64,000 nt of DNA from Alphaproteobacteria bacterium (lineage in GTDB: Bacteria > Pseudomonadota > Alphaproteobacteria > Rs-D84). The stretch covers positions 65,897 to 129,896 of the forward strand of contig JAGBXO010000003.1 of assembly GCA_017629245.1 (NCBI GenBank). The letters run 5' to 3'. Under the pieces are notes generated by a model that was not told the DNA's origin, did no database searches, and saw only the letters and a program-made list of their open reading frames with translations. Below are positions 1-64,000 of the stretch, in pieces (position 1 is the first letter of the stretch; every line of letters begins with the position of its first letter). Made by a program: the position numbers and the translations under genes.

Positions 1-223
1 TGCAGAAGAAAAGACAGAATTTAATGTTGTCTTGGCAGAAGTTGGCGCAAACAAATTGGCTGTAATCAAAGCTGTTAAAGAAGCAACAGGCTTAGGCTTG
101 GGCGAAGCAAAAGCTTTGGTTGAATCTGCACCAAAAGCCGTTAAAGAAAACGTTGCAAAAGACGAAGCTGACAAATTGAAAGCCGCGTTGGAAGCAGCAG
201 GTGCAAAAGTTGAATTGAAATAA
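1..223 (+). CDS. rplL: 50S ribosomal protein L7/L12, C-terminal part (5' end lies outside the window)
   Basis: The translation ...[62 protein letters not shown] is the classic L7/L12 C-terminal domain. The reading frame runs to the window start with no stop codon. Confidence 0.9.
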
Positions 224-260
224 TTTGACTTTACCTGAACCGATACGGTTCAAAAATATC

Positions 261-326
261 GTCATATGAAAATATGACAAAACGCCGCCCGCGTGGGATG
301 AAAATTCCATGCGGGCATAACGGCGT
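261..326 (+). promoter_or_regulatory. Structured leader between rplL and rpoB: two hairpins, GTCATAT-gaaa-ATATGAC and ACGCCGCCCGC...GCGGGCataaCGGCGT
   Basis: There is a perfect 7 bp palindrome at 261-278. A long interrupted stem at 282-326 follows it. The position matches the known rplL-rpoB attenuator and RNase III processing region of enterobacteria. No U-tract follows, so neither hairpin is a canonical terminator. Confidence 0.35.
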
Positions 327-524
327 AAAAAGGCGAAAGCCAAAAATAAGAAAACTGCAGGGCAAAAAGGAGATTGTTAGATAAATTGTGCAAAGATAAT
401 TTAATCAGGAAAAACCAAATTTAATTATCTGATATTTTAATAAATTTAATTCACAATTTATTTAAGAATTTTCTTTTTGCCCTGCTATGTTTGCAAAACG
501 CACAGAAAAAAAGGATTAAAACCG

Positions 525-3500
525 ATGGCAGTTATCCAGAAACTTAGAAAATCTTTTGGTAAAAGTTTTTTGCAAACTCCGCTTCCTGATTTAGTTGAAA
601 TTCAATATAATTCCTACAAAGACTTCTTGCAGGCAGATGTTGAACCACAATCCCGCAAAAATATGGGATTGCAAAATGTATTCTCGTCTATGTTCCCTAT
701 CAAAGACTATGCCGGCATTGCCGACCTGGAATTTGTGGAATATACATTGGACAAACCTGTCTATAACGTAAAAGAATGCATGTTGCGCAACATGACATAT
801 TCCAGCAAGTTGAAACTGAAGCTGAGATTGATTTTATGGGATGTCGCAGAAGATGGCAAAAAGACACTGCGTGACATCAAAGAACAAGAAATATTTATGG
901 GCGAAGTGCCGTTAATGACTGAACGCGGCAGCTTTATCGCATCGGGTGTTGAACGCGTTATCGTATCCCAGATGCACCGTGCCCAGGGCGTTGTGTTTGC
1001 AACAACCAAAGAAGCCAAGGTTGCAGGCAATCCAATCACATACACTGCACGTATTATCCCAGAACATGGAGCCTGGATTGATTTCGAAGAATCCAAGGGC
1101 ATAATTTATGTTCGTATCGATCGCCGTCGCAAAGTTCCTGCAACGGTTTTGTTGCGTTGCCTGCCATCTGCCGATGACGAAAAGAAATGGATTGCGGATC
1201 CACGCAAACCTTCTATCAGCGGTATGTCAGATTCTGAAATATTGTCCACCTTCTATAATCGTATAGGTTTGAAATTTGATGGTAAAATGTGGACTGGCGC
1301 AACATCTGACTTCAACGGTTTGGATAAATATCGTCTGAATTATGATTTGTATGCCACCAAAGGTAAAGAAGTCATCGCGTCCAAGGGCGATCGTCTGAAT
1401 GCAAAACGCATGAAGAAGCTGCTGGATGCCAAGACATTTGCTGTCCTGCCAGAATCTTTGATTGGAGAATATCTGTTTGATCCAGTTATGTCTGGTGACG
1501 AAGTTGTATTCCCAGCAGGTACAGAAATCACCGAAGAAGTTTTGAACGATTTGGATAAAATGAACATCAAAGAAATCAGTCTGATTTCTATTGATAATGC
1601 TACAATCAGCGCGCATATGCGCAACACATTGTTGGCAGATAAAACAACAAATCGCGAAGAAGCCTTGATTGAAGTTTATAACATCATCCGTCCAGGTGAA
1701 CGTCCAACACTGGAGGCCGCAATCAATCTGTTTATGCGCCAGGGCTTTGAACCCGCATACTATGATTTGTCGGCGGTTGGTCGTTTCAAGATGAACAAGC
1801 GTTTAAAGATTGATTCTGGCAAAAAACCAGAAGATGAACGTCTGTTGACCAAATCTGATTTCTTGGCGGTATTGAAAACATTAACAAATATTATTGACCG
1901 CAAAGACAATGTTGATGATATTGATAACCTGTCAAATCGTCGCGTCCGTACAGTTGGCGAATTGTTAGAACAGAATTTCCGCACAGGTATGGTTCGCATT
2001 GAACGTTTGGTTCGCGAAGCACTGTCTTCACCAAACATTGCAAATATGCAACCCCAGGATGTAATCAATGTAAAACCATTGATGTCATTGGTATCTGAAT
2101 TCTTGGGAACATCTCAGTTGTCTCAGTTTATGGATGCATATAATCCTTTGTCTGAATTGGAACATAAGCGTCGTATTTCTGCTTTGGGACCTGGTGGACT
2201 GAACCGTGAACGTGCCGGCATTGATGTCCGCGACGTTCATCCAACACACTATGGTCGTCTGTGTCCAATTCACACCCCAGAAGGTGCGAACATTGGTCTG
2301 ATTAACCACTTGTCATCATATGCACGTGTAAATCCATATGGTTTTATCGAAACACCATATTACGTTGTTGAAAATGGTCGTGTAACAGACAAAATGGTTT
2401 ACCTGACAGCCGACGAAGAATTGGGACATAAAATTGCCCAGGGTAATACCCCAACAACCAAAGACGGTGCATTGGCCGAAGATATCGTAACGGCGCGTGT
2501 TGATGGCGAATTTACCATGGTTGCCAAAGACGAAGTTGATTTAATCGACGTTGAACCACGTCAGGTGGTGTCTATTGCAACAGGTTTGATCCCATTCGTT
2601 GAAAACGACGACGCGAACCGTGCATTGATGGGGTCTAACATGCAGCGTCAGGCCGTTCCATTATTGCGTGTCCAGGCACCATTGGTCGGTACCGGTATTG
2701 AACGCGAAGTGGCGCGTGATTCACGCACGGGTAAGGTTGCAAAACACAGTGGTATTGTTGAATCTGTTGATGCAAACCGTATCGTTGTAAAATGTATGAA
2801 CAGCCGCAATGTTGTAACAGGTGTAGATATTTACAATCTGGAAAAATTTGAACGTTCCAACAGTGAAACAATCATTCACCAGAAACCTTTGGTCAAGGTT
2901 GGTGATCGTATTTCTGCGGGCGACATCATTGCCGACGGTTCATCTATGAACTATGGTGAATTGGCGTTGGGTCGCAATGTATTGGTTGCATTTATGCCAT
3001 GGCGTGGATACAACTATGAAGACTCTATTGTTATCTCTGAACGTATTTCCCGTGACGATGTATTTACATCTGTAAAAATCGTTGAAAAGGAATTCAAGGT
3101 TCGTGATACTCAGTTGGGGCCAGAATCTTTGACTCGCGACATTCCAAATGTTGGTGAAGAAGCCTTAAAGAATCTGGACGAATCCGGTATTATCTATGTT
3201 GGCGCACGTGTAAAGCAGGGCGACATCTTGGTTGGCCGTGTTACACCAAAATCTGAAACATTATTGACTCCAGAAGAAGCGTTATTGCGCAACATCTTTG
3301 GTGAAAAGGCATTAAATGTTAAGGATACATCACTGCGCGTTGGGCCAAACGAAGAAGGTACAGTTATCGGTGTAAACGTTCTGACCCGTCATGGTGTCAA
3401 GAAAGACGAACGTACCCAGATGATTGAGCTGCAGAAAATCGAAAAAATTAACAAAGACCGCGAAGAAGAAATCGCCATTATTGAAAAAGGCTTTGCAGAC

Positions 3501-4658
3501 CAGATTTTCCAAATTGCAGAAAATATGGAAATCGAAGCTGGCAGTGGCAGTTTGAAACCGTTTATCGGCAAAAAATTGACCAGCGAAGTGTTCGAAGGCG
3601 TCCGTGCAGCCGATGTCAAGAAATTGGTTGTTAAAAACAAAGAAGCGCAAGCCAAGATTGATGAACTGCGTGAACAGCATGTTCTGAAATTAAAGTTGCT
3701 GAACGAAAAGGCTGATGCAGAAGTATCCAAGGCAACAGAAAGCAATTCTTTGAACGCAGGTGTATTAAAAGAAGTAAAAGTATACATCGCACACAAGATG
3801 AAATTGCAGCCTGGTGACAAAATGGCGGGGCGTCACGGGAACAAGGGTATTGTGTCCAAGGTTGTTCCTGTTGAAGACATGCCACACTTGGCCGACGGTA
3901 CACCGGTTGACCTGGTGCTGAATCCATTGGGTGTGCCTTCGCGTATGAATATCGGTCAGATTCTGGAAACCCACCTTGGTATGGCGGCACGCACATTGGG
4001 TGCCCAAATTGGTGCGGTTCTGGACGAAGTCAAGGCTAAACGTGCCGTTACAGACGATTTGCGTAATGTAATGGGCTGTGTGTATGGTGCCGAGGTTGCT
4101 GAAAAACTGGAAAAGATGACAGACACAGATGTTCGCGCCCAGGCAGCTCTGTTGCGTGATGGTGTTCCAATGGCGACACCAACATTCGACGGTGCGACAC
4201 CAGAAGATATTCGTTCAATGTTGAAATTGGCGAAGTTACCAGAAACAGGCCAGTTTGACCTGTATGACGGTATGACAGGCGAAAAGTTTGCACGTCCGGT
4301 CACAGTTGGAATCATGTACATGCTGAAACTGCATCACTTTGTTGATGAAAAGATTCACGCACGTTCAATTGGTAACTATTCATTGGTCACGCAACAGCCA
4401 TTGTCTGGTAAAGCCCACATGGGTGGCCAGCGTTTGGGTGAAATGGAAGTGTGGGCACTGGAAGCCCACGGTGCCGCCCACCTGTTGCGCGAAATGTTGA
4501 CGGTAAAATCTGACGATATCACCGGCCGAAACAAGATGTATGAATCCATCATTTCCGGCAGCAATGATATCCAGACCGGCACACCAGAAGCTTTCAACGT
4601 ATTCGTTCGCGAATTGCGTGGATTGGGTCTGGCAATGACACCAAAGAAAGTAGATTAG
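525..4658 (+). CDS. rpoB: DNA-directed RNA polymerase subunit beta
   Basis: The 1377 aa product has typical RpoB blocks (MAVIQKLRKSFGK..., GPGGL, NMQRQAVP, HGNKG, GGQRLGEMEVWALEAHGAA). The start was moved to Met17 of the ORF (MAVIQK...), which matches conserved RpoB N-termini. Confidence 0.93.
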   Translation: MAVIQKLRKSFGKSFLQTPLPDLVEIQYNSYKDFLQADVEPQSRKNMGLQNVFSSMFPIKDYAGIADLEFVEYTLDKPVYNVKECMLRNMTYSSKLKLKLRLILWDVAEDGKKTLRDIKEQEIFMGEVPLMTERGSFIASGVERVIVSQMHRAQGVVFATTKEAKVAGNPITYTARIIPEHGAWIDFEESKGIIYVRIDRRRKVPATVLLRCLPSADDEKKWIADPRKPSISGMSDSEILSTFYNRIGLKFDGKMWTGATSDFNGLDKYRLNYDLYATKGKEVIASKGDRLNAKRMKKLLDAKTFAVLPESLIGEYLFDPVMSGDEVVFPAGTEITEEVLNDLDKMNIKEISLISIDNATISAHMRNTLLADKTTNREEALIEVYNIIRPGERPTLEAAINLFMRQGFEPAYYDLSAVGRFKMNKRLKIDSGKKPEDERLLTKSDFLAVLKTLTNIIDRKDNVDDIDNLSNRRVRTVGELLEQNFRTGMVRIERLVREALSSPNIANMQPQDVINVKPLMSLVSEFLGTSQLSQFMDAYNPLSELEHKRRISALGPGGLNRERAGIDVRDVHPTHYGRLCPIHTPEGANIGLINHLSSYARVNPYGFIETPYYVVENGRVTDKMVYLTADEELGHKIAQGNTPTTKDGALAEDIVTARVDGEFTMVAKDEVDLIDVEPRQVVSIATGLIPFVENDDANRALMGSNMQRQAVPLLRVQAPLVGTGIEREVARDSRTGKVAKHSGIVESVDANRIVVKCMNSRNVVTGVDIYNLEKFERSNSETIIHQKPLVKVGDRISAGDIIADGSSMNYGELALGRNVLVAFMPWRGYNYEDSIVISERISRDDVFTSVKIVEKEFKVRDTQLGPESLTRDIPNVGEEALKNLDESGIIYVGARVKQGDILVGRVTPKSETLLTPEEALLRNIFGEKALNVKDTSLRVGPNEEGTVIGVNVLTRHGVKKDERTQMIELQKIEKINKDREEEIAIIEKGFADQIFQIAENMEIEAGSGSLKPFIGKKLTSEVFEGVRAADVKKLVVKNKEAQAKIDELREQHVLKLKLLNEKADAEVSKATESNSLNAGVLKEVKVYIAHKMKLQPGDKMAGRHGNKGIVSKVVPVEDMPHLADGTPVDLVLNPLGVPSRMNIGQILETHLGMAARTLGAQIGAVLDEVKAKRAVTDDLRNVMGCVYGAEVAEKLEKMTDTDVRAQAALLRDGVPMATPTFDGATPEDIRSMLKLAKLPETGQFDLYDGMTGEKFARPVTVGIMYMLKLHHFVDEKIHARSIGNYSLVTQQPLSGKAHMGGQRLGEMEVWALEAHGAAHLLREMLTVKSDDITGRNKMYESIISGSNDIQTGTPEAFNVFVRELRGLGLAMTPKKVD

Positions 4659-4717
4659 TTGTTAGCATTGGTGTGGGGGCGTTTCCCCACACCCTAACCA
4701 CTAGCCACACTAACAAC
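4658..4717 (+). promoter_or_regulatory. Nested perfect hairpin in the rpoB-rpoC intergenic region (GTTGTTAG...GGTGTGGGG-loop-CCCCACACC...CTAACAAC)
   Basis: An 8 bp outer stem and a 9 bp inner stem are read directly from the sequence. The structure starts at the rpoB stop codon and lies 30 nt before the rpoC RBS (AAGGAG at 4734). It resembles the RNase III processing or attenuator site known between rpoB and rpoC. Confidence 0.4.
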
Positions 4718-4748
4718 TAAAAACTATTCTATTAAGGAGCAAAAAATA

Positions 4749-7700
4749 ATGAGCAATATGTTGCAAAAGATTTTTGGACAAATTGAAACCAAGGAACAGT
4801 TTGATGCCCTGCGTATCACAATTGCGTCCCCCGAAGAAATTTTGTCCTGGTCCCATGGCGAGGTAAAAAAACCAGAAACCATCAACTATCATTCTATGAA
4901 ACCAGAAGCCGAAGGTTTGTTCTGCCAGCAGATTTTTGGTCCGGTCAAAGACTATGAATGTGCGTGTGGTAAGTATAAAAGAATCAAATTCCGTGGCGTT
5001 GTCTGTGAACGTTGCGGGGTCGAAGTTGGTTCTGCATCTGTTCGTCGTGAACGTATGGGGCACATTAAATTGGCGATGCCTGTTGCGCACACATGGTTCC
5101 TGCGCGAAGGTAAAATCGCAACATTATTAAATAACCTGCCACAAAAGAAATTGGAACAGGTTATCTCTTATGATGCATACATCGTTATTGAACCAGGTTT
5201 AACAAATCTGAAACAGTATGATGTTATCAGCGAAGACGAATACCAGGCTGCGGTCGAAGAATTTGGTGCAGACGCATTCCGCGTTGGCATTGGTGCCGAA
5301 GGTGTCCGCAATATTATCGCGAATTTGGATATGGGCGATGAACGCACTCGTCTGCGTGCAGAATTGCAAGATACTAAATCCGAAGCCAAACGCAAGGCAA
5401 TCATCAAACAGTTAAAATTGGTCGAAGCATTCTTGGATTCCAAGACAGAACCTGCGTGGATGATGCCAGATATTATCCCGGTTATCCCACCAGATATGCG
5501 TCCATTGGTCACATTGGATGCGGGGCATGTTGCGGCATCTGACCTGAATGATTTGTATCGTCGTGTAATCATCCGTAATAATCGTTTGAAACGTTTTATG
5601 GAAATGCATGCACCAGATATCATTATCCGCAACGAAAAACGCATGTTGCAAGAAGCGGTTGATTCATTGTTTGACAACGGTCACAAGGCCCGTCCAATGG
5701 TATCCCAGAACCGTCGTCCATTGAAATCACTGTCTGATTCATTGCGTGGTAAATCTGGTCGTTTCCGTATGAACATGTTGGGTAAACGTGTTGACTATTC
5801 TGGTCGTTCGGTTATCGTATCTGGTCCAACATTGAAATTGCACCAGGTTGGTTTGCCAAAGACAATGGCATTGGAATTGTTCAAACCTTTTGTTTATGCA
5901 CGTCTGTTAGCGGGTGATCATGCAAACACATTGAAAACCGCGCGCAAGATGGTTGAAAACGGCGAAGATGTTGTATGGGAAATCCTGGAACAGGTTATTT
6001 ATCAGCATCCTGTATTGTTAAACCGTGCGCCAACCTTGCACCGTTTGTCATTGTTGGCATTTGAACCAGTTTTGATAGAAGGCAAGGCAATCCGTCTGCA
6101 TCCATTGGTATGTAAGGGCTTTAATGCTGACTTTGACGGTGACCAGATGTCTGTTCACGTTCCAATTTCATTAGAGGCACAATTAGAAGCGCGCACATTA
6201 ATGTTGTCATCTAACAATGTATTGTCGCCTGCAAATGGTGAACCAATGATTGTTCCATCCCAGGACATGGTATTGGGCGTATACTACATTTCATTGATTA
6301 ACGGTGAACATGATGAAAAGTCCCCTCGCTTTGCGAATATGGACGAAGTAAAATTGGCACTGGAAAACAAGACAATTACATTGCACACACCAATTGTTGC
6401 GCGTATCAACGGTAAAATCTATAAAACAACCGCTGGTCGTATGATTTTGGGTGAATTGCTGCCAAAATCTGACAACATGCCATTTGATTTGGTAAACAAA
6501 GTTATGCCAGTAAAAGAAATCAAGGCTTTGTTGGCAACAACATATGAACGTTGCGGTGACAAAGAAACAATTCTGTTGGCGGACGCATTAAAGAACACCG
6601 GTTTTGAACAGGCAGCGCGCAGTGGTATTTCAATTGGTTATGACGATATCGTTATTCCAGAAGAAAAGAAAACACTGATTGCAGAATCTGAAAAATCTGC
6701 CGAAGAAATTGAAGACCAGTATCAAAACGGTTTGTTGTCTGGCGGTGAACGTCACAATAAACTGATTGACTTGTGGCAGAAAACAACCGATAAACTGGGT
6801 GATATGGCGTATGCTGCGCTGGGTAAATCAACAGGTGACAATTGGAATTCTGTATATATGATGGCATTGTCTGGTGCCCGTGGTTCTAAACGTCAGATTC
6901 AGCAGTTGGCGGGTATGCGTGGTATGATGCAGAAACCAGACGGTTCTATTATTGAAGTTCCAATTATTTCGAACTTTAAAGAAGGTCTGACCATGTCTGA
7001 ATACTTTACATCCACCCACGGTGCACGTAAAGGTATGTCGGACACGGCTTTGAAAACTGCTGACGCTGGTTACTTGACCCGTCGTTTGGTTGAATTGGCG
7101 CAGAACACAGTCATTACTGAACACGATTGTGGCACAACAGAATACATCACAGCGAAACCGGTTTATACTGGTTCTACATTGTCTGTTGCGCTGGGTGATG
7201 TTGTATTGGGACGTACCGCGGCCCGCGACATTGTTCATCCAATCAGTAAAGAAGTAATTGTTCCTGCCGGCGAATTGATTACCAAGGCCGCAGCCAAGGC
7301 AATTAATGAATCTGGTCTGCCAAGCGTTGATGTGCGCAGTGTTCTGACATGTTGCAGTGACGGTCTGTGTGCAAAATGTTATGGTATGGATTTGTCTCGT
7401 AATGCATTGGTACATGTTGGCGAAGCGGTTGGTGTTATCGCAGGTCAGTCTATTGGTGAACCTGGTACCCAGTTGACATTGCGTACCTTCCACATTGGTG
7501 GTATTGCGGCTGGTGGTGCAGAAAGTCACTTTATTGAAGTTCCTGTCGCAGGTACTGTAAAACTGGTTGATGTTAACACAATTAAGAACAGTGCAGGCCG
7601 TGTTGTAGTTTTAAGCCGTAACGGCAAAGTTGCAGTTGTTGATGACGAAGGCAAAGAATTGTTCAGCTGTGCATTACCATATGCTGCAATGTTGATTGTT

Positions 7701-8858
7701 AACGAAGGCGATCGCGTCGAAAAAGGCGCCAAGGTTGCAGAATGGGATCCTTATTCTAATACAATCATCGCGGAAAAAGATGGGGTTGTTAACTTTAATG
7801 ACCTGATTGAAAACGTTTCATACCAAGAAGAAGTCGATTCTATGACAGGTATCGTCTCGCGCAAGGTTATTAACTGGAAAACAAACACCAAGAAGGCATT
7901 ACAACCTGCAATCACATTGGTTGACGCAGCAGGTAATGTTATCAACCTGGGCGGTAAAAAGATTGCAGAATACATGCTGCCAATCTATTCTGTTCTGAAT
8001 GTTGCAAATGGTGACACTGTTGTTGCTGGTGACATTTTGGCGCGTATCCCGGTTCAGGCGAAACGTACAGGCGACATTACCGGTGGTTTGCCACGCGTTA
8101 ATGAATTATTGGAAGTTCGTCGTCCAACCAACCCTGCATTATTGGCAGAAGTTGACGGTACAATTGAATTGGAAGATGCCAAGTCCAAGATTATTATTCG
8201 CATTGAACCAAACGATGGTACTGCACCGGTTGAATATGCTGTGCCAAAGGGGACAAACCTGTTGGTTCGCAGCGGAGATGTAGTTAAAAAGGCAGAAAAG
8301 TTGGTTGATGGAGACCCGGTACCTCAGGATATCTTGCGTATCTTGGGCCAAAAAGCCTTGGCAACATTTATGGTTGACCAGATTCAGCAGGTTTATCGTC
8401 TGCAGGGTGTAACCATCAATGACAAACACATTGAAATTCTGATACGTGAAATGACACGTCGTGTTGAAATCACAAACCCAGGTGACACGGGCTTCTTGAT
8501 GGGCCAGGTTGTTGACCGTGTTGATTTCGAAGAAGAAAACGCACGTGTTGCACGCGACAATGGTCGTCTGGCCGAAGCGTCCCAGGTCTTGGTTGGCCTG
8601 ACCCGTGCATCCTTGACATCGCGTTCATTTATTTCAAATGCTTCGTTCCAACAGACAACCAAGGTTCTGGTAGATGCCGCAATTTCCGGTTCAACCGATA
8701 AATTGGTTGGTATCAACGAAAACCTGATTGTTGGTCGTTTGATTCCAATTGGAACAGGTGCTTATGTTCGTCGTGTTCGCGAAATTGCGCGCGAAGAAGA
8801 AAAGGCGGAGCGTTTGGCACGTGAAGGAAATGGTCAACAGCAGTTGCTGGATATCTAA
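4749..8858 (+). CDS. rpoC: DNA-directed RNA polymerase subunit beta'
   Basis: The 1369 aa product carries the NADFDGDQM catalytic motif and a zinc-binding Cys cluster (CACGKYKRIKFRGVVCERCGVEV). A strong RBS precedes the ATG. Confidence 0.95.
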   Translation: MSNMLQKIFGQIETKEQFDALRITIASPEEILSWSHGEVKKPETINYHSMKPEAEGLFCQQIFGPVKDYECACGKYKRIKFRGVVCERCGVEVGSASVRRERMGHIKLAMPVAHTWFLREGKIATLLNNLPQKKLEQVISYDAYIVIEPGLTNLKQYDVISEDEYQAAVEEFGADAFRVGIGAEGVRNIIANLDMGDERTRLRAELQDTKSEAKRKAIIKQLKLVEAFLDSKTEPAWMMPDIIPVIPPDMRPLVTLDAGHVAASDLNDLYRRVIIRNNRLKRFMEMHAPDIIIRNEKRMLQEAVDSLFDNGHKARPMVSQNRRPLKSLSDSLRGKSGRFRMNMLGKRVDYSGRSVIVSGPTLKLHQVGLPKTMALELFKPFVYARLLAGDHANTLKTARKMVENGEDVVWEILEQVIYQHPVLLNRAPTLHRLSLLAFEPVLIEGKAIRLHPLVCKGFNADFDGDQMSVHVPISLEAQLEARTLMLSSNNVLSPANGEPMIVPSQDMVLGVYYISLINGEHDEKSPRFANMDEVKLALENKTITLHTPIVARINGKIYKTTAGRMILGELLPKSDNMPFDLVNKVMPVKEIKALLATTYERCGDKETILLADALKNTGFEQAARSGISIGYDDIVIPEEKKTLIAESEKSAEEIEDQYQNGLLSGGERHNKLIDLWQKTTDKLGDMAYAALGKSTGDNWNSVYMMALSGARGSKRQIQQLAGMRGMMQKPDGSIIEVPIISNFKEGLTMSEYFTSTHGARKGMSDTALKTADAGYLTRRLVELAQNTVITEHDCGTTEYITAKPVYTGSTLSVALGDVVLGRTAARDIVHPISKEVIVPAGELITKAAAKAINESGLPSVDVRSVLTCCSDGLCAKCYGMDLSRNALVHVGEAVGVIAGQSIGEPGTQLTLRTFHIGGIAAGGAESHFIEVPVAGTVKLVDVNTIKNSAGRVVVLSRNGKVAVVDDEGKELFSCALPYAAMLIVNEGDRVEKGAKVAEWDPYSNTIIAEKDGVVNFNDLIENVSYQEEVDSMTGIVSRKVINWKTNTKKALQPAITLVDAAGNVINLGGKKIAEYMLPIYSVLNVANGDTVVAGDILARIPVQAKRTGDITGGLPRVNELLEVRRPTNPALLAEVDGTIELEDAKSKIIIRIEPNDGTAPVEYAVPKGTNLLVRSGDVVKKAEKLVDGDPVPQDILRILGQKALATFMVDQIQQVYRLQGVTINDKHIEILIREMTRRVEITNPGDTGFLMGQVVDRVDFEEENARVARDNGRLAEASQVLVGLTRASLTSRSFISNASFQQTTKVLVDAAISGSTDKLVGINENLIVGRLIPIGTGAYVRRVREIAREEEKAERLAREGNGQQQLLDI

Positions 8859-8868
8859 AACAAAAATA

Positions 8869-8907
8869 CCCGTCCAGGGGTATCTCCTGGACAGGTATAA
8901 ACTTTTT
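8869..8907 (+). terminator. Rho-independent terminator after rpoC
   Basis: A 10 bp stem with one mismatch (ACCCGTCCAGG/CCTGGACAGGT) has a 7 nt loop. A TTTTT run follows 5 nt downstream. Confidence 0.45.
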
Positions 8908-8967
8908 CTTGCAAATGCCTAGAATTTAGATAGAATAGGACAGTTATAAAATAAAAAGGATATAAAA

Positions 8968-9117
8968 ATGGCAACGCCAAAAAGTAAAACAAGTAAAGCA
9001 CGTTCTGCACAGCGTCGTTCACATGATGCATTGTCTGTAATGCCTTGTGGGGTATGCAAAACATGTGGCGAAAAGAAGCGCCCACATCACGTTTGTTCTG
9101 CATGCGGTGCAAAATAA
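8968..9117 (+). CDS. rpmF: 50S ribosomal protein L32
   Basis: This 49 aa ORF is not in the supplied track because it is under 60 aa. Its product is MATPKSKTSKARSAQRRSHDALSVMPCGVCKTCGEKKRPHHVCSACGAK. The RRSHDAL and CxxCGExKRPHHVCxxCG motifs are the L32 signature, and an RBS (AAAGGA) lies 8 nt upstream. Confidence 0.85.
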   Translation: MATPKSKTSKARSAQRRSHDALSVMPCGVCKTCGEKKRPHHVCSACGAK

Positions 9118-9188
9118 TTTAACATAAAATATATGGGCAGAAAAAGGGCAGGGCAAATGTTCATGCCTTTTCTGCTTTTTTATACACA

Positions 9189-10259
9189 ATGTCAGACGAA
9201 AAAAAAATTATTTCAATTGATGCCATGGGCGGGGACAAAGGTCCAAACGCCGTCCTGGGCGGAATGAATCAATATTTATATCAAAATGGCGAAGGTAAGA
9301 TTTTCTTTCGCGTGTTTGGTGATGAAAAGAAATTACGCCGCCTGTTGGCAAAATATCCCCGTGTTTCCCGCAATTGTGAAGTGATTCATGCACCAAATAT
9401 CATCAAACCAACGGACAAGGTTATGGATGTTCTGCGTCATGCACAGGATACTTCTATGTACATGGCAATCAAGGATGTTCGCGAAGGTAATTCGTCTGCG
9501 GTAATCAGTGCGGGTAATACCGGTATTTTGATGTCTTTATCAAAATTGGCTTTAAAGACGATTGATGGTATTTCGCGTCCTGCGATTACAACGATGTTGC
9601 CATCTGGGGCCGGCGACAGTCGTGTGGTTGTACTGGACTTAGGGGCAAATGTTCAATGTGACGAAACAATATTGTTTGATTTTGCCGTTTTGGGCAGTGT
9701 TTATGCCGAAGTGGTCGGCCACATGCCAAAGCCAAAATTGGGTGTTTTGAACATTGGTTCCGAAGAAACCAAGGGGAATGAAACGCTGGTTCATTTGAAT
9801 AAGATTCTGACAGAAAACAAAGATAAATTACCATATGAATATATCGGCTTTGTCGAAGGAAATGACATCAGCGCCGGTCGTGTCCAGGTAGTTGTGACCG
9901 ACGGCTTTACTGGTAATATTGTGCTGAAAACAGTCGAAGGTACTGCACGCCTGGTAAAACGCGTTGTTGTTGAAAATTTCAAGAAATCTGTTTTGGCAAT
10001 AATTGGTGCGTTCTTCCTGATTCATGTCTTTAAAAGATTGAAACACAAAATTGATCCGCGTTCTTATGCAGGTGCAACATTCTTAGGTTTGCGTGGATTT
10101 GCGGTAAAAACCCATGGGAACAGTGATGCATTGGCGTTTGCGAATTCAATTGGTTATACCGCCGAATTAACCAAGGCAAACCTGAATGGTCTGATTGCGG
10201 AACGCGCCCGCGCCTTGGCCGATATTCGCGCAACAATTCATAATGACGGAGGACAATAA
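9189..10259 (+). CDS. plsX: Phosphate acyltransferase PlsX
   Basis: The N-terminus IISIDAMGGDKGP and the overall length of 356 aa match PlsX. The rpmF-plsX pairing is conserved in many bacteria. Confidence 0.85.
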   Translation: MSDEKKIISIDAMGGDKGPNAVLGGMNQYLYQNGEGKIFFRVFGDEKKLRRLLAKYPRVSRNCEVIHAPNIIKPTDKVMDVLRHAQDTSMYMAIKDVREGNSSAVISAGNTGILMSLSKLALKTIDGISRPAITTMLPSGAGDSRVVVLDLGANVQCDETILFDFAVLGSVYAEVVGHMPKPKLGVLNIGSEETKGNETLVHLNKILTENKDKLPYEYIGFVEGNDISAGRVQVVVTDGFTGNIVLKTVEGTARLVKRVVVENFKKSVLAIIGAFFLIHVFKRLKHKIDPRSYAGATFLGLRGFAVKTHGNSDALAFANSIGYTAELTKANLNGLIAERARALADIRATIHNDGGQ

Positions 10260-10262
10260 ATA

Positions 10263-10286
10263 CACCGCCCATATGGGTGGTTTTTT
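10263..10286 (+). terminator. Rho-independent terminator after plsX
   Basis: The hairpin CACCGCCCATATGGGTGG is followed by TTTTTT. Confidence 0.6.
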
Positions 10287-10386
10287 CTTGCAAAATTCAA
10301 AAAGTTATATATAATATTCCTGACTTTGCGGGTGGGCGCAGGGTCGGTCCGATTAACCCCACAAGACCTCGCTGTTATAAAAACAT

Positions 10387-12108
10387 ATGGCGATGGCAAA
10401 CTTTGATGAATATTTTCTTATGAAAGATTTATCCAAAGATTTATTTAATCCATTATCTGGCGAAGATTTTGTCCAGATGTTTGATACAAACTATGGTTCT
10501 CAGGAAACATTACAGGGCTATGCAACCAAGGGTACGGTAAAAGATATCCGTGGTGATTTTGCAATGGTTGATGTTGGCTTGAAATCCGAAGGTCGTGTTC
10601 CATTAAAAGAATTCGGTGCATCTGTGCCATCTGTTGGTGATATTATTGACGTTTTTGTAGAACGTTATGAATCCCGCGAAGGTACTGCTATCTTGTCTTA
10701 TACCAAGGCTCGTGCTGAAAAGGCGTGGAAAGATCTGGAAAAGACTGTTGCCGAAGGCGTTGACCCAGAAGGTACAATTATTGATGTTGTTCGTGGTGGT
10801 TTCACTGTGGATATCAATGGCGTATTTGCATTTATGCCATCATCTCAGGTTGATCATAAACCAATCCGCGATGCAAAATCTTTGATTGGTTTAAAAGACA
10901 AATTCCGCGTATTAAAGATGGATGCGCTGCGTACAAACGCAATCGTATCACGTCGCGCGATTCAGTCTGATACAATTGCTGCTGCACAGAAAGAAGCGAT
11001 GAAGAACATCTCTCTGGGCGCGGTTCTTGAAGGTACAGTCAAGAATATCACAGATTACGGTGTATTCGTTGATTTGGGTGGTATTGATGGTTTGTTGCAT
11101 GTGACAGATTTGTCATGGAAACGCGTAAATCATCCACGCGAATTGGTTCACGTTGGTGAAACAATCAAAGTTAAAGTTATCCAATTCGATCCAGAATCAC
11201 ATCGTATCTCGTTGGGTATGAAACAACTGGAAGAAGATCCATGGGAAACAGCATCGCGTGCATTCAATGTTGGCGATACTGTCACCGGTAAAGTATCTTC
11301 TTTGACAGACTATGGTGCATTTATTGATTTGGGCAACAATATCGAAGGTCTGGTTCACATGTCTGAACTGTCCTGGACAAACAAGAACATCCACCCAAGC
11401 AAAGTTTTGCAAAATGGTCAGGATGTAACTGTTACTGTTTTGGGTATTGACCAGGATAAACGTCGTATTTCATTGGGTTACAAACAACTGCAACCAAATC
11501 CATGGAAACAGTTCGCAGAAACACACAATGTTGGCGATGTAATCACAGGCCCAATTAAAAATACAACAGAATTCGGTTTGTTTGTGGCCCTGACACCTGA
11601 ATTAGATGGTATGGTTCATATTTCCGACCTGTCATGGAATAAACTGGACGAAGAAGAACTGAAAAAGTTCGTTCGTGGCCAGGAAGTGACAGCGAAAATC
11701 TTGGACATCAACCCAGAAAAAGAACGTGTCACATTGGGTATCAAACAATTGACTGAAAGCGCAGAAAACAACGCGGCTTCATTAAAGAAGGGTGCGGTTG
11801 TATGTGGTACAGTTTCCGAAATCACACCTGATGAATTGGTTTTGACATTGGCGGGCGATGTACGCGGTGTTATCCGTCGCACAGACCTGTCACGTGAAAA
11901 ATCAGAACAGGACACATCAAAATACAATGTTGGTGACAGCGTAGAAGCATCTGTTGTTTCTGTTGAAGACAACACTGTTAAATTGTCTGTCCGTGCACTG
12001 CAGGTGACATTGGAAAAGCAGGCCGTTAAAGAATTCTCAAACGAAGCAGACAGTGGTTCTGTTTTGGGCGACATCTTGGGTGCTGCTATTGAAAACAGCA
12101 AAAAATAA
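10387..12108 (+). CDS. rpsA: 30S ribosomal protein S1
   Basis: The 573 aa product has six repeated S1 domains with recurring G.V.G.V...YGAFVDLGG-type segments. The exact start codon is uncertain. Confidence 0.88.
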   Translation: MAMANFDEYFLMKDLSKDLFNPLSGEDFVQMFDTNYGSQETLQGYATKGTVKDIRGDFAMVDVGLKSEGRVPLKEFGASVPSVGDIIDVFVERYESREGTAILSYTKARAEKAWKDLEKTVAEGVDPEGTIIDVVRGGFTVDINGVFAFMPSSQVDHKPIRDAKSLIGLKDKFRVLKMDALRTNAIVSRRAIQSDTIAAAQKEAMKNISLGAVLEGTVKNITDYGVFVDLGGIDGLLHVTDLSWKRVNHPRELVHVGETIKVKVIQFDPESHRISLGMKQLEEDPWETASRAFNVGDTVTGKVSSLTDYGAFIDLGNNIEGLVHMSELSWTNKNIHPSKVLQNGQDVTVTVLGIDQDKRRISLGYKQLQPNPWKQFAETHNVGDVITGPIKNTTEFGLFVALTPELDGMVHISDLSWNKLDEEELKKFVRGQEVTAKILDINPEKERVTLGIKQLTESAENNAASLKKGAVVCGTVSEITPDELVLTLAGDVRGVIRRTDLSREKSEQDTSKYNVGDSVEASVVSVEDNTVKLSVRALQVTLEKQAVKEFSNEADSGSVLGDILGAAIENSKK

Positions 12109-12182
12109 TTTGTATTCGTATGAATTGTTTCACGGTCGTGCAATCTTGCCCGGCCGTGTTTTTTATGATAAAATTATGTATA

Positions 12183-12739
12183 TGACAGAAAAAAAACAAA
12201 TTATTGTAATGATGGGCGGACCCGGCGTAGGCAAGGGGACTTTTTCCGATATGTTAATGGCGCGTCGTCCCTTTAAACATGTTGAGGCCGGTGCCCTGTT
12301 GCGTGCCATGCCGGCTGATTCCGAAATTGGTAAATTGATTTCTGCGGGTGATCTGGTGCCAGATAATTTGGTTTGTGATTTGATGGTGGCGCAAATTACA
12401 GATGACGATATTATAATGGACGGTTTTCCGCGTACGATTGGCCAGGCAAAATGGCTGGTAAAAAATTATGCAAATAAATACGATGTTCAAATATTATTTT
12501 TAAATACAGACGATGAAACATTAGTTCGTCGTATTCAAAAGCGTGTCCGCACCGGCAGTCATCGCGCCGATGATGCGGCAATGAAAACAATTTGTCATCG
12601 TTTGGAAAATTTTCATAAAACAACAATGCCGGCAGTTGATTGGTTGCGTACTGCACCCGGGATAACTTTTTCTGAAATAGATGCGGCCGGTGATGTTAAT
12701 GATAATTTTGCAGATATCACGTCTGCATTGGGGATGTAG
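12183..12739 (+). CDS. adk: Adenylate kinase family nucleoside-monophosphate kinase (short form)
   Basis: MTEKKQIIVMMGGPGVGKGTFSD is the P-loop (GxPGxGKGT). The DGFPRT substrate motif and RADD are also present. The 5' extension of the ORF overlaps rpsA, so the start was set at the ATG at 12183. Confidence 0.7.
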
Positions 12740-12749
12740 TTTGAAATAT

Positions 12750-13064
12750 TTATTTTCCAAATATAAAACTGTTATTTTGTGACAGTTCGATAATTGCATC
12801 TATATTATCGTCGTCACATGTGCGCTGGCGTTTAGTCTTGCCACATTTTTCACACTTGTGTGTGATAATAAAGCGCGCGCCATCACCTTCAATCGAAATT
12901 GGGCACATCATGCCACCGCATGTTGCCGCGCGGTCACCTGGGTTATTGTCAACATGTCGTGACCACAGACAGTTTGGACAGTGGTTTGTGTATCCATTTC
13001 CATGAACAACTGCGCCACAGTGGGCGCAGTTAAAATCTTCGACTGTTTTTGTAAAGCCCTTCAT
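12750..13064 (-). CDS. RNHCP domain-containing protein
   Basis: NGYTNHCPNCLWSRHVD matches the RNHCP signature, and further Cys pairs are present. The start codon overlaps the upstream stop by 1 nt as TAATG. Confidence 0.55.
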   Translation of the reverse strand: MKGFTKTVEDFNCAHCGAVVHGNGYTNHCPNCLWSRHVDNNPGDRAATCGGMMCPISIEGDGARFIITHKCEKCGKTKRQRTCDDDNIDAIIELSQNNSFIFGK

Positions 13065-13312
13065 TATATCCCCAATGCGTTGCGATACATCTGGGTCAGT
13101 TCATCCGCTTCGTCCAATTCATCTGGGTCCAATTTACGCAAACGTATCATCTGACGGATGTATTTTGGATCAAATCCTGCGGATTTTGCTTCGGAATAAA
13201 TTTCCTTAATATCCGCAGCGATTGCTGCTGTATCTTCATTCAGCTTTTCAATTCTTTCAATAATACTGATCAATTGTTGATTATCTATTGCGCCGTGATT
13301 TGCCTGTTTCAT
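13064..13312 (-). CDS. gapR: GapR-like nucleoid-associated protein (DUF2312)
   Basis: The 82 aa product IERIEKLNEDTAAIAADIKEIYSEAKSAGFDPKYIRQMIRLRKLDPDELDEADELTQMYRNALGI matches the alphaproteobacterial DUF2312/GapR family. Confidence 0.7.
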   Translation of the reverse strand: MKQANHGAIDNQQLISIIERIEKLNEDTAAIAADIKEIYSEAKSAGFDPKYIRQMIRLRKLDPDELDEADELTQMYRNALGI

Positions 13313-13403
13313 TTTCTGTTTTCCCCTTGTTTATTTGTAAAACTTATGATATACAATAAATCGTAAAAATCAAGAAAACAAATTTAACACGGGATGTGAA
13401 AAA

Positions 13404-14774
13404 ATGAAAAGATTTACAAAAATTACTGCATCAATTGGTCCGAACAGCGAAGAGCGCGAAGTTTTAACCCGTATGATTTCTGCGGGTGTTAATATGTGTC
13501 GTTTGAATTTTAGTCATGATACCGGTGATGTTCAGGGGCGCAAGATTGATATGATACGCGAAATATCTGCGGAATTAAATATGCCAGTTGCAGTTATGGT
13601 TGACCTGCAGGGGCCCAAACATCGTATTGGTAATTTCGAAACCGAAGATAAATATCCATTAACAATTGGTCAAAAATTTACATTTGATACAGATCCAACC
13701 CCGGGCAATTCGTCGCGTGTTCAGTTGCCTGATTCTGATGTTTTAGGGTCATTAAGTGTTGGTGATCGTATTTTATTAAACGACGGTAAAATTGAAATGC
13801 GCGTTGAATTTGCGTCCCCTGACCGGGTTGACGCAACGGTTGTGCGTGGTACAGAAATTTGGTCGCGTCGTGGGTTTAATTTACCAGATACAGAAATTGC
13901 AACATCTGTCCTGACCAAGAAAGACCGGGCCGACCTGGAATATGCAATTACAAAAAATCCAGATTGGGTTGCGATTTCATTTGTGCAAAAACCCGAAGAT
14001 ATTGCCGAGGTTCGTGACTTTATCACCGAACGTACGTCGCATCCGATTAAAATTATCGCAAAAATAGAACGTCCAAATGCGGTTGCGCGTATTACTGATA
14101 TTGCCGCTATTGCAGATGGTATTATGATTGCGCGCGGTGACTTGGCGGTTGAGGTACCATATGCCGAAGTGCCGGCGATTTCGCGTCATATCATTCGCGA
14201 ATGTCGCAAAATGAACAAACCTGTAATTGTTGCAACACAAATGTTGGGCTCAATGGTAAACAGTGAATTCCCAACGCGTGCAGAAATCACTGATGTTGCA
14301 AACACGGCGTACCTGCGTGCAGATTCAACTATGACATCCGAAGAGACGACAATCGGTATGAATCCGGTTAATGTTATTGAAACGATGTCAAACATCTTGT
14401 CGCATGCAGACTCTGACACAATTGCAAATCCGTACGATTGGTCGCGTGTTGAAAATGTTCCAGAAAACGATTGGTCGCGTTCTGTTGCGTCAATGGCATA
14501 TTTGAACAAGGCCTCTGCAATCGTGGTCTTTGCACGCGATACAATAACCGCAACCGAAATTTCATGCCGTAAACCTGATATTCCGGTTATCGCGGTATGC
14601 AACGAAGCGGTAATTGCGAACCAATTGTGTCTGGCGCGTGGCGTATTCCCAATTTATGACAATGAATTGTTCGGTATGCGTGATGCGTTTAATGCGGCTC
14701 GTCGCTTTAATATAAATATGGGTAAGTTGGTTATCGTGGACGAAGAAAGAATCAGCCTGCGAACATTGGATTAA
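13404..14774 (+). CDS. pyk: Pyruvate kinase
   Basis: KITASIGP...NMCRLNFSHD, MVDLQGPKHRIG and IIAKIERP are conserved pyruvate kinase blocks. The product is 456 aa. Confidence 0.85.
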   Translation: MKRFTKITASIGPNSEEREVLTRMISAGVNMCRLNFSHDTGDVQGRKIDMIREISAELNMPVAVMVDLQGPKHRIGNFETEDKYPLTIGQKFTFDTDPTPGNSSRVQLPDSDVLGSLSVGDRILLNDGKIEMRVEFASPDRVDATVVRGTEIWSRRGFNLPDTEIATSVLTKKDRADLEYAITKNPDWVAISFVQKPEDIAEVRDFITERTSHPIKIIAKIERPNAVARITDIAAIADGIMIARGDLAVEVPYAEVPAISRHIIRECRKMNKPVIVATQMLGSMVNSEFPTRAEITDVANTAYLRADSTMTSEETTIGMNPVNVIETMSNILSHADSDTIANPYDWSRVENVPENDWSRSVASMAYLNKASAIVVFARDTITATEISCRKPDIPVIAVCNEAVIANQLCLARGVFPIYDNELFGMRDAFNAARRFNINMGKLVIVDEERISLRTLD

Positions 14775-14781
14775 TAATAAA

Positions 14782-14806
14782 TCCCCCAGATGGGGGAATT
14801 TTTTTA
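14782..14806 (+). terminator. Rho-independent terminator after pyk
   Basis: The hairpin TCCCCCAGATGGGGGA is followed by a T7 run. Confidence 0.65.
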
Positions 14807-14815
14807 TATCTTTTT

Positions 14816-15265
14816 TTATTCGCCTAATTTTAAATTGGGGCGCGCGGCGCGTAAATTGCTTAATGATTTTTCTTGGGCGGCGCGGAATGCGTCTGGGTTC
14901 CATATTTGAAAACTGTTGCCGCGACCAACGAATATCGCACTGTCTGTAATTCCGGCGTGCGCCAACATATCTGATGGAATGACGATGCGACCCGTCACAT
15001 CAAACGCCAATTGGCGTGCGTCTGCAAACAGCATTGCTGTCAAATCATCCAGTTCGCTGTCAAAAATGCCCATTTTATCGGTTGCTGCGGCCATTTGTTC
15101 CATGCGTGACATGGTCATGCCTTCGATACAGTTGTTTGTAAAAGAACGGAAAAGAACAACGCCTGCGAATTTTTCATTGCTGACCGAAGCCCGGAAAGAG
15201 GCGGGAACAGAAACGCGTCCCTTGGTATCCAAACGATTTTCATAAGATGAGAGAAACAATGACAT
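14816..15265 (-). CDS. mraZ: Transcriptional regulator MraZ (orphan; not followed by rsmH or the dcw cluster)
   Basis: MSLFLSSYENRLDTKGRVSVPASFRA plus a second DxxGR-like half identify a duplicated MraZ fold. The product is 149 aa. Confidence 0.8.
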   Translation of the reverse strand: MSLFLSSYENRLDTKGRVSVPASFRASVSNEKFAGVVLFRSFTNNCIEGMTMSRMEQMAAATDKMGIFDSELDDLTAMLFADARQLAFDVTGRIVIPSDMLAHAGITDSAIFVGRGNSFQIWNPDAFRAAQEKSLSNLRAARPNLKLGE

Positions 15266-15340
15266 TTTATGATTTTCTTTAATTGGGATTGTTTGTGCCC
15301 TCTCTTTCCTTTTGCTTCAAACGGAATGTAGCACGGTATT

Positions 15341-15390
15341 TTATGGTTGTCAATGACAATTTATGGTTTTTTTATGGTATTTTATGGTTT
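15341..15390. promoter_or_regulatory. Four TTTATGGT direct repeats with 10-11 bp phasing, plus the palindrome TTGTCAaTGACAA, upstream of mraZ
   Basis: TATGGT occurs at 15342, 15362, 15373 and 15383, about 80-120 bp upstream of the mraZ start. It resembles the phased TGG-containing direct repeats that MraZ binds in other bacteria. Confidence 0.4.
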
Positions 15391-15650
15391 TTCAAAATAA
15401 AAGTAAAAAAATTAAAATAAAATTAAAATAAATGCATTTTATGCTTGACCTGCGATTCGTTTTTGTTCTAAGATGTTTGTATAGACAAGGGAAAAAGAAA
15501 TAAAAGTCCCAGAAAGCCGCAAGAGTATCGGATTTTTGGGAAAAACAAAAAACAAAAATGAAAACTGTTTCTCTGATTTGTAAATACGTTGGTATTTACA
15601 CGGAAAATGGCGGTTTTCTACAACATACGCCCATAAGGAGGGGAACGCGC

Positions 15651-15986
15651 ATGCCAAAAAACATCAAAGAAATTATGATTGCATTAAACCAGGTTTTAAC
15701 AACAACAGTTTGGGTTAACGAAGATCGTCAGATTGTTTCCCTGGCAGATGAATTGAAAATTGGTCATAATAATGCGCCACGTTCTATCGAAGATTTATCT
15801 CGTCCTTCGTTGGTTGGTGCGTATGTTTCTTTACAAATTCGTACAGATAATTTTGATGTTGCGGCCGAAAGCTTGGAGACGCGTGATTTGGCATTGCGTG
15901 TAAAAGAGTTGGTGTTTGCTGAGGCGAAAAAAATCATGGATGTGTCAGATTCCTCTGCTAAATCCGGTGTTGCAAAGGCTGCGTAA
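15651..15986 (+). CDS. Hypothetical protein (111 aa)
   Basis: A strong RBS (AGGAGGGG) sits 7 nt before the ATG at 15651. A hairpin and T-run terminator follow at about 16030-16065. No recognisable domain was found. Confidence 0.5.
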   Translation: MPKNIKEIMIALNQVLTTTVWVNEDRQIVSLADELKIGHNNAPRSIEDLSRPSLVGAYVSLQIRTDNFDVAAESLETRDLALRVKELVFAEAKKIMDVSDSSAKSGVAKAA

Positions 15987-16112
15987 TACATCACAACAGT
16001 TTCCGTTTATCGGAAGGAAGGGAGCGACCGTCATCGAGTGATCGTTGACGGTTTTTTGTTTATAATTATTTTGTTAAATAAAAGTTTTTAATTCTCTTCT
16101 AATGCTAACTGC

Positions 16113-17702
16113 CTACACAAATTTTTCTGGTATCAGATTACAAATGTTTTTCCAAATTCTGCGCAGTATGCTGGTGTCTGGGGCGTGTTTGTGTACGCGG
16201 GGTGTTGTGTCGCCTGGGCGACTGCCGGTCCAAACGGGTTTGTTGTTTTTGTTCAGTGTGACGCGCCATGATGTTTGTGTGTCTTTTATAATCATTTCAC
16301 GCAGTTTATCTGCGAAATCTGCGCTTTCAAAAATTGCGACATTTTCTGTGTTATAGTATGCGCTGCGTGGGTCCAGATTAAAACTGCCGATCCATGAAAT
16401 ATTGTCGTCAAAGACCATTGTTTTGCTGTGTAATACTGAAAAGCTGGATTGCTTTCTTTCGCGGTCATGTTCTTTGCCGCGCAGGTTTTCAGCAGATACC
16501 ATAAATTCATAAACGTCTGCGCCTGATTGTATTAATTGTTCGCGATATTTTTCCCATTTTGCGTAAACGGTTGGCGCGTTTGTAGAGGCTAGCGAGTTTG
16601 TTACAATCGTCATATGGACGCCGGACTTTTCTTCTTGCAACATATGCTCCAGTCCGCCTTGGCCTGGTACAAAGTATGCGGCAGACATATATACTGAATT
16701 TTTGGTTTTGTTCCACAGGTGTTGCAGTGCCAAAATGATGTCACTACGATAATTTTCCTTTTCTGTCATTGTCATTTCGACTTTTTCTGGTGGGTCGGCC
16801 AAGAATTTTCCGCGCCCCCAGCTGAAGTCGAATTTTTTCTGTTTAAAATCGCGTATTGCCATTGATATAATGGTGTTGTATCTGCGTACGTTTTCTGTGC
16901 TATGTTCTTCTAGGTTTGCAAAAGTTTTTTCCAGTTTTCGCATTGCGCGCTTTGATTTTGCTTTTGGGAAAACGGATGCAGGTATCGCCAGGTGATGATT
17001 CCAGTATTCGTTAAAACTCATTGTGGCGTATCGTGTCATGTCCCCCAGGAATAAAACGTCTGTGTCTGAAAAGTTAGATGCGGTTTCTGGATAGAAATAA
17101 TTGCTGCCAACGTTTCTGCCGCCAGTAATATATGCGATGTTGTCGACAATAAACAGTTTGTTGTGCATGCGTGAGTTTAGTCGATTAAAATCTGTTAAAA
17201 ATTGTGGGTAATACAGCAGTTTTGAACGGTTTGCGACTGTGTTAAAAATCTTGACTTCTATGTTCGGGTGTTGGTTCAACAGTGTTACATCAACAATATC
17301 TGATTTGGTGCCGTAATCGTCCAATAGTATTCGTATTTTGACCCCGCGGTCAGCTGCGTTTTTTAGTTCGCCAATCAAAACCTTGGATGTGAAGTCGTTA
17401 CTGTAAATATATGTTTGTAAATCAATTGTTTTTGTTGCCATTCGTGCAAAGGCGGATCGTATAATAAATGCGGATAGTCCGTCGTCAATCAGTGTTGCGC
17501 CCGATGTTTCGTTGTCTTGTTTCAGGTCTGTTGCGTAGTATTGTGCAATTGGTGTTTTGTATGGATTGTAATTGAAGTCGTTTGTGGTCACCTTTGGTGT
17601 GTATCCGTTTAGTCGTGTGTCGTTTGTTGTTGTTGGCACGGTTGTGCATCCCATCAGGGGCAGGGCTAAAATCCATATGGCGACTTTTTTTATCAGTGAC
17701 AA
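16113..17702 (-). CDS. Phospholipase D / cardiolipin synthase-family lipoprotein (two HKD motifs)
   Basis: The N-terminal lipobox is ALPLMGC. The HKD motifs are HNKLFIVD...GGRN and HSKTMVFDD...GSFNLD. Confidence 0.75.
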   Translation of the reverse strand: MSLIKKVAIWILALPLMGCTTVPTTTNDTRLNGYTPKVTTNDFNYNPYKTPIAQYYATDLKQDNETSGATLIDDGLSAFIIRSAFARMATKTIDLQTYIYSNDFTSKVLIGELKNAADRGVKIRILLDDYGTKSDIVDVTLLNQHPNIEVKIFNTVANRSKLLYYPQFLTDFNRLNSRMHNKLFIVDNIAYITGGRNVGSNYFYPETASNFSDTDVLFLGDMTRYATMSFNEYWNHHLAIPASVFPKAKSKRAMRKLEKTFANLEEHSTENVRRYNTIISMAIRDFKQKKFDFSWGRGKFLADPPEKVEMTMTEKENYRSDIILALQHLWNKTKNSVYMSAAYFVPGQGGLEHMLQEEKSGVHMTIVTNSLASTNAPTVYAKWEKYREQLIQSGADVYEFMVSAENLRGKEHDRERKQSSFSVLHSKTMVFDDNISWIGSFNLDPRSAYYNTENVAIFESADFADKLREMIIKDTQTSWRVTLNKNNKPVWTGSRPGDTTPRVHKHAPDTSILRRIWKNICNLIPEKFV

Positions 17703-17893
17703 TTTTGTCTTCCTTATCTTTTTGCGCGATTATAGTCCAAGGTTATCACGGTCGCAATAAAAATTCATTATATTTTTTAATAAATTGTGAAATGGTTCCT
17801 GTTGTCTAATAAATTGTGAATTTTTTTGTTTGTATAAATTTGTAATAAGTGTTAAAATTAATAACAAGAAATTATGGAAAGGAAGATTTTATC

Positions 17894-20143
17894 ATGAAAA
17901 GATTTGTTGCGGTGCTCGCTGGGTTGTTGACTTTACCTGCATTTGCAGAGGATGCGATTATATACAAAGAAGACGGTGTGCGTTCTGATGTTGTGTCGCG
18001 TAATATTGATGTGCCTGCATCTGCGACGGCGGCGGGGCGTACGTCTGGTCGTTCTGGTGCGGCGTCTCGTGGGGCGATATCGCGTGTTGTGCCTGCGGCG
18101 GCATCTGATATGACGACGGCGAATCGTAACGCGGCGTCTGGTCGTGTTATCGCCGCGGGGCGTGCGGGTGTTGCGGCACCGTCCGTCTCTGCGCGCAAGG
18201 CAGCGGCACGTGATGGTGCGGTCGTTTCGCGTACGGCGGTCGGTCAAGTGGGGGCAAAGCCTGCTGTGGCTGCACGTGTTGCAGCGCCATCGGCGCCACG
18301 TGTTCGTGCGCGTGCTGCGACAATGACGACAAATGTGTCCAAGGGCGACAATGTTGTGTCTGTGAATAATTCTTCCGATGCTCCGGCCGAAGCGGCTGCA
18401 ACTCCGGCCAGTGTCACTGCTGCAATGGAAAATTCGGCGGCACTGACATCATTTTGCAAGGCGCAATATACAGAATGTATGGATAATTTCTGTAATGTTT
18501 TGGATGATAACCAGGGGCGTTGTTCTTGTTCGAAAAATATTAAAAATTATGAAAAGACAGAAAATGCATTAAAGGCTGCGACCGAATCTTTACAGGATGT
18601 TGCACAGCAGATTCAGTATATTGGGTTAAGCAAAGACGAAATTGAAACCTTGTTCTCTCAGACCGAGGCTGAAATCCAAATGCAGGCAACAAGTGATAAT
18701 TCGCAGATAAAGAATGATTTGGACAAGATTAAGGGATTGATTGTTCAGGTGAAATCTGGTACTGCATCGTCAACAGAAATTGATACAGGTCTGTCCATGG
18801 ATTTGTCGGGCCTAATGAATTTTAATATCAGCAGTGCTGGTTTTGATTTGGGGTCCTTGTTTGGTACACAAACAGCAAATACAGGTTCGATCAGCAATCA
18901 GCGTGGTGAACAATTATATAAAACCGCGGCTGCGCGTTGTAAAACGGCGGTGTTGAATGATTGTCAGAGCCAGGGTGTTGATATATCGATTGTATCCAAT
19001 GCGTACGATATGGAAATTGATAAACAGTGTGTCGCGTATGAACGTTCTTTGACCGACGCAAACGAAGAAATGGTTCAAACGGTTCGCAATGCAAAAAGTG
19101 TGCTGCAGCGCGCGCGCTTGATGGTGGCCCAGCAAAAGAATGCATATGATTTGCGCGGTTGTGTAAATGCATTGGACGCATGTATGCAGGATGACTTTGT
19201 TTGTGGCAATGATTATGAAAATTGCCTAGATCCATCTGGTAAATATATTGTTGACGGCGAAGTTGTGGTTGGCTCAATGCCAGGGCAGACAGATTTGAGT
19301 GATTATTCTGGTATGTCTGGTGCAATGTACAGTGCCGACGGGTTGTATTCTACGTGGAATTATGGCAGTAGTAAAAATGCGTGGGGGGCGTCATCTGGTT
19401 ATGCCGAAGGCAGTCTTAACGAATATGTAACCAGCACGATGGGCGCCACACCGACCGGTGTTGGGGATACTATGTCCGAGTATTTACAGTACAAGATTGG
19501 CTATATCAAAGATAACAAAAGTTACGGTATGTGCGCATCTGTACTAAATAAATGCCAGGATTATACATATTCTAATGGTTCGTATTCACCAAAGAATCGC
19601 GTTGTCGAAGAATATTTAATGCGGACATTGGTAAAAATTAAAAATGCCCAGGATAACGTCTTGGCTGATTATGCAGAAACATGTATTGCCGATGTTTCGT
19701 CATGTCTGGGTGAAAATAATTATGATGAAACTGCCACTAACAGCAGCAAGTCCAAAATTGCAATCAACGCATGCCGTTCACAGATTATCACATGTATGTC
19801 TGTAAACGGTCGTGCGGATGCGGATCCAACACCTGCGGGAATGGCTGGCTGGGTCAGCAGTATTATGACAGAAACTGGTGGTGTCGGCGGTGGTGGCGTT
19901 ACTAACTGCGCGTCTGGGGGATCGAATTGTTATATTACAACACATTTGAATGCTTCTGGACAACCAACGTGTTCCGGTCTTGAAGCTTACTCTGTGCTGG
20001 AAGCGGGTGGAATATGTCCACCAACAGGAACCAGTTGTGCTGCGGTTGGAGGAATATGGTCAAATAATACATGTTATTGTACTGGTTCGTGGAAGGTGTC
20101 GCCGAATAGTCAACAAGGTTACACTGGCTATAAGTGTAGTTAA
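17894..20143 (+). CDS. Secreted Cys-rich protein, paralog A (signal peptide, Arg/Ala/Ser-rich low-complexity N-region)
   Basis: The signal peptide is MKRFVAVLAGLLTLPAFAE. The GC-rich repetitive region is followed by a conserved block FCKAQYTECMDNFCNVLDDNQGRCSCSKNIKNYEKTE and many conserved Cys. The start was moved from the ORF start to the signal-peptide Met. Confidence 0.7.
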   Translation: MKRFVAVLAGLLTLPAFAEDAIIYKEDGVRSDVVSRNIDVPASATAAGRTSGRSGAASRGAISRVVPAAASDMTTANRNAASGRVIAAGRAGVAAPSVSARKAAARDGAVVSRTAVGQVGAKPAVAARVAAPSAPRVRARAATMTTNVSKGDNVVSVNNSSDAPAEAAATPASVTAAMENSAALTSFCKAQYTECMDNFCNVLDDNQGRCSCSKNIKNYEKTENALKAATESLQDVAQQIQYIGLSKDEIETLFSQTEAEIQMQATSDNSQIKNDLDKIKGLIVQVKSGTASSTEIDTGLSMDLSGLMNFNISSAGFDLGSLFGTQTANTGSISNQRGEQLYKTAAARCKTAVLNDCQSQGVDISIVSNAYDMEIDKQCVAYERSLTDANEEMVQTVRNAKSVLQRARLMVAQQKNAYDLRGCVNALDACMQDDFVCGNDYENCLDPSGKYIVDGEVVVGSMPGQTDLSDYSGMSGAMYSADGLYSTWNYGSSKNAWGASSGYAEGSLNEYVTSTMGATPTGVGDTMSEYLQYKIGYIKDNKSYGMCASVLNKCQDYTYSNGSYSPKNRVVEEYLMRTLVKIKNAQDNVLADYAETCIADVSSCLGENNYDETATNSSKSKIAINACRSQIITCMSVNGRADADPTPAGMAGWVSSIMTETGGVGGGGVTNCASGGSNCYITTHLNASGQPTCSGLEAYSVLEAGGICPPTGTSCAAVGGIWSNNTCYCTGSWKVSPNSQQGYTGYKCS

Positions 20144-20147
20144 TAAA

Positions 20148-20172
20148 ATGCCCCACTTGGGGCATTTTTTGC
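20148..20172 (+). terminator. Rho-independent terminator after paralog A
   Basis: The hairpin ATGCCCCACTTGGGGCAT is followed by TTTTTT. Confidence 0.65.
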
Positions 20173-20230
20173 TTGTTCTATATTTGGGAATGTGATAGAA
20201 TAAAAGCAATCAAAGGAAAGAGAGTCTATC

Positions 20231-22456
20231 ATGAAACGATTTGTTGTATGTCTGGCCGGTTTGCTTGCGTTGCCTGCTTTTGCTGAAATTGCGCCACTCT
20301 ATTTTGAAGAATTTGAAGCGGTGGATACAGCCACAGTTGTACCAGCCGAAGAAGTGGTGACGGAACAAAAGGTGGCACCACAGACATCACGCAACAATCC
20401 GCGTGGTCGTGTCGCATCTCGTGATGCTGCGTCTGTGTCAAATCGTTCTGCAGCGGCAACGGGCCGTGCAAATGTTGCAACCCGTGCATCACGCAGTGGT
20501 GTTGTGTCACGTAACGCTGTGAATGGCGTGGCCGCGCGTAACGCGACCGCACGCAGTGCATCAAATGTTGCAGCGCGTCCATCACGTAATGCTGCGTCAA
20601 CAAATCAAATTGCGACAACACGTCGTGCAATGCAAAATGGTTCTGCAAATGTTGCGCGTGCAGGTGTCACAACAAATGATACGGTAAATGCGCCTATTTA
20701 TTCTGGAAACAGCAAGGCTAGCAATGTTGTTGCGCGCGCCAGTATGCGTGCCGGTTCGGGCGGGGCGGTTCGTGCGCGTATCCCAACAATTTCCGCATCT
20801 GTTGATAATACGGCGTCAACCGCTGTATCGGCGCCTGTTGCGACAAATGCGGCCAGTGCAACTGCCGCTATGGATGAATTGGCCCAGGTAACCGCATTTT
20901 GCAAGGCGCAATATACAGAATGTATGGATAATTTCTGTAATGTTCTGGATGATAACCAGGGGCGTTGTTCGTGTTCAAAAAATATTAAAAATTACGAAAA
21001 AACAGAAGTTGCATTAAAAGAGGCTACCGAAGCGTTGCAAGATGTTGCACAACAGATTCAGTATATCGGCCTGACCGGTGATGAAATTGAAACATTGTTC
21101 ACCCAGACCGAGGCCGAAGCCGCCATGTCTGCAAATACAGATAACAGCCAGTTGAAAAATGATTTGGATAAAATCCGTGGTCTGTTGGTTGGTGTAAAAT
21201 CTGGCACTGCCTCATCGACTGAGGTTGCAGATGGCCTGTCCATGGATTTGTCTGGTTTAATGAACTTTAATATTGACAGCACTGGTTTCAATTTGGGCTC
21301 ATTGTTTGGAAATACAACAACAGCAAACACAAATTCAATCAGCAATCAACGCGGTGAACAGTTGTACAAAACTGCGGCTGCGCGATGCAAGGCGGCGGTC
21401 TTAACGGATTGTCAGGCCCAAGGTGTTGATATCTCGGTTGTTTCTAATTCATATGATTTGGAAATTGATAAACAATGTGTTGCATACGAACGTTCATTGA
21501 CCGATGCGAATGACGAAATGAATCAAACCGTTCGCAATGCGAAAAGTGTTCTGCAACGCGCCCGCTTGATGGTTGCGCAACAGAAAAATTCATATGATTT
21601 GCGTGGTTGTGTAAATGCATTGGATTCATGTATGCAGGATGATTTTGTTTGTGGCAATGAATACGAAAACTGTCTGGACCCATTTGGCAAATATATTGTT
21701 GAAGGTGAAGTGGTGTTGGGTTCTGCGCCTGGTCAGAACAGCTATTCCGGTGCAGTTGTAGCGCCACAGTATTCGAAGGATGGGTTGTATTCTACATGGA
21801 ATTTTGGCAGTAATAATAATGCCTGGGGCAGCAACAACGGTGATTCACTGACTGCGTATATCGCCGATACAATGCCAGAAAAGGCTGACGGTTATATAAC
21901 CGAAACCAGTACGATTATGTCTGAATACTTACAGTACAAAATCGGCTATCATGAAGCTTCGACAAACAAAAATCATGGTATGTGTATGTCTGTCTTGAAC
22001 AAGTGTCAAGATTACACATATGACAATGGTGTATATCAGGCAAATAACCCGGTTGTACGTGAATATCTGACGCGCACACTGGTTCAGATCAAGGCCAAGC
22101 AGGATGAAATAATCTCGTCCTATGCCGAAGGTTGTATTGCAGATGTGTCATCATGTTTGGGTGAAAATAACTATGATTCTGTAAATGTTAATTCAACCAA
22201 ATCTAAGATTGCGATTAACGCATGTCGTTCGCAGATTATCACATGTATGTCTGTAAACGGTGATGCGACTGCTGATCCAACGCCAGCCGGTATGGCAGAA
22301 TGGGTTAACAATGTAATGGTCTCTTGTCCCGAAGGTACCAGTGTTGCAGCCGGCGGCATTTGTATTTGGCCAAATGCAATAACTAAGACCGAATGTGACG
22401 GATATTCTGGTGTATGGAATTCTGCATCGGGATATTGTGCATACAAGAAAATTTAA
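20231..22456 (+). CDS. Secreted Cys-rich protein, paralog B
   Basis: The signal peptide is MKRFVVCLAGLLALPAFAE. The central ~450 aa is nearly identical to paralog A, while the N-terminal repeats and the C-terminal ~70 aa have diverged. Confidence 0.7.
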   Translation: MKRFVVCLAGLLALPAFAEIAPLYFEEFEAVDTATVVPAEEVVTEQKVAPQTSRNNPRGRVASRDAASVSNRSAAATGRANVATRASRSGVVSRNAVNGVAARNATARSASNVAARPSRNAASTNQIATTRRAMQNGSANVARAGVTTNDTVNAPIYSGNSKASNVVARASMRAGSGGAVRARIPTISASVDNTASTAVSAPVATNAASATAAMDELAQVTAFCKAQYTECMDNFCNVLDDNQGRCSCSKNIKNYEKTEVALKEATEALQDVAQQIQYIGLTGDEIETLFTQTEAEAAMSANTDNSQLKNDLDKIRGLLVGVKSGTASSTEVADGLSMDLSGLMNFNIDSTGFNLGSLFGNTTTANTNSISNQRGEQLYKTAAARCKAAVLTDCQAQGVDISVVSNSYDLEIDKQCVAYERSLTDANDEMNQTVRNAKSVLQRARLMVAQQKNSYDLRGCVNALDSCMQDDFVCGNEYENCLDPFGKYIVEGEVVLGSAPGQNSYSGAVVAPQYSKDGLYSTWNFGSNNNAWGSNNGDSLTAYIADTMPEKADGYITETSTIMSEYLQYKIGYHEASTNKNHGMCMSVLNKCQDYTYDNGVYQANNPVVREYLTRTLVQIKAKQDEIISSYAEGCIADVSSCLGENNYDSVNVNSTKSKIAINACRSQIITCMSVNGDATADPTPAGMAEWVNNVMVSCPEGTSVAAGGICIWPNAITKTECDGYSGVWNSASGYCAYKKI

Positions 22457-22460
22457 AAAT

Positions 22461-22482
22461 TGCCCCTTTTGGGGCATTTTTT
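22461..22482. terminator. Bidirectional hairpin terminator (TGCCCCTTTTGGGGCA + T-run)
   Basis: It lies between the paralog B stop and the stop of the convergent minus-strand gene. Confidence 0.55.
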
Positions 22483-22810
22483 AATGGTGTGATATAAAAT
22501 GTAAAATCAAACTGGTAATAAATATAATTGTTATTACCCCCAGAATAATCTTTTGCGCATGGTGTGATTTATTGCCATCGCAGTGTTCACAATCGCATCC
22601 GCATTCACGGCCCACCATCCACCAAGATACCCCCAGCATTACGCCTGAGAATATAAACAGCCATGGTTCCATCCAGTGTGGCAATATATGAAAATGTGCC
22701 GCATCTGGCGCAATTAATCCAATGATGGCCAGAATCAATGGTAATCCACAGCAAAATATGTGTGGTGCAATTGTTGCAATTATTCCAATTTTAACAGCTT
22801 TATTCTTCAT
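22481..22810 (-). CDS. Small membrane protein with Cys-pair motifs (MerT/MerF-like metal-transporter candidate)
   Basis: The 109 aa product has three predicted TM helices. The first TM helix holds a CC pair (HIFCCGLPL) and a cytoplasmic-like CGCDCEHCDGN cluster follows. Confidence 0.4.
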   Translation of the reverse strand: MKNKAVKIGIIATIAPHIFCCGLPLILAIIGLIAPDAAHFHILPHWMEPWLFIFSGVMLGVSWWMVGRECGCDCEHCDGNKSHHAQKIILGVITIIFITSLILHFISHH

Positions 22811-22886
22811 GTAAAACCTTTTTTAGGTGCAATTATAATACGAATGTATAATTTATCAAACAATAAAATATTGACAATATCCCCAT

Positions 22887-23771
22887 TTGTGGTATAAAGA
22901 CGCCGTGTCAAAGAATTCTGATTTTTATATATCTACTGATTATGCATTCCAGGATGAATCCTCGGTATATCTGTTTACAAATGAAAATATTGCAGGATAC
23001 ATTCAGGGGTTAAATCCGGGGCGTGTATTGACAGTCGCATCATCTGGTGACCATGCGTTTGAAGCGTATCTGGCGGGTGCAACTCATGTTGATACCTTTG
23101 ATATTAATTCGTACCAGCGACATGTACTTGAACTAAAAACACATATGATACGTGGCCTGCCATATCATGATTTTATGGATTTCTTTTTTGATAAGAAAAA
23201 TTTTTTTAATCCAAAAATTATTGCAACGATATCCGATAATTTTTCCAAGGGGCTGCGACATTTTATGACCAAGTGCCAGGACAGTGGTACAAATATGTTT
23301 AAATATCATGCATCAATATCGCCAAATTATGATTTGCGTAATCTCTCATACGCATCCGAGGAATCTAAATACAATAAATTGCGTGAATTGTTACCCGAAC
23401 GCATAAACTTTCATCACTGTAAACTGGAACGTGTTTCGGCAAAATTTAATCAGCGTTATGATTTAATAATGCTGTCCAACATTTTTTATTATATGTATTC
23501 TGAAGAAACAATAACAGAATGTCGATTTGAACGATTTTATCACGAGGTTTTATATCCTTTGGCACGCAACAACCTGACCGATAATGGTAAAATTTGCTTT
23601 CAGTACATTTGGGGGGCAAAGCCCGGTGATTGGACAAATTTTATGGATTATTTTCAGTCGCAGCGTATAAAAAATGAATCGGTTAAATTTGCATCGCGCA
23701 CAGTTCTGTCGGCATTGCGGGATACGAATTGGGACAGTGTATTGATAATGTCGCGTCAACCCCAGAAATAA
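22887..23771 (+). CDS. DUF3419 (BtaA-like, SAM-dependent methyltransferase fold) family protein
   Basis: VLTVASSGDHAFEAYLAGATHVDTFDINSYQRHVLELKTHMIRGLPYHDF matches my recollection of the DUF3419 consensus block. Confidence 0.45.
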   Translation: MWYKDAVSKNSDFYISTDYAFQDESSVYLFTNENIAGYIQGLNPGRVLTVASSGDHAFEAYLAGATHVDTFDINSYQRHVLELKTHMIRGLPYHDFMDFFFDKKNFFNPKIIATISDNFSKGLRHFMTKCQDSGTNMFKYHASISPNYDLRNLSYASEESKYNKLRELLPERINFHHCKLERVSAKFNQRYDLIMLSNIFYYMYSEETITECRFERFYHEVLYPLARNNLTDNGKICFQYIWGAKPGDWTNFMDYFQSQRIKNESVKFASRTVLSALRDTNWDSVLIMSRQPQK

Positions 23772-23775
23772 TAAT

Positions 23776-23851
23776 TGGCATCCCCAGCAGGACTTGAACC
23801 TGCATCTAATTCTTAGGAGGAACTTGTTCTATCCTGTTGAACTATGGGGAC
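23776..23851 (-). tRNA. tRNA-Arg(CCU)
   Basis: The reverse complement GTCCCCATAGTTCAACAGGATAGAACAAGTTCCTCCTAAGAATTAGATGCAGGTTCAAGTCCTGCTGGGGATGCCA folds as a cloverleaf. It has a 7 bp acceptor stem, a D-arm, an anticodon loop CTCCTAA (anticodon CCT), a T-arm GCAGG-TTCAAGT-CCTGC and a terminal CCA. Confidence 0.8.
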
Positions 23852-23943
23852 ACAACACGGCAATATTAAATTAAAGCGAAAAAATATTCAACCGTTTTGT
23901 TACGCGGTATTGACAAAAATAAAAACTGTATTACACTATAAGT

Positions 23944-25686
23944 GTGAATAATAAAAGGCAAAAAATGACAAAAAATACAGGTATGTATCACGCTACAATA
24001 AAACAGGATGAAGAAATATCAGAAATAATTGTGGATATTTTTAATCTGCCCTATGATAAATTTGACGGTGAAAATCCCCTGATTATACACGGTGATGTTG
24101 TATTGCGTGGCAGACGTGGTCGCACATTTCCTTTGTTGCGTAATGTTGTTATTTTGGGTACGTTGGATATCCGCGATTTTGATTTAACGCCAGATACTAT
24201 CTTGCCTGATAGGCTGGAAGAATTAAAGTGCGAATATTCTATAAAGTCATTGGCCGATTTGCCTGAAATTTTGCCTGCAAAAATTAAGAAAATCACAATA
24301 CGTCGTGCCTTGTTAAATAATATTAAAAAGGACAAGGATGACGCCTTGCGTATTGCGCGTCGCTTTGCCAATGCGCATCCGCGCATCGTTGTGACCGATG
24401 GAAAAACAACCTTGCGCGATTTATTGCGTGAAATAGAGTTGTCCTCAAACAAAGGGCCTCAACCTGTTGCACCTAGCACTAAAATAACACCGATTATTGA
24501 ATTACAGGCCAAGACAGATGAATACCTGTCAACAGATGAACTGTTAATGGCGTGTCGTTCTGCGTCCCAGGATTTATCTGGTATAAGTGATGCAGAACTG
24601 ACGCGTTATATTAAAAAAGCACGCTCTGCCAAGGCGAATTTGAAATTAGAACCTGTTGATTTAAAACGTGAAGATGGCGCGACAATTGTTTGTGTGCATA
24701 AAAAGTATCTTGATACGATTATTGATTATATATTGGCGCAAATTGAATCTGACCAGGCACGTAAAACAATAAAAAATACTGTAAAGAAACCCAAAAAAGC
24801 AAAAGTGGATGTGTTGGCTAATGAAAAAGTTAAAGAAAAAGTTGGGTATCAAATTGACGGAAAAACAGTTGTTGAAAAACAGATCAAGAAATATATTCCA
24901 AAGCAAGAATGGGGCAAAATCTGCAAGGCGTGTGGTGATGATAAAAAAATGCTGTTGGAAATTTTGCGTGATGTTGATTTTATAAACATAAACCCAACAG
25001 ATACTGCTGGAAAAAAAGTATATTATATCCAAGATGGGCAAATAAAAACATCTCGTACGCTGGAATTTAAAAGTGCAACATGTCTGTCCCAGGGCTTCAA
25101 AAGTCTTAACAGTAAACAGCGCATTGTTTGGGCGGTTTCTGGTGATGCCTTTGTGTGTATAGATTTTTTCCCAGAACATGAACATTCAATAGATGAATAT
25201 AAGGGCGTTATTCGTGATGCGCGCATTGATTTATCAAAAATGGATTTGGCGTCATTTTATAATGTTGCGGATTTAATCCGCGAATTGACCGATGATGGTA
25301 ATGGTGGGCCTGATTTTCCACCCGCTGGTCCGCAACCTATGGATGCGCCAAAAATTGATACATCGAATGTCGGGGGAACAGACGATAAAAGCGACGCAAA
25401 AATAAAAAAGGAACCAATTGATATTTCAAAGACAAATTTTGTTTGGACAGAATTGTTTACCATGAATATGCGTTTGGTACAGAATATAAAATACACAGAC
25501 ATGGCACGTGATGCGCTGTTGAAAAAGATGCAGAAAGAAACAAGTACAGAAAAGTTACTGTGTATGGCAGATGATTTGACAAAAAATTTGCAGCGCAAAA
25601 AAGCATATGAAGATGCGATAGCCAAACTGAATTTGTTAAATAATCAGTTGAAGGAATTGAAAATTGACCTGGAAAAAGAACGTTAA
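23944..25686 (+). CDS. Hypothetical protein with a C-terminal coiled coil (580 aa)
   Basis: The ORF is long and has a terminator hairpin at 25694-25720. No recognisable domain was found, the central region is Lys-rich, and there is no signal peptide. Confidence 0.5.
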   Translation: MNNKRQKMTKNTGMYHATIKQDEEISEIIVDIFNLPYDKFDGENPLIIHGDVVLRGRRGRTFPLLRNVVILGTLDIRDFDLTPDTILPDRLEELKCEYSIKSLADLPEILPAKIKKITIRRALLNNIKKDKDDALRIARRFANAHPRIVVTDGKTTLRDLLREIELSSNKGPQPVAPSTKITPIIELQAKTDEYLSTDELLMACRSASQDLSGISDAELTRYIKKARSAKANLKLEPVDLKREDGATIVCVHKKYLDTIIDYILAQIESDQARKTIKNTVKKPKKAKVDVLANEKVKEKVGYQIDGKTVVEKQIKKYIPKQEWGKICKACGDDKKMLLEILRDVDFININPTDTAGKKVYYIQDGQIKTSRTLEFKSATCLSQGFKSLNSKQRIVWAVSGDAFVCIDFFPEHEHSIDEYKGVIRDARIDLSKMDLASFYNVADLIRELTDDGNGGPDFPPAGPQPMDAPKIDTSNVGGTDDKSDAKIKKEPIDISKTNFVWTELFTMNMRLVQNIKYTDMARDALLKKMQKETSTEKLLCMADDLTKNLQRKKAYEDAIAKLNLLNNQLKELKIDLEKER

Positions 25687-25786
25687 ATATCAGTCCCCAT
25701 ACAACAGTGGGGATTTTTTATGTTGGGTTTGACATTATTAAATACATTGTATAAAATATGGCGGATAAAAATAAAAAGGGAAAAAT

Positions 25787-26077
25787 ATGGCAACAATAAC
25801 AAGAAGTGATTTTGCAGAAAGATTGCGTGAACGTTTTGGCTTGACGACTGCCGATGCGTACAAAATGGTTGATGTTGTTTTTGATGAAATACGTGATGCC
25901 TTGGTTAATAATGAAGAGGTTAAATTTGCAGGTTTTGGCAGTTTTAAGATTTTAAAGAAAAGTGCACGTATGGGTCGTAATCCAAAGACAGGGCAAAGTG
26001 CGGTTATTTCTGCCCGTCGTGTTGCGACATTCCGCCCCAGCAATGAATTTCGCGAACGTGTCGCAAACCATAAATAA
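25787..26077 (+). CDS. ihfA: Integration host factor subunit alpha-like DNA-binding protein (HU/IHF family)
   Basis: GFGSFKILKKSARMGRNPKTGQSAVISARRVATFRPSNEFRERV matches the HU/IHF arm. ARRVxTF(R/K)P favours IHF alpha. Confidence 0.75.
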   Translation: MATITRSDFAERLRERFGLTTADAYKMVDVVFDEIRDALVNNEEVKFAGFGSFKILKKSARMGRNPKTGQSAVISARRVATFRPSNEFRERVANHK

Positions 26078-26081
26078 AAAA

Positions 26082-26108
26082 ACGCCCATTGGGGCGTTTT
26101 TTTTTACC
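26082..26108. terminator. Bidirectional terminator hairpin AACGCCCATTGGGGCGTT + T9
   Basis: It lies between ihfA and the convergent peptidase gene. Confidence 0.6.
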
Positions 26109-28086
26109 ATAACTTCACGCGCTTTTCCGGTATCAGATACATCTTGTTATCTGGTTTAATTTCAAACGCATCATACCACGCGTTGATGTGTGGCAAAATT
26201 CCATTTACGCGATTTTTTCCCAGCGAATGTTCGTCAACCTTGGTCAGGCGCAGTTCTTCGTCGGCCCGAATGTTCTGGGCCCATGCGCCGGCATATGCGA
26301 TAAAGAAGCGTCTGTCTGCGCTCAGGTTTTCCGCCATGTCGGATGGTGTGCCAAAGTTTTTATATGCATCAAACGCAATTGTCACACCACCGTAATCAGC
26401 CAAATTTTCACCCAGTGTAAATTCGCCATTTGCGTTTACTTCATCGTTAATTTTAATGTTATTGAAAAATTCTTTCATAACATTTGCGCGTACCTCAAAC
26501 CCTGTGGCATCTGCTGCGGTCCACCAATCTTTCATATTTCCGTCTTTATCAAAGTGACGGCCGGAATCATCAAATCCGTGTGTCATTTCATGACCAATAA
26601 CCGCGCCGATTGCGCCATAGTTAAACGCGTCATCTGCCCCCATGTCAAAGAAGGGATATTGCAAGATTCCTGCTGGGAAACAAATTTCATTTGTTGAAGG
26701 ATCGTAATATGCATTCACTTCGTGGGCATTCATATACCACAGTGTTGGATCTTTTTCTTTGCCGATTTTTTCCAGCCAGAACGCATCTTCAAATTGTGCA
26801 ACACGCACCATATTTTCCCACAACGAATCATTTTTGATTTCCAGATTGCTGTAATTGCGCCATTTGTCTGGATATCCAATTTTTGCACGGAAAGTGGACA
26901 GTTTTTCTAACGCTTTTTGTTTGGTCTCAGACGACATCCAGTCCAGTTTTTCAATACGCATTGCATACGCGCGTTGCAGATTTTTTACCAACATCTGCAT
27001 GCGTTCTTTGGCGTCTTCTGAAAAGTATTTATCAACATACAGTCTGCCAACTTCTTCGCCCAATGCGCCATCAATCATTGCAACTGCGCGTTTCCAACGT
27101 GGTTTTTGTTCTTTTTGTCCCGCCATTGTCCGGTTATAGAAATCGAACGATATTTCGTATGTTTTGTCGTCCAAGACGGTATCAGCCGCGCTGACAATAC
27201 GATATTTCAAATATGTTTTAATTAATTCAAAATCAGTGTCGTTCATAATCGCAATTGATTCTGCAATTGCCTCTGGCTGGGCAATATTAATATATTCTGC
27301 CGCCGTCGCACCGCGCGCCCCCAGGAAAGCGTCCCAATCAAAGCCGGTAAATTTTTCTTTTACCTCGGCAGTGCTCATTTTATGATAATTGGCATGTGGG
27401 TCACGCAGTTTTTCCTTTGGATAGAAAGATTTTGCCATGCGTTCTTCCAGTGCATACAGTTTATCGACATCTACATCAATGCCGAAGTTTTTCATCTGTT
27501 TGGCAATAAATTCTTTATACTTTTTGCGAATTTCAACAGATTTTGCGTCGCTGTCAAAATAATAGTCGCGCGACAGCCCCAATCCGCCCTGGCCAATATT
27601 GTACAGGAAATGTTCGCTGTCCATTTCGTCTAATCCAACCCCGTCGCCCCAGAATGCAGATGAATATGTAAACATTTTGCCCATATATTTTTCCAGACCG
27701 TCGCGCGTCAGCGTATCAATTTCTGCCAACTGCTTTGCGACCGGTTTTGTTGCATCTGCATTTAATTTTTCGGCATTCATCGCAACAGAATACAGCGTCC
27801 CAATTTTACCAGTATCTTTTTCTGCGATTTCGCGCGTACGTTCCAGATTTGTATTGCGCAATACTTCAAACGCGCCATATCTGCTGTAATCATCAGGCAT
27901 TGGGTTGCGAACCTGCCATCCGCGTGTGGCGTATTCATAGAAATCGTCACCTGGGTTAATTGTTATATCCATGTTTTCTATTTTTATACCTGCGTTCACT
28001 ACTTTCTCCTTTTGTGATGCATTTGCCCAAAAAATTGCAGCCACAACCGCAACAATCCCAACAATGTTCAAGAACTTATTTTCCAT
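26104..28086 (-). CDS. pepO: M13-family zinc metallopeptidase (PepO/neprilysin-like)
   Basis: The HExxH zinc motif is VIGHEMTHGFDD. NAYY, an N-terminal signal/anchor and a length of 660 aa fit the family. Confidence 0.8.
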   Translation of the reverse strand: MENKFLNIVGIVAVVAAIFWANASQKEKVVNAGIKIENMDITINPGDDFYEYATRGWQVRNPMPDDYSRYGAFEVLRNTNLERTREIAEKDTGKIGTLYSVAMNAEKLNADATKPVAKQLAEIDTLTRDGLEKYMGKMFTYSSAFWGDGVGLDEMDSEHFLYNIGQGGLGLSRDYYFDSDAKSVEIRKKYKEFIAKQMKNFGIDVDVDKLYALEERMAKSFYPKEKLRDPHANYHKMSTAEVKEKFTGFDWDAFLGARGATAAEYINIAQPEAIAESIAIMNDTDFELIKTYLKYRIVSAADTVLDDKTYEISFDFYNRTMAGQKEQKPRWKRAVAMIDGALGEEVGRLYVDKYFSEDAKERMQMLVKNLQRAYAMRIEKLDWMSSETKQKALEKLSTFRAKIGYPDKWRNYSNLEIKNDSLWENMVRVAQFEDAFWLEKIGKEKDPTLWYMNAHEVNAYYDPSTNEICFPAGILQYPFFDMGADDAFNYGAIGAVIGHEMTHGFDDSGRHFDKDGNMKDWWTAADATGFEVRANVMKEFFNNIKINDEVNANGEFTLGENLADYGGVTIAFDAYKNFGTPSDMAENLSADRRFFIAYAGAWAQNIRADEELRLTKVDEHSLGKNRVNGILPHINAWYDAFEIKPDNKMYLIPEKRVKLW

Positions 28087-28092
28087 TTCCTT

Positions 28093-29160
28093 CTACCGTA
28101 TTAAATTTAAAATCACATCATCTAATACCAGCATTCCCTGTTTTGTTGCGCTGATACAGTTGTTGTGTATATTAACTAACATTGGATGATTGCTCACCCA
28201 TTCTATATCAATAACGCTTTTTACATCGTCTGTCAATTGACAACCGCGAACAGTTCTCAGACCTGTTATGATTTTTTCTGTGGCGCGCACACTGTTCGAT
28301 ATTTTTTCAAAGCGCGCTCCGTTCCCCAGTTGGTCATACCATTGATTGTTCATATATATGCGCCCTGCTGCGCCATTCCCAATGCCAATATAGGGCGCGC
28401 CACCCCACACATTCATATTATGCCGGCATTCATGACCGGGTGCGCAATAGTTTGAAACTTCATACCGGGGCAGGGCGATATGATTATCTATTGCAACATA
28501 CATCTGGGCCATTTCAGCATTTGTTGGCATGTCCAAATTCATTTTTCCAAACGGGGTGTTTTCTTCAATCGTCAGTTCATACATTGATAAATGGTTTAAT
28601 CCAATTTGATTTATCTGGTCGCACATTTCAATCACAGATTTTTCTGTATCCCCCGGCAGTCCATAAATAAAGTCGGCCGACACCCGCAGTCCCATTTTTT
28701 GCGCGGCACCGATTAAATCCAATGCGTCCTGCGCAGTGTGTCGCCGCCCCAGGAATCGCAGTTTATCATCATCTAAACTTTGTACCCCGATTGACAGGCG
28801 ATTCATGCCTGCGCACCTAAAATCATTTAGTTCCTTTTCATCCAGTGTCCCTGGGTTGGATTCCAGTGTTATCTCGGCCTCGGTCAGCAGGTTAAAGTTA
28901 TCACGAATTGTATTAATTATTTTTTCAAAAGTACTGACTGGCATCAGTGATGGTGTGCCGCCGCCAAAAAATATTGTTGGCACATCAATTCGCCCCAGTT
29001 TGTCGGCCCAAAATTCTATCTCGCCACAGATTTTATTTTCATATTCGCCCCAGTCTGGCGCACTGCATGCGCGTGAAAAGAATGCACAGTAATTGCACTT
29101 TGACATACAGTATGGAACATGAATATATATATTGTGCGCTGGGTTTTGCATAGTGCCCAT
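28093..29160 (-). CDS. hemW: Radical SAM heme chaperone HemW / oxygen-independent coproporphyrinogen oxidase-like
   Basis: HVPYCMSKCNYCAF is the CxxxCxxC radical SAM motif in the HemN/HemW context. The product is 355 aa. Confidence 0.8.
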   Translation of the reverse strand: MGTMQNPAHNIYIHVPYCMSKCNYCAFFSRACSAPDWGEYENKICGEIEFWADKLGRIDVPTIFFGGGTPSLMPVSTFEKIINTIRDNFNLLTEAEITLESNPGTLDEKELNDFRCAGMNRLSIGVQSLDDDKLRFLGRRHTAQDALDLIGAAQKMGLRVSADFIYGLPGDTEKSVIEMCDQINQIGLNHLSMYELTIEENTPFGKMNLDMPTNAEMAQMYVAIDNHIALPRYEVSNYCAPGHECRHNMNVWGGAPYIGIGNGAAGRIYMNNQWYDQLGNGARFEKISNSVRATEKIITGLRTVRGCQLTDDVKSVIDIEWVSNHPMLVNIHNNCISATKQGMLVLDDVILNLIR

Positions 29161-29253
29161 ATTTTACCGCCTGAATTCTTTCGTGCAAGTGATAAATGAA
29201 AAACACTTTTATGTGATTTGTTTTTATGATATAATAATCACAACATTGATACG

Positions 29254-30768
29254 ATGAAGGTCAGGACAATTTCATTTTTAACGGGTATTTTTGCGCCTTT
29301 GGCGGTGCTTGCCGCGAACGAAGGTGTTCCCGCATACTATCAAATGACCGCCGCACCAACTGCAAACCAGGCGGCTTATGAACGTTATGCAGCCCGTGGA
29401 TACACAAAATATGTTGGTCAGTCTGGATCAAAACAGGTTTTAAATTCTCAAACGTATTCATATCAGGTTCCGCGCGCCCAGGTGCCAACAATTGCGGGCA
29501 CAATGACCCCAAATGGTATTGCGCTGCCTGCGGAAAATGAACACGCAACACATATTTATGCGGGTTATTCACGTCGTTTTGCGGATTTTGAATTTGAAAC
29601 GGGTGTAAATTCCATTCTGGAATGGGATGACATGATTTGGAACGAAATTCGTGTCGGTGCCAAACATAATTTCAGTCTGCGCGATTTTGATATGTCTGTA
29701 TTTGGCGAATATGCCTATGGTGACATGTCACATGGCGGATTGTCTATGGACTATGACCTAAAGCCTTTTGATGAAGCGGATCAGACATATGGGATTTTTA
29801 CAATTTCTATGGGTGACCAATCTGGGCGCAGCAATCATTTTCGCTTTGGAATATCGGCGCATCATGTATGGGATATTGGCGGATGGAAGTTGTCGCCGAC
29901 ATTTGGCTATGAAATATTCAAACACAACTTGGAAATGTCCAATCATTACTATCCGAACCCTGGGGTATATCTGCCATTAATGACGGATAAAGGGGAATAT
30001 GTCTTTGGTGATGATGTTGGTAATTATTATTCAGTTATTCCGGGCACTGCAACCCCTGATACCTGGTACCAGGTGTGTATGTCCCCAGAAGATATAAAGG
30101 TTGTCACAAATTCACCAAACGGTTATTACGACGGTTTTGGTCAGTTGGGGGATACGCTGTACACTGGTGACTATGAAATTGCGATGGGTACGGTACCATG
30201 GGGGGTAAGTGCCGGCGAATGCGTAATTATTGGTGGTGACGGCCCCGTTATTGTAGAAGGGACAACGCATATCTATAACACAACTTGGTCTGGATTTTTT
30301 GTTGGGTTGGAAATTGAAAAGCAGATGACATTAAAAGATAATCTGCGCATGTATGTTCAGTTTGGTCTGCCCAAATATTCATCAGAAGGTATCTGGCCAA
30401 ATCGTACCGACTGGCAACAAAACCCCAGTTTCCTGGACGAAGGCAGCAATGGCGCATATTCATACTCTGCAGAACTGGAATACAACTACAAATTATCCGA
30501 CCGCGTAAAATTATCGCTAAAGGTTGATACAAATTTATTCCATGTTGGCAATATCGGTGGTGAATTATATGTCGCAGAATACAGTCAGTATGCCGTTGAT
30601 GAAAACGGTCAATATATAACCCAAGAAATTATTGGTGATGATGGGAATATCTATTATATCCCTGTGCTGGAAACATATCCGGCCTATACCGAACAGGTAT
30701 CTGATTCCTTAAAGCGCGCCACATGGCAGTCGTTTGGTCTGCATCTGGGCGTTAAGTATGCGTTTTAA
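29254..30768 (+). CDS. Putative outer-membrane beta-barrel protein
   Basis: The signal peptide is MKVRTISFLTGIFAPLAVLAA. The C-terminus ...GLHLGVKYAF ends in an aromatic residue and the protein has alternating hydrophobic strands. Confidence 0.5.
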   Translation: MKVRTISFLTGIFAPLAVLAANEGVPAYYQMTAAPTANQAAYERYAARGYTKYVGQSGSKQVLNSQTYSYQVPRAQVPTIAGTMTPNGIALPAENEHATHIYAGYSRRFADFEFETGVNSILEWDDMIWNEIRVGAKHNFSLRDFDMSVFGEYAYGDMSHGGLSMDYDLKPFDEADQTYGIFTISMGDQSGRSNHFRFGISAHHVWDIGGWKLSPTFGYEIFKHNLEMSNHYYPNPGVYLPLMTDKGEYVFGDDVGNYYSVIPGTATPDTWYQVCMSPEDIKVVTNSPNGYYDGFGQLGDTLYTGDYEIAMGTVPWGVSAGECVIIGGDGPVIVEGTTHIYNTTWSGFFVGLEIEKQMTLKDNLRMYVQFGLPKYSSEGIWPNRTDWQQNPSFLDEGSNGAYSYSAELEYNYKLSDRVKLSLKVDTNLFHVGNIGGELYVAEYSQYAVDENGQYITQEIIGDDGNIYYIPVLETYPAYTEQVSDSLKRATWQSFGLHLGVKYAF

Positions 30769-30786
30769 CTAATTTTGGGGGTATGT

Positions 30787-31833
30787 ATGAAGACCAAGTA
30801 TCTGTCGTGGTTGACGGCATGCGTATTATTTTTTCCATATTCTGCAAATGCCATGCGTGGTGAATTTAATGTTGATCGTTGGTATGAAATGCTGGAATCT
30901 GTACGTACACGCGCCACAGCCGATGGTATTTCTGCAGATACTATAAATTCAACCCTGCGCAGTCCTGCTTTTATCCCATCAATTGTTCGCAGCGATAAAA
31001 ATCAGGCAGAATTTAAATTAACCCTGGATGGCTATCTGGCGCGTACAGTAAATTCTACGCGTATTGCCCAGGGACAAAAGATGCGTGCAACATATCCAAC
31101 AATGTTGTCGCGTGTTGAAAATAAATATGGTGTGCCACCACATATCATGTTGGCGTTTTGGGGTATGGAATCAAATTACGGTGCGGTAAAATCACGACAC
31201 AAATTAACAGATGCCTTTTTTACGCTAATGTATGATGGTCGTCGTGAAACATTCTTTACAAACCAGTTAGTGGCCTTGATGAAGATTGCAGATAAAAATA
31301 AACTGGACATAAATAATATCTATGGTTCTTGGGCGGGTGCGATGGGCCATTTTCAGTTTATCCCCACAACCCTGCAACAATATGGCGCAGACGGCAGTGG
31401 TGACGGGCGTATCGATATTATAAACAATATCGGTGACGCAATGTTCAGTGCCGGAAATTACCTGAATAAACTGGGCTGGGACAAAAATCAGCGTATCGTT
31501 CGCCAGGTAATATTACCTGCTGATTTTGATATATCCCTGTTGGACGGCAAAACAAAATTCACACTACCCCAGTGGGCGGCCATGGGGGTGACAAATCCTG
31601 ATGGTTCGGCTATTCCGCAAAATGAAATGCTGGCAGGTCTGGTTGCAGATGTTGCCGAAATCACCAACATGCGTGCCCAGGCATCCCAGACTGCCGCGCC
31701 AGACACAGATGTTGCGCCAATGCCGGTTATAACCGCATACCTGACATACCCAAATTTTTATCGGATTAAAAAGTGGAATAATTCTAATTGGTACGCCATC
31801 GCAATTGCTACCCTGGCTGACCAATTGCATTAA
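30787..31833 (+). CDS. mltB: Lytic murein transglycosylase (MltB family)
   Basis: The signal peptide is MKTKYLSWLTACVLFFPYSANA. The MESNYG catalytic motif and GQFQFIPTT are present. Confidence 0.7.
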   Translation: MKTKYLSWLTACVLFFPYSANAMRGEFNVDRWYEMLESVRTRATADGISADTINSTLRSPAFIPSIVRSDKNQAEFKLTLDGYLARTVNSTRIAQGQKMRATYPTMLSRVENKYGVPPHIMLAFWGMESNYGAVKSRHKLTDAFFTLMYDGRRETFFTNQLVALMKIADKNKLDINNIYGSWAGAMGHFQFIPTTLQQYGADGSGDGRIDIINNIGDAMFSAGNYLNKLGWDKNQRIVRQVILPADFDISLLDGKTKFTLPQWAAMGVTNPDGSAIPQNEMLAGLVADVAEITNMRAQASQTAAPDTDVAPMPVITAYLTYPNFYRIKKWNNSNWYAIAIATLADQLH

Positions 31834-33026
31834 GAATTATTCTTTGTTCTGGCTTCTTCTAGACATTGCTTCATTATATCCAAAGCTTTATATCCGTATC
31901 TGGTTGTAGGTTCCAGGATTGCGCCTTCTGCCCATTCGTTCCAGGCATTTATATAGACATATTGATTATTTTTTTTATTATTTTGTTTTGTCCATTGTAA
32001 AATATCCGTCAACCATAATTTAAAATCTTCATATGTCATATCAAAGCAAGTTCCATGCGAGTACGCTTTGCGAGGACAGTTGTCCCATGATGGAAAACAG
32101 GCCTTAAACAGAGTGTAGTCTGGTGTGTTCATATGTTGTTTTTGTTTTAAATATTTGTTCAGATTTAGCACATTAAAATTAACTGTTTCCGATATTTTAT
32201 TTTTATAAACGCTGTCACATTTTGAAAATAATACATGTGGTGGAAATTCTATTATTCCTTGGAATCCCAGTTGCAGTGGTTGATTAAATCCCATTGCGTT
32301 TGAAGCCATCCAAAATATGCCATCAAATCCAACCTGTTTTGCAAAGAATTCTATTTTTTTCATAAAATCGGTCAATTGATTTTGTTCAAATACTTCAGGT
32401 CTATAAATCATTAGCAACGGTTTATTATCAATTTTCTCGTATCTATTGTCTTGTACAAATGGCAATAAATCTGCCCAGAATTTTTCTGCATCATCTGGAT
32501 TGATTTTTTGTTCTAATATAATTTCCTTATTCCCGCCATCCCATAATTTTGACCAGTTTTCATTTGCCCAACACAGATGAAAATGCATATCTATATCTGA
32601 ATTCAAAAAATTATATAATGGTTTTTCCAGGACTTTCTTTCCAGAAAACCAATAATAGTAAAAACAAAATCCATACAACCCATATGCCTGTGCAATTTCT
32701 GCTTGGCGTCTCATAACATTTATGTCTGTTAAATTATAAAAGCCCAGGTCGTATGGAATTTTGGGTTGATAATGTCCATCAAAATATGGTGCACATGATG
32801 CGACATTTGTCCATTCTGTGAACCCCTTGCCGTGTGCGGAATCGTTTTCTGGAATTGGGTGAAATTGTGTCAGATAATATGCAAATATTTTAATGTCATC
32901 ATCTGTGCGCAAAAAGGGTTTGTCTGTGAACGCGACAAACTGGGATGTGTCGTGTTTCAGTTGACTTAACCATCTGGCGTACAGGTTTATGTAATTTTGT
33001 TTGTTTATTTTTTTTATCCATCTCAT
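31830..33026 (-). CDS. WbsX-family glycosyltransferase / glycan biosynthesis protein
   Basis: FAYYLTQFHPIPENDSAHGKGFTEWTNV matches the Glyco_tran_WbsX N-terminal signature. Confidence 0.6.
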   Translation of the reverse strand: MRWIKKINKQNYINLYARWLSQLKHDTSQFVAFTDKPFLRTDDDIKIFAYYLTQFHPIPENDSAHGKGFTEWTNVASCAPYFDGHYQPKIPYDLGFYNLTDINVMRRQAEIAQAYGLYGFCFYYYWFSGKKVLEKPLYNFLNSDIDMHFHLCWANENWSKLWDGGNKEIILEQKINPDDAEKFWADLLPFVQDNRYEKIDNKPLLMIYRPEVFEQNQLTDFMKKIEFFAKQVGFDGIFWMASNAMGFNQPLQLGFQGIIEFPPHVLFSKCDSVYKNKISETVNFNVLNLNKYLKQKQHMNTPDYTLFKACFPSWDNCPRKAYSHGTCFDMTYEDFKLWLTDILQWTKQNNKKNNQYVYINAWNEWAEGAILEPTTRYGYKALDIMKQCLEEARTKNNS

Positions 33027-33035
33027 ATTAGTACC

Positions 33036-33854
33036 TTATTTATAGTATTGAATTTTTATTAAAGGAATAAATCCAAATAATTTAAGTACTTTTTTAATTT
33101 TTTTTGTTTTTTGTCTTCTTTTCCATTCATCGTAATAAATTGGATATTTTTCTCGTGCCTGATTAATCATAATTGGTAAAATATCATACATTTTTTGCCA
33201 TGTTCGCGTTGTTGTATTATCGCCATGCCATACATACTGTAATACCACATCAGGAATATTGTGAAAACAAGTGTGATTGATTAAATCCAGCCATAAAGAA
33301 TGGTCCTCTGCGGGTGTCCATTTTTCATCATATTTTATGTTGTTTTGTTTTAATACAGATGCGCGTATCATTGCGGTTGGGTGGTTCGGGGTACATATAT
33401 ATGGTTCATTAATCAATGATATTTTTATATCGTTGTCATTGGTTGGAAAGTTAGTTTTTGATATTATTTTATTGTCTTTTATTTCGTACATATTTCCGCC
33501 CACAACCCCAATGTGTGGATTTTTATCTAAAATTTCTGCTTCCAATTCGAATCTTTTTGGCATTGAAATGTCATCATGGTCTACCACCGCCAGGTATTCG
33601 CCTGTTGCCATATTGATTAATTTGTTTCGTGATTTTGTAATTCCCATATTATATTCGTTTACAAAAAACTTTATGCGCGAATCATCGTATGATTTAACAA
33701 TTTTTTCAATCTCGGTATTTTCTGGACTGTCGTTTAATATCAGAAATTCAAAATCCTCATATGTTTGGCCCAGAATGCTTTCTATCATTGCGCGCAATTG
33801 GATCGGTTTAGTATTATATAATGGTGTCAGTACAGATATCTTTGGATGTGTCAT
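33036..33854 (-). CDS. Glycosyltransferase family 2
   Basis: ISVLTPLYNTKPIQLRAMIESILGQTYEDFEFLILNDSPENT is a GT2 N-terminal block, and a DxD motif is present. Confidence 0.75.
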   Translation of the reverse strand: MTHPKISVLTPLYNTKPIQLRAMIESILGQTYEDFEFLILNDSPENTEIEKIVKSYDDSRIKFFVNEYNMGITKSRNKLINMATGEYLAVVDHDDISMPKRFELEAEILDKNPHIGVVGGNMYEIKDNKIISKTNFPTNDNDIKISLINEPYICTPNHPTAMIRASVLKQNNIKYDEKWTPAEDHSLWLDLINHTCFHNIPDVVLQYVWHGDNTTTRTWQKMYDILPIMINQAREKYPIYYDEWKRRQKTKKIKKVLKLFGFIPLIKIQYYK

Positions 33855-35068
33855 AGTGTTTGCCTTTGTGTCTTGATAAAGTTTATAATGTCGTTCAGGT
33901 TTTGTTTTGGAGAAATCGTATTCAGTACCAGTCCGTATTTGTACTTTGATACGCGCTCGGCCGGTGCACCAATGTCAAAGCACGCAACGGGCAACCCCAT
34001 TGATATTGCCTCAGACGTGGTATATGAAAATGTTTCTGGCCAAATGGATGGTATAAATACTAAATCAATTTGTTCACGTTCCATTATTTTTGGCAAATGT
34101 TTTGGCTTGTACCTGCCGGATACATATATATTTGCGGGCGCATTTTTCATTGTGCCAATAATTTTAATTTTTACATTATCTGCCAAATGGTGCGCCATAT
34201 CACGAATAACACCTGCACCTTTTTGTTGTGATATTGCCCCCAGGACAGCAATATTTATATCGTTGTGTGGTTTTATTCTGGCGACCTTGAATTTGCGTAC
34301 AGTGTGCGGAATAACGGATATTTTATTTTTTATGTTCGGATAAGCCATTGTAAAAATATCTGCAATTTTTTCTGAAAAGATAACTATACAATCCGCTGTG
34401 TTTTCCAGAAAATCCCACCATGCGTGCCGCCAACTACAAATACTTGTTGCGCCCGACTTTAATGCCTTGTCTGATTTTTTATTGTTTGCTAACCGAATTT
34501 TTCCCCAGCATTGTTCGCACCCGCCGCCATATTGCAGTCTGCAGTATTTTCCATCGCAGTTAATTAAATTAAAACTGGGGCAAATGCAGTGAAAATCATG
34601 CCCCCGGAATGATACGCGTGGGCAATATGGATTGTTTTGCTTAATTGCACGGATTAGAAGCAGGGTGTCTGTTGTGCTTTTATACGCCACCAGATTATTG
34701 ATTACAATTTCATGTAAATCTAAATCGCAGAACAAATTATATATCCGATATATATATTTGGTCTTAAAAACACGATGCCGGTTTGTTGCCCATGTCATAT
34801 GATATAAACCCGTCGCAGGAAAATGTTGCACCCTGATAATATCGAAATTTTTTTTCAGAGTTTTTATTTGTTGCTTTGAATAAACTTCGGTTCCGCCCCC
34901 CAATGCATGATCAAACCATACTATAACAGGTTTGCCGGTCAGATGTTTGGTAACAGCTTTTGGAACATTTATATACGCATTCCATTTGTTTTTAAGGTAT
35001 CTGCGTAATGGCCGTCGCAGTGATGATATTGGTATAACCAGGCATATAATGCTAATTATGGCTTTCAT
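33851..35068 (-). CDS. Glycosyltransferase family 1/4-like
   Basis: The C-terminal block ...EAISMGLPVACFDIGAPAERV is GT1-like. The product is 405 aa and the gene overlaps the downstream GT2 start by 4 nt. Confidence 0.5.
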   Translation of the reverse strand: MKAIISIICLVIPISSLRRPLRRYLKNKWNAYINVPKAVTKHLTGKPVIVWFDHALGGGTEVYSKQQIKTLKKNFDIIRVQHFPATGLYHMTWATNRHRVFKTKYIYRIYNLFCDLDLHEIVINNLVAYKSTTDTLLLIRAIKQNNPYCPRVSFRGHDFHCICPSFNLINCDGKYCRLQYGGGCEQCWGKIRLANNKKSDKALKSGATSICSWRHAWWDFLENTADCIVIFSEKIADIFTMAYPNIKNKISVIPHTVRKFKVARIKPHNDINIAVLGAISQQKGAGVIRDMAHHLADNVKIKIIGTMKNAPANIYVSGRYKPKHLPKIMEREQIDLVFIPSIWPETFSYTTSEAISMGLPVACFDIGAPAERVSKYKYGLVLNTISPKQNLNDIINFIKTQRQTL

Positions 35069-35072
35069 AATA

Positions 35073-35900
35073 TCAGTCTTTGATTTTTACCAGTGGTATA
35101 CAGTCAAACAGTAATGCCCATTTATTTTTGATTTTTATCAATGGGATTTTTCCAAACAGCCTGATGCGTATCCGTCGCAGACTTCGTTCAAATGCCAATC
35201 TGTACATTGGGTATTTGTTGCATATTTGCATTTTGATTGATTCATGCACGATATTAACGCGCCGTCTGTTTTGATTTGAAGTGTTTGTGTTTTCCCATCT
35301 GTATTCAACCAAAACTTCTTGCAAATTGTGAAAATCAGTGCACGCCATCAGTTGTCCCCATAACCGATAATCTTCTGCAGGCGTATATTGTTCTTCGTAT
35401 TTTATGTTGTTTTTTATCAGCACAGATTTTCTTATCATCGCGGTTGTGTGCATAATTGCACACACATCGGTCAGTCGTATTTTTATATCTGTATCAAATT
35501 CTGGATTTTTTCGTATAAAGTCTTTTTCTCCGAACCAGTGCGCCCATGCACCAACTACCCCAACATATGGATTTGCGTCTAGAAACTTAACCTGTTTTTC
35601 CAGTCGCGATGGGTGTGATATATCGTCATGATCAAAAATTGCCAAATACTTACCGCGCGCTAAATCAATCAGTTTATTTCGCGATGCAGAAATCCCGATG
35701 TTTTTATCATTGCAGACATATTTTATCCGCGCATCATTGTATGATTTAACAATCTGACCCAGTTCGGTATTTTCCGGACTGTCATTCAAGATTATAAATT
35801 CAAAATCAGCGTATGTCTGATTCAGAATTGATTCAATACACGCGCGTAAATGTGCATGGTTTGTATTATATATTGGGGTCAGTACGGATACTGTTGGCAT
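35073..35900 (-). CDS. Glycosyltransferase family 2 (paralog of 33036-33854)
   Basis: MPTVSVLTPIYNTNHAHLRACIESILNQTYADFEFIILNDSPENT is a GT2 block. The start was set at the internal Met, which has an RBS (AAGGAAAAGG) and aligns with the paralog N-terminus. The ORF itself extends to 35996. Confidence 0.65.
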   Translation of the reverse strand: MPTVSVLTPIYNTNHAHLRACIESILNQTYADFEFIILNDSPENTELGQIVKSYNDARIKYVCNDKNIGISASRNKLIDLARGKYLAIFDHDDISHPSRLEKQVKFLDANPYVGVVGAWAHWFGEKDFIRKNPEFDTDIKIRLTDVCAIMHTTAMIRKSVLIKNNIKYEEQYTPAEDYRLWGQLMACTDFHNLQEVLVEYRWENTNTSNQNRRRVNIVHESIKMQICNKYPMYRLAFERSLRRIRIRLFGKIPLIKIKNKWALLFDCIPLVKIKD

Positions 35901-36296
35901 GTGAAAACCTTTTCCTTCTTTTGTGCCATCAGCGTAGCTGTTTTTATTCACATATGCACTAGGACAGTTTTCTGCTTTTCTTTTTTTTGTGTACATTTGT
36001 TTGCTCCACCTTTAAAAAAAACACCAAGAAAAAACTTGGTGGTTGGAGCTTGAGAACAATACCGAGGATTGCATGCCTTATTCAATATATTCAGCATACT
36101 CCAACCAATTACGATGGAGAGTTGTCCACGTTTCCGTGGACACTCGGTTCTGGGTTCTCACGCCCATCGCAGAAACACCCTGCGACAACATTTATAATAA
36201 TTTGTATTATTTCAAAAATCAATACAAATAAAATCATTGAATATTCAGCGTTTGTTTGGTATTCTTTCCCCTGTACAGTATATAAAGGATGTATTA

Positions 36297-37256
36297 ATGG
36301 CTATCAAAATACGCGATTTCGAAGTTCGCCTAACGCGCAGCAAAGAAGAACGAAAACAGGTTCGTCAATTGCGCTATCAGGTTTTCTGTCTGGAAGAGGG
36401 GGCAGGTGCAACTGAAGAGCAGCGTGCCCTGGGCGAAGAGTATGATGCCTATGACCGTTTTGCTGAATACATGGCGGTATTTCATAATGGTCGTGTGGTT
36501 GGTACATATCGTATCATCGACAGACGGGCCGCCGAAAAGATGGATGGTTTCTATACAGAAAACGAATTTAATATATCCAAGATAAAAAAATATCGTGGCA
36601 ACATTGCTGAAATGTCGCGCGCATGTGTTGATCCAGAATATCGTGATAACGCATTGGTTTTGCGTATGTTGTGGGCAGGTTTGGGTGAATTAATTGTGCG
36701 TCGTAAAATTGGTGTTGTGTTTGGTGTGGCGTCGTTCGTTGGAACAAAGCCTGCGCGCAGTGCCCAGGCAATATCATATTTGTACTATAACCATTTATCG
36801 CCATCACGTCTGCGTGCAACTGTGTTGCCTGAAAAATTTGCAGAAGGTGTAAACCCAAAACTGGCGCGCATGAATATTTTTCCACGTGAATTTGTTGATG
36901 CAGCAGATGCGCGCACTGAAATGACCCCATTGATTAAGGGGTATTTGCGCCTGGGGGCATCATTTGGTCGTGGTGTATTCGTTGATGTGCCGTTTAATTC
37001 ATACGATGTGTTCGTTGTTGTTGAAACACGCAAAATGGATGCGGCGTATCAAAAGCATTTCTTGGGCCGCGAGAATGCGCTGGGCGCACCAGAAGATGAA
37101 AAAGAAAAAATCATCAAAACAGTGGGAAAAATTCTAACATTCCCAGTTGTTGGTCCGTTCAAGGCGGTGCGTGCTGTTGTTGACTTCTTGTTGCGCGAAG
37201 ATGCAGATGATGCAGAATATATCGAAGATATCGAAAAATCAGAAACCGAAGAATAG
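36297..37256 (+). CDS. olsB: Ornithine lipid N-acyltransferase OlsB-like (GNAT/Acetyltransf_5)
   Basis: The start MAIKIRDFEVRLTRSKEERKQVRQLRYQVF and the length of about 320 aa fit OlsB. An olsA-like gene lies immediately downstream. Confidence 0.6.
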   Translation: MAIKIRDFEVRLTRSKEERKQVRQLRYQVFCLEEGAGATEEQRALGEEYDAYDRFAEYMAVFHNGRVVGTYRIIDRRAAEKMDGFYTENEFNISKIKKYRGNIAEMSRACVDPEYRDNALVLRMLWAGLGELIVRRKIGVVFGVASFVGTKPARSAQAISYLYYNHLSPSRLRATVLPEKFAEGVNPKLARMNIFPREFVDAADARTEMTPLIKGYLRLGASFGRGVFVDVPFNSYDVFVVVETRKMDAAYQKHFLGRENALGAPEDEKEKIIKTVGKILTFPVVGPFKAVRAVVDFLLREDADDAEYIEDIEKSETEE

Positions 37257-37260
37257 TATC

Positions 37261-38082
37261 ATGGCAAAATTACGCAAACAAAATATATTTAATACAACAA
37301 CCGCGGCAATTAAGTTTGTGCTGTTTTGGATAATGGTTGTGGTCCAGTTGCCAATATTGCTATTGTTGCCACGCGGTGATTTATCTGTGCGCTATATGCG
37401 TGTATTTATGTGGGTTTTGGTAAAACTGGCGGGGGTGCGCGTTATTGTTCATGGTAAATTGTCTGATGCGCGTCCACTGATGATTGTATCTAATCATATT
37501 TCTGTGTTTGAAATTGCGACATTTCCATCTGTTTTCCGGGGCAGTTTCATTGCCAAAAAAGAAATGGAAAATTGGCCATTGGTCGGTTGGGTTGCGCGAA
37601 AGTTTGGTGTAATCTTTGTTGACCGTCGTCCATCGCATGCGCGTGATGCGCTGGCGGTGGTGCAACGTGCGGTCCAAACCGTTAAGTATCCGATGATTTT
37701 ATTTCCCGAAGGAACAACGACAAACGGCGCATATGTAAAACCATTTAAAAGTACATTATTTAACTTTGTTGAAAATTCTAATGTGACTGTGCAACCAATG
37801 GCAATGCACTATCGCTATCGTGACGGTTCTGTAATTGATGAACAGACACTTGCTGATCACTTCGCATATTTTGATAACAAGAAAATGGATGTGGGGCCAA
37901 AATGCAAACGCGAACGCAGTGCCTTTGGCCAGGTGTTTCATATAATGATGTTGGGCGGATTTACGGTTGAAATAACATTGCTGCCACCACCACCCCTGAC
38001 GGGGTTGGACAGAAAGCAGATTGCTGACATACTGCAAAAACAAGTGTCAGAAAAATACATGGAATTAAAAGATAAAAAATAA
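37261..38082 (+). CDS. olsA: Lyso-ornithine lipid O-acyltransferase OlsA-like (PlsC family)
   Basis: The acyltransferase motifs SNHISVFE (HX4[D/E]) and FPEGTTTNG are present. The gene is adjacent to olsB, as in the rhizobial olsBA operon. Confidence 0.6.
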   Translation: MAKLRKQNIFNTTTAAIKFVLFWIMVVVQLPILLLLPRGDLSVRYMRVFMWVLVKLAGVRVIVHGKLSDARPLMIVSNHISVFEIATFPSVFRGSFIAKKEMENWPLVGWVARKFGVIFVDRRPSHARDALAVVQRAVQTVKYPMILFPEGTTTNGAYVKPFKSTLFNFVENSNVTVQPMAMHYRYRDGSVIDEQTLADHFAYFDNKKMDVGPKCKRERSAFGQVFHIMMLGGFTVEITLLPPPPLTGLDRKQIADILQKQVSEKYMELKDKK

Positions 38083-38111
38083 TAACAATAAAAAATAAAG
38101 AGATTTAGAAA

Positions 38112-39392
38112 ATGAAAATTGAAAATTTATGTGTTCGCCGTTTGATTGGTGATGTTGCCGGCGCAACGACACACGGTCATAAAATGGCAATCAAGGGTGG
38201 TTATATCTATCAAACATTCCAAGGTGGCTATACATTGTCACCATTGGGTTGGCGTGTGGTTCGTAATATTGAAAACATTATTCGCCAGGAAATGGACGGT
38301 ATTGATGGCCAAGAAATTTTAATGCCGGTTGTATCTGGTGCAGATATTTGGCGTGAAAGTGGTCGTTATGACACTGTTGATGTTCTGGCAAAGTTCAAGG
38401 GGCGTTCTGGTACAGACTATGTATTAAATCCAACGCACGAAGAAGTTGTTGTGGATTATGTTAAATCTGTGTTGGAAACATACCGCCAAATGCCATTTAT
38501 GGTTTATCAGATTCAAACAAAATTCCGCGATGAATTGCGTGCGCGTGCAGGTTTGATTCGTACCCGTGAATTTATAATGAAAGACGCATACTCTTTCCAC
38601 GAAACGCAATCTGACCTGGAACAGTATTATGACCGTTGTCTGCATGCCTATGAACGCGTTTTTGCGCGCTGTGGCCTGAAAAATGTGGTCAGTGTAATGT
38701 CCTCTACTGGTGATATGGGCGGCAGTGTTGCGCATGAATTTCAGTTAATAAACGATATGGGTGAAGATACTTTGTTCTTGTGCGAATGTGGTTTTAACAC
38801 AAACAAAGAATTGGTTGACGATGAAACGGAAACTTGCCCAAAGTGTGGTAAAAAAATGCGCCGTGTTCGTGGTATTGAAATTGGTAATATATTCCAACTT
38901 GGTACCAAATATTCAAAATCAATGAATTTAACCTATACTGCATCTGATGGTGAATCTATGCACCCAATAATGGGCTGTTATGGTATTGGTGTTGGTCGTA
39001 CAATGGCCGCAATAATGGAAGAAAGTGCAGACGACAAGGGACCAATTTGGAATATGGTAACCGCGCCATTTGCCGTTCAGGTTATTGGTCTGCCTGACAA
39101 AGACGGGAAAACATTACCTTTGGCCGAAGAAATATATAACAATCTGAAACAGGCCGGCATAGAAGTTTTGTTAGATAATCGTGATGCGCGTGCGGGTGAA
39201 AAATTTGCAGATGCAGATTTGATTGCTGCACCAATTCGCATAATTGTATCTGCCAAAAATCTTGCAAATAATGTGTTAGAGGTTAAGTATCGTGTAAATG
39301 ATGTTGATACCACTGATTTCAAGACTGTATTTGGTCTGGATACTTATATGTCAGAAACAGTTGACACAATATTAAAATTATTGGGGAAATAA
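38112..39392 (+). CDS. proS: Proline--tRNA ligase (short eukaryote/archaea-like form)
   Basis: The class II motif 2 is FRDELRARAGLIRTREFIMKDAYSFH. The N-terminus GYTLSPLGWRVVRNIENIIRQEM fits ProRS. At 426 aa the protein lacks the bacterial INS editing domain, as is typical for alphaproteobacteria. Confidence 0.75.
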   Translation: MKIENLCVRRLIGDVAGATTHGHKMAIKGGYIYQTFQGGYTLSPLGWRVVRNIENIIRQEMDGIDGQEILMPVVSGADIWRESGRYDTVDVLAKFKGRSGTDYVLNPTHEEVVVDYVKSVLETYRQMPFMVYQIQTKFRDELRARAGLIRTREFIMKDAYSFHETQSDLEQYYDRCLHAYERVFARCGLKNVVSVMSSTGDMGGSVAHEFQLINDMGEDTLFLCECGFNTNKELVDDETETCPKCGKKMRRVRGIEIGNIFQLGTKYSKSMNLTYTASDGESMHPIMGCYGIGVGRTMAAIMEESADDKGPIWNMVTAPFAVQVIGLPDKDGKTLPLAEEIYNNLKQAGIEVLLDNRDARAGEKFADADLIAAPIRIIVSAKNLANNVLEVKYRVNDVDTTDFKTVFGLDTYMSETVDTILKLLGK

Positions 39393-39396
39393 CCAA

Positions 39397-39420
39397 ACGG
39401 GGTGCATGCCCCGTTTTTAT
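39397..39420 (+). terminator. Rho-independent terminator after proS
   Basis: The hairpin ACGGGGTGCATGCCCCGT is followed by TTTTT. Confidence 0.6.
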
Positions 39421-39492
39421 TTTTTTATTCCCAATACAAATCATCTTTTTTTATGGTATAATGTCACTGATAATAAAACACCAGGGGGGAAT

Positions 39493-40425
39493 ATGAAAAT
39501 TTCAATTATTGGTATTGGTTCTGTTGGTTCTGCGGTTGCAACGGCGGTTGCGAATACTGGTCTGGCACATGAAATCGTTTTGTTTGATCGTGATGGCATT
39601 CGCGCACGCGCCGCCGCCGAAGACTTGGGCCACGCCGCCGCATTTTCGTATGATATCAAGATAACTGCGGTAAATACTTATCGTGCAATTCGTGGTTCTG
39701 AAATTGTAATCATTGCCGCCGGCGCGAACCAGCGACCGGGCGAAACGCGCACAGATTTGCTGAATGCGAACGCCGCGGTAATTTCAGATGTTGTACCGCG
39801 TGTAATGGCAAATGTTGATGCCAAGATTGTAAAACTAATCATTGTCACAAACCCGCTGGATGTTATGGTTATGTTGGCGCAAAAGTTATCAAAATTGCCA
39901 CCGTCCCGCGTTATTGGTACGGGCACAATGCTGGATTCTGCGCGCCTGCGCACAATTCTGTCACGCCAGTTATCTGTATCAACCCAGTCTATTAATGCAT
40001 ATGTTCTGGGCGAACATGGCGACAGCAGTATGATTGCCTGGGGCGCAGCGTGCATTGGTGGCGTTGATTTAAACAGTTTCTGTCGTCAGACGAAAATCAG
40101 TCTGCCCCAAACCACGCGCAAGACGATTGAACATCGCGTACATAATGCGGCATACGAAATCATTCGCGGTCGTGGCGCAACATGGGACGGAATCGCGGGC
40201 GCGGTTGCCGACCTGGTGCGTTGTATTGCCAATGACGAACATCGTATTTTAACTGTGTCTGTCGTAGATGGGCTGGGGGACAAGGGGCTGTCAATGTCAC
40301 TGCCGCGTATTGTGGGTGGTTCTGGTGTTGTTGCGACCCTGATGCCAAAACTGGACGCAACAGAATCCGCCGCCCTGCGACGCAGTGGGAAAATAATTCG
40401 CAAGAATTTTGATACAATCAAATAA
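39493..40425 (+). CDS. ldh: L-lactate dehydrogenase
   Basis: MKISIIGIGSVGSAVATAV is the Rossmann fold. The LDH active-site signature GEHGDS is present. The gene appears more GC-rich than its flanks by eye. Confidence 0.75.
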   Translation: MKISIIGIGSVGSAVATAVANTGLAHEIVLFDRDGIRARAAAEDLGHAAAFSYDIKITAVNTYRAIRGSEIVIIAAGANQRPGETRTDLLNANAAVISDVVPRVMANVDAKIVKLIIVTNPLDVMVMLAQKLSKLPPSRVIGTGTMLDSARLRTILSRQLSVSTQSINAYVLGEHGDSSMIAWGAACIGGVDLNSFCRQTKISLPQTTRKTIEHRVHNAAYEIIRGRGATWDGIAGAVADLVRCIANDEHRILTVSVVDGLGDKGLSMSLPRIVGGSGVVATLMPKLDATESAALRRSGKIIRKNFDTIK

Positions 40426-40428
40426 AAA

Positions 40429-40452
40429 ATGCCCACCCGGGCATTTTTTATT
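40429..40452 (+). terminator. Rho-independent terminator after ldh
   Basis: The hairpin ATGCCCACCCGGGCAT is followed by TTTTTT. Confidence 0.6.
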
Positions 40453-40502
40453 TGGAATACAGTCGTATTTAAAAATATTTTTGCGCATGATATATTTGTT
40501 GT

Positions 40503-40805
40503 ATGTCTGATGAAATAAAGTATTTTGTATTACCAGAACGCGATGGATTCGAAGCCGTCTTTCACGGCCAACGCATTGGCGAAATAACATTTGTTCGTGT
40601 CGGCGCAGATAAATTGATAATAGATTACACCGCCGTTGCACCAGAATTTAGAAAGCGCAATGTTGGGCTAACCCTGGTTCGCAATGTTGCGAATATGGCG
40701 CGTGCTCAACATCGTCATGTAATAACCCTGTGTCCATTTGCACGTGCGATGTTCAATCGCTTTTCCGAATTTGATGACATCAGATTAATGAATGTTCATC
40801 AATAA
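40503..40805 (+). CDS. Small GNAT-family N-acetyltransferase (YjdJ-like)
   Basis: The 100 aa product contains ...YTAVAPEFRKRNVGLTLV..., a GNAT core-like block. Confidence 0.5.
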   Translation: MSDEIKYFVLPERDGFEAVFHGQRIGEITFVRVGADKLIIDYTAVAPEFRKRNVGLTLVRNVANMARAQHRHVITLCPFARAMFNRFSEFDDIRLMNVHQ

Positions 40806-40868
40806 ATCAATTGCGCTGGCTTGTGTTTTTTACTAGCATGTCTGTTGCAAAATTTATTGGGGGAAGGT

Positions 40869-42251
40869 ATGCAGAAATTATCACGCGCAACATTAATATT
40901 TTTAATATTCTTGAACGGTTATGTTAGTCTATCTTTAGAATTATCCATTCTGCGTCAGTTGTCATTTTATGTCGGGTCCAGTGCCGTTGTAACCAGTATT
41001 ATAATGGCAATATTTCTAGGGTTTATGTCACTGGGGTATTTTGTTGGCGAATCAGAACGCATAAACAATAACAGAATCAGAAATACTTTAAACGTCAGTT
41101 TTCTGATTATTGCCGCCCTGTCTGTCGTCGCGGCCAGTTTCCCATTAATCACAAATTATTTCGCATTAATGTATTCTGGTGGGCTTACATCTGGTGTGGT
41201 TCAGACATTTACTTATTCGCTGTTGTTTTTATCGGTTGGGCCATTTTTGTTTGGTTTTAATACAACATTACTGTCGCGCCAATTGCATTGTTATTCCGCA
41301 AAAAGCACCGGCTGTATCATGGCATGGGATACAATTGGGTCTGTGTTTGGCTCGATTGCAACAACATTATTGTTAATGCCATTTATGGGGGTAAATTACA
41401 CGGTTGTATTAATAACCGTCTTGTCCGTCATTGCGGGCCTGATTTTGCGTCGTCGTTGGTGGGTGTGGATTGTGTGTGCATTTGTGTTGGGGTTGTCTTT
41501 ATATATAAACAGTAATTCATATCAGAAAAATCGCCTGGGGATTTTGGTAAACAATGCAAATTCTACGATATCGGTTATTGATTATACAGATGCGCGCGTT
41601 TTGTATATGAATGGCCTGCCGATGTCTGTATATCGTCGTGACAAATCAGGCATGGCAGAATATATAGATTACCTGAATGAAAACTTTATAAACACAATGC
41701 CTGCGGATAAAAAGTATAAAATCTTGGTGCTGGGGGCAGGGGGCTTTACACTGGGGCTGAACGATACACATAACGATTATACATTCGTAGATATTGAGCG
41801 CACCCTGAAAGATGTATCTGAAAATCACTTTTTGAAACAGAAGTTAACACCAAACAAACGCTTTATTGTTGCCGATGCCAGCCAGTATTTAAAAAACACA
41901 CCCGAAATGTATGACTTTATATTGCTGGATGTGTATTCAAATTCGTACCAGGTGCCTGAATCCTTGATAACGGTTGAATTTATGCAGCGCCTGAAATCAC
42001 GCATTGCACCAAATGGGATTATTGCGTTGAATATGATTGTTTATCCAGAATTTGCAGATAAATATTCGCGCGTGTTTGATAATACTTTTCGCACGGTGTT
42101 CCCATATAACACATCGCGCCAGGTTATTGGCACCTTTTCCCCATGGCGAAACATAGATGGTGCGGCAAATGTTATCTATACATATTACAACATTGAAAAC
42201 GACGGTCGCGTTTATACGATAAATAAAACCCCGGTTATATACGACCGATAA
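40869..42251 (+). CDS. Polytopic membrane protein fused to a spermidine-synthase-like methyltransferase-fold domain
   Basis: The protein has about 7 N-terminal TM helices. The C-terminal KILVLGAGGFTLG...ILLDVYS resembles the spermidine synthase fold. The start was set at the internal Met (MQKLSRATL). Confidence 0.45.
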   Translation: MQKLSRATLIFLIFLNGYVSLSLELSILRQLSFYVGSSAVVTSIIMAIFLGFMSLGYFVGESERINNNRIRNTLNVSFLIIAALSVVAASFPLITNYFALMYSGGLTSGVVQTFTYSLLFLSVGPFLFGFNTTLLSRQLHCYSAKSTGCIMAWDTIGSVFGSIATTLLLMPFMGVNYTVVLITVLSVIAGLILRRRWWVWIVCAFVLGLSLYINSNSYQKNRLGILVNNANSTISVIDYTDARVLYMNGLPMSVYRRDKSGMAEYIDYLNENFINTMPADKKYKILVLGAGGFTLGLNDTHNDYTFVDIERTLKDVSENHFLKQKLTPNKRFIVADASQYLKNTPEMYDFILLDVYSNSYQVPESLITVEFMQRLKSRIAPNGIIALNMIVYPEFADKYSRVFDNTFRTVFPYNTSRQVIGTFSPWRNIDGAANVIYTYYNIENDGRVYTINKTPVIYDR

Positions 42252-42280
42252 AAAAAGGGGAGTGCCCCTTTTTTTTATTT
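42251..42280. terminator. Bidirectional terminator (A-run, GGGGAGTGCCCC hairpin, T-run)
   Basis: It lies between convergent genes, with an A-tract on one side and a T-tract on the other. Confidence 0.55.
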
Positions 42281-42868
42281 ACGCAGATTTTCTGCAACAA
42301 AATCCCAATTGACCAGATTGTCCAGAAAGTTATCTATAAAATCTGCCCGCTTGTTCTTATAGTCCAGATAGTATGCGTGTTCCCAGACATCCAGATTCAG
42401 CAACGGTTTCATATTATAAACTATTGGCGTGTCTGCATTTGCAGTGTTAATAATTTTCAGCCTGTCACCATCACGAACCAGCCATGTATATCCACTGCCA
42501 AACAGACTGGTTGCGGCGGACTTAAATTGTTCCTTAAAGTCTTCTTCGCTGCCAAATGCTGCGATTATTTCCACAGGCATTTGTGTTTCGCATTTTGGAC
42601 ACATTCCCTGAAAGAAAAAGTTATGGTTATAAATTTGCGCGGCGTTATCAAAAATCTTTTTTTCTGATGTCTTGCCCGCAGATTGCACAATAATTTCATC
42701 CAGTGATATTTCTTCGTACGGCGTATTTTCAATTAATTTATTCAGATTGTCTATATATGTCGCCACATGTTTGCCATGATGTGTTTCCAGTGTTTCTTGG
42801 GAAATATATGGCGCCAACGCGTCCGTCGCATATGGCAGTGGGAATTGTGTTATTGTGAACATTTGCAA
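42275..42868 (-). CDS. sodB: Fe/Mn superoxide dismutase
   Basis: The N-terminus FTITQFPLPYATDALAPYISQETLETHHGKHVATYIDNLN fits the family, as does the DVWEHAYYLDYKNKRADF metal-binding region. The product is 197 aa. Confidence 0.85.
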   Translation of the reverse strand: MQMFTITQFPLPYATDALAPYISQETLETHHGKHVATYIDNLNKLIENTPYEEISLDEIIVQSAGKTSEKKIFDNAAQIYNHNFFFQGMCPKCETQMPVEIIAAFGSEEDFKEQFKSAATSLFGSGYTWLVRDGDRLKIINTANADTPIVYNMKPLLNLDVWEHAYYLDYKNKRADFIDNFLDNLVNWDFVAENLRK

Positions 42869-42994
42869 TATCTCCTTTGCCTAAATTTTGCGTCAGCCTT
42901 ATACAAATATCAACAGGAATAAATTTTTTTATATAAAAGCACTTGCGCCCCCATTAAAATATTTTCTATAATCAAACCACGAAAGGAGTCTTAA

Positions 42995-43591
42995 ATGAAA
43001 AAATTATCAATATTATCTGCAATTTTTGGTTTATCATTTATCGGTGCAGCATCTGCGGCAAATATCACAATTTATCATTCGCCACATTGCCCGCATTGCC
43101 ATCATGCACGTGAATTTATTTCCAGTACATTGATTTATGAATACCCAGAATTGACCGTGACAGAAGTTAATGTTATGGAACCTGCAAACCAGGAACAATT
43201 CCAGGCCGCGTTAAAGAAATGTGAATTTGAATCTGGTGGTGTGCCAGTATTGGTAATTGGTGACAAATGTGAACAGGGCTATGCCGATTTTATGCAAGAT
43301 AGCCTGCGTCAGCATATCGAAGCAGACATGACAGATGAACAAAAGGCAGTCGCAGCTGAAAATAAAAAAGCAATGGCTGCTGATGCAGAAAAATTCAAAT
43401 CAGAACACGCAGACCGCATCAAAGCGATTTCTGAATTCTCGGTCGCTGCAGAAACTGCGCAGCAGCCTGTTGCAGAATCTGAAAAAAAAAATAGCCCTCA
43501 GGGCAGTACCGTTTGGTTCTGGGCGTTGTTGATTGTCTTGGTTGCAGGGCTGGGGTATGTTCTGGCGCGTGGTGACAACAAAAAGAAATAA
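42995..43591 (+). CDS. Exported thioredoxin-fold thiol:disulfide oxidoreductase with a C-terminal membrane anchor
   Basis: There is a signal peptide, a CPHC active-site motif (DsbA-like), GVPVLVIGDKC (cis-Pro region) and a C-terminal hydrophobic helix. Confidence 0.5.
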   Translation: MKKLSILSAIFGLSFIGAASAANITIYHSPHCPHCHHAREFISSTLIYEYPELTVTEVNVMEPANQEQFQAALKKCEFESGGVPVLVIGDKCEQGYADFMQDSLRQHIEADMTDEQKAVAAENKKAMAADAEKFKSEHADRIKAISEFSVAAETAQQPVAESEKKNSPQGSTVWFWALLIVLVAGLGYVLARGDNKKK

Positions 43592-43609
43592 TTATAAATC
43601 GGAATCGAT

Positions 43610-44356
43610 ATGTTTGATTTAACGATACTTGATTATATCTATGTAGGTGTCATTTTAGCATCTACAATATGGGCGACAATTCGTGGCGGTGTGTTTGAAA
43701 CCATTGCCACATTGTCGTGGGTTGTGGCGGCAATATCAGCGCGCTTTGCATCCCCTTGGCTGGATAAATTATTTCAGTCTTGGTTTGATTTGTCTGAATC
43801 AACTGTTGGTACATTGGTTGCGTCATACTTTATTGTGTTTTTTGCAGTGTTGATTTTGGTCGGGTTTGTAAATCAAAAGTTGCGCGATAAAATTCAAGAC
43901 AGCATAATGAATGTCACCGACAGAACATTGGGGGTAATATTTGGTATTATTCGTGGTGTTGTTGTTATGGGGGGCTTTTATTGGGGGGCATTATGGTATT
44001 ATTCTGATATGCCACATCTGCCACAATGGCTGTCCCAGGCGCGTACACGCCCAATTATGCAAATAACCGCGGTGAAATTGGACGAATGGTTCTTCCCTGG
44101 GCCTGAAAACAAATTGCTGGCGCGCGATATGGCAGGTACACGCCAGGCGATTGAGATCTATAATAACCTGATAAATCCCGCAATAGTATCGCATGCCAAG
44201 CAGACAGAAAAACAAGGCGAAACTGAAACCGGTTATAAATCGTCTGAACGTGCAGCACTAGAAAACCAATTGTTGCAAATTGAAACGGTTGCCCGCGTGG
44301 TAGAAGAACACGAATCTGCCGAACCTGATGACGCAGACGCGTCCGCGGATGAATAA
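43610..44356 (+). CDS. cvpA: CvpA-family membrane protein (colicin V production protein homolog)
   Basis: The N-terminus is MFDLTILDYIYVGVILASTIWATIRG. The protein has 4 TM helices and a length typical of CvpA. Confidence 0.65.
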   Translation: MFDLTILDYIYVGVILASTIWATIRGGVFETIATLSWVVAAISARFASPWLDKLFQSWFDLSESTVGTLVASYFIVFFAVLILVGFVNQKLRDKIQDSIMNVTDRTLGVIFGIIRGVVVMGGFYWGALWYYSDMPHLPQWLSQARTRPIMQITAVKLDEWFFPGPENKLLARDMAGTRQAIEIYNNLINPAIVSHAKQTEKQGETETGYKSSERAALENQLLQIETVARVVEEHESAEPDDADASADE

Positions 44357-44362
44357 TTTTTG

Positions 44363-44388
44363 CCCCGCAATTGCGGGGTGTTTTTTTA
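44363..44388 (+). terminator. Rho-independent terminator after cvpA
   Basis: The hairpin CCCCGCAATTGCGGGG is followed by T7. Confidence 0.65.
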
Positions 44389-44462
44389 TCGGAATTCATA
44401 CCTGCTGACATATATAGCCTTTTTAGTTATTATAATTGCGTATACTTTAACGGAGAGAGCCT

Positions 44463-44963
44463 ATGTTGTTACGTTCAAAAATATGTTTTACTGTCTTGGC
44501 CATTTATGAAATGGTCGCGGTATCCATGCTGCATTTTCAGCGTGTATGTGATGCGATATTTACGCCCATCTTTTGTGATGGTTGGTATCGTTATTTCTTG
44601 TTTTGTGTGATTGTTCCACTGCTTATCGGATTGATATTGATGTGGATACGCGAAATTGTTCGTGCGCATCGTCGTCGCAAATTCTTTCGTCGTGCTCGCA
44701 ATACGGTACGCAGTGTCATTTCAACAATCCGTGGTCGTGTGTCCGAAAATATAGATATGCGCGACATGGAAAAGATTGTGACAGCTGCTGTTCTGGTTGG
44801 AATTAAGCGCTATGCAGACAATCATCCAAACCTGCGTCGCAATGTAAATCGCATTATGGATATTGCCAATGGTGATGCTGAAATAGATATTATGGCAACC
44901 GATGAAGAGCAGACCGTACCATCGCACCCTAAGAAAGCGATTAAGAAAAAATTGAAAAAATAA
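44463..44963 (+). CDS. Hypothetical membrane-anchored basic protein (166 aa)
   Basis: The ORF has hydrophobic N-terminal helices and an Arg/Lys-rich segment. A terminator follows at 44984-45009. Confidence 0.4.
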   Translation: MLLRSKICFTVLAIYEMVAVSMLHFQRVCDAIFTPIFCDGWYRYFLFCVIVPLLIGLILMWIREIVRAHRRRKFFRRARNTVRSVISTIRGRVSENIDMRDMEKIVTAAVLVGIKRYADNHPNLRRNVNRIMDIANGDAEIDIMATDEEQTVPSHPKKAIKKKLKK

Positions 44964-44983
44964 GTTTCCTTTCTCACGCCCCA

Positions 44984-45009
44984 CACCGCCCAAACGGGCG
45001 GTGTTTTCT
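44984..45009. terminator. Bidirectional terminator of the ACCGCCC-N4-GGGCGGT family
   Basis: The hairpin CACCGCCCAAACGGGCGGTG is followed by TTTTCT. It separates convergent genes. Confidence 0.6.
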
Positions 45010-45469
45010 ATAACTGCCGAACTAAATCAAAGATGGTAAGTTTTGAAATCACGGCGTTCGGATTATTTAATTTGCTGTTCCTTATCTGGTCAAACGCAGG
45101 TCGCGCCAACCCCAGGAACTGCAATTTGCCATTGTTATATCGTCCTGATTCGAATGTTTTTGTGTCGGCGTTATACCAATGTGTGGTATTCATACCACTC
45201 AACGGTGTTCCGATTATGTTGTAATAATATCTGTTGCCATCATGCCATTGTGTATCGGACCATAATTTTAATATGTCACCCAGTCTTATTTTATACATCC
45301 CGACATACAGTCCGCCGACATACAGTCCTGGTATTTGAATGTTGCTAAATTCTGGCGTGCCCCAGATTTTATTACGGTTGGTATTTATCAGATTCAGATT
45401 TTCAAATAAGCATGAATTTGCACCTTTATCAGTGGTTGGTGCCACCACCACATGTTTTAATGTTGACAT
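45008..45469 (-). CDS. Hypothetical protein (153 aa)
   Basis: The start was set at MSTLKHVV, which has a strong RBS (AAGGAG) 8 nt upstream. The ORF extends further 5'. No recognisable domain was found. Confidence 0.4.
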   Translation of the reverse strand: MSTLKHVVVAPTTDKGANSCLFENLNLINTNRNKIWGTPEFSNIQIPGLYVGGLYVGMYKIRLGDILKLWSDTQWHDGNRYYYNIIGTPLSGMNTTHWYNADTKTFESGRYNNGKLQFLGLARPAFDQIRNSKLNNPNAVISKLTIFDLVRQL

Positions 45470-45573
45470 AAAATACTCCTTTTTTAGTCCATTAACGCAG
45501 GACAAGTTAGGATTTAAATCCGCGGTCGTTGCAACACTATTGTTACAATACATTTTTATACTATAGCTAAAAT

Positions 45574-45611
45574 GAAAAAAAATCAAATAAAAACGCACCG
45601 ATCGGTGCGTT
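45574..45611 (-). terminator. Rho-independent terminator after the 45620-46705 gene
   Basis: On the minus strand the hairpin AACGCACCGATCGGTGCGTT is followed by a T-rich run. Confidence 0.55.
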
Positions 45612-45619
45612 GGTTTTAA

Positions 45620-46705
45620 TTATTTGCCTCTTTCTTGTTCAATATGCTCTATTAATTGGCGCATATTGTTAATACCACTGCTGCCAATACCGATGCGCAG
45701 TCTTTTTGCAGCGTCTATCATTTGTTTGTTGTACTTTCTTTCTTGTTTCAGTTTTTCTGATTTTATTTCATTAGTCTTTGTTTGCTTTTCTATTTCTGCC
45801 TGCGCCTGTTCCAGTGCGTGTGTTGTCTGTGACAGTTTCTTGGATGTGGCGTTTAATTCCTTTTGTTGTTCTTCAACCTGAGATGTCAGTTCTACTATTT
45901 TCAGGCTTGCAGATTCTTCAACTGTTTCCAGGTATTTTGCTAAATCTTCTTCGCCATAATCTGGTGTTGTGTCATATATTTTCTGTATCTGATTGAACAG
46001 TTGTTCATCAATGTATTTTGCAGCCCCATACAATATATCTTTTCCGTTCTTAACTTTTTGTATGTCGGGTAATCTTTTTTTGCTTTCTTCTTTGATAATT
46101 TCTTTTACTTTTTTCTCCAGTGCGGAAAACAGCTTTTTTACTGTCGGGTCATCCTTGGGCAGTGCCATTATCGCCTGATAAAAATCGTATGGTACCACAT
46201 TAGGATTTTTAATTATTTTTGCCCATATTCCTTTTTTTATTGCGACTGTAAGTTCATTCGAGAATCTTGAAACCAAGAAACGTAAAGAGTCGTACTTAAC
46301 TTTTTCATCTTTTATATCACTGTCAATCAGTTTCAGAAAAGTGTTCAGCATTTCGATTGGCTTAACAGGGGCGTATTGAATATTTGCCATTGTTGAATCT
46401 ATGCACAATCTAGTCCCTATAATAATCTGTGCGCTTTCCAGGAAACTTCTGGCTTCTGGGTTATTTTGGTTTTTCTTGGCGTGTTGAATTTGTTTAAATA
46501 TTTCATCTAATTTTTTATCTGCTTCACTGTACTGGTTTTGTATCGTATATGCTGTATCTAGTTCATGTTGATTTAATATTGTGCCGGTCATTATATTATA
46601 CACTGTACCCAGTTCTTTGTTGCGTCCCATTCTATCTGTCGCCCGTCGGTTTAATAAAAATCCGGCCAATTCCTCCATCGTCATATATGATTTTTTTTCT
46701 GCCAT
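45620..46705 (-). CDS. Hypothetical protein with a long C-terminal coiled coil (361 aa)
   Basis: An RBS (AGGGAGAAA) precedes the ATG. The C-terminal ~90 aa contain heptad-rich Glu/Lys/Gln sequence. No known domain was recognised. Confidence 0.5.
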   Translation of the reverse strand: MAEKKSYMTMEELAGFLLNRRATDRMGRNKELGTVYNIMTGTILNQHELDTAYTIQNQYSEADKKLDEIFKQIQHAKKNQNNPEARSFLESAQIIIGTRLCIDSTMANIQYAPVKPIEMLNTFLKLIDSDIKDEKVKYDSLRFLVSRFSNELTVAIKKGIWAKIIKNPNVVPYDFYQAIMALPKDDPTVKKLFSALEKKVKEIIKEESKKRLPDIQKVKNGKDILYGAAKYIDEQLFNQIQKIYDTTPDYGEEDLAKYLETVEESASLKIVELTSQVEEQQKELNATSKKLSQTTHALEQAQAEIEKQTKTNEIKSEKLKQERKYNKQMIDAAKRLRIGIGSSGINNMRQLIEHIEQERGK

Positions 46706-46796
46706 ATTTTGTTTCTCCCTTTTTATTGTCTTGCTATGAATTGTAGCATAATTCAGGCGTTATTCCAAATAAATACCGCCCAGTCGGGCGGTGGGG

Positions 46797-47819
46797 TTAT
46801 TTTGCTTTTTCTATCCGTTTAATAATTACTTGATTTTGCAGCAGGCTTGCCTTTATCATTTGCTGTACGGCGGATGTATGTGATTCTGTATCGTTCAGTT
46901 TTGTTATAACATGATTTTGTAGTTCATAAACTCGTTTCATACTATCCAGTACATTATTCTTTGGCTGTGCCTTTGGCAACAGGGTTATTTTATCGTCTGG
47001 CTTCATATATTGAATTGCGTTACCGTTTTTTTGAACAAATATTCCGCCCAATCCTTTGTTGATATCATAGCAATGTTGTTGAACATATGGTACATCATAG
47101 AACGGGTTAGGTGTATATTGTTTAAAGATTGGTTGATATAAAACGGTCTTGTTTGTGCCATCAATATTCATAACAACTGGATGTACGGTCCTATTTATGC
47201 CTTTGGTCAGTGTGGCGGTTGCGCCACGATATCCAGTTGATGTTAATTTTGATAATCTGGGAAAGCCCAGTTTCCCACTAACCAAGCCATCGGTTGATGC
47301 ATTTGTGATTAAAATATCATTGAACCATACCTGGAACACGCATGGAGAATACAAAAATATATTTGTGTCATTTCCGACCAGTCCTAAACCATTGCCCATG
47401 TCTTTTACTCGTTCGATAATCAGCATACGGTCTTTGGCGCCAACGCGATCGTTTATATAAAAATTAGGATCCATTAAATCCAGTTTCTTCTGCAGTGTCA
47501 ACTGTCCCAACCATAATCCTACGCGCAACTTATCAAACCAGTCCATTAATGTGCTGATTTCTTGACCTGTCACAGATTTAGAATTCATCAGTTTTTCAAC
47601 CACAGCCTTGGCTTCACCTTCCAGTTTTGAATCTGCGTCATTGCATGCTTTACATGCCGGGAAGGTAAGTTTAGCAAATGTTATCTCATAATCTGTTGCG
47701 CCTGGTACGGTGCATACAGAATTATAGCGCCCCAGGTATTTGCTTAACCATTGTGGTATAACGTGTTCTTTGTTTTTTTGCTGCGGCTTGTTACCGCAAA
47801 AAATACACTTTTGTGCCAT
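46797..47819 (-). CDS. HNH-endonuclease-domain protein with an uncharacterised C-terminal domain
   Basis: The N-terminal CIFCGNK...KEHVIPQWLSKYLG...FPACKACND is the CxxC...EH(V)IP...CxxCN HNH/zinc-finger nuclease signature. The product is 340 aa. Confidence 0.5.
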   Translation of the reverse strand: MAQKCIFCGNKPQQKNKEHVIPQWLSKYLGRYNSVCTVPGATDYEITFAKLTFPACKACNDADSKLEGEAKAVVEKLMNSKSVTGQEISTLMDWFDKLRVGLWLGQLTLQKKLDLMDPNFYINDRVGAKDRMLIIERVKDMGNGLGLVGNDTNIFLYSPCVFQVWFNDILITNASTDGLVSGKLGFPRLSKLTSTGYRGATATLTKGINRTVHPVVMNIDGTNKTVLYQPIFKQYTPNPFYDVPYVQQHCYDINKGLGGIFVQKNGNAIQYMKPDDKITLLPKAQPKNNVLDSMKRVYELQNHVITKLNDTESHTSAVQQMIKASLLQNQVIIKRIEKAK

Positions 47820-47982
47820 AAAAAATCCTTTTAAAATATAAGTATATTATAGTTGACAAAATTCATTTTTCAACAACAAAAAATAGCTGAGTTATTACGG
47901 TTGTTGCTCTTTATATGTGTCAAAGACAGGGCGGCAATATGTATCTGTATAGTCGTTTCCAATCTGCTTTGTAAGTTTTTTA

Positions 47983-48888
47983 TTATTCAAACATTTCCAG
48001 TGGAATATCATATTCCTTGCAAAATTCATAAAAGAATTCAAGGAACGCTTGAACTTTTGGAGTTTTTACGGTCAGTGGATTCCCAATTCCCGTTAAAATA
48101 TACTCATAATCAAAATCGATGTTTGGAACCTCTACCAAGCGTTCATTTCGCATGGTGCACCATTCTGGCATCAAAGATATCCCTGCGCCATCAGATACCA
48201 ACTGATACAAAATAGAAGCAGAATCTGCTGTAACATTCAATCTTTTTGCTTTCTTTAATATAAAATTACATTCCGGCAGATGTAAAAATTTTTGACGAAT
48301 ACATAAATCAAAGTTCTCTAGCATGTCGGCCATATCGTGTGGTGTGCCGTGTTTGTTTAAATATTCGCGTGTTGTATAGAATTTAGTTTTTGTTTTAAAT
48401 TTGAATAATGAAACAGACCCCGGGATCTTTGACAAAGAGCGTATATCTATAATAGAAATATCCGGATTTGACATGTTCATATGGTGGTTGGTTAGAATGT
48501 CTAAACGAATTTTAGGATGTTTTGCATATAATTTATTTAACTCGGTAAATAATTTGCTGCCTGCAAAACCTTCTTCCGTCCAAATAGAAATGTGGCCCGT
48601 CAGTTCATCTGGTCCCGTAATATTATGTAGAATATTATCAAGTGCATTTGATATATTTTCAATATCTGCATATAATTGACGTGTTGTATTGGTTGGTACA
48701 CTGCCTGCGGAACTGCGTATCAACAATCGTGCTTTAAACCTGGATTCCAAATCTGAAATCATTTTTGACATATTAGAATGTTTTATGCCATTACGTTCGG
48801 CCGCTGCCTGAATTTGCCCCAAATCAATAACTTCCTTTAATGCTAACAACTCGCGTAAAAAAGCAATTTTTGTTTTAATAGTTGGCAT
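47983..48888 (-). CDS. LysR-family transcriptional regulator
   Basis: An N-terminal HTH-like segment (IAFLRELLALKEVIDLGQIQAAAERNGIKHSNMSKMISDLE) is followed by a roughly 200 aa effector-binding-like domain. The start was set at MPTIKTK. Confidence 0.55.
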   Translation of the reverse strand: MPTIKTKIAFLRELLALKEVIDLGQIQAAAERNGIKHSNMSKMISDLESRFKARLLIRSSAGSVPTNTTRQLYADIENISNALDNILHNITGPDELTGHISIWTEEGFAGSKLFTELNKLYAKHPKIRLDILTNHHMNMSNPDISIIDIRSLSKIPGSVSLFKFKTKTKFYTTREYLNKHGTPHDMADMLENFDLCIRQKFLHLPECNFILKKAKRLNVTADSASILYQLVSDGAGISLMPEWCTMRNERLVEVPNIDFDYEYILTGIGNPLTVKTPKVQAFLEFFYEFCKEYDIPLEMFE

Positions 48889-49140
48889 AATCTTCCTTTT
48901 TTGACAATGTTTCCCCAGGATACACCAGGAAAAAGTTCTAAACAATAGTTATTTTTATAGGAAAAAATATGTAAAAATCCGATCGTTTTTTTGTGAAAAA
49001 TCCTTGAAAAGTATAGTTTTGATGTCTTTCCAGTCCCTTTTTTATACATTGCCTGGCGTAAAAAGAGTATAAAACAAAACATAAAAACCTAGTCTATAAT
49101 TCCTTCGTGTCCAACAACAAATGAAACAAGGAGTTTTTAA

Positions 49141-49395
49141 ATGACACACGCAGATGTTTGGTTCGCTATTGATTCGTTCGCTAAAGATCACAATGTATCC
49201 TGTTCGGGACTTGCAAGACGTAGCGGATTAGACGCAACAACGTTTAATAAAAGTAAACGTTATTCAAAATATGGACAGCCTCGTTGGCCATCTACCAACA
49301 GTATTGCAAAGATATTGGAAAGTACTGGTGCTTCTCTTTATGACTTTACAAAATATTTTTCAACACCTTCATCTTCAGCGCAACAAGCGATATAA
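49141..49395 (+). CDS. CI/LexA-repressor-like HTH protein (N-terminal DNA-binding domain only; no S24 peptidase domain)
   Basis: VWFAIDSFAKDHNVSCSGLARRSGLDATTFNKSKRYSKYGQPRWPSTNSIAKILESTGASLYDF matches the N-domain of alphaproteobacterial phage-repressor/S24 family proteins. The ORF ends after 84 aa. Confidence 0.5.
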   Translation: MTHADVWFAIDSFAKDHNVSCSGLARRSGLDATTFNKSKRYSKYGQPRWPSTNSIAKILESTGASLYDFTKYFSTPSSSAQQAI

Positions 49396-49419
49396 TAATG
49401 CAGATAAAACAAATAAATC

Positions 49420-49442
49420 CCGCCCGATAGGGCGGTTTTTTA
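49420..49442 (+). terminator. Rho-independent terminator (CCGCCCGATAGGGCGG + T6)
   Basis: It is read directly from the sequence, 25 nt after the HTH gene stop. Confidence 0.65.
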
Positions 49443-49631
49443 TTGATATATCACAGTTTTTAGTTTTTTTTAGTGCATGGGGCAGAATTGGATGGATTTT
49501 TAAACTCTGGTTAAAATAAAAAACAACCGCACCCCAATAAAACTGTACCCAATACAAAAATCAAACGGGCAGAGAAATCTAAACAAAAAAACACACAGTT
49601 TGGTGTGTTTTTAAGCGGTTATCTCTTGTTA

Positions 49632-49725
49632 GGATACTAAGGCAAGTCTAAAGTTCCAGATTGCCAATAGTTTCAGACAGTTGGTTTCTAGGCCTGCATC
49701 ACATATCGCCTCGCATAGCATTTTT
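49632..49725. repeat. Repeat R, copy 1 (~94 bp; ~83% identical to 54191-54283)
   Basis: The two copies were aligned by eye and share CCAATAGTTTCAGACAGTTG...CTGCATCACA...CCTC.CATAGCATTTT. The repeat precedes the gene at 49850. Confidence 0.7.
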
Positions 49726-49849
49726 CCAAGTATTATTCAGTTTGTACACGTTTGTTTATTGCTTCGCTACACCAACATCATTATGTTCGCTTCATTTGAT
49801 TTGTTTATTTATTTGTGTTACAATATAGACAAATAAAAAAGGAGAAAAG

Positions 49850-50362
49850 ATGTTTAAAAAAGCTATCAACAAAGTTGAAACCATGAATCAGCTAGAGCAG
49901 ATGCAAAAAGAATTGTCTAAATTGGGTCCCGTGCCAAACGGTAAAGAAATATATGATTATGCAGTCAAATTTTTTAACGTAATTGTAAAGTTTCAAGATA
50001 ATTTTGCCTTGAATATTGATATGTTCCCTAAAACGGTAAAGTCAGCAGAGACTTTAAGACTACATATTACTAATGCTGGACGCGATGAATATGGTTGGGT
50101 TCGTGCCAAACGTGGCGAGCCTGTAACCTTGCATAATCTGTATCTGGGTAATGTATATGGCATTTGGACTGGTACGGCGGCATCGTTCAAAGAATCTTCT
50201 GATAAAGATACTCAACAAATTATTCAAAATCAGATAAAAAGTTTTATAAACAGTCATCGTGAACCTATGATAAGTCTGATTTCAGAAGTCCTGCAAAAAA
50301 ATAACAAACCAGATAATATTTTGGTAAAAGCAGCAATAAAAATGAAATCAAACTCAAAATAA
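49850..50362 (+). CDS. Hypothetical protein (170 aa)
   Basis: An RBS (AAAAGGAG) precedes the ATG. A terminator follows the stop (AAAGAAAGCACCATTTGGTGCTTTCTTT + T-run). No domain was recognised. Confidence 0.45.
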   Translation: MFKKAINKVETMNQLEQMQKELSKLGPVPNGKEIYDYAVKFFNVIVKFQDNFALNIDMFPKTVKSAETLRLHITNAGRDEYGWVRAKRGEPVTLHNLYLGNVYGIWTGTAASFKESSDKDTQQIIQNQIKSFINSHREPMISLISEVLQKNNKPDNILVKAAIKMKSNSK

Positions 50363-50417
50363 AAGAAAGCACCATTTGGTGCTTTCTTTTTAATGATTAC
50401 TCTTTGGTGTAAAAAGT

Positions 50418-50455
50418 TTTTTATTCCTACATCACACAACGCCTCACATAGCATT
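50418..50455. repeat. Repeat R, partial copy 3 (3' 37 bp)
   Basis: CTACATCACACAACGCCTCACATAGCATTTTAACAAG matches the 3' end of R1 (CTGCATCACATATCGCCTCGCATAGCATTTTTCCAAG). Confidence 0.55.
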
Positions 50456-50583
50456 TTAACAAGTTATTTGCACATTGTACATGTCTTTATAAACAAATTA
50501 CTTGGCAGTTTCCTGTAATTATTTAGCCCACAAATTATACCACAATGTATCACAATATGTTTATACGACAACTGTATTATTCG

Positions 50584-50607
50584 ACAAAAACCGCCCATAT
50601 GGGCGGT
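50584..50607 (-). terminator. Rho-independent terminator after the autotransporter gene (ACCGCCCATATGGGCGGT family)
   Basis: On the minus strand the hairpin is followed by TTTTT, directly after the autotransporter stop. Confidence 0.6.
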
Positions 50608-50620
50608 AGTGCCATAATTG

Positions 50621-53600
50621 TTAGAACACATATCTCATCGATAGTGTACCTGCGTGTGAAGTATAATCAGCGTGCCAATTAAAATCATAATTCACACCGA
50701 TTTGCAACCTGTCTATAACTTCGACAGATATACCGCATCCAAACTCAATCCCAAGTTCTCTGTCCAAATCATTGTCAATATATAACTGATTTGCATTTGG
50801 TAGTTGAATTAGTGTCTTTCCGCCATCTACCAATGCGTTATAGGTCGCATTAATGTATAAATTTTGATTTATAGACGTATTATTCACTTTTACAACATCT
50901 GTTAAGCCAACCCCTGCAACCAATGTCATAATATCGCTGTTAGTTTTATCGTGCTTAATCTTCAACGTGTCTGTATAATCATTCTGTGTGATATGGTACA
51001 CTCTAACGCCAGCATTTGGTATGATTGCAATATTGCGTTTGGCCGCCACATCCGTAAACATATGTCCAACGGACAATTGCAGCCCAAACGTATCTGTATC
51101 ATATGATGAATTTAGTGCACGATTCAGCAGATTCTGATTTTGTTGAAAATCAGACATTTCATACATCGCCATTGCGTTATATATCCAATTATCATGATTG
51201 TATTTACCATATGCAAAGAAATTATTGCTATCAACCTGACTATCTGTGACATTTGCGTGCATATTAGTTTTCGAAAAACTATACCCTAAGCCAACAGTTA
51301 AATTTTTTGATATACGACTATCTGCACCAATCATAACACCAAATCCATCCGCATCAAAAGAGATTTTATTATTATGTTTGAATGTTTGGTATAGACCACG
51401 CACCCATAAATCAGGCTGTACGTTATATATATCGCCACCAGAACGACCGTTAGCACTACTATTATCCATAAGCAATAATTGCAATGTATTAAATAGTGTG
51501 TCTGCATGTTGAATCAACATTGTCGTTGTTGTCGCTGACAAATCTCCAATATCACGCATTATAGCACCAATAGTATTATCTCCTAATTGGGCCATGCGAT
51601 TAATATCCTTGGCTACAGAATTAAAGTCTTCATTATTTTCAGATTGTGGCAACATCGCCATCAATATTGCCGCACCTGTTTCTGTAGTGTTAAGTGCATC
51701 TGCAACCTCCGATATGGATTTACGGTTATAAGAAATATTCAATACATTACCTGCATTGGTTATATCCATCGTAACATCGTAGATTGAATTATTTGACTGT
51801 ACAATATTCCAGTCCCCATCTGACAAATCAACACTATTTGCAATAGTGTGTGTTAATTGGCCCGATATAGTGCCATCAAATAAAACACCAACATTCAAAT
51901 TGTTTGTTCCCTGTAATGCGATATTGCCATCAACACTAATGCTATCAGATTGTGCATCAATATACATAGCCAATGTTGCTCCGTCTGACATATTTATATT
52001 GTTTCCAGAGACATTTGCACCATTAATATTTAAGGTCGCATTTTGTGCAATATTGATGGTGCCATCATTCCCCGTCATACCACCATTAATGTTTAACGTC
52101 GCATCTTGTGTCACATTGATAGTACCAGAATTAAAGATATCATTATCGTATACTGACGTACCAATTTGTGTCTTGTTGTTCATAAAATTATTTTGCCCAC
52201 GCATGGTTATTGTGCCAGAATTCCAAATCGCACCACCGCCTGTTAGTGTATCTTGTGAACCAATAACACCGTTATTTAAAAAGGTTGAATCTGTCATGGA
52301 AATTGTACCCATATTCCAGATTGCGCCACCTTGAGCAGTTCCTTGTTTTGCGTTGGCATAGTTTCCATTAAATGTCGCGGTCATATTGTTGATGTTTGCA
52401 ACCGCAGAGCCGTTATGTATCGCACCGCCCTGTGCCCACGATTTGCCATGCTTATTTTCTGCATAATTATCAATAAAATCACCAGACAATTCGCCAATTA
52501 CGCCGTATGAATATATTGCTCCACCCAATCCTGCAACCACATTGTCTGTATCCCAGTTTCCCGATGCATAGTTACCTCGGAACATTACATCCTGCATTGA
52601 TTTGACGGTTGTTGCAGCATTTGAAGCAGTATAAGACGTTGAATAAGCACCACCATATGCGACACCGTTACTATTTACTGCACGGTTTTCAATAAAATCA
52701 ACATTTTTTATCAGGTTAATTAATCCGATCGCACCATTATTCGTTGCAAAGGAATTCTTTATACCACCACCCATCGCGGGTGCATTTTTACTTTCTGTCT
52801 CTGCGACATTCCCTTGGAACAAAGAATTAGAAATTTCTCCGATTATGTTATAGTTGTCTAATGCTCCACCCGACGCATGACCTTCGGGTGCGTTTGTGCC
52901 AGGTTTATATGTTTTATTGTCGATAAATCGTGTATTTGTAATAACACCTATTTCAGAATACTGATTGTTGTCAATAGTTGTGCCGTGTCCACCGCCCTTG
53001 AAATTGGCCTGTGCTGTCATGACATTATCGATAAAATCTACATTTTCAATTCTACCTATTTTGGATGCATTATATATAATTGCACCGTGCGGAGCACTTT
53101 GTGCCGTTTCAAATCGATTGCCTGTAAAAACGGTATCCTTGATAGTAGCAATTTCACCAGCACCCAAATTTGAAATAAGACCACCCCATAAGTCATTTTT
53201 TGGAATAGATCCAACAAAATTATCATTGAACCTAGAGTTTGATATTTCTAAAATTTTACCTTTGTTCAAAATGGAGGCACCACCCCCGACTTCACCAGAA
53301 GACACAAATAATGTATTGTTCAATATCCCAACATTATCTAATGCCAATGTGCCATTATTTATAATCATACGTGGCGTAACGATATCAATTGCAGCCGCTG
53401 GATTGGTCCATGATGTAATATTTTTCAACACAACAGATTGAGATGCAGCAATATCTATATTGGCGGACACTTCAGAAGTGGTTGTAGACATATCCAACAC
53501 AACATTTGCATCCATTTCACTAAGTGCAGCTTTTAATGCCTCGAAAGACGTTAATGTATCGGTCGCATAGCATGGTGCTGCCATTATAGTCAATGCTGTA

Positions 53601-53629
53601 AACGGCATAACAATTCTTGCAATTTTCAT
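50621..53629 (-). CDS. Autotransporter with a Pmp-like GGAI-repeat passenger domain
   Basis: The signal peptide is MKIARIVMPFTALTIMAAPCYA. GGA[IL] repeats recur (GGAIYS, GGAIHN, GGAIWN, GGALDN). The C-terminal beta-barrel ends ...MRYVF. The product is 1002 aa. Confidence 0.75.
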   Translation of the reverse strand: MKIARIVMPFTALTIMAAPCYATDTLTSFEALKAALSEMDANVVLDMSTTTSEVSANIDIAASQSVVLKNITSWTNPAAAIDIVTPRMIINNGTLALDNVGILNNTLFVSSGEVGGGASILNKGKILEISNSRFNDNFVGSIPKNDLWGGLISNLGAGEIATIKDTVFTGNRFETAQSAPHGAIIYNASKIGRIENVDFIDNVMTAQANFKGGGHGTTIDNNQYSEIGVITNTRFIDNKTYKPGTNAPEGHASGGALDNYNIIGEISNSLFQGNVAETESKNAPAMGGGIKNSFATNNGAIGLINLIKNVDFIENRAVNSNGVAYGGAYSTSYTASNAATTVKSMQDVMFRGNYASGNWDTDNVVAGLGGAIYSYGVIGELSGDFIDNYAENKHGKSWAQGGAIHNGSAVANINNMTATFNGNYANAKQGTAQGGAIWNMGTISMTDSTFLNNGVIGSQDTLTGGGAIWNSGTITMRGQNNFMNNKTQIGTSVYDNDIFNSGTINVTQDATLNINGGMTGNDGTINIAQNATLNINGANVSGNNINMSDGATLAMYIDAQSDSISVDGNIALQGTNNLNVGVLFDGTISGQLTHTIANSVDLSDGDWNIVQSNNSIYDVTMDITNAGNVLNISYNRKSISEVADALNTTETGAAILMAMLPQSENNEDFNSVAKDINRMAQLGDNTIGAIMRDIGDLSATTTTMLIQHADTLFNTLQLLLMDNSSANGRSGGDIYNVQPDLWVRGLYQTFKHNNKISFDADGFGVMIGADSRISKNLTVGLGYSFSKTNMHANVTDSQVDSNNFFAYGKYNHDNWIYNAMAMYEMSDFQQNQNLLNRALNSSYDTDTFGLQLSVGHMFTDVAAKRNIAIIPNAGVRVYHITQNDYTDTLKIKHDKTNSDIMTLVAGVGLTDVVKVNNTSINQNLYINATYNALVDGGKTLIQLPNANQLYIDNDLDRELGIEFGCGISVEVIDRLQIGVNYDFNWHADYTSHAGTLSMRYVF

Positions 53630-54007
53630 CTCTTCTCCATTTTTTTATTTTTAATAACAGCCAATTGAATATTGGAGGTCTGGGAGTTAATAAATCAGAA
53701 CATTGTTGAACCCAAAGCCCCAAGTAGAATCCTATTGGATTTAGTTGATATTTTAACACCAATAGGAACAAAAGTCCAATAATGGACTGTTTTTTATTTC
53801 CAACATGAATATTCCGGTACAATGATTCAGGCGTATTCTGATCGTTTTTACCAATTTAACATTGTGTAATTTGGATTAGTCATCATTAAAGGTTAACTTG
53901 ATTTGCTTTAATAATGTTCTGATAGCATTTCTTTTCTGGGTTGTTTCTTGTTCACAGTTGTTTGCTTTATAATAAAACACGTTATTTCTTAGCCAGATAT
54001 TACCTAA

Positions 54008-54029
54008 TGCATCACAGTTTGCATCACAC
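54008..54029. promoter_or_regulatory. Tandem direct repeat TGCATCACAGTT-TGCATCACAC (copy 1 of 3)
   Basis: A 9 bp motif is repeated with 12 bp phasing, 167 bp upstream of the 17 bp att-like core at 54175. Confidence 0.5.
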
Positions 54030-54174
54030 TTTATCATGCTTTTACTCTTGTTTTTGTTGTCCGGTGCGTCAAAGGCTTGGAAAACTAACCTTTTTTGATG
54101 TGATGGCTAAAACTGAAATTGTCTGAAAATAATAAAAAAATCCAACAAAAGTGCTGGATTTCTAAGAAAAATTA

Positions 54175-54191
54175 CTGGTGCCGGTTGTCGG
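54175..54191. repeat. 17 bp att-like core CTGGTGCCGGTTGTCGG (identical to 56080-56096; the 3' end of a tRNA acceptor region)
   Basis: It is an exact 17/17 direct repeat of the core adjacent to the tRNA-Thr fragment near the integrase gene. Confidence 0.7.
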
Positions 54192-54283
54192 GATGTCAAG
54201 GCGAGTCCAAAGTCCAAGATTTCCAATAGTTTCAGACAGTTGATTTCTCAGTCTGCATCACACTTAGCCTCACATAGCATTTT
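54191..54283. repeat. Repeat R, copy 2
   Basis: See copy 1. It immediately follows the att-like core and precedes the gene at 54328. Confidence 0.7.
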
Positions 54284-54327
54284 GATAAAAAATATGATAA
54301 AATAAATGGGATAAAAAAGATTTACAA

Positions 54328-55104
54328 ATGAAATTATTGAATAAGTCTGAAATTTTAAGTGCCTTATCAAAACATCCCATTGGTCGAGGAACCGAGGCGA
54401 CTACATACGATGCTGGTCGCTATGTTGTGCGTGTGCCGCATACTGTAAAAATTGATAAAGCATTCAGGGAAAATCTATCCAACGGTACATACAACTATCA
54501 AAAGGTTGATAATATACACGGTCGCCGCAATTTTGGTCAGCCATTGTATAATTTAACAGACCCAATGTCCGGAACTGTGATGTTGTCTGTTTGTAAAAAG
54601 GTGGATGGAATTACTACAAACGATTTGGTCGAAGAACCATTGACGACAAAACAAAAATCCGATGCGATGGCTGTGGCAATTGAAAAGATGCGCATAATGG
54701 CATCTGCACCACAAAAATCTTATCGCAGGCTGGTTGATGATTTGAATCATCTGGCCGGCACAAACTTTACCATCGACCCGTGCGAGGGGAATATGTTGAT
54801 AAACCCAACCACTGGGCGGTTTTACATTATTGATTTGCGACCTGTTAAAAATGTACGCAATGTGGGTGATTTGATTTTGTTATTGCTGACAGATATTCCA
54901 GACATGCCTGATAATGCCGAGTATTTTGAACTGGAACAAAAGATTGTAAATAAACTGATGCGTGCGGCGCAGTCATGTGGTTTGTCTGTTCCGGAACAGT
55001 TAAAACTGAAACCGCGTGCATTAGAGGTTATAAAATCAGAGGCAGCACGCCAGTTGTATAAAAACAATTATCAGAATATCGCATTACATACGCATTCAAA
55101 ATAA
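54328..55104 (+). CDS. Hypothetical protein with weak protein-kinase-like motifs
   Basis: IGRGTEATTYDAGRYVVRV is Gly-rich-loop plus VAIK-like. NMLINPTTGRFYIIDL is catalytic-loop plus DFG-like. A terminator follows at 55107-55131. Confidence 0.4.
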   Translation: MKLLNKSEILSALSKHPIGRGTEATTYDAGRYVVRVPHTVKIDKAFRENLSNGTYNYQKVDNIHGRRNFGQPLYNLTDPMSGTVMLSVCKKVDGITTNDLVEEPLTTKQKSDAMAVAIEKMRIMASAPQKSYRRLVDDLNHLAGTNFTIDPCEGNMLINPTTGRFYIIDLRPVKNVRNVGDLILLLLTDIPDMPDNAEYFELEQKIVNKLMRAAQSCGLSVPEQLKLKPRALEVIKSEAARQLYKNNYQNIALHTHSK

Positions 55105-55106
55105 CT

Positions 55107-55131
55107 ACCGCCCAATTGGGCGGTGTTTTTA
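55107..55131 (+). terminator. Rho-independent terminator (ACCGCCCAATTGGGCGGT + T5)
   Basis: It is read directly from the sequence. Confidence 0.65.
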
Positions 55132-55136
55132 TTCGT

Positions 55137-55157
55137 GCATCACACTTTGCATCACAG
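55137..55157. promoter_or_regulatory. Tandem direct repeat TGCATCACACTT-TGCATCACAG (copy 2 of 3)
   Basis: It lies between the 3' ends of two convergent genes. Confidence 0.45.
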
Positions 55158-55160
55158 TTT

Positions 55161-55838
55161 TTACCGTTCGAATTTCATATTGTTTTTCAGCCATTCCCCA
55201 GCCTTGTTTAACTCATCAAGTGGCATATTTGATGTTTTATACTCTTGTTGAAATAATTCCTTGCGCAGTTTTTCTGGCATTGCGTCCAGCATTGCTTGCT
55301 GGTCGCCTCTTATATATGCGTCTACAACTGCCTGCAAAGCATGTCCGTGTTCTCGCAACAAGCTCATAAAAGCTCTCGGTAATACGTCAGACCCGATATA
55401 CCCCCCGTCTTTATACCCATGTTTTTGTGCAATTGCATGCGGATGCAAACCGTTTGGTGCCATGCGACAAATGCATCTGTTTCGAATTGAGTTTACAGGT
55501 TTGTGTTGAAATGCTTTATATTTGCTAAGCTCGTTGTCTGTTATGTTTGCGCCTATATAGTCCAGAATCATGTCTTTTGCAGGTTGGAACTTTTTTTCCT
55601 CTGGTTGATATGAATCAAAAATATAATCAACAAATTTAGCCAGTAACTTTGTTAGTTTTGGATTGTTATACGACATGATAACTTGTTCATAAATTTCCGG
55701 CTTAAAATAGCCAGAAGCGGAATATATCAGTCCAACTTTTGGAAATATTTTTTTAGTTTTGTTAAGTTTATCCGCGAAATCCTTCAAGGATATGATATTT
55801 TCCGTGCCTATTGAAAGCTTATTTTTTTTATCGTTCAT
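55161..55838 (-). CDS. Hypothetical protein (225 aa)
   Basis: The ORF begins MNDKKNKLSIG.... No domain was recognised. Confidence 0.45.
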   Translation of the reverse strand: MNDKKNKLSIGTENIISLKDFADKLNKTKKIFPKVGLIYSASGYFKPEIYEQVIMSYNNPKLTKLLAKFVDYIFDSYQPEEKKFQPAKDMILDYIGANITDNELSKYKAFQHKPVNSIRNRCICRMAPNGLHPHAIAQKHGYKDGGYIGSDVLPRAFMSLLREHGHALQAVVDAYIRGDQQAMLDAMPEKLRKELFQQEYKTSNMPLDELNKAGEWLKNNMKFER

Positions 55839-55899
55839 ATTTAATACTCCTATGTATATCCATGCACTAATTTTTTTATTTTATGTAACTATACCACAC

Positions 55900-55921
55900 C
55901 GCATCACTGTTTGCATCACAG
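55900..55921. promoter_or_regulatory. Tandem direct repeat CGCATCACTGTT-TGCATCACAG (copy 3 of 3)
   Basis: It lies 180 bp before the att core at 56080 and about 60 bp upstream of the minus-strand gene start at 55838. Confidence 0.5.
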
Positions 55922-56079
55922 TTTTTGGTGTTTTGGGGTCGTGGGGCGATATTAGGTTGGAATTGCACACCCCGAATAAAATAAAAACTATCTGCCCCGC
56001 AATAAAATTACGATTGGTGCAAAACTCAAAAGAGCAGGAAAACCCAACGAAAAAACGCACCATTTGGTGCATTTTAATT

Positions 56080-56125
56080 CTGGTGCCGGTTGTCGGACTT
56101 GAGCCAACGACCTACTGATTACAAA
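56080..56125 (-). other. tRNA-Thr(UGU)-like 3'-half fragment (anticodon loop through CCA) plus the 17 bp att core; no 5' half
   Basis: The reverse complement TTTGTAA-TCAGT-AGGTC-GTTGG-CTCAAGT-CCGAC-AACCGGC-A-CCA has an anticodon loop (TGT), a 3' anticodon stem, a variable loop, a T-arm and an acceptor 3' strand. The expected 5' partners (ACTGA, GCCGGTT) are absent upstream. Confidence 0.65.
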
Positions 56126-56226
56126 CCGCCCAAACGAGTGTTGAATAACGTTTGTCAACGTTGAATTTTGCTTAGTATTCTGGGCTTTACAGCGGATTTT
56201 AAATTTATTATACTTAAATAAAAATC

Positions 56227-56279
56227 GGTAGCAAAAACTAAAATTTCATACCTGCGGTAGCAAATACGTAGCAAAAAAA
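56227..56279. promoter_or_regulatory. Three GTAGCAAA direct repeats upstream of the integrase gene
   Basis: GGTAGCAAAAA is at 56227, GGTAGCAAATA at 56256 and GTAGCAAAAAAA at 56268, about 30-80 bp before the integrase ATG. Confidence 0.45.
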
Positions 56280-56304
56280 TGGATGAAAAAGGCATCTGAA
56301 AAAT

Positions 56305-57474
56305 ATGAAATCGAACCGCTTTAATTTTACTGAACGTGCACTGGCCGCATTGCCAGTTCCGACGACTGGTTCGGCGGTCTATTATGATGCCGGCTCAATG
56401 GACGGCCTGTGTGTTATTGTAACCTATGGCGGGACCAAAACATACTATGCCTATATGAAGTTCCAGGGTGTTCCCCGTCGCGTTAAAATTGCCCGTGTCG
56501 GTCAGATGAAGTTGATAGAGGCACGAATGAAAGCGCATACACTAAAAGAACGTTCCCTGCGTGGAGAAGACCCGTCGGCCGAACGGCGTGATGCATTGAA
56601 AGACATGACCCTGCGCCAGTACTATGAAAACATTTATGTGCCACAACATTCAATGGTTCATAAAAAGCCTGCGACCGTATACGATGACAACGGACTGTTC
56701 CGTCGCAATATGAAGCCGTTTCATAATCGCCAGATGCGAACGATATCTCAACTGGAGGTATCCCAACTGCACGGTTCCTTGAAACGTAAATGCGGCCTGT
56801 ACAGCGCCAACCGAACCCTGGGCCTGTTGCGCCACATGTATAACAAGGCGTACGAACTGGGCTATCCACGTCGCCTGGAAAATCCGGCACAATATGTCAA
56901 AGCTTTTAAAGAAAAAAGTCGCGACCGCTTTATGTCTCGGGCCGAGCTGGCACGCTTTTTCGAAGCACTTCAATATGCCGAACCCCGTTTCCGTCACTAC
57001 ATCTTGCTGTCATTGTTCCTGGGGCAACGGCGCAGTAGTATCTTGGCATTGCGCTGGGGCGATATAGATTTTGAAAACGATATTGTGCGATTTGTTGATA
57101 CCAAGAATGGCGATACTGTTAACACACCCATGACGGACCAGGCCCGTGAAATACTGATACAAATGTACAGAACAGCTGGGGATAATCCGTGGCTGTTCCC
57201 CAGCAGCACCAGCAAAAGTGGCCATATCGAAGAGCCTAAACGTGCGTGGAATGCACTGCTGAAACGTGCGAATATTGAAAACCTTCGCATCCATGACCTG
57301 CGCCGCACAATGGGCAGTTACCAGGCCATCACCGGATCCAGCCTGCACATCATCGGCCAGTCGCTGGGGCATCGGTCCACCGCCGCCACCCAAATCTATG
57401 CCAGATTATCCTGTGATCCGGTCCGTGAATCCATGCAACGCGCCACCAATTCAATGCTGGGATTGTTGGGATAA
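56305..57474 (+). CDS. int: Tyrosine site-specific integrase (P4-type)
   Basis: The N-terminal arm-binding-like region is MKSNRFNFTERALAALP...YYD. The C-terminal catalytic residues are R...HDLRRT...GHRSTAATQIYARL (R-H-R-Y). Confidence 0.85.
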   Translation: MKSNRFNFTERALAALPVPTTGSAVYYDAGSMDGLCVIVTYGGTKTYYAYMKFQGVPRRVKIARVGQMKLIEARMKAHTLKERSLRGEDPSAERRDALKDMTLRQYYENIYVPQHSMVHKKPATVYDDNGLFRRNMKPFHNRQMRTISQLEVSQLHGSLKRKCGLYSANRTLGLLRHMYNKAYELGYPRRLENPAQYVKAFKEKSRDRFMSRAELARFFEALQYAEPRFRHYILLSLFLGQRRSSILALRWGDIDFENDIVRFVDTKNGDTVNTPMTDQAREILIQMYRTAGDNPWLFPSSTSKSGHIEEPKRAWNALLKRANIENLRIHDLRRTMGSYQAITGSSLHIIGQSLGHRSTAATQIYARLSCDPVRESMQRATNSMLGLLG

Positions 57475-57591
57475 ATGAATATCGATCAATAGTTTGTGGT
57501 TGTGTTTGTTGAATAAGGTTTTTTAATTCCTTGAAAAATGTGCTTTTATGATTGATTATAGGCTTATAATTACTAAAGGTTTTATAACGGC

Positions 57592-59106
57592 ATGAAAGAT
57601 ACGTCTAATATTTTTAAATTACCACCGAAAGAACTGGAAACAAAAAAATCTTCTTTAGATGTGTTGTGGGATGATACCGCACCAGAAATAGTAGATTTTG
57701 CAAGAAAATTACAAGGATTATTACAAAGTGTTGATACCCCATATGTCATCGGTTTGGACGGTGGATATGGTACAGGAAAAACGCATTTTGCAACCAGGTT
57801 TGCGGCACAAATGCATGAACAAATCAAAACAATATATTTTAGTGCCTGGGAAAAGGACTATGAAAAAGAGCTGATAACGGTTTTTCTAGAACAAATCGCC
57901 AATTTAATAAAGACGGACAAGAAATATATTGAAAGCAGCCAAATAAAAAACATAAAGTCTCTTCTAAAATCACTATGGGTTGCTATCGAAAGCATATCCG
58001 TAAATAGTCCTATTACAAAATTCCCCATAAGTATGACATTCAATGTTGAGCATTTTAGAAGACAATTAAATAAGTTAACTATTAAGGAAGATATGTTACA
58101 AAATGCTAAACGTGAATTAGCTAATTATATAAAGTCTTTGCCGCATGAAAAAATGGTTCTTATAGTGGATGACTTGGATAGATGTAGACCTGATACAGCG
58201 GTCAAGATCTTAGAAACGGTAAAACATTTTTTTGATATTGATGGCCTGATTGTTGTGATGCCTATAAATCAATCTAGGTTGCGACAATATATAGATGCTT
58301 TTTATGGTATTGGCGGCACGGCGGAACAAAAAGGTGTTGTTGCAGAAGATTATTTGCAAAAATTCTTTAATGACATAATAGATATTCCGAATTTAAATTA
58401 CGAGAAAATATGTGCAGACCGTATTACAGAAGAAGAGTTTAGAAGTAACTTGGTTTATGAGGGTGATAGTTACAATAATATTCAAGAATTGCGGAAATGG
58501 ATTGCCGAGTATGCAAAAAAATCGCATTTTTCCTACCGGGAAACGGTCGAACTAATAAACAGAGCAAAATTGTTTTGTAATACGTATCATGAACCTATAA
58601 GATGCAGACTGTTGGCTTATCAGTTGTGTAATCGTTTACATAAAGAAAAAAACAAAATGCGGCACGAATATAACGATATAGATTATGGTGAAGATAATGT
58701 TTATAAGGATTGTCCACAAAATACAAAGAAAAAATTATTTTCCCATCACCCTGCCTATCAGCCCCTTAGTTCAATAAACAACAGATTTGGCCACTTGGCT
58801 CGCATTAGATTACGTGCTTATGTGTCTACAGCTGGACAGATTCATGACACATATGCAGATGTGTACAAGCAGATAAAGCATTTAATTAAATTGGTGTCAG
58901 ATATTTCTGAAACGGATTTTAGGAACAAGACAGCATATAACAATTATATAAAACCAGAACTAGAGGTAGTAGTGCCCGCTCTGAAAACGCTATATAAAGA
59001 ACTGAGAGAATTTCAAAGAAAACATGGTTCTGATGATTCTGATCTAGATAGAGCAAAAGATTATGAGCTTAAGGTTTATAACCCTCATTTGTTAGGGGAC
59101 AAATAG
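57592..59106 (+). CDS. KAP-family P-loop NTPase
   Basis: VIGLDGGYGTGKTHFATRFA is the KAP-type Walker A. LIVDDLDRCRPD is the Walker B/DRC motif typical of KAP NTPases. Confidence 0.65.
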   Translation: MKDTSNIFKLPPKELETKKSSLDVLWDDTAPEIVDFARKLQGLLQSVDTPYVIGLDGGYGTGKTHFATRFAAQMHEQIKTIYFSAWEKDYEKELITVFLEQIANLIKTDKKYIESSQIKNIKSLLKSLWVAIESISVNSPITKFPISMTFNVEHFRRQLNKLTIKEDMLQNAKRELANYIKSLPHEKMVLIVDDLDRCRPDTAVKILETVKHFFDIDGLIVVMPINQSRLRQYIDAFYGIGGTAEQKGVVAEDYLQKFFNDIIDIPNLNYEKICADRITEEEFRSNLVYEGDSYNNIQELRKWIAEYAKKSHFSYRETVELINRAKLFCNTYHEPIRCRLLAYQLCNRLHKEKNKMRHEYNDIDYGEDNVYKDCPQNTKKKLFSHHPAYQPLSSINNRFGHLARIRLRAYVSTAGQIHDTYADVYKQIKHLIKLVSDISETDFRNKTAYNNYIKPELEVVVPALKTLYKELREFQRKHGSDDSDLDRAKDYELKVYNPHLLGDK

Positions 59107-59241
59107 CATTTAATTATACATCCCCCACAACATTTCAAACCGATTGGTGTATTCTTGCGCTGGGAGGGTCAGGAAGATACAGTTTTTACTGTTATATTTA
59201 TGGGCATAACAAAATTTGGCTAATAAAGACAAAAGAAATAG

Positions 59242-59658
59242 CTAGTAATTCTGTTTTTTATAATATTGAAACAGTAGTACCAATATAGCATAGCATAAAA
59301 AACAAAAAAGTAGACCACCAGACAGTATCAATGCATTTTCTAATCCATCTAGTACAGCTAGAATAATTGTTAGAAATGCAACAGCCAGTAAAGCAGTACA
59401 ATAGGATTTTATGTGGTTGTGTATTGATGATTTTATTTGGTTATAAGCATATATAAAAAAACTACATGCATGCTTGATAAGCTTAGGGATGTTTCTCAAA
59501 AAAATAGCAATTCCATTAAAAAGAAGCACAAAAACAAAAACTGCTATTGGGATTTTGATAAATACAGTAAGTAGAATATCAAGCATTGGTTTGCTCTTTA
59601 TTATTGCTGCACAAGACGACTTTTTTGATGTCGCTTGTGCAATTACTTGCACACACAT
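59242..59658 (-). CDS. Small hypothetical membrane protein (possibly shorter, starting at MLDILL)
   Basis: The ORF has 3-4 hydrophobic helices and lies between the KAP NTPase gene and hsdR. Confidence 0.3.
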   Translation of the reverse strand: MCVQVIAQATSKKSSCAAIIKSKPMLDILLTVFIKIPIAVFVFVLLFNGIAIFLRNIPKLIKHACSFFIYAYNQIKSSIHNHIKSYCTALLAVAFLTIILAVLDGLENALILSGGLLFCFLCYAILVLLFQYYKKQNY

Positions 59659-59718
59659 ATTCTACACCATTTATTGAAAAAATCAATTGATAAACAAAGC
59701 CCCATTTTGGGGCGTTGT

Positions 59719-62700
59719 TTAATCGATTTCCATCAGGTTATCAGTCCATAATTCACACTGGGTCATAACAGTCTGAATAGCATCATCTTCGCCCTCTGGT
59801 GGATATTTATGCTTGCGTAAAAGCCGCTTTATTGTCATTCGCATTGCAGCACGAGCATCATCTTTGCGTTGCCAGTCTACAGTCTTATTTTTCTGCAGCG
59901 CCTCGGTCAGTTCCTTTGTGATGGCAATAAGCTCATCGTTTTCATAGAAGTCTTTAACGGCTCGTGGTTTTGTCAGAGCATCATAGAATGCCAATTCCTC
60001 AGGACTCAAACCAAGATCCTCACCTTCCTGCTGTGCCGTTGTAATTTGTTTAGCCAGGTTCATCAATTCAGCGATAACTTCTTCATTGGTTAGCATGCCA
60101 TTCAGGTACTTATTCATAACTGTTTGAATGATTTCGCTAAATTTTTCTGATTTTACAATATTGGTTCTGCGATATACCTTAATTTGCTCCGCAATCAGTT
60201 TTTTCAGCAATTCAACGGCGATATTGCGTTCCTTCATCTTGGAAATTTCATCCAAGAATTTTGGGTCAAATAAAGAGAAACCGTCTGACACATTCGTAGA
60301 GAAAAGGTTTATCACCCCATCGCTTTTAATGCTCTGTTTTAGCATTTCATTGATTTTCTCATTCAATTCCTTTAATGACATTTTCTTGCCACCAGAACCA
60401 GCAAACATCATGCGCTGAATCAATACACGTATTGTTTCAAAGAATGCTGCTTCAAAGCGCATGTCTTTTTGGACCATAGAAGAACATAATGATAGAGCTT
60501 GGTTCAACATTAAAGCTTCCTTGCGGAATGACTCCTTGGTGTCATTGCGTGACGGTTCCAGCAAGAAATTCAAACCACCACTAATTGTTGTGGCTTTTTC
60601 AAGCGGAGTGCCTGTAAAGAACAACTGATAATCGTAACCATGCATCAGTGAACGGCAAACATCTAATTTTTCCAAAAACTTTGGATATGCTACTTTACCA
60701 ATGTCGGGGTCGCCAAATTTCTTCTTATCACGGGTTGTATAGTCGTTCATCGCCTGTTTAAGAGCAGCCGCAATACCGATATAGTCGACCACCAAACCAC
60801 CTTCCTTGTCCTTAAATACGCGATTAACACGTGCGATAGCCTGCATCAGATTATGGCCTGACATTGGTTTATATACATACATGGTCGCCAATGACGGAAC
60901 ATCAAATCCAGTTAGCCACATGTCAACCACAATAGCGATTTTTAACGGACTGTTATTATCCTTGAACTTGGTGGCCAGTTCTTCACGATGAGCCTTGTTG
61001 CCGATGATTTTGCGCCATTCTTCAGGATCCTTGTTTTCATCTGTCATGACAACTGCGACTTTATCAGTCCAAGTCGGACGTAATTCCATGATACGATTAT
61101 ATATTTTCATAGCAATTGGACGAGAATAAGCCACAATCATAGCCTTGCCAGTGAGCAAATCAGCACGGTTATTTTCATAGTGAGCAAGAATATCTGTTAC
61201 AAGGGAATCAATAGTGTTGTCATTACCCAAAACGGCTTCCATTTGACCAATTTGTTTCTTGCTCTGTTCCAAGACTGCAGGATCAACGGCATCAGCTAAG
61301 GCGTCATACTGTTCGTCAATTTCTTTGATGACTTTTTCGTCTAATTTTAGTTTCACAACCCGACTTTCATAATATACAGGACGAGTCGCACCATCTTCAA
61401 CAGCCTGTGTCATATCATAAACATCAATATAATTACCAAAGACCTCACGTGTGTTACGATCCTTGATAGAAACAGGTGTGCCAGTAAAGCCAATATAGGT
61501 AGCATTAGGTAGGTTGTTACGGATAATACGGGCTGCCCCTACAACTCGCTTTGTGATATCATTACCATCGGCATCCTTGGTCATTTTGATTTTTTCAGTT
61601 AAGCCATACTGACCACGATGTGCTTCATCAGCCATTACAATAATATTGGTCCGTTCTGACAGTGGCTCATCTGATTCCTCGAACTTTTGCATGGTTGTGA
61701 AGATAATACCATTGGCAACACGGCCGTCTAACCAATCTTTTAAGCCTTTTCTGCTAGTGGCTTGGACAGGTTCCTGGCGCAAGAAGTCCTTACACTTGGC
61801 GAATTGTCCGTATAATTGATCGTCCAGGTCGTTTCGATCAGTAATAACGACAACAGTTGGGCTTGTCAGGGCAGATTGCAATAACTTGGCATAAAATACC
61901 ATTGAAAGTGATTTGCCACTTCCCTGGGTGTGCCAAAAGACCCCGGCCTTACCATCATTGCCGACAGCGTTTTCTGTCGATGTGATCGCCTTGCGAACAG
62001 CAAAATACTGATGGTATCCAGCAAGGATCTTAACATCTTGCTTACTTTCCTTAGAGAAACAAATAAAATTCTTTAAGATATCCAGAAAACGTGTTTGCTC
62101 AAACATGCCGATAAAGAATGTATCAAACTGAGCAGCCTTTGTATTTTCGTAAGAGCCATCAGTAGTCTTCCACTCCATGTAACGGTCTTCGCCAGCGGTG
62201 ATAGTACCTGCCTTAGAGGTCAATTGGTCACTCATGACACAGAAAGCATTATAAATGAACATTGATGGAATTTCCTGCATATAATTACGCAGCTGACGAT
62301 ATGCCTCGGAAACCTCCGTTTCTTCTCTAGAGGGTGATTTTAACTCCATTAAGACAACCGGAATACCATTAAGGAACACTATCAGATCAGGTCTTTTTTC
62401 GCTATTTTCAATAAATGTCCACTGATTAGCGATAATGAAAGAGTTGTTTCCTAGATCAGAGTAGTCAACAATGCGAACCAATTCAGTCCTGGATTCGCCA
62501 TTTTCAACGAATGGAACTTCAATACCATTCTGAAGATAATTAGTAAATGCCTCGTTGCGCTGGATCAGGTCGCCATTATCAAAGTATTTGATCTTGTTAA
62601 AAGCCCCCTCAAGAATCTTTTCAGAGGTAAACGGATTGAGTCTCTTAAGTTGGGATTTAAGAATATCTTCATACAATGGACTGGTGTAGTCACGGACAAC

Positions 62701-62790
62701 ATCAGGACCATAAACATGCTGATATCCCAGTTGTTGGAACAGTTCTATAATAGATACTTCATAACTATTTTCGTTAAATATAGTGCTCAT
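59719..62790 (-). CDS. hsdR: Type I restriction enzyme R subunit
   Basis: The 1023 aa product has the Walker A motif FWHTQGSGKS and the DEAH box IVMADEAHRGQ. The N-terminal nuclease and C-terminal helical regions are typical of HsdR. Confidence 0.9.
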   Translation of the reverse strand: MSTIFNENSYEVSIIELFQQLGYQHVYGPDVVRDYTSPLYEDILKSQLKRLNPFTSEKILEGAFNKIKYFDNGDLIQRNEAFTNYLQNGIEVPFVENGESRTELVRIVDYSDLGNNSFIIANQWTFIENSEKRPDLIVFLNGIPVVLMELKSPSREETEVSEAYRQLRNYMQEIPSMFIYNAFCVMSDQLTSKAGTITAGEDRYMEWKTTDGSYENTKAAQFDTFFIGMFEQTRFLDILKNFICFSKESKQDVKILAGYHQYFAVRKAITSTENAVGNDGKAGVFWHTQGSGKSLSMVFYAKLLQSALTSPTVVVITDRNDLDDQLYGQFAKCKDFLRQEPVQATSRKGLKDWLDGRVANGIIFTTMQKFEESDEPLSERTNIIVMADEAHRGQYGLTEKIKMTKDADGNDITKRVVGAARIIRNNLPNATYIGFTGTPVSIKDRNTREVFGNYIDVYDMTQAVEDGATRPVYYESRVVKLKLDEKVIKEIDEQYDALADAVDPAVLEQSKKQIGQMEAVLGNDNTIDSLVTDILAHYENNRADLLTGKAMIVAYSRPIAMKIYNRIMELRPTWTDKVAVVMTDENKDPEEWRKIIGNKAHREELATKFKDNNSPLKIAIVVDMWLTGFDVPSLATMYVYKPMSGHNLMQAIARVNRVFKDKEGGLVVDYIGIAAALKQAMNDYTTRDKKKFGDPDIGKVAYPKFLEKLDVCRSLMHGYDYQLFFTGTPLEKATTISGGLNFLLEPSRNDTKESFRKEALMLNQALSLCSSMVQKDMRFEAAFFETIRVLIQRMMFAGSGGKKMSLKELNEKINEMLKQSIKSDGVINLFSTNVSDGFSLFDPKFLDEISKMKERNIAVELLKKLIAEQIKVYRRTNIVKSEKFSEIIQTVMNKYLNGMLTNEEVIAELMNLAKQITTAQQEGEDLGLSPEELAFYDALTKPRAVKDFYENDELIAITKELTEALQKNKTVDWQRKDDARAAMRMTIKRLLRKHKYPPEGEDDAIQTVMTQCELWTDNLMEID

Positions 62791-62903
62791 CTGTTTTCTC
62801 GTTTTTACTTTTTTTTCTTAAAATGTTTGACAAGCTATTTTTATTATGTCATCATAATATCAGAGGTTCGGCTGAGGGGTTGCTAATGGTGGCTCCAACT
62901 GCA

Positions 62904-63788
62904 TTACCTCTTTTTTCTTGTCTGATACGGGCTCTTATGCAGCTTTATGCTCTCTAATACTTTTCGCTGTCCCTTTATGGTCTTATAGCCTTTATATTGC
63001 AGGCGTGCAATTTTGTTTTCATACCGTTCTTGTATTTCTGAACGTGCGGGCGCATGCATACCCTGAGATCTTCTGTACCCTGTATTTATGATATAAATAC
63101 AAACATCTGCTACCTGTATCAAATAATTTATATCTGATTCTATAAATAAAGGCTCAGGAACAATCCAATTGGCGTGTTGTTGTCCTGAAATAGTTTTCGA
63201 AAAATAGTTCGTTAGCTGTCTTTTAAACTTTTTATCGTATTCTTTTTCACATTGATCCATTATCAATAGACCGTCTTCTCGCTGTCTTGCCAAGAAATTT
63301 GCGAAAATTTCCATCAAAAACACATGGTCTTTACGTAGATAATCATCAAATTCAAAATTTAGAGGTTTCTTAACACCTTTTTCGATTAGGCATGCAAAGA
63401 CTTTCGCCTTGTATTTTTTTAGCAGACCAAGAATAGTGTCTGCCATCTCTAATGATGCTTGACCAAATGCGGTAAAGTCTTGTCTGGTGGGACTTCTTTT
63501 TTCTAGGCATGCGGTTAAAAAACGCCTACACCCCTTTTGGCGATCTTCTTTGGAGAGCTTTTTATCCTGAGCGGCCCATTTAAAGCGCTCTTTTTCCAAC
63601 AGTTTAGATCCTTTAATTTCTGTTTTAAATTCTGATAACCTACAGCCAAAAATTTTTTCTTCTGAACATTGAATATCTTTTAGAAAGTTGAAAACATTAA
63701 CAGAAGCAATAGAGATCCCACCACGAACTTCGTAATTCATGTTTTTATGGTCATGTCCACTTTCATCCATAAACAATAAATAACTCAT
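62904..63788 (-). CDS. DUF3800-like protein inserted between hsdS and hsdR
   Basis: The N-terminus is MSYLLFMDESGHD, the (Y/F)xDESG start characteristic of DUF3800. The product is 294 aa. Confidence 0.45.
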   Translation of the reverse strand: MSYLLFMDESGHDHKNMNYEVRGGISIASVNVFNFLKDIQCSEEKIFGCRLSEFKTEIKGSKLLEKERFKWAAQDKKLSKEDRQKGCRRFLTACLEKRSPTRQDFTAFGQASLEMADTILGLLKKYKAKVFACLIEKGVKKPLNFEFDDYLRKDHVFLMEIFANFLARQREDGLLIMDQCEKEYDKKFKRQLTNYFSKTISGQQHANWIVPEPLFIESDINYLIQVADVCIYIINTGYRRSQGMHAPARSEIQERYENKIARLQYKGYKTIKGQRKVLESIKLHKSPYQTRKKR

Positions 63789-63853
63789 TTTTGCTCCTTT
63801 TTAGGCCTATTATATTTGATGATGCAGCTAAATCAAAGAAAATAACCCCATTT

Positions 63854-64000
63854 TTACTCCGTTTCTTCGCTAAACAATAATTTATCTAAGTAACTTGGGT
63901 CAGAAATATCGACCTTTGACACGTCAATTTCGCCACTCATCAGCTTAGGCAATAACGCATCACGGATCGCCGCCAGGTGTGATGATTCTACCGTGTTTCT
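63854..64000 (-). CDS. hsdS: Type I R-M specificity subunit, C-terminal end (gene continues beyond the window)
   Basis: The minus-strand translation ends ...AAIRDALLPKLMSGEIDVSKV...*. LLPKLMSGEI is the conserved HsdS C-terminal repeat motif. Confidence 0.55.
   Translation of the reverse strand, partial: RNTVESSHLAAIRDALLPKLMSGEIDVSKVDISDPSYLDKLLFSEETE

What the first reader, a model, noticed from the sequence alone, without database searches (positions are those of the whole stretch)
56080..64000. Integrase-associated defence island: KAP NTPase plus a type I R-M locus with a DUF3800-like gene inserted between hsdS and hsdR
From the tRNA-Thr fragment rightwards the order is int, a KAP-family P-loop NTPase, a small membrane ORF, and on the opposite strand hsdS(partial)-DUF3800-like-hsdR. 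An extra gene wedged between type I specificity and restriction genes is a known hotspot for anti-phage or abortive-infection cargo, such as PrrC/RloC-type insertions. A DUF3800-like gene in this position, next to a KAP NTPase, may be an accessory defence module that is not yet characterised. The island extends past the window edge, where hsdM and an intact tRNA are presumably located.
Basis: partly seen in the sequence, partly recalled or inferred. Interest (0 to 1): 0.7.

Follow-up and report, generated by a model that had tools for sequence, protein, structure and literature searches.

The report
Restriction-locus nuclease gene with antisense RNA

Summary
The window contains, in order, a tRNA-Thr 3' fragment, int, a KAP NTPase (PADLOC PDC-S20-like), a membrane ORF, and on the minus strand hsdS(3' end)-DUF3800-hsdR. 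Contigs identical to the window show hsdM, a PIN_12 gene, a Xer-like recombinase and inverted hsdS copies just past the edge, so this is an invertible (phase-variable) type I R-M locus.

New findings:
- **Protein:** the 294-aa product has an RNase HII/PIWI-like fold with conserved D-E...D...D residues.
- **RNA partner:** a ~55-nt structured RNA gene lies on the opposite strand (62862-62916). It has its own sigma-70-type promoter and a hairpin plus U-tract that overlaps the DUF3800 stop codon. No Rfam 15 family matches it.
- **Linkage:** a covariance model finds one copy in 79 of 80 homologous loci, always in this geometry.
- **Context:** about 12-14% of cassettes lie exactly between hsdS and hsdR, and two lie between res and mod of type III-like systems. 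The rest are solitary.
- **KAP/int:** this is a separate module.

Best reading: an RNA-gated, toxin-antitoxin-like nuclease recruited as an R-M back-up at the position PrrC occupies. The function is inferred, not shown. I rate it a new variant of a known kind.

The parts
56081..56127 (-). 3' fragment of a tRNA-Thr(UGU) gene, from the anticodon loop to the CCA end; presumed att remnant beside int
   Evidence: Sequence read. Weak partial Rfam tRNA hit covering the T-arm and acceptor strand, 14.6 bits. No intact tRNA called by ARAGORN. The 32-mer occurs once in the window, with 0 expected by chance.
56305..57474 (+). Tyrosine integrase of the tRNA-targeting island type (389 aa)
   Evidence: Phage_integrase 2.4e-22 and Arm-DNA-bind_3 3.4e-08.
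57592..59106 (+). KAP-family P-loop NTPase (504 aa), resembling PADLOC defence candidate PDC-S20; a module separate from the R-M locus
   Evidence: PF07693 1.7e-30. PDC-S20 5.8e-52, PifA 9.4e-16, QatA 2.7e-10. Absent from the sister locus L003, which carries the same R-M locus.
59242..59658 (-). Small hydrophobic ORF (138 aa; gene callers use an internal start giving 114 aa)
   Evidence: ORF list and translation show three or four hydrophobic stretches. Called as a 114-aa gene in L001. No Pfam or PADLOC hit.
59719..62790 (-). hsdR, the type I restriction subunit (1023 aa, full length)
   Evidence: HSDR_N, SWI2_SNF2, ResIII, T1R_D3-like and T1RH-like_C domains. REase_I 1.9e-300. TIGR00348 4.6e-176.
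62827..62855 (+). Sigma-70-type promoter of the small RNA: TTGACA, 17 nt, (TG)TCATCAT; the -10 ends 6 nt before the RNA's first stem
   Evidence: Promoter scan, 10 of 12 matches with a TG extension. The same geometry is conserved in 45 of 65 homologous loci by a strict test, against at most 2 in shuffles. The TTG is at least 90% conserved in alignment A4.
62862..62916 (+). About 55-nt structured small RNA gene antisense to DUF3800. Three nested helices end in a U-tract. Its last 13 nt overlap the DUF3800 stop codon and final codons.
   Evidence: Covariance model R1 hit at 62861-62916 (+), 59.7 bits; this sequence was in the seed. MFE -20.5 kcal/mol in the consensus fold. Consensus structure of 16 pairs, 10 with compensatory changes, 93.5% of cells paired, 0 of 500 shuffles reach it. 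G-U:A-C ratio of 82:10 favours this strand. No Rfam family matches.
62904..63788 (-). DUF3800 protein gene (294 aa): RNase HII/PIWI-like fold with conserved D8-E9, D178, Q225xxD228
63809..63836 (-). Promoter-like site (TTGATT, 16 nt, TATAAT) in the 65-nt hsdS-DUF3800 spacer, followed by an AAAGGAG ribosome-binding site
   Evidence: Promoter scan, 10 of 12 matches; sequence. Consensus match only.
63854..64000 (-). 3' end (48 codons plus stop) of hsdS; it lies within the 111-nt inverted repeat used for hsdS inversion
   Evidence: Translation. 100% identity to the end of the 417-aa Methylase_S gene of L001. Inverted repeat L001 9814-9924 against 3199-3309, 99% complementary.

Best explanation
**Anatomy (shown).** The gene between hsdS and hsdR is one half of a conserved two-part cassette of about 0.95 kb.
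- Part one is a DUF3800 protein with an RNase HII/PIWI-like fold and a conserved D-E...D...D set of residues.
- Part two is a ~55-nt structured small RNA transcribed towards it from the opposite strand. The RNA has its own sigma-70-type promoter. Its basal stem plus U-tract abuts or overlaps the DUF3800 stop codon.
- The cassette occurs as a single copy in many bacterial phyla. It has repeatedly come to lie inside restriction-modification operons, always co-directional with them and always next to the restriction (or mod) gene.
- In this Candidatus Enterousia genome it sits in an invertible type I R-M locus: hsdM-PIN-hsdS, a Xer-like recombinase, inverted hsdS copies, then DUF3800 and hsdR.
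- A separable int-KAP NTPase module lies alongside.

**Mechanism (inferred).** DUF3800 is a nuclease effector kept harmless by the small RNA, which acts like an antitoxin. The RNA could do this by binding the protein, by pairing with the 3' end of its mRNA, or both. When infection shuts off host transcription or disables restriction, the short-lived RNA would decay and the nuclease would act. This would give the R-M system an abortive-infection-type back-up, as PrrC does for EcoprrI.

Because hsdR has no detectable promoter of its own, it must be read through the RNA gene. The RNA may therefore also modulate hsdR expression.
For: **Protein**
- Pfam DUF3800.
- D8, E9, D178, Q225 and D228 are invariant in 30 homologues of 45-87% identity.
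- The confident AF2 model (pLDDT 93.2) matches RNase HII, RNase H2A, Piwi and Argonaute best. This agrees with PMC7736814 and PMC10910872.

**RNA**
- A ~55-nt block just past the stop codon stays about 90% identical between loci whose proteins are only 45-50% identical.
- The consensus fold has compensatory changes in 10 of 16 pairs. Covariation score is 0.421 against 0.238 in shuffles, and 0 of 500 shuffles reach it.
- G-U:A-C is 82:10 on the antisense strand.
- The -35/-10 pair sits at a fixed distance in 45-55 of 65 loci, against at most 2-4 in shuffles. A U-tract follows in 65 of 65.

**Linkage**
- Model R1 finds exactly one copy in 79 of 80 sources (1.27 Mb). Each is antisense and 3' of DUF3800, including 14 loci not in the seed. 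The one locus without a hit is cut by its contig end.
- In the reverse test, 57-59 of 77 metagenome loci found by the RNA pattern alone carry this DUF3800 clade in the same geometry, and one carries another DUF3800 subfamily.
- The asymmetry fits an antitoxin. The protein is never seen without the RNA (79 of 79). RNA-only loci exist (about 17 of 77), and two of them still show C-terminal DUF3800 remnants.
- Distant plasmid homologues next to repC or ParB keep a miniature of the RNA at the same place and strand.

**R-M link**
- HsdR is the commonest downstream neighbour (REase_I in 9 of 67) and HsdS the commonest upstream neighbour (5 of 65).
- This recurs in the metagenome set, 9-11 of 80.
- Two loci have ResIII helicase-DUF3800-RNA-MTase.
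- R-M-embedded copies are scattered over the protein tree.
- Homology between an R-M copy and a non-R-M copy runs exactly from the ATG to the RNA's 5' end.

**Other DUF3800 proteins in defence settings:** retron type VII (PMC7736814), Cas12a2/Cas12a3 (PMC10910872, PMC13594972) and the Cas13 CASK operon (10.64898/2026.08.25.746378).
Against: - No experiment or transcript data exist. The promoter, the terminator and the RNA itself are comparative predictions.
- Toxicity, nuclease activity and any phage phenotype are untested.
- The protein matches no PADLOC or NCBIfam model.
- More than 80% of cassettes lie outside R-M loci, many between housekeeping genes such as SelB-MutS, PEP carboxylase and LepA. 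The R-M link could therefore be opportunistic.
- The protein tree roughly follows taxonomy, which is less typical of fast-moving defence genes.
- Type I toxins are small peptides and type III antitoxins are repeat arrays on the same strand, so the cassette fits neither class.
- Some RNA-only loci may have a partner outside the 1.5 kb examined. Only the 25 most frequent of 41 Pfam families were listed, so a weak DUF3800 hit could be hidden.
- Whether hsdR is truly co-transcribed is inferred only from the absence of a consensus promoter.
Confidence: 0.45

Rival explanations
1. The protein and RNA form a ribonucleoprotein in which the RNA is a required cofactor or scaffold rather than an inhibitor. 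It might position a nucleic-acid substrate for the RNase H/PIWI-like active site or license cleavage. The cassette would then be a self-contained RNP nuclease, whether for defence or for nucleic-acid housekeeping.
For: Unpaired nucleotides of the RNA (UCG after P1, GCAUUG before the 3' arm, GGUGGC) are more conserved than a pure antisense role or a terminator would need. The basal stem and these loops survive even in the miniature plasmid version. Eleven unrelated structured RNAs accompany other DUF3800 genes, on either strand and either side (PMC5737381), which suggests protein-RNA partnership rather than antisense pairing. PIWI and Argonaute domains are among the best structural matches. RNA variants track protein clades.
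Against: The RNA has no variable single-stranded segment that could act as a guide; the variable apical part covaries as a helix. RNA-only loci exist while protein-only loci do not, which fits an antidote better than a mere cofactor. No structure or binding data exist.
Confidence: 0.25
2. The cassette is an autonomous selfish or addiction module, or a stand-alone abortive-infection gene, with no functional tie to restriction. It accumulates in the hsdS-hsdR gap only because that gap is a permissive cargo hotspot in defence islands.
For: Most copies are solitary. The same gap carries other cargo elsewhere: SLFN_AlbA_2, CHAT, PIN_12 and a second DUF3800 fragment. Plasmid homologues lie beside repC or ParB, where addiction modules usually sit. 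A contig end shows an hsdS-3 nt-hsdR allele without the cassette.
Against: Position and polarity are stereotyped: always co-directional, always the last element before hsdR or mod, in type I and in type III-like operons, across about 20 loci from two independent samples. Orphan RNAs are retained right before hsdR in three loci. Both points hint at an interaction with expression of the restriction gene.
Confidence: 0.2
3. The conserved element is only a transcription terminator or attenuator hairpin and DUF3800 is an ordinary RNase H-type housekeeping enzyme. There is no separate RNA gene.
For: The element is a stem plus U-tract placed at a gene end. Many neighbours are housekeeping genes.
Against: The U-tract is on the wrong strand to terminate DUF3800. 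A -35/-10 pair is conserved at a fixed distance on the antisense strand. G-U pairs fit only the antisense strand. Loop nucleotides are conserved across phyla. The gene was found in only 341 places among one genome each of 185,579 species, far too rare for a housekeeping function.
Confidence: 0.05
4. The cassette is a minimal mobile element whose DEDD (RNase H-fold) protein is a transposase or recombinase guided by its end-encoded RNA, as in IS110 bridge-RNA or IS605 elements.
Against: Each of the 80 genome loci kept comes from a different genome record. No terminal repeats or target duplications were found. No relatives occur in 2.9 million viral contigs. The RNA has no programmable loops. The protein tree largely follows taxonomy.
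Confidence: 0.05

Closest known systems
PrrC anticodon nuclease in the EcoprrI (prr) type I R-M locus, and RloC (from established literature: Levitz 1990; Penner 1995; Kaufmann 2000)
   Same: An extra nuclease gene lies between hsdS and hsdR of a type I operon and is co-directional with it. The proposed logic is the same: a latent suicide or back-up nuclease coupled to the R-M system.
   Different: There is no homology. PrrC has an ABC-ATPase-like N-domain and an anticodon-nuclease C-domain, whereas this protein is a single RNase H-fold DUF3800 domain. PrrC is masked by the R-M proteins themselves, whereas here a dedicated small RNA gene accompanies the nuclease. The cassette also lives outside R-M loci.
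DUF3800-associated RNA motifs DUF3800-I to -XI (Weinberg et al. 2017, PMC5737381; Rfam RF02969, RF02968 among others)
   Same: A covariation-supported structured RNA lies next to a DUF3800 gene and is often followed by an intrinsic terminator. Function is unknown.
   Different: No Rfam 15 model matches this RNA, even at E up to 10 on short stretches. Here strand, promoter, terminator and a fixed tail-to-tail geometry with the ORF can be defined, and the link to R-M operons is new. I could not read the 2017 supplement, so identity with a motif not deposited in Rfam is not excluded.
Retron type VII (RT fused to or associated with DUF3800; Mestre et al. 2020, PMC7736814)
   Same: A DUF3800/RNase H2-like effector is paired with a structured non-coding nucleic acid in a predicted defence system.
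   Different: There is no reverse transcriptase here. The retron proteins lack the Q of QxxD and have DEED, whereas this clade keeps Q225xxD228 and DEDD. The retron DUF3800 models, if present in PADLOC, do not hit this protein.
CRISPR-associated DUF3800 proteins (TPR-DUF3800 with Cas12a2/Cas12a3; Csx32 in Cas13 CASK operons)
   Same: The same domain occurs as an accessory gene inside an immune operon, and its role is unresolved (PMC10910872, PMC13594972, 10.64898/2026.08.25.746378).
   Different: Those proteins carry TPR fusions or kinase partners and sit with CRISPR effectors. This one is a stand-alone domain with its own RNA, inside R-M.
Toxin-antitoxin systems with RNA antitoxins: type I with convergent 3' overlap (fst/RNAII, bsrG/SR4, txpA/RatA) and type III (ToxIN)
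   Same: A small, separately transcribed RNA is tightly linked to a potentially harmful protein gene. The tail-to-tail overlap resembles the 3'-overlapping type I loci. RNA-only remnants exist but protein-only ones do not.
   Different: The protein is a 294-aa enzyme, not a small membrane peptide. The RNA is not a tandem repeat array processed by the toxin, and it lies on the opposite strand. Its strong primary-sequence conservation is not expected for a pure cis-antisense RNA.
Phase-variable (inverting hsdS) type I R-M systems, such as Mycoplasma pulmonis hsd and S. pneumoniae SpnD39III/ivr with CreX
   Same: A tyrosine recombinase lies between inverted hsdS copies with 111-nt and 81-nt inverted repeats, and alternative arrangements are seen in natural samples.
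   Different: The invertible segment here (5.4 kb) carries hsdM, a PIN_12 gene and the recombinase itself. The fixed part carries DUF3800, the RNA and hsdR.

Membership tests
DUF3800 (Pfam PF12686) | Match to the family HMM above the gathering score | tested here: met
   45.0 bits against a cut-off of 21, E 2.3e-11, covering profile positions 1-147 of 149. All 120 listed homologues carry PF12686.
DUF3800 (Pfam PF12686) | N-terminal DE motif and C-terminal QxxD motif | tested here: met
   D8-E9 (MDESGHDH) and Q225-V-A-D228 are invariant in alignment A1. Motif definition taken from PMC7736814.
Type 2 RNase H-like fold (RNase HII/H2A) | RNase H fold with adjacent D-E on strand 1 plus two further carboxylates | tested here: inconclusive
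Type 2 RNase H-like fold (RNase HII/H2A) | Cleavage of RNA in RNA/DNA hybrids | not testable with these tools
   Needs biochemistry.
Type I restriction-modification system | hsdR, hsdM and hsdS genes together | tested here: met
   hsdR is complete in the window. The hsdS 3' end is in the window. Full hsdS and hsdM (N6_Mtase 4.1e-108) lie in L001 and L004, which are 100% identical to the window over 11,097 nt. hsdM itself lies outside the window.
Phase-variable (inverting) type I R-M | Site-specific recombinase, inverted repeats in hsdS copies, and alternative orientations observed | tested here: met
   Xer-like recombinase of 332 aa. Inverted repeats of 111 nt (99%) and 81 nt (95%). A 5.4-kb segment is inverted between L001 and L002/L003 at 100% and 98% identity. 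Seen in metagenome assemblies, so the rate of switching is unknown.
PrrC/RloC R-M-linked anticodon nucleases | Gene placed between hsdS and hsdR | tested here: met
   Order hsdS-DUF3800-hsdR on one strand.
PrrC/RloC R-M-linked anticodon nucleases | ABC-ATPase-like N-domain plus anticodon-nuclease C-domain | tested here: not met
   The only domain is DUF3800. No ATPase or PrrC-type hit in Pfam, NCBIfam or PADLOC. It is not a member; only the position and the proposed logic are alike.
KAP NTPase / PADLOC candidate PDC-S20 (neighbouring gene) | KAP P-loop domain and match to PDC-S20 models | tested here: met
   PF07693 at 106.8 bits against a cut-off of 20. PDC-S20 at 175.7 bits, E 5.8e-52. PDC systems are candidates, not proven defences.
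DUF3800-associated RNA motifs in Rfam | Match to a deposited covariance model | tested here: not met
   No DUF3800 motif hit in the window, L001, L035 or 15 further loci (E up to 1 on the larger searches, up to 10 on the two short stretches).
DUF3800-associated RNA motifs (as a kind) | Covariation-supported structured RNA consistently adjacent to DUF3800 genes | tested here: met
   (79 of 80 loci). Reverse search.
Type I toxin-antitoxin (cis-antisense RNA) | Antisense RNA gene overlapping the toxin transcript | tested here: inconclusive
   A predicted convergent RNA overlaps the last 13 nt of the ORF in the window and would be fully complementary to any read-through transcript. There are no transcript data.
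Type I toxin-antitoxin (cis-antisense RNA) | Small hydrophobic toxin peptide | tested here: not met
   The protein is a 294-aa soluble enzyme-like protein.
Type III toxin-antitoxin (ToxIN-like) | Tandem-repeat RNA upstream of, and co-transcribed with, an endoribonuclease toxin | tested here: not met
   A single-copy RNA lies on the opposite strand, downstream of the ORF.
tRNA-integrated genomic island | Integrase next to a tRNA-derived att site, with an intact tRNA or direct repeat at the far end | tested here: inconclusive
   Integrase and tRNA-Thr 3' fragment are present. No intact tRNA lies within 9.8 kb past the edge, and there is no repeat of the fragment. Homology to the int-less sister locus ends at about 59623, which suggests a 3.5-kb int-KAP module.

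The most novel reading that the evidence does not exclude
DUF3800 proteins may be a general class of RNase HII/PIWI-like effectors that are held or licensed by a dedicated structured nucleic acid. Here that partner would be a promoter-to-terminator defined ~55-nt RNA acting as a protein-binding antidote. If so, the cassette is a previously unrecognised kind of RNA-gated abortive-infection module that guards restriction-modification systems. The eleven orphan DUF3800 RNA motifs, retron type VII and the CRISPR-associated DUF3800 proteins would be variations on the same principle.
Probability: 0.25. Interest if true: 0.85.

Novelty: new variant of a known kind. Interest (0 to 1): 0.66.

Why it matters
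DUF3800 is an unexplained domain that keeps appearing in immune contexts: retron type VII, Cas12a2/a3 loci and Cas13 CASK operons. Since 2017 it has also been known to travel with eleven different structured RNAs whose function nobody could guess.

This locus exposes what may be the simplest form of the partnership. It is one protein and one ~55-nt RNA with definable promoter, terminator and fold. The RNA is present beside the gene in 79 of 80 homologous loci (the 80th is cut by a contig end), and the cassette is repeatedly built into type I and type III-like restriction operons at the position PrrC occupies.

That turns an open question into a small, tractable experiment. Cultured carriers exist (Dyella flagellata, Haloferula sargassicola, Phaeobacter plasmids). 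Confirmation would add an RNA-controlled nuclease to the short list of effectors that back up restriction systems.

There is also a practical point for annotation. Several database proteins of this family carry false C-terminal tails that are translations of the RNA gene.

Tried and rejected
- **Known defence models for the DUF3800 protein:** no PADLOC or NCBIfam hit.
- **Rfam for the RNA:** four searches covering the window, L001, L035 and 15 other loci found no relevant family.
- **Weinberg 2017 supplement:** not held, so I could not compare consensus drawings.
- **Sequence search of the PDB with the family profile:** nothing.
- **Relatives in IMG/VR viral contigs:** none, so this is not a phage gene.
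- **att repeat or intact tRNA for the island:** none in the window, in 56-60 kb, or in the extension. I could not walk further, because only window proteins may be looked up.
- **Mini-ORF reading of the conserved block (SD-like AAGGAGG plus ATG):** rejected. The ATG is not conserved (AAUGCC, AACGCC or AAAGCC) and the helices covary.
- **Sense-strand RNA or a DUF3800 terminator:** rejected on the G-U/A-C asymmetry, the lack of a U-tract on that strand and the weaker fold.
- **Trans pairing of the RNA with the 5' region of its own DUF3800 mRNA:** no better than with other loci's 5' regions (mean -37.0 against -36.1 kcal/mol, p = 0.2).
- **KAP-DUF3800 linkage:** rejected.
- **IS-like mobile element:** considered and thought unlikely (single copy, no terminal repeats).
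- **Literature on follow-up work on DUF3800 RNAs, or on RNase H-like genes in R-M loci:** nothing relevant found.

Full report
**1. Checking the observation**

- At 56081-56127 on the minus strand lies the 3' part of a tRNA-Thr(UGU) gene, from the anticodon loop (UUUGUAA) through the variable loop and T-arm to the acceptor strand and CCA.
- ARAGORN finds no whole tRNA there. Rfam's tRNA model gives a weak partial hit on the T-arm and acceptor strand (14.6 bits). The 32-mer is unique in the window.
- To the right lie a tyrosine integrase (56305-57474) and a KAP-family NTPase (57592-59106). The NTPase scores 1.7e-30 on PF07693 and 5.8e-52 on PADLOC candidate PDC-S20.
- Next comes a 138-aa hydrophobic ORF (59242-59658, minus strand).
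- On the minus strand follow a complete hsdR (59719-62790) and a 294-aa DUF3800 gene (62904-63788; 45 bits against a cut-off of 21).
- The last 48 codons of an hsdS gene occupy 63854-64000.

**2. What lies beyond the window edge**

The exact DUF3800 protein is encoded on 12 contigs that were read (8 places shown).
- L001 and L004 are 100% identical to the window over 11,097 nt.
- The closest named genome is a Candidatus Enterousia MAG, an uncultured gut alphaproteobacterium.
- Past the edge these contigs carry the rest of hsdS, hsdM (N6_Mtase 4.1e-108), a 321-aa PIN_12 gene translationally coupled between hsdM and hsdS, a 332-aa Xer-like tyrosine recombinase and a second, inverted hsdS.
- A 5.4-kb segment holding the recombinase, hsdM, PIN and parts of hsdS is inverted between L001 and L002/L003 at 98-100% identity. 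It is bounded by inverted repeats of 111 and 81 nt inside the hsdS genes.
- The locus is therefore an invertible, presumably phase-variable, type I system. That kind of system is already known.
- No tRNA lies within 9.8 kb past the edge, and the tRNA fragment has no repeat.
- In the sister MAG (L003) the R-M locus with DUF3800 is conserved at 97.7% DNA identity, with an identical DUF3800 protein. Homology stops about 96 nt after hsdR (window ~59623), and a PLD-family gene replaces the membrane ORF, KAP and int.
- The int-KAP module is thus a separate unit of about 3.5 kb and not a partner of DUF3800.

**3. The protein**
- Homologues are numerous: 701 at E <= 1e-3, all carrying PF12686.
- Thirty of them, at 45-87% identity, share invariant D8-E9-S-G-H-D-H, E57, D178, D185 and Q225xxD228.
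- An AlphaFold2 model is confident (pLDDT 93.2, pTM 0.91).
- The adjacent D-E on the first strand, a carboxylate at the end of strand 4 and one on the following helix reproduce the type 2 RNase H arrangement. That arrangement is known from Tk-RNase HII (D7, E8, D105, D135); I cite this from established knowledge and did not superpose the structures here.
- This agrees with earlier modelling of other DUF3800 proteins (PMC7736814, PMC10910872).
- No solved structure is related by sequence. No PADLOC or NCBIfam model matches.

**4. The unexpected partner RNA**

I compared the flanks of 80 homologous genome loci.
- Upstream sequences are unrelated.
- The ~55 nt just past the stop codon are about 90% identical between phyla whose proteins are only 45-50% identical.
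- The block folds into three nested helices. Ten of the 16 pairs show compensatory changes and 93.5% of cells are paired. The covariation score is 0.421 against 0.238 in shuffles, reached by 0 of 500. Sliding the partners by 1-3 columns collapses pairing to 44-57%.
- Wobble pairs decide the strand. On the strand antisense to DUF3800 there are 82 G-U against 10 A-C, and that strand folds much better.
- On the same strand the element is preceded by CTTGAC[T/A], 16-18 nt, then GATACT/GATAAT, ending 5-8 nt before the first stem. It is followed by a run of U.
- The strict promoter geometry occurs in 45 of 65 loci (at most 2 in shuffles) and the U-tract in 65 of 65.
- In the window the parts are TTGACA (62827-62832), a 17-nt spacer, TG-extended CATCAT (62850-62855), and the RNA at 62862-62916.
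- The DUF3800 stop codon (62904-62906) lies inside the 3' arm of the basal stem.
- In some relatives the stop is missing. Gene callers then translate the RNA gene's complement into a false tail (...GNAVRATISNPSAEPL).

**5. Linkage of RNA and protein**
- A covariance model built from 65 copies finds one hit in 79 of 80 sources (1.27 Mb). Each hit is antisense and just 3' of DUF3800, and 14 of the loci were not in the seed. The only locus without a hit ends 41 nt after the gene.
- No Rfam 15 family matches, although Rfam holds DUF3800-I and DUF3800-IX (PMC11701678).
- In the reverse test, a metagenome scan used only an RNA pattern. Of 77 informative loci, 57-59 carried this DUF3800 clade in the same geometry. 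One carried a different DUF3800 subfamily between hsdS and hsdR (L140; Pfam 1.1e-15).
- About 17 had no intact DUF3800 within 1.5 kb. Two of these (L097, L142) keep C-terminal DUF3800 remnants.
- So the protein was never seen without the RNA, while the RNA sometimes survives alone.
- Plasmid-borne homologues of 30-37% identity, next to repC or ParB, keep a 35-40-nt miniature at the same place and strand. It consists of the basal stem and flanking loops and scores 14-16 bits at each of three loci.
- Homology between an R-M-embedded copy and a non-R-M copy (L009 against L010) runs exactly from the ATG to the RNA's 5' end.
- There are no relatives in viral contigs.

**6. Genomic contexts**

Genome set:
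- The commonest downstream neighbour is HsdR: HSDR_N in 8 of 67 by Pfam and REase_I in 9 of 67 by PADLOC.
- The commonest upstream neighbour is HsdS, in 5 of 65.
- Counting a short contig that shows only hsdS, 10 of 80 loci are hsdS-DUF3800-RNA-hsdR.

Other findings:
- The independent metagenome set gives 9-11 of 80.
- Two loci have a ResIII helicase, DUF3800, the RNA and then a large N6/N4 methylase, which looks like a type III-like system.
- The polarity is always the same, and the cassette is always the last element before the restriction (or mod) gene. This holds even when other cargo (SLFN_AlbA_2, CHAT, PIN_12) shares the gap.
- R-M-embedded copies are scattered over the protein tree. The R-M systems themselves differ widely: the HsdR proteins match the window's HsdR with E-values from 0 down to about 1e-19.
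- The remaining neighbours are mostly unrelated and often housekeeping genes: SelB/MutS, PEP carboxylase, LepA, RuvB.
- One contig end (L002) shows hsdS, 3 nt, then an hsdR allele (94.5% identical) with no cassette. This is either a natural empty site or an assembly join between strains.

**7. How it most likely works**

Shown by comparative evidence: a conserved protein-RNA cassette, an RNase H-type fold with a conserved catalytic set, an independently promoted and terminated antisense RNA, and recurrent stereotyped placement in R-M operons.

Inferred:
- The protein is a nuclease effector and the RNA restrains it, in the manner of an antitoxin.
- The arguments for this are the asymmetry (RNA-only remnants but no protein-only loci), the plasmid copies beside replication and partition genes, the rare and patchy distribution, and the immune contexts of other DUF3800 proteins.
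- The strong conservation of unpaired nucleotides suggests direct recognition by the protein, not only antisense pairing.
- A test for co-evolving pairing with the 5' end of the mRNA was negative.
- No consensus promoter lies between DUF3800 and hsdR, whereas one lies upstream of DUF3800 (63836-63809). hsdR is therefore probably read through the RNA gene, and the RNA could also cut or dampen the hsdR message.
- By analogy with PrrC in the EcoprrI locus, the cassette would give the R-M system a back-up when restriction is blocked.
- I put this at about 0.45. An RNP or cofactor role gets about 0.25 and mere hitch-hiking in a cargo hotspot about 0.2.

**8. Comparison with the known, and novelty**
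- The protein is a member of DUF3800.
- It is not a member of the PrrC/RloC family, because it shares no domains with them. Only the position and the proposed logic are alike.
- The RNA belongs to the kind "DUF3800-associated structured RNA" (PMC5737381) but matches none of the deposited models.
- The cassette fits neither type I nor type III toxin-antitoxin definitions.
- The invertible type I system and the KAP/PDC-S20 gene are known kinds.
- My literature searches found no description of DUF3800 in R-M operons or of this RNA.
- I therefore rate it a new variant of a known kind, of fairly high interest. It offers a minimal, experimentally tractable form of a long-unexplained protein-RNA association.

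**9. Caveats**
- Everything about the RNA is comparative prediction.
- Most loci come from MAGs and metagenome contigs.
- The context statistics rest mainly on immediate neighbours.
- E-values from the home-made model are rough.

Noticed in passing
L001:3101-9935 (beyond the window edge; L001 position x corresponds to window position 73789 - x): The type I locus is an invertible hsdS shufflon. A 5.4-kb segment carrying a Xer-like recombinase, hsdM, a PIN gene and hsdS parts is inverted between contigs L001 and L002/L003. It is flanked by inverted repeats of 111 nt and 81 nt inside hsdS genes.
   Followed up: partly
L001:7137-8102 (+); also L011:6789-8018: A second embedded accessory gene, a PIN_12-domain protein (2.6e-18), overlaps the hsdM stop and the hsdS start by 8 nt each. 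This R-M operon therefore carries two nuclease-fold cargo genes.
   Followed up: partly
L002:1-330 (contig end): The hsdS stop codon is followed after 3 nt by the start of an hsdR allele (94.5% identical to the window's hsdR 5' end), with no DUF3800/RNA cassette. This is either a natural empty-site allele in a co-occurring strain or an assembly join across the hsdS repeat.
   Followed up: partly
L003:12860-14147: In the sister Enterousia MAG a PLDc_2 (phospholipase D/nuclease family) gene and a 175-aa ORF lie downstream of hsdR where the window has the membrane ORF, KAP NTPase and integrase. This flank of the R-M locus is a variable cargo site.
   Followed up: no
L020:1014-8047 and L039:6852-13912: The same DUF3800 plus antisense RNA cassette lies between a ~1000-aa ResIII helicase gene and a ~1000-aa N6/N4 DNA methylase gene (PADLOC MTase_III), that is, inside a type III-like R-M operon.
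   Followed up: partly
L139:1552-1618, L142:696-753, L164:1331-1397: Copies of the small RNA without an intact DUF3800 gene sit directly in front of hsdR genes. L142 and L097 still show the last ~15 codons of DUF3800. The RNA may be retained after the protein gene is lost.
   Followed up: partly
Proteins P0014, P0016, P0021; locus L013:10886-10942: Some database DUF3800 proteins have C-terminal tails (...GNAVRATISNPSAEPL...) that are translations of the complement of the RNA gene. In these relatives the stop codon is absent or was read through by the gene caller.
   Followed up: yes
L209:1855-2772, L210:3001-3902, L211:3001-3901 (plasmids): Distant DUF3800 homologues (30-37% identity) on alphaproteobacterial plasmids lie next to repC, ParB-like and ArdC-like genes. 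They are followed by a 35-40-nt miniature of the RNA on the antisense strand.
   Followed up: partly
L058:8764-9939, L082:7486-8553, L147:4802-5251: Other type I loci carry additional cargo between hsdS and the DUF3800 cassette: a Schlafen/AlbA_2 protein, a CHAT-domain protein and a second DUF3800 fragment.
   Followed up: no
L080:1755-3517 and L046:10886-11214: In two loci the RNA is separated from the DUF3800 stop codon, by about 1.7 kb containing a 502-aa ORF in L080 and by about 270 nt in L046. This suggests insertions into the cassette.
   Followed up: no
L033:2502-3730: Group II intron RNA domains (RF02001 at 72.7 bits, RF00029 at 44.9 bits) lie just beyond the small RNA's promoter in this locus.
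   Followed up: no
window:54328-55838: Two ORFs of 258 and 225 aa to the left of the tRNA fragment have no convincing Pfam, PADLOC or NCBIfam match. An autotransporter gene lies further left (about 53629 downward, from the annotation of L001).
   Followed up: no
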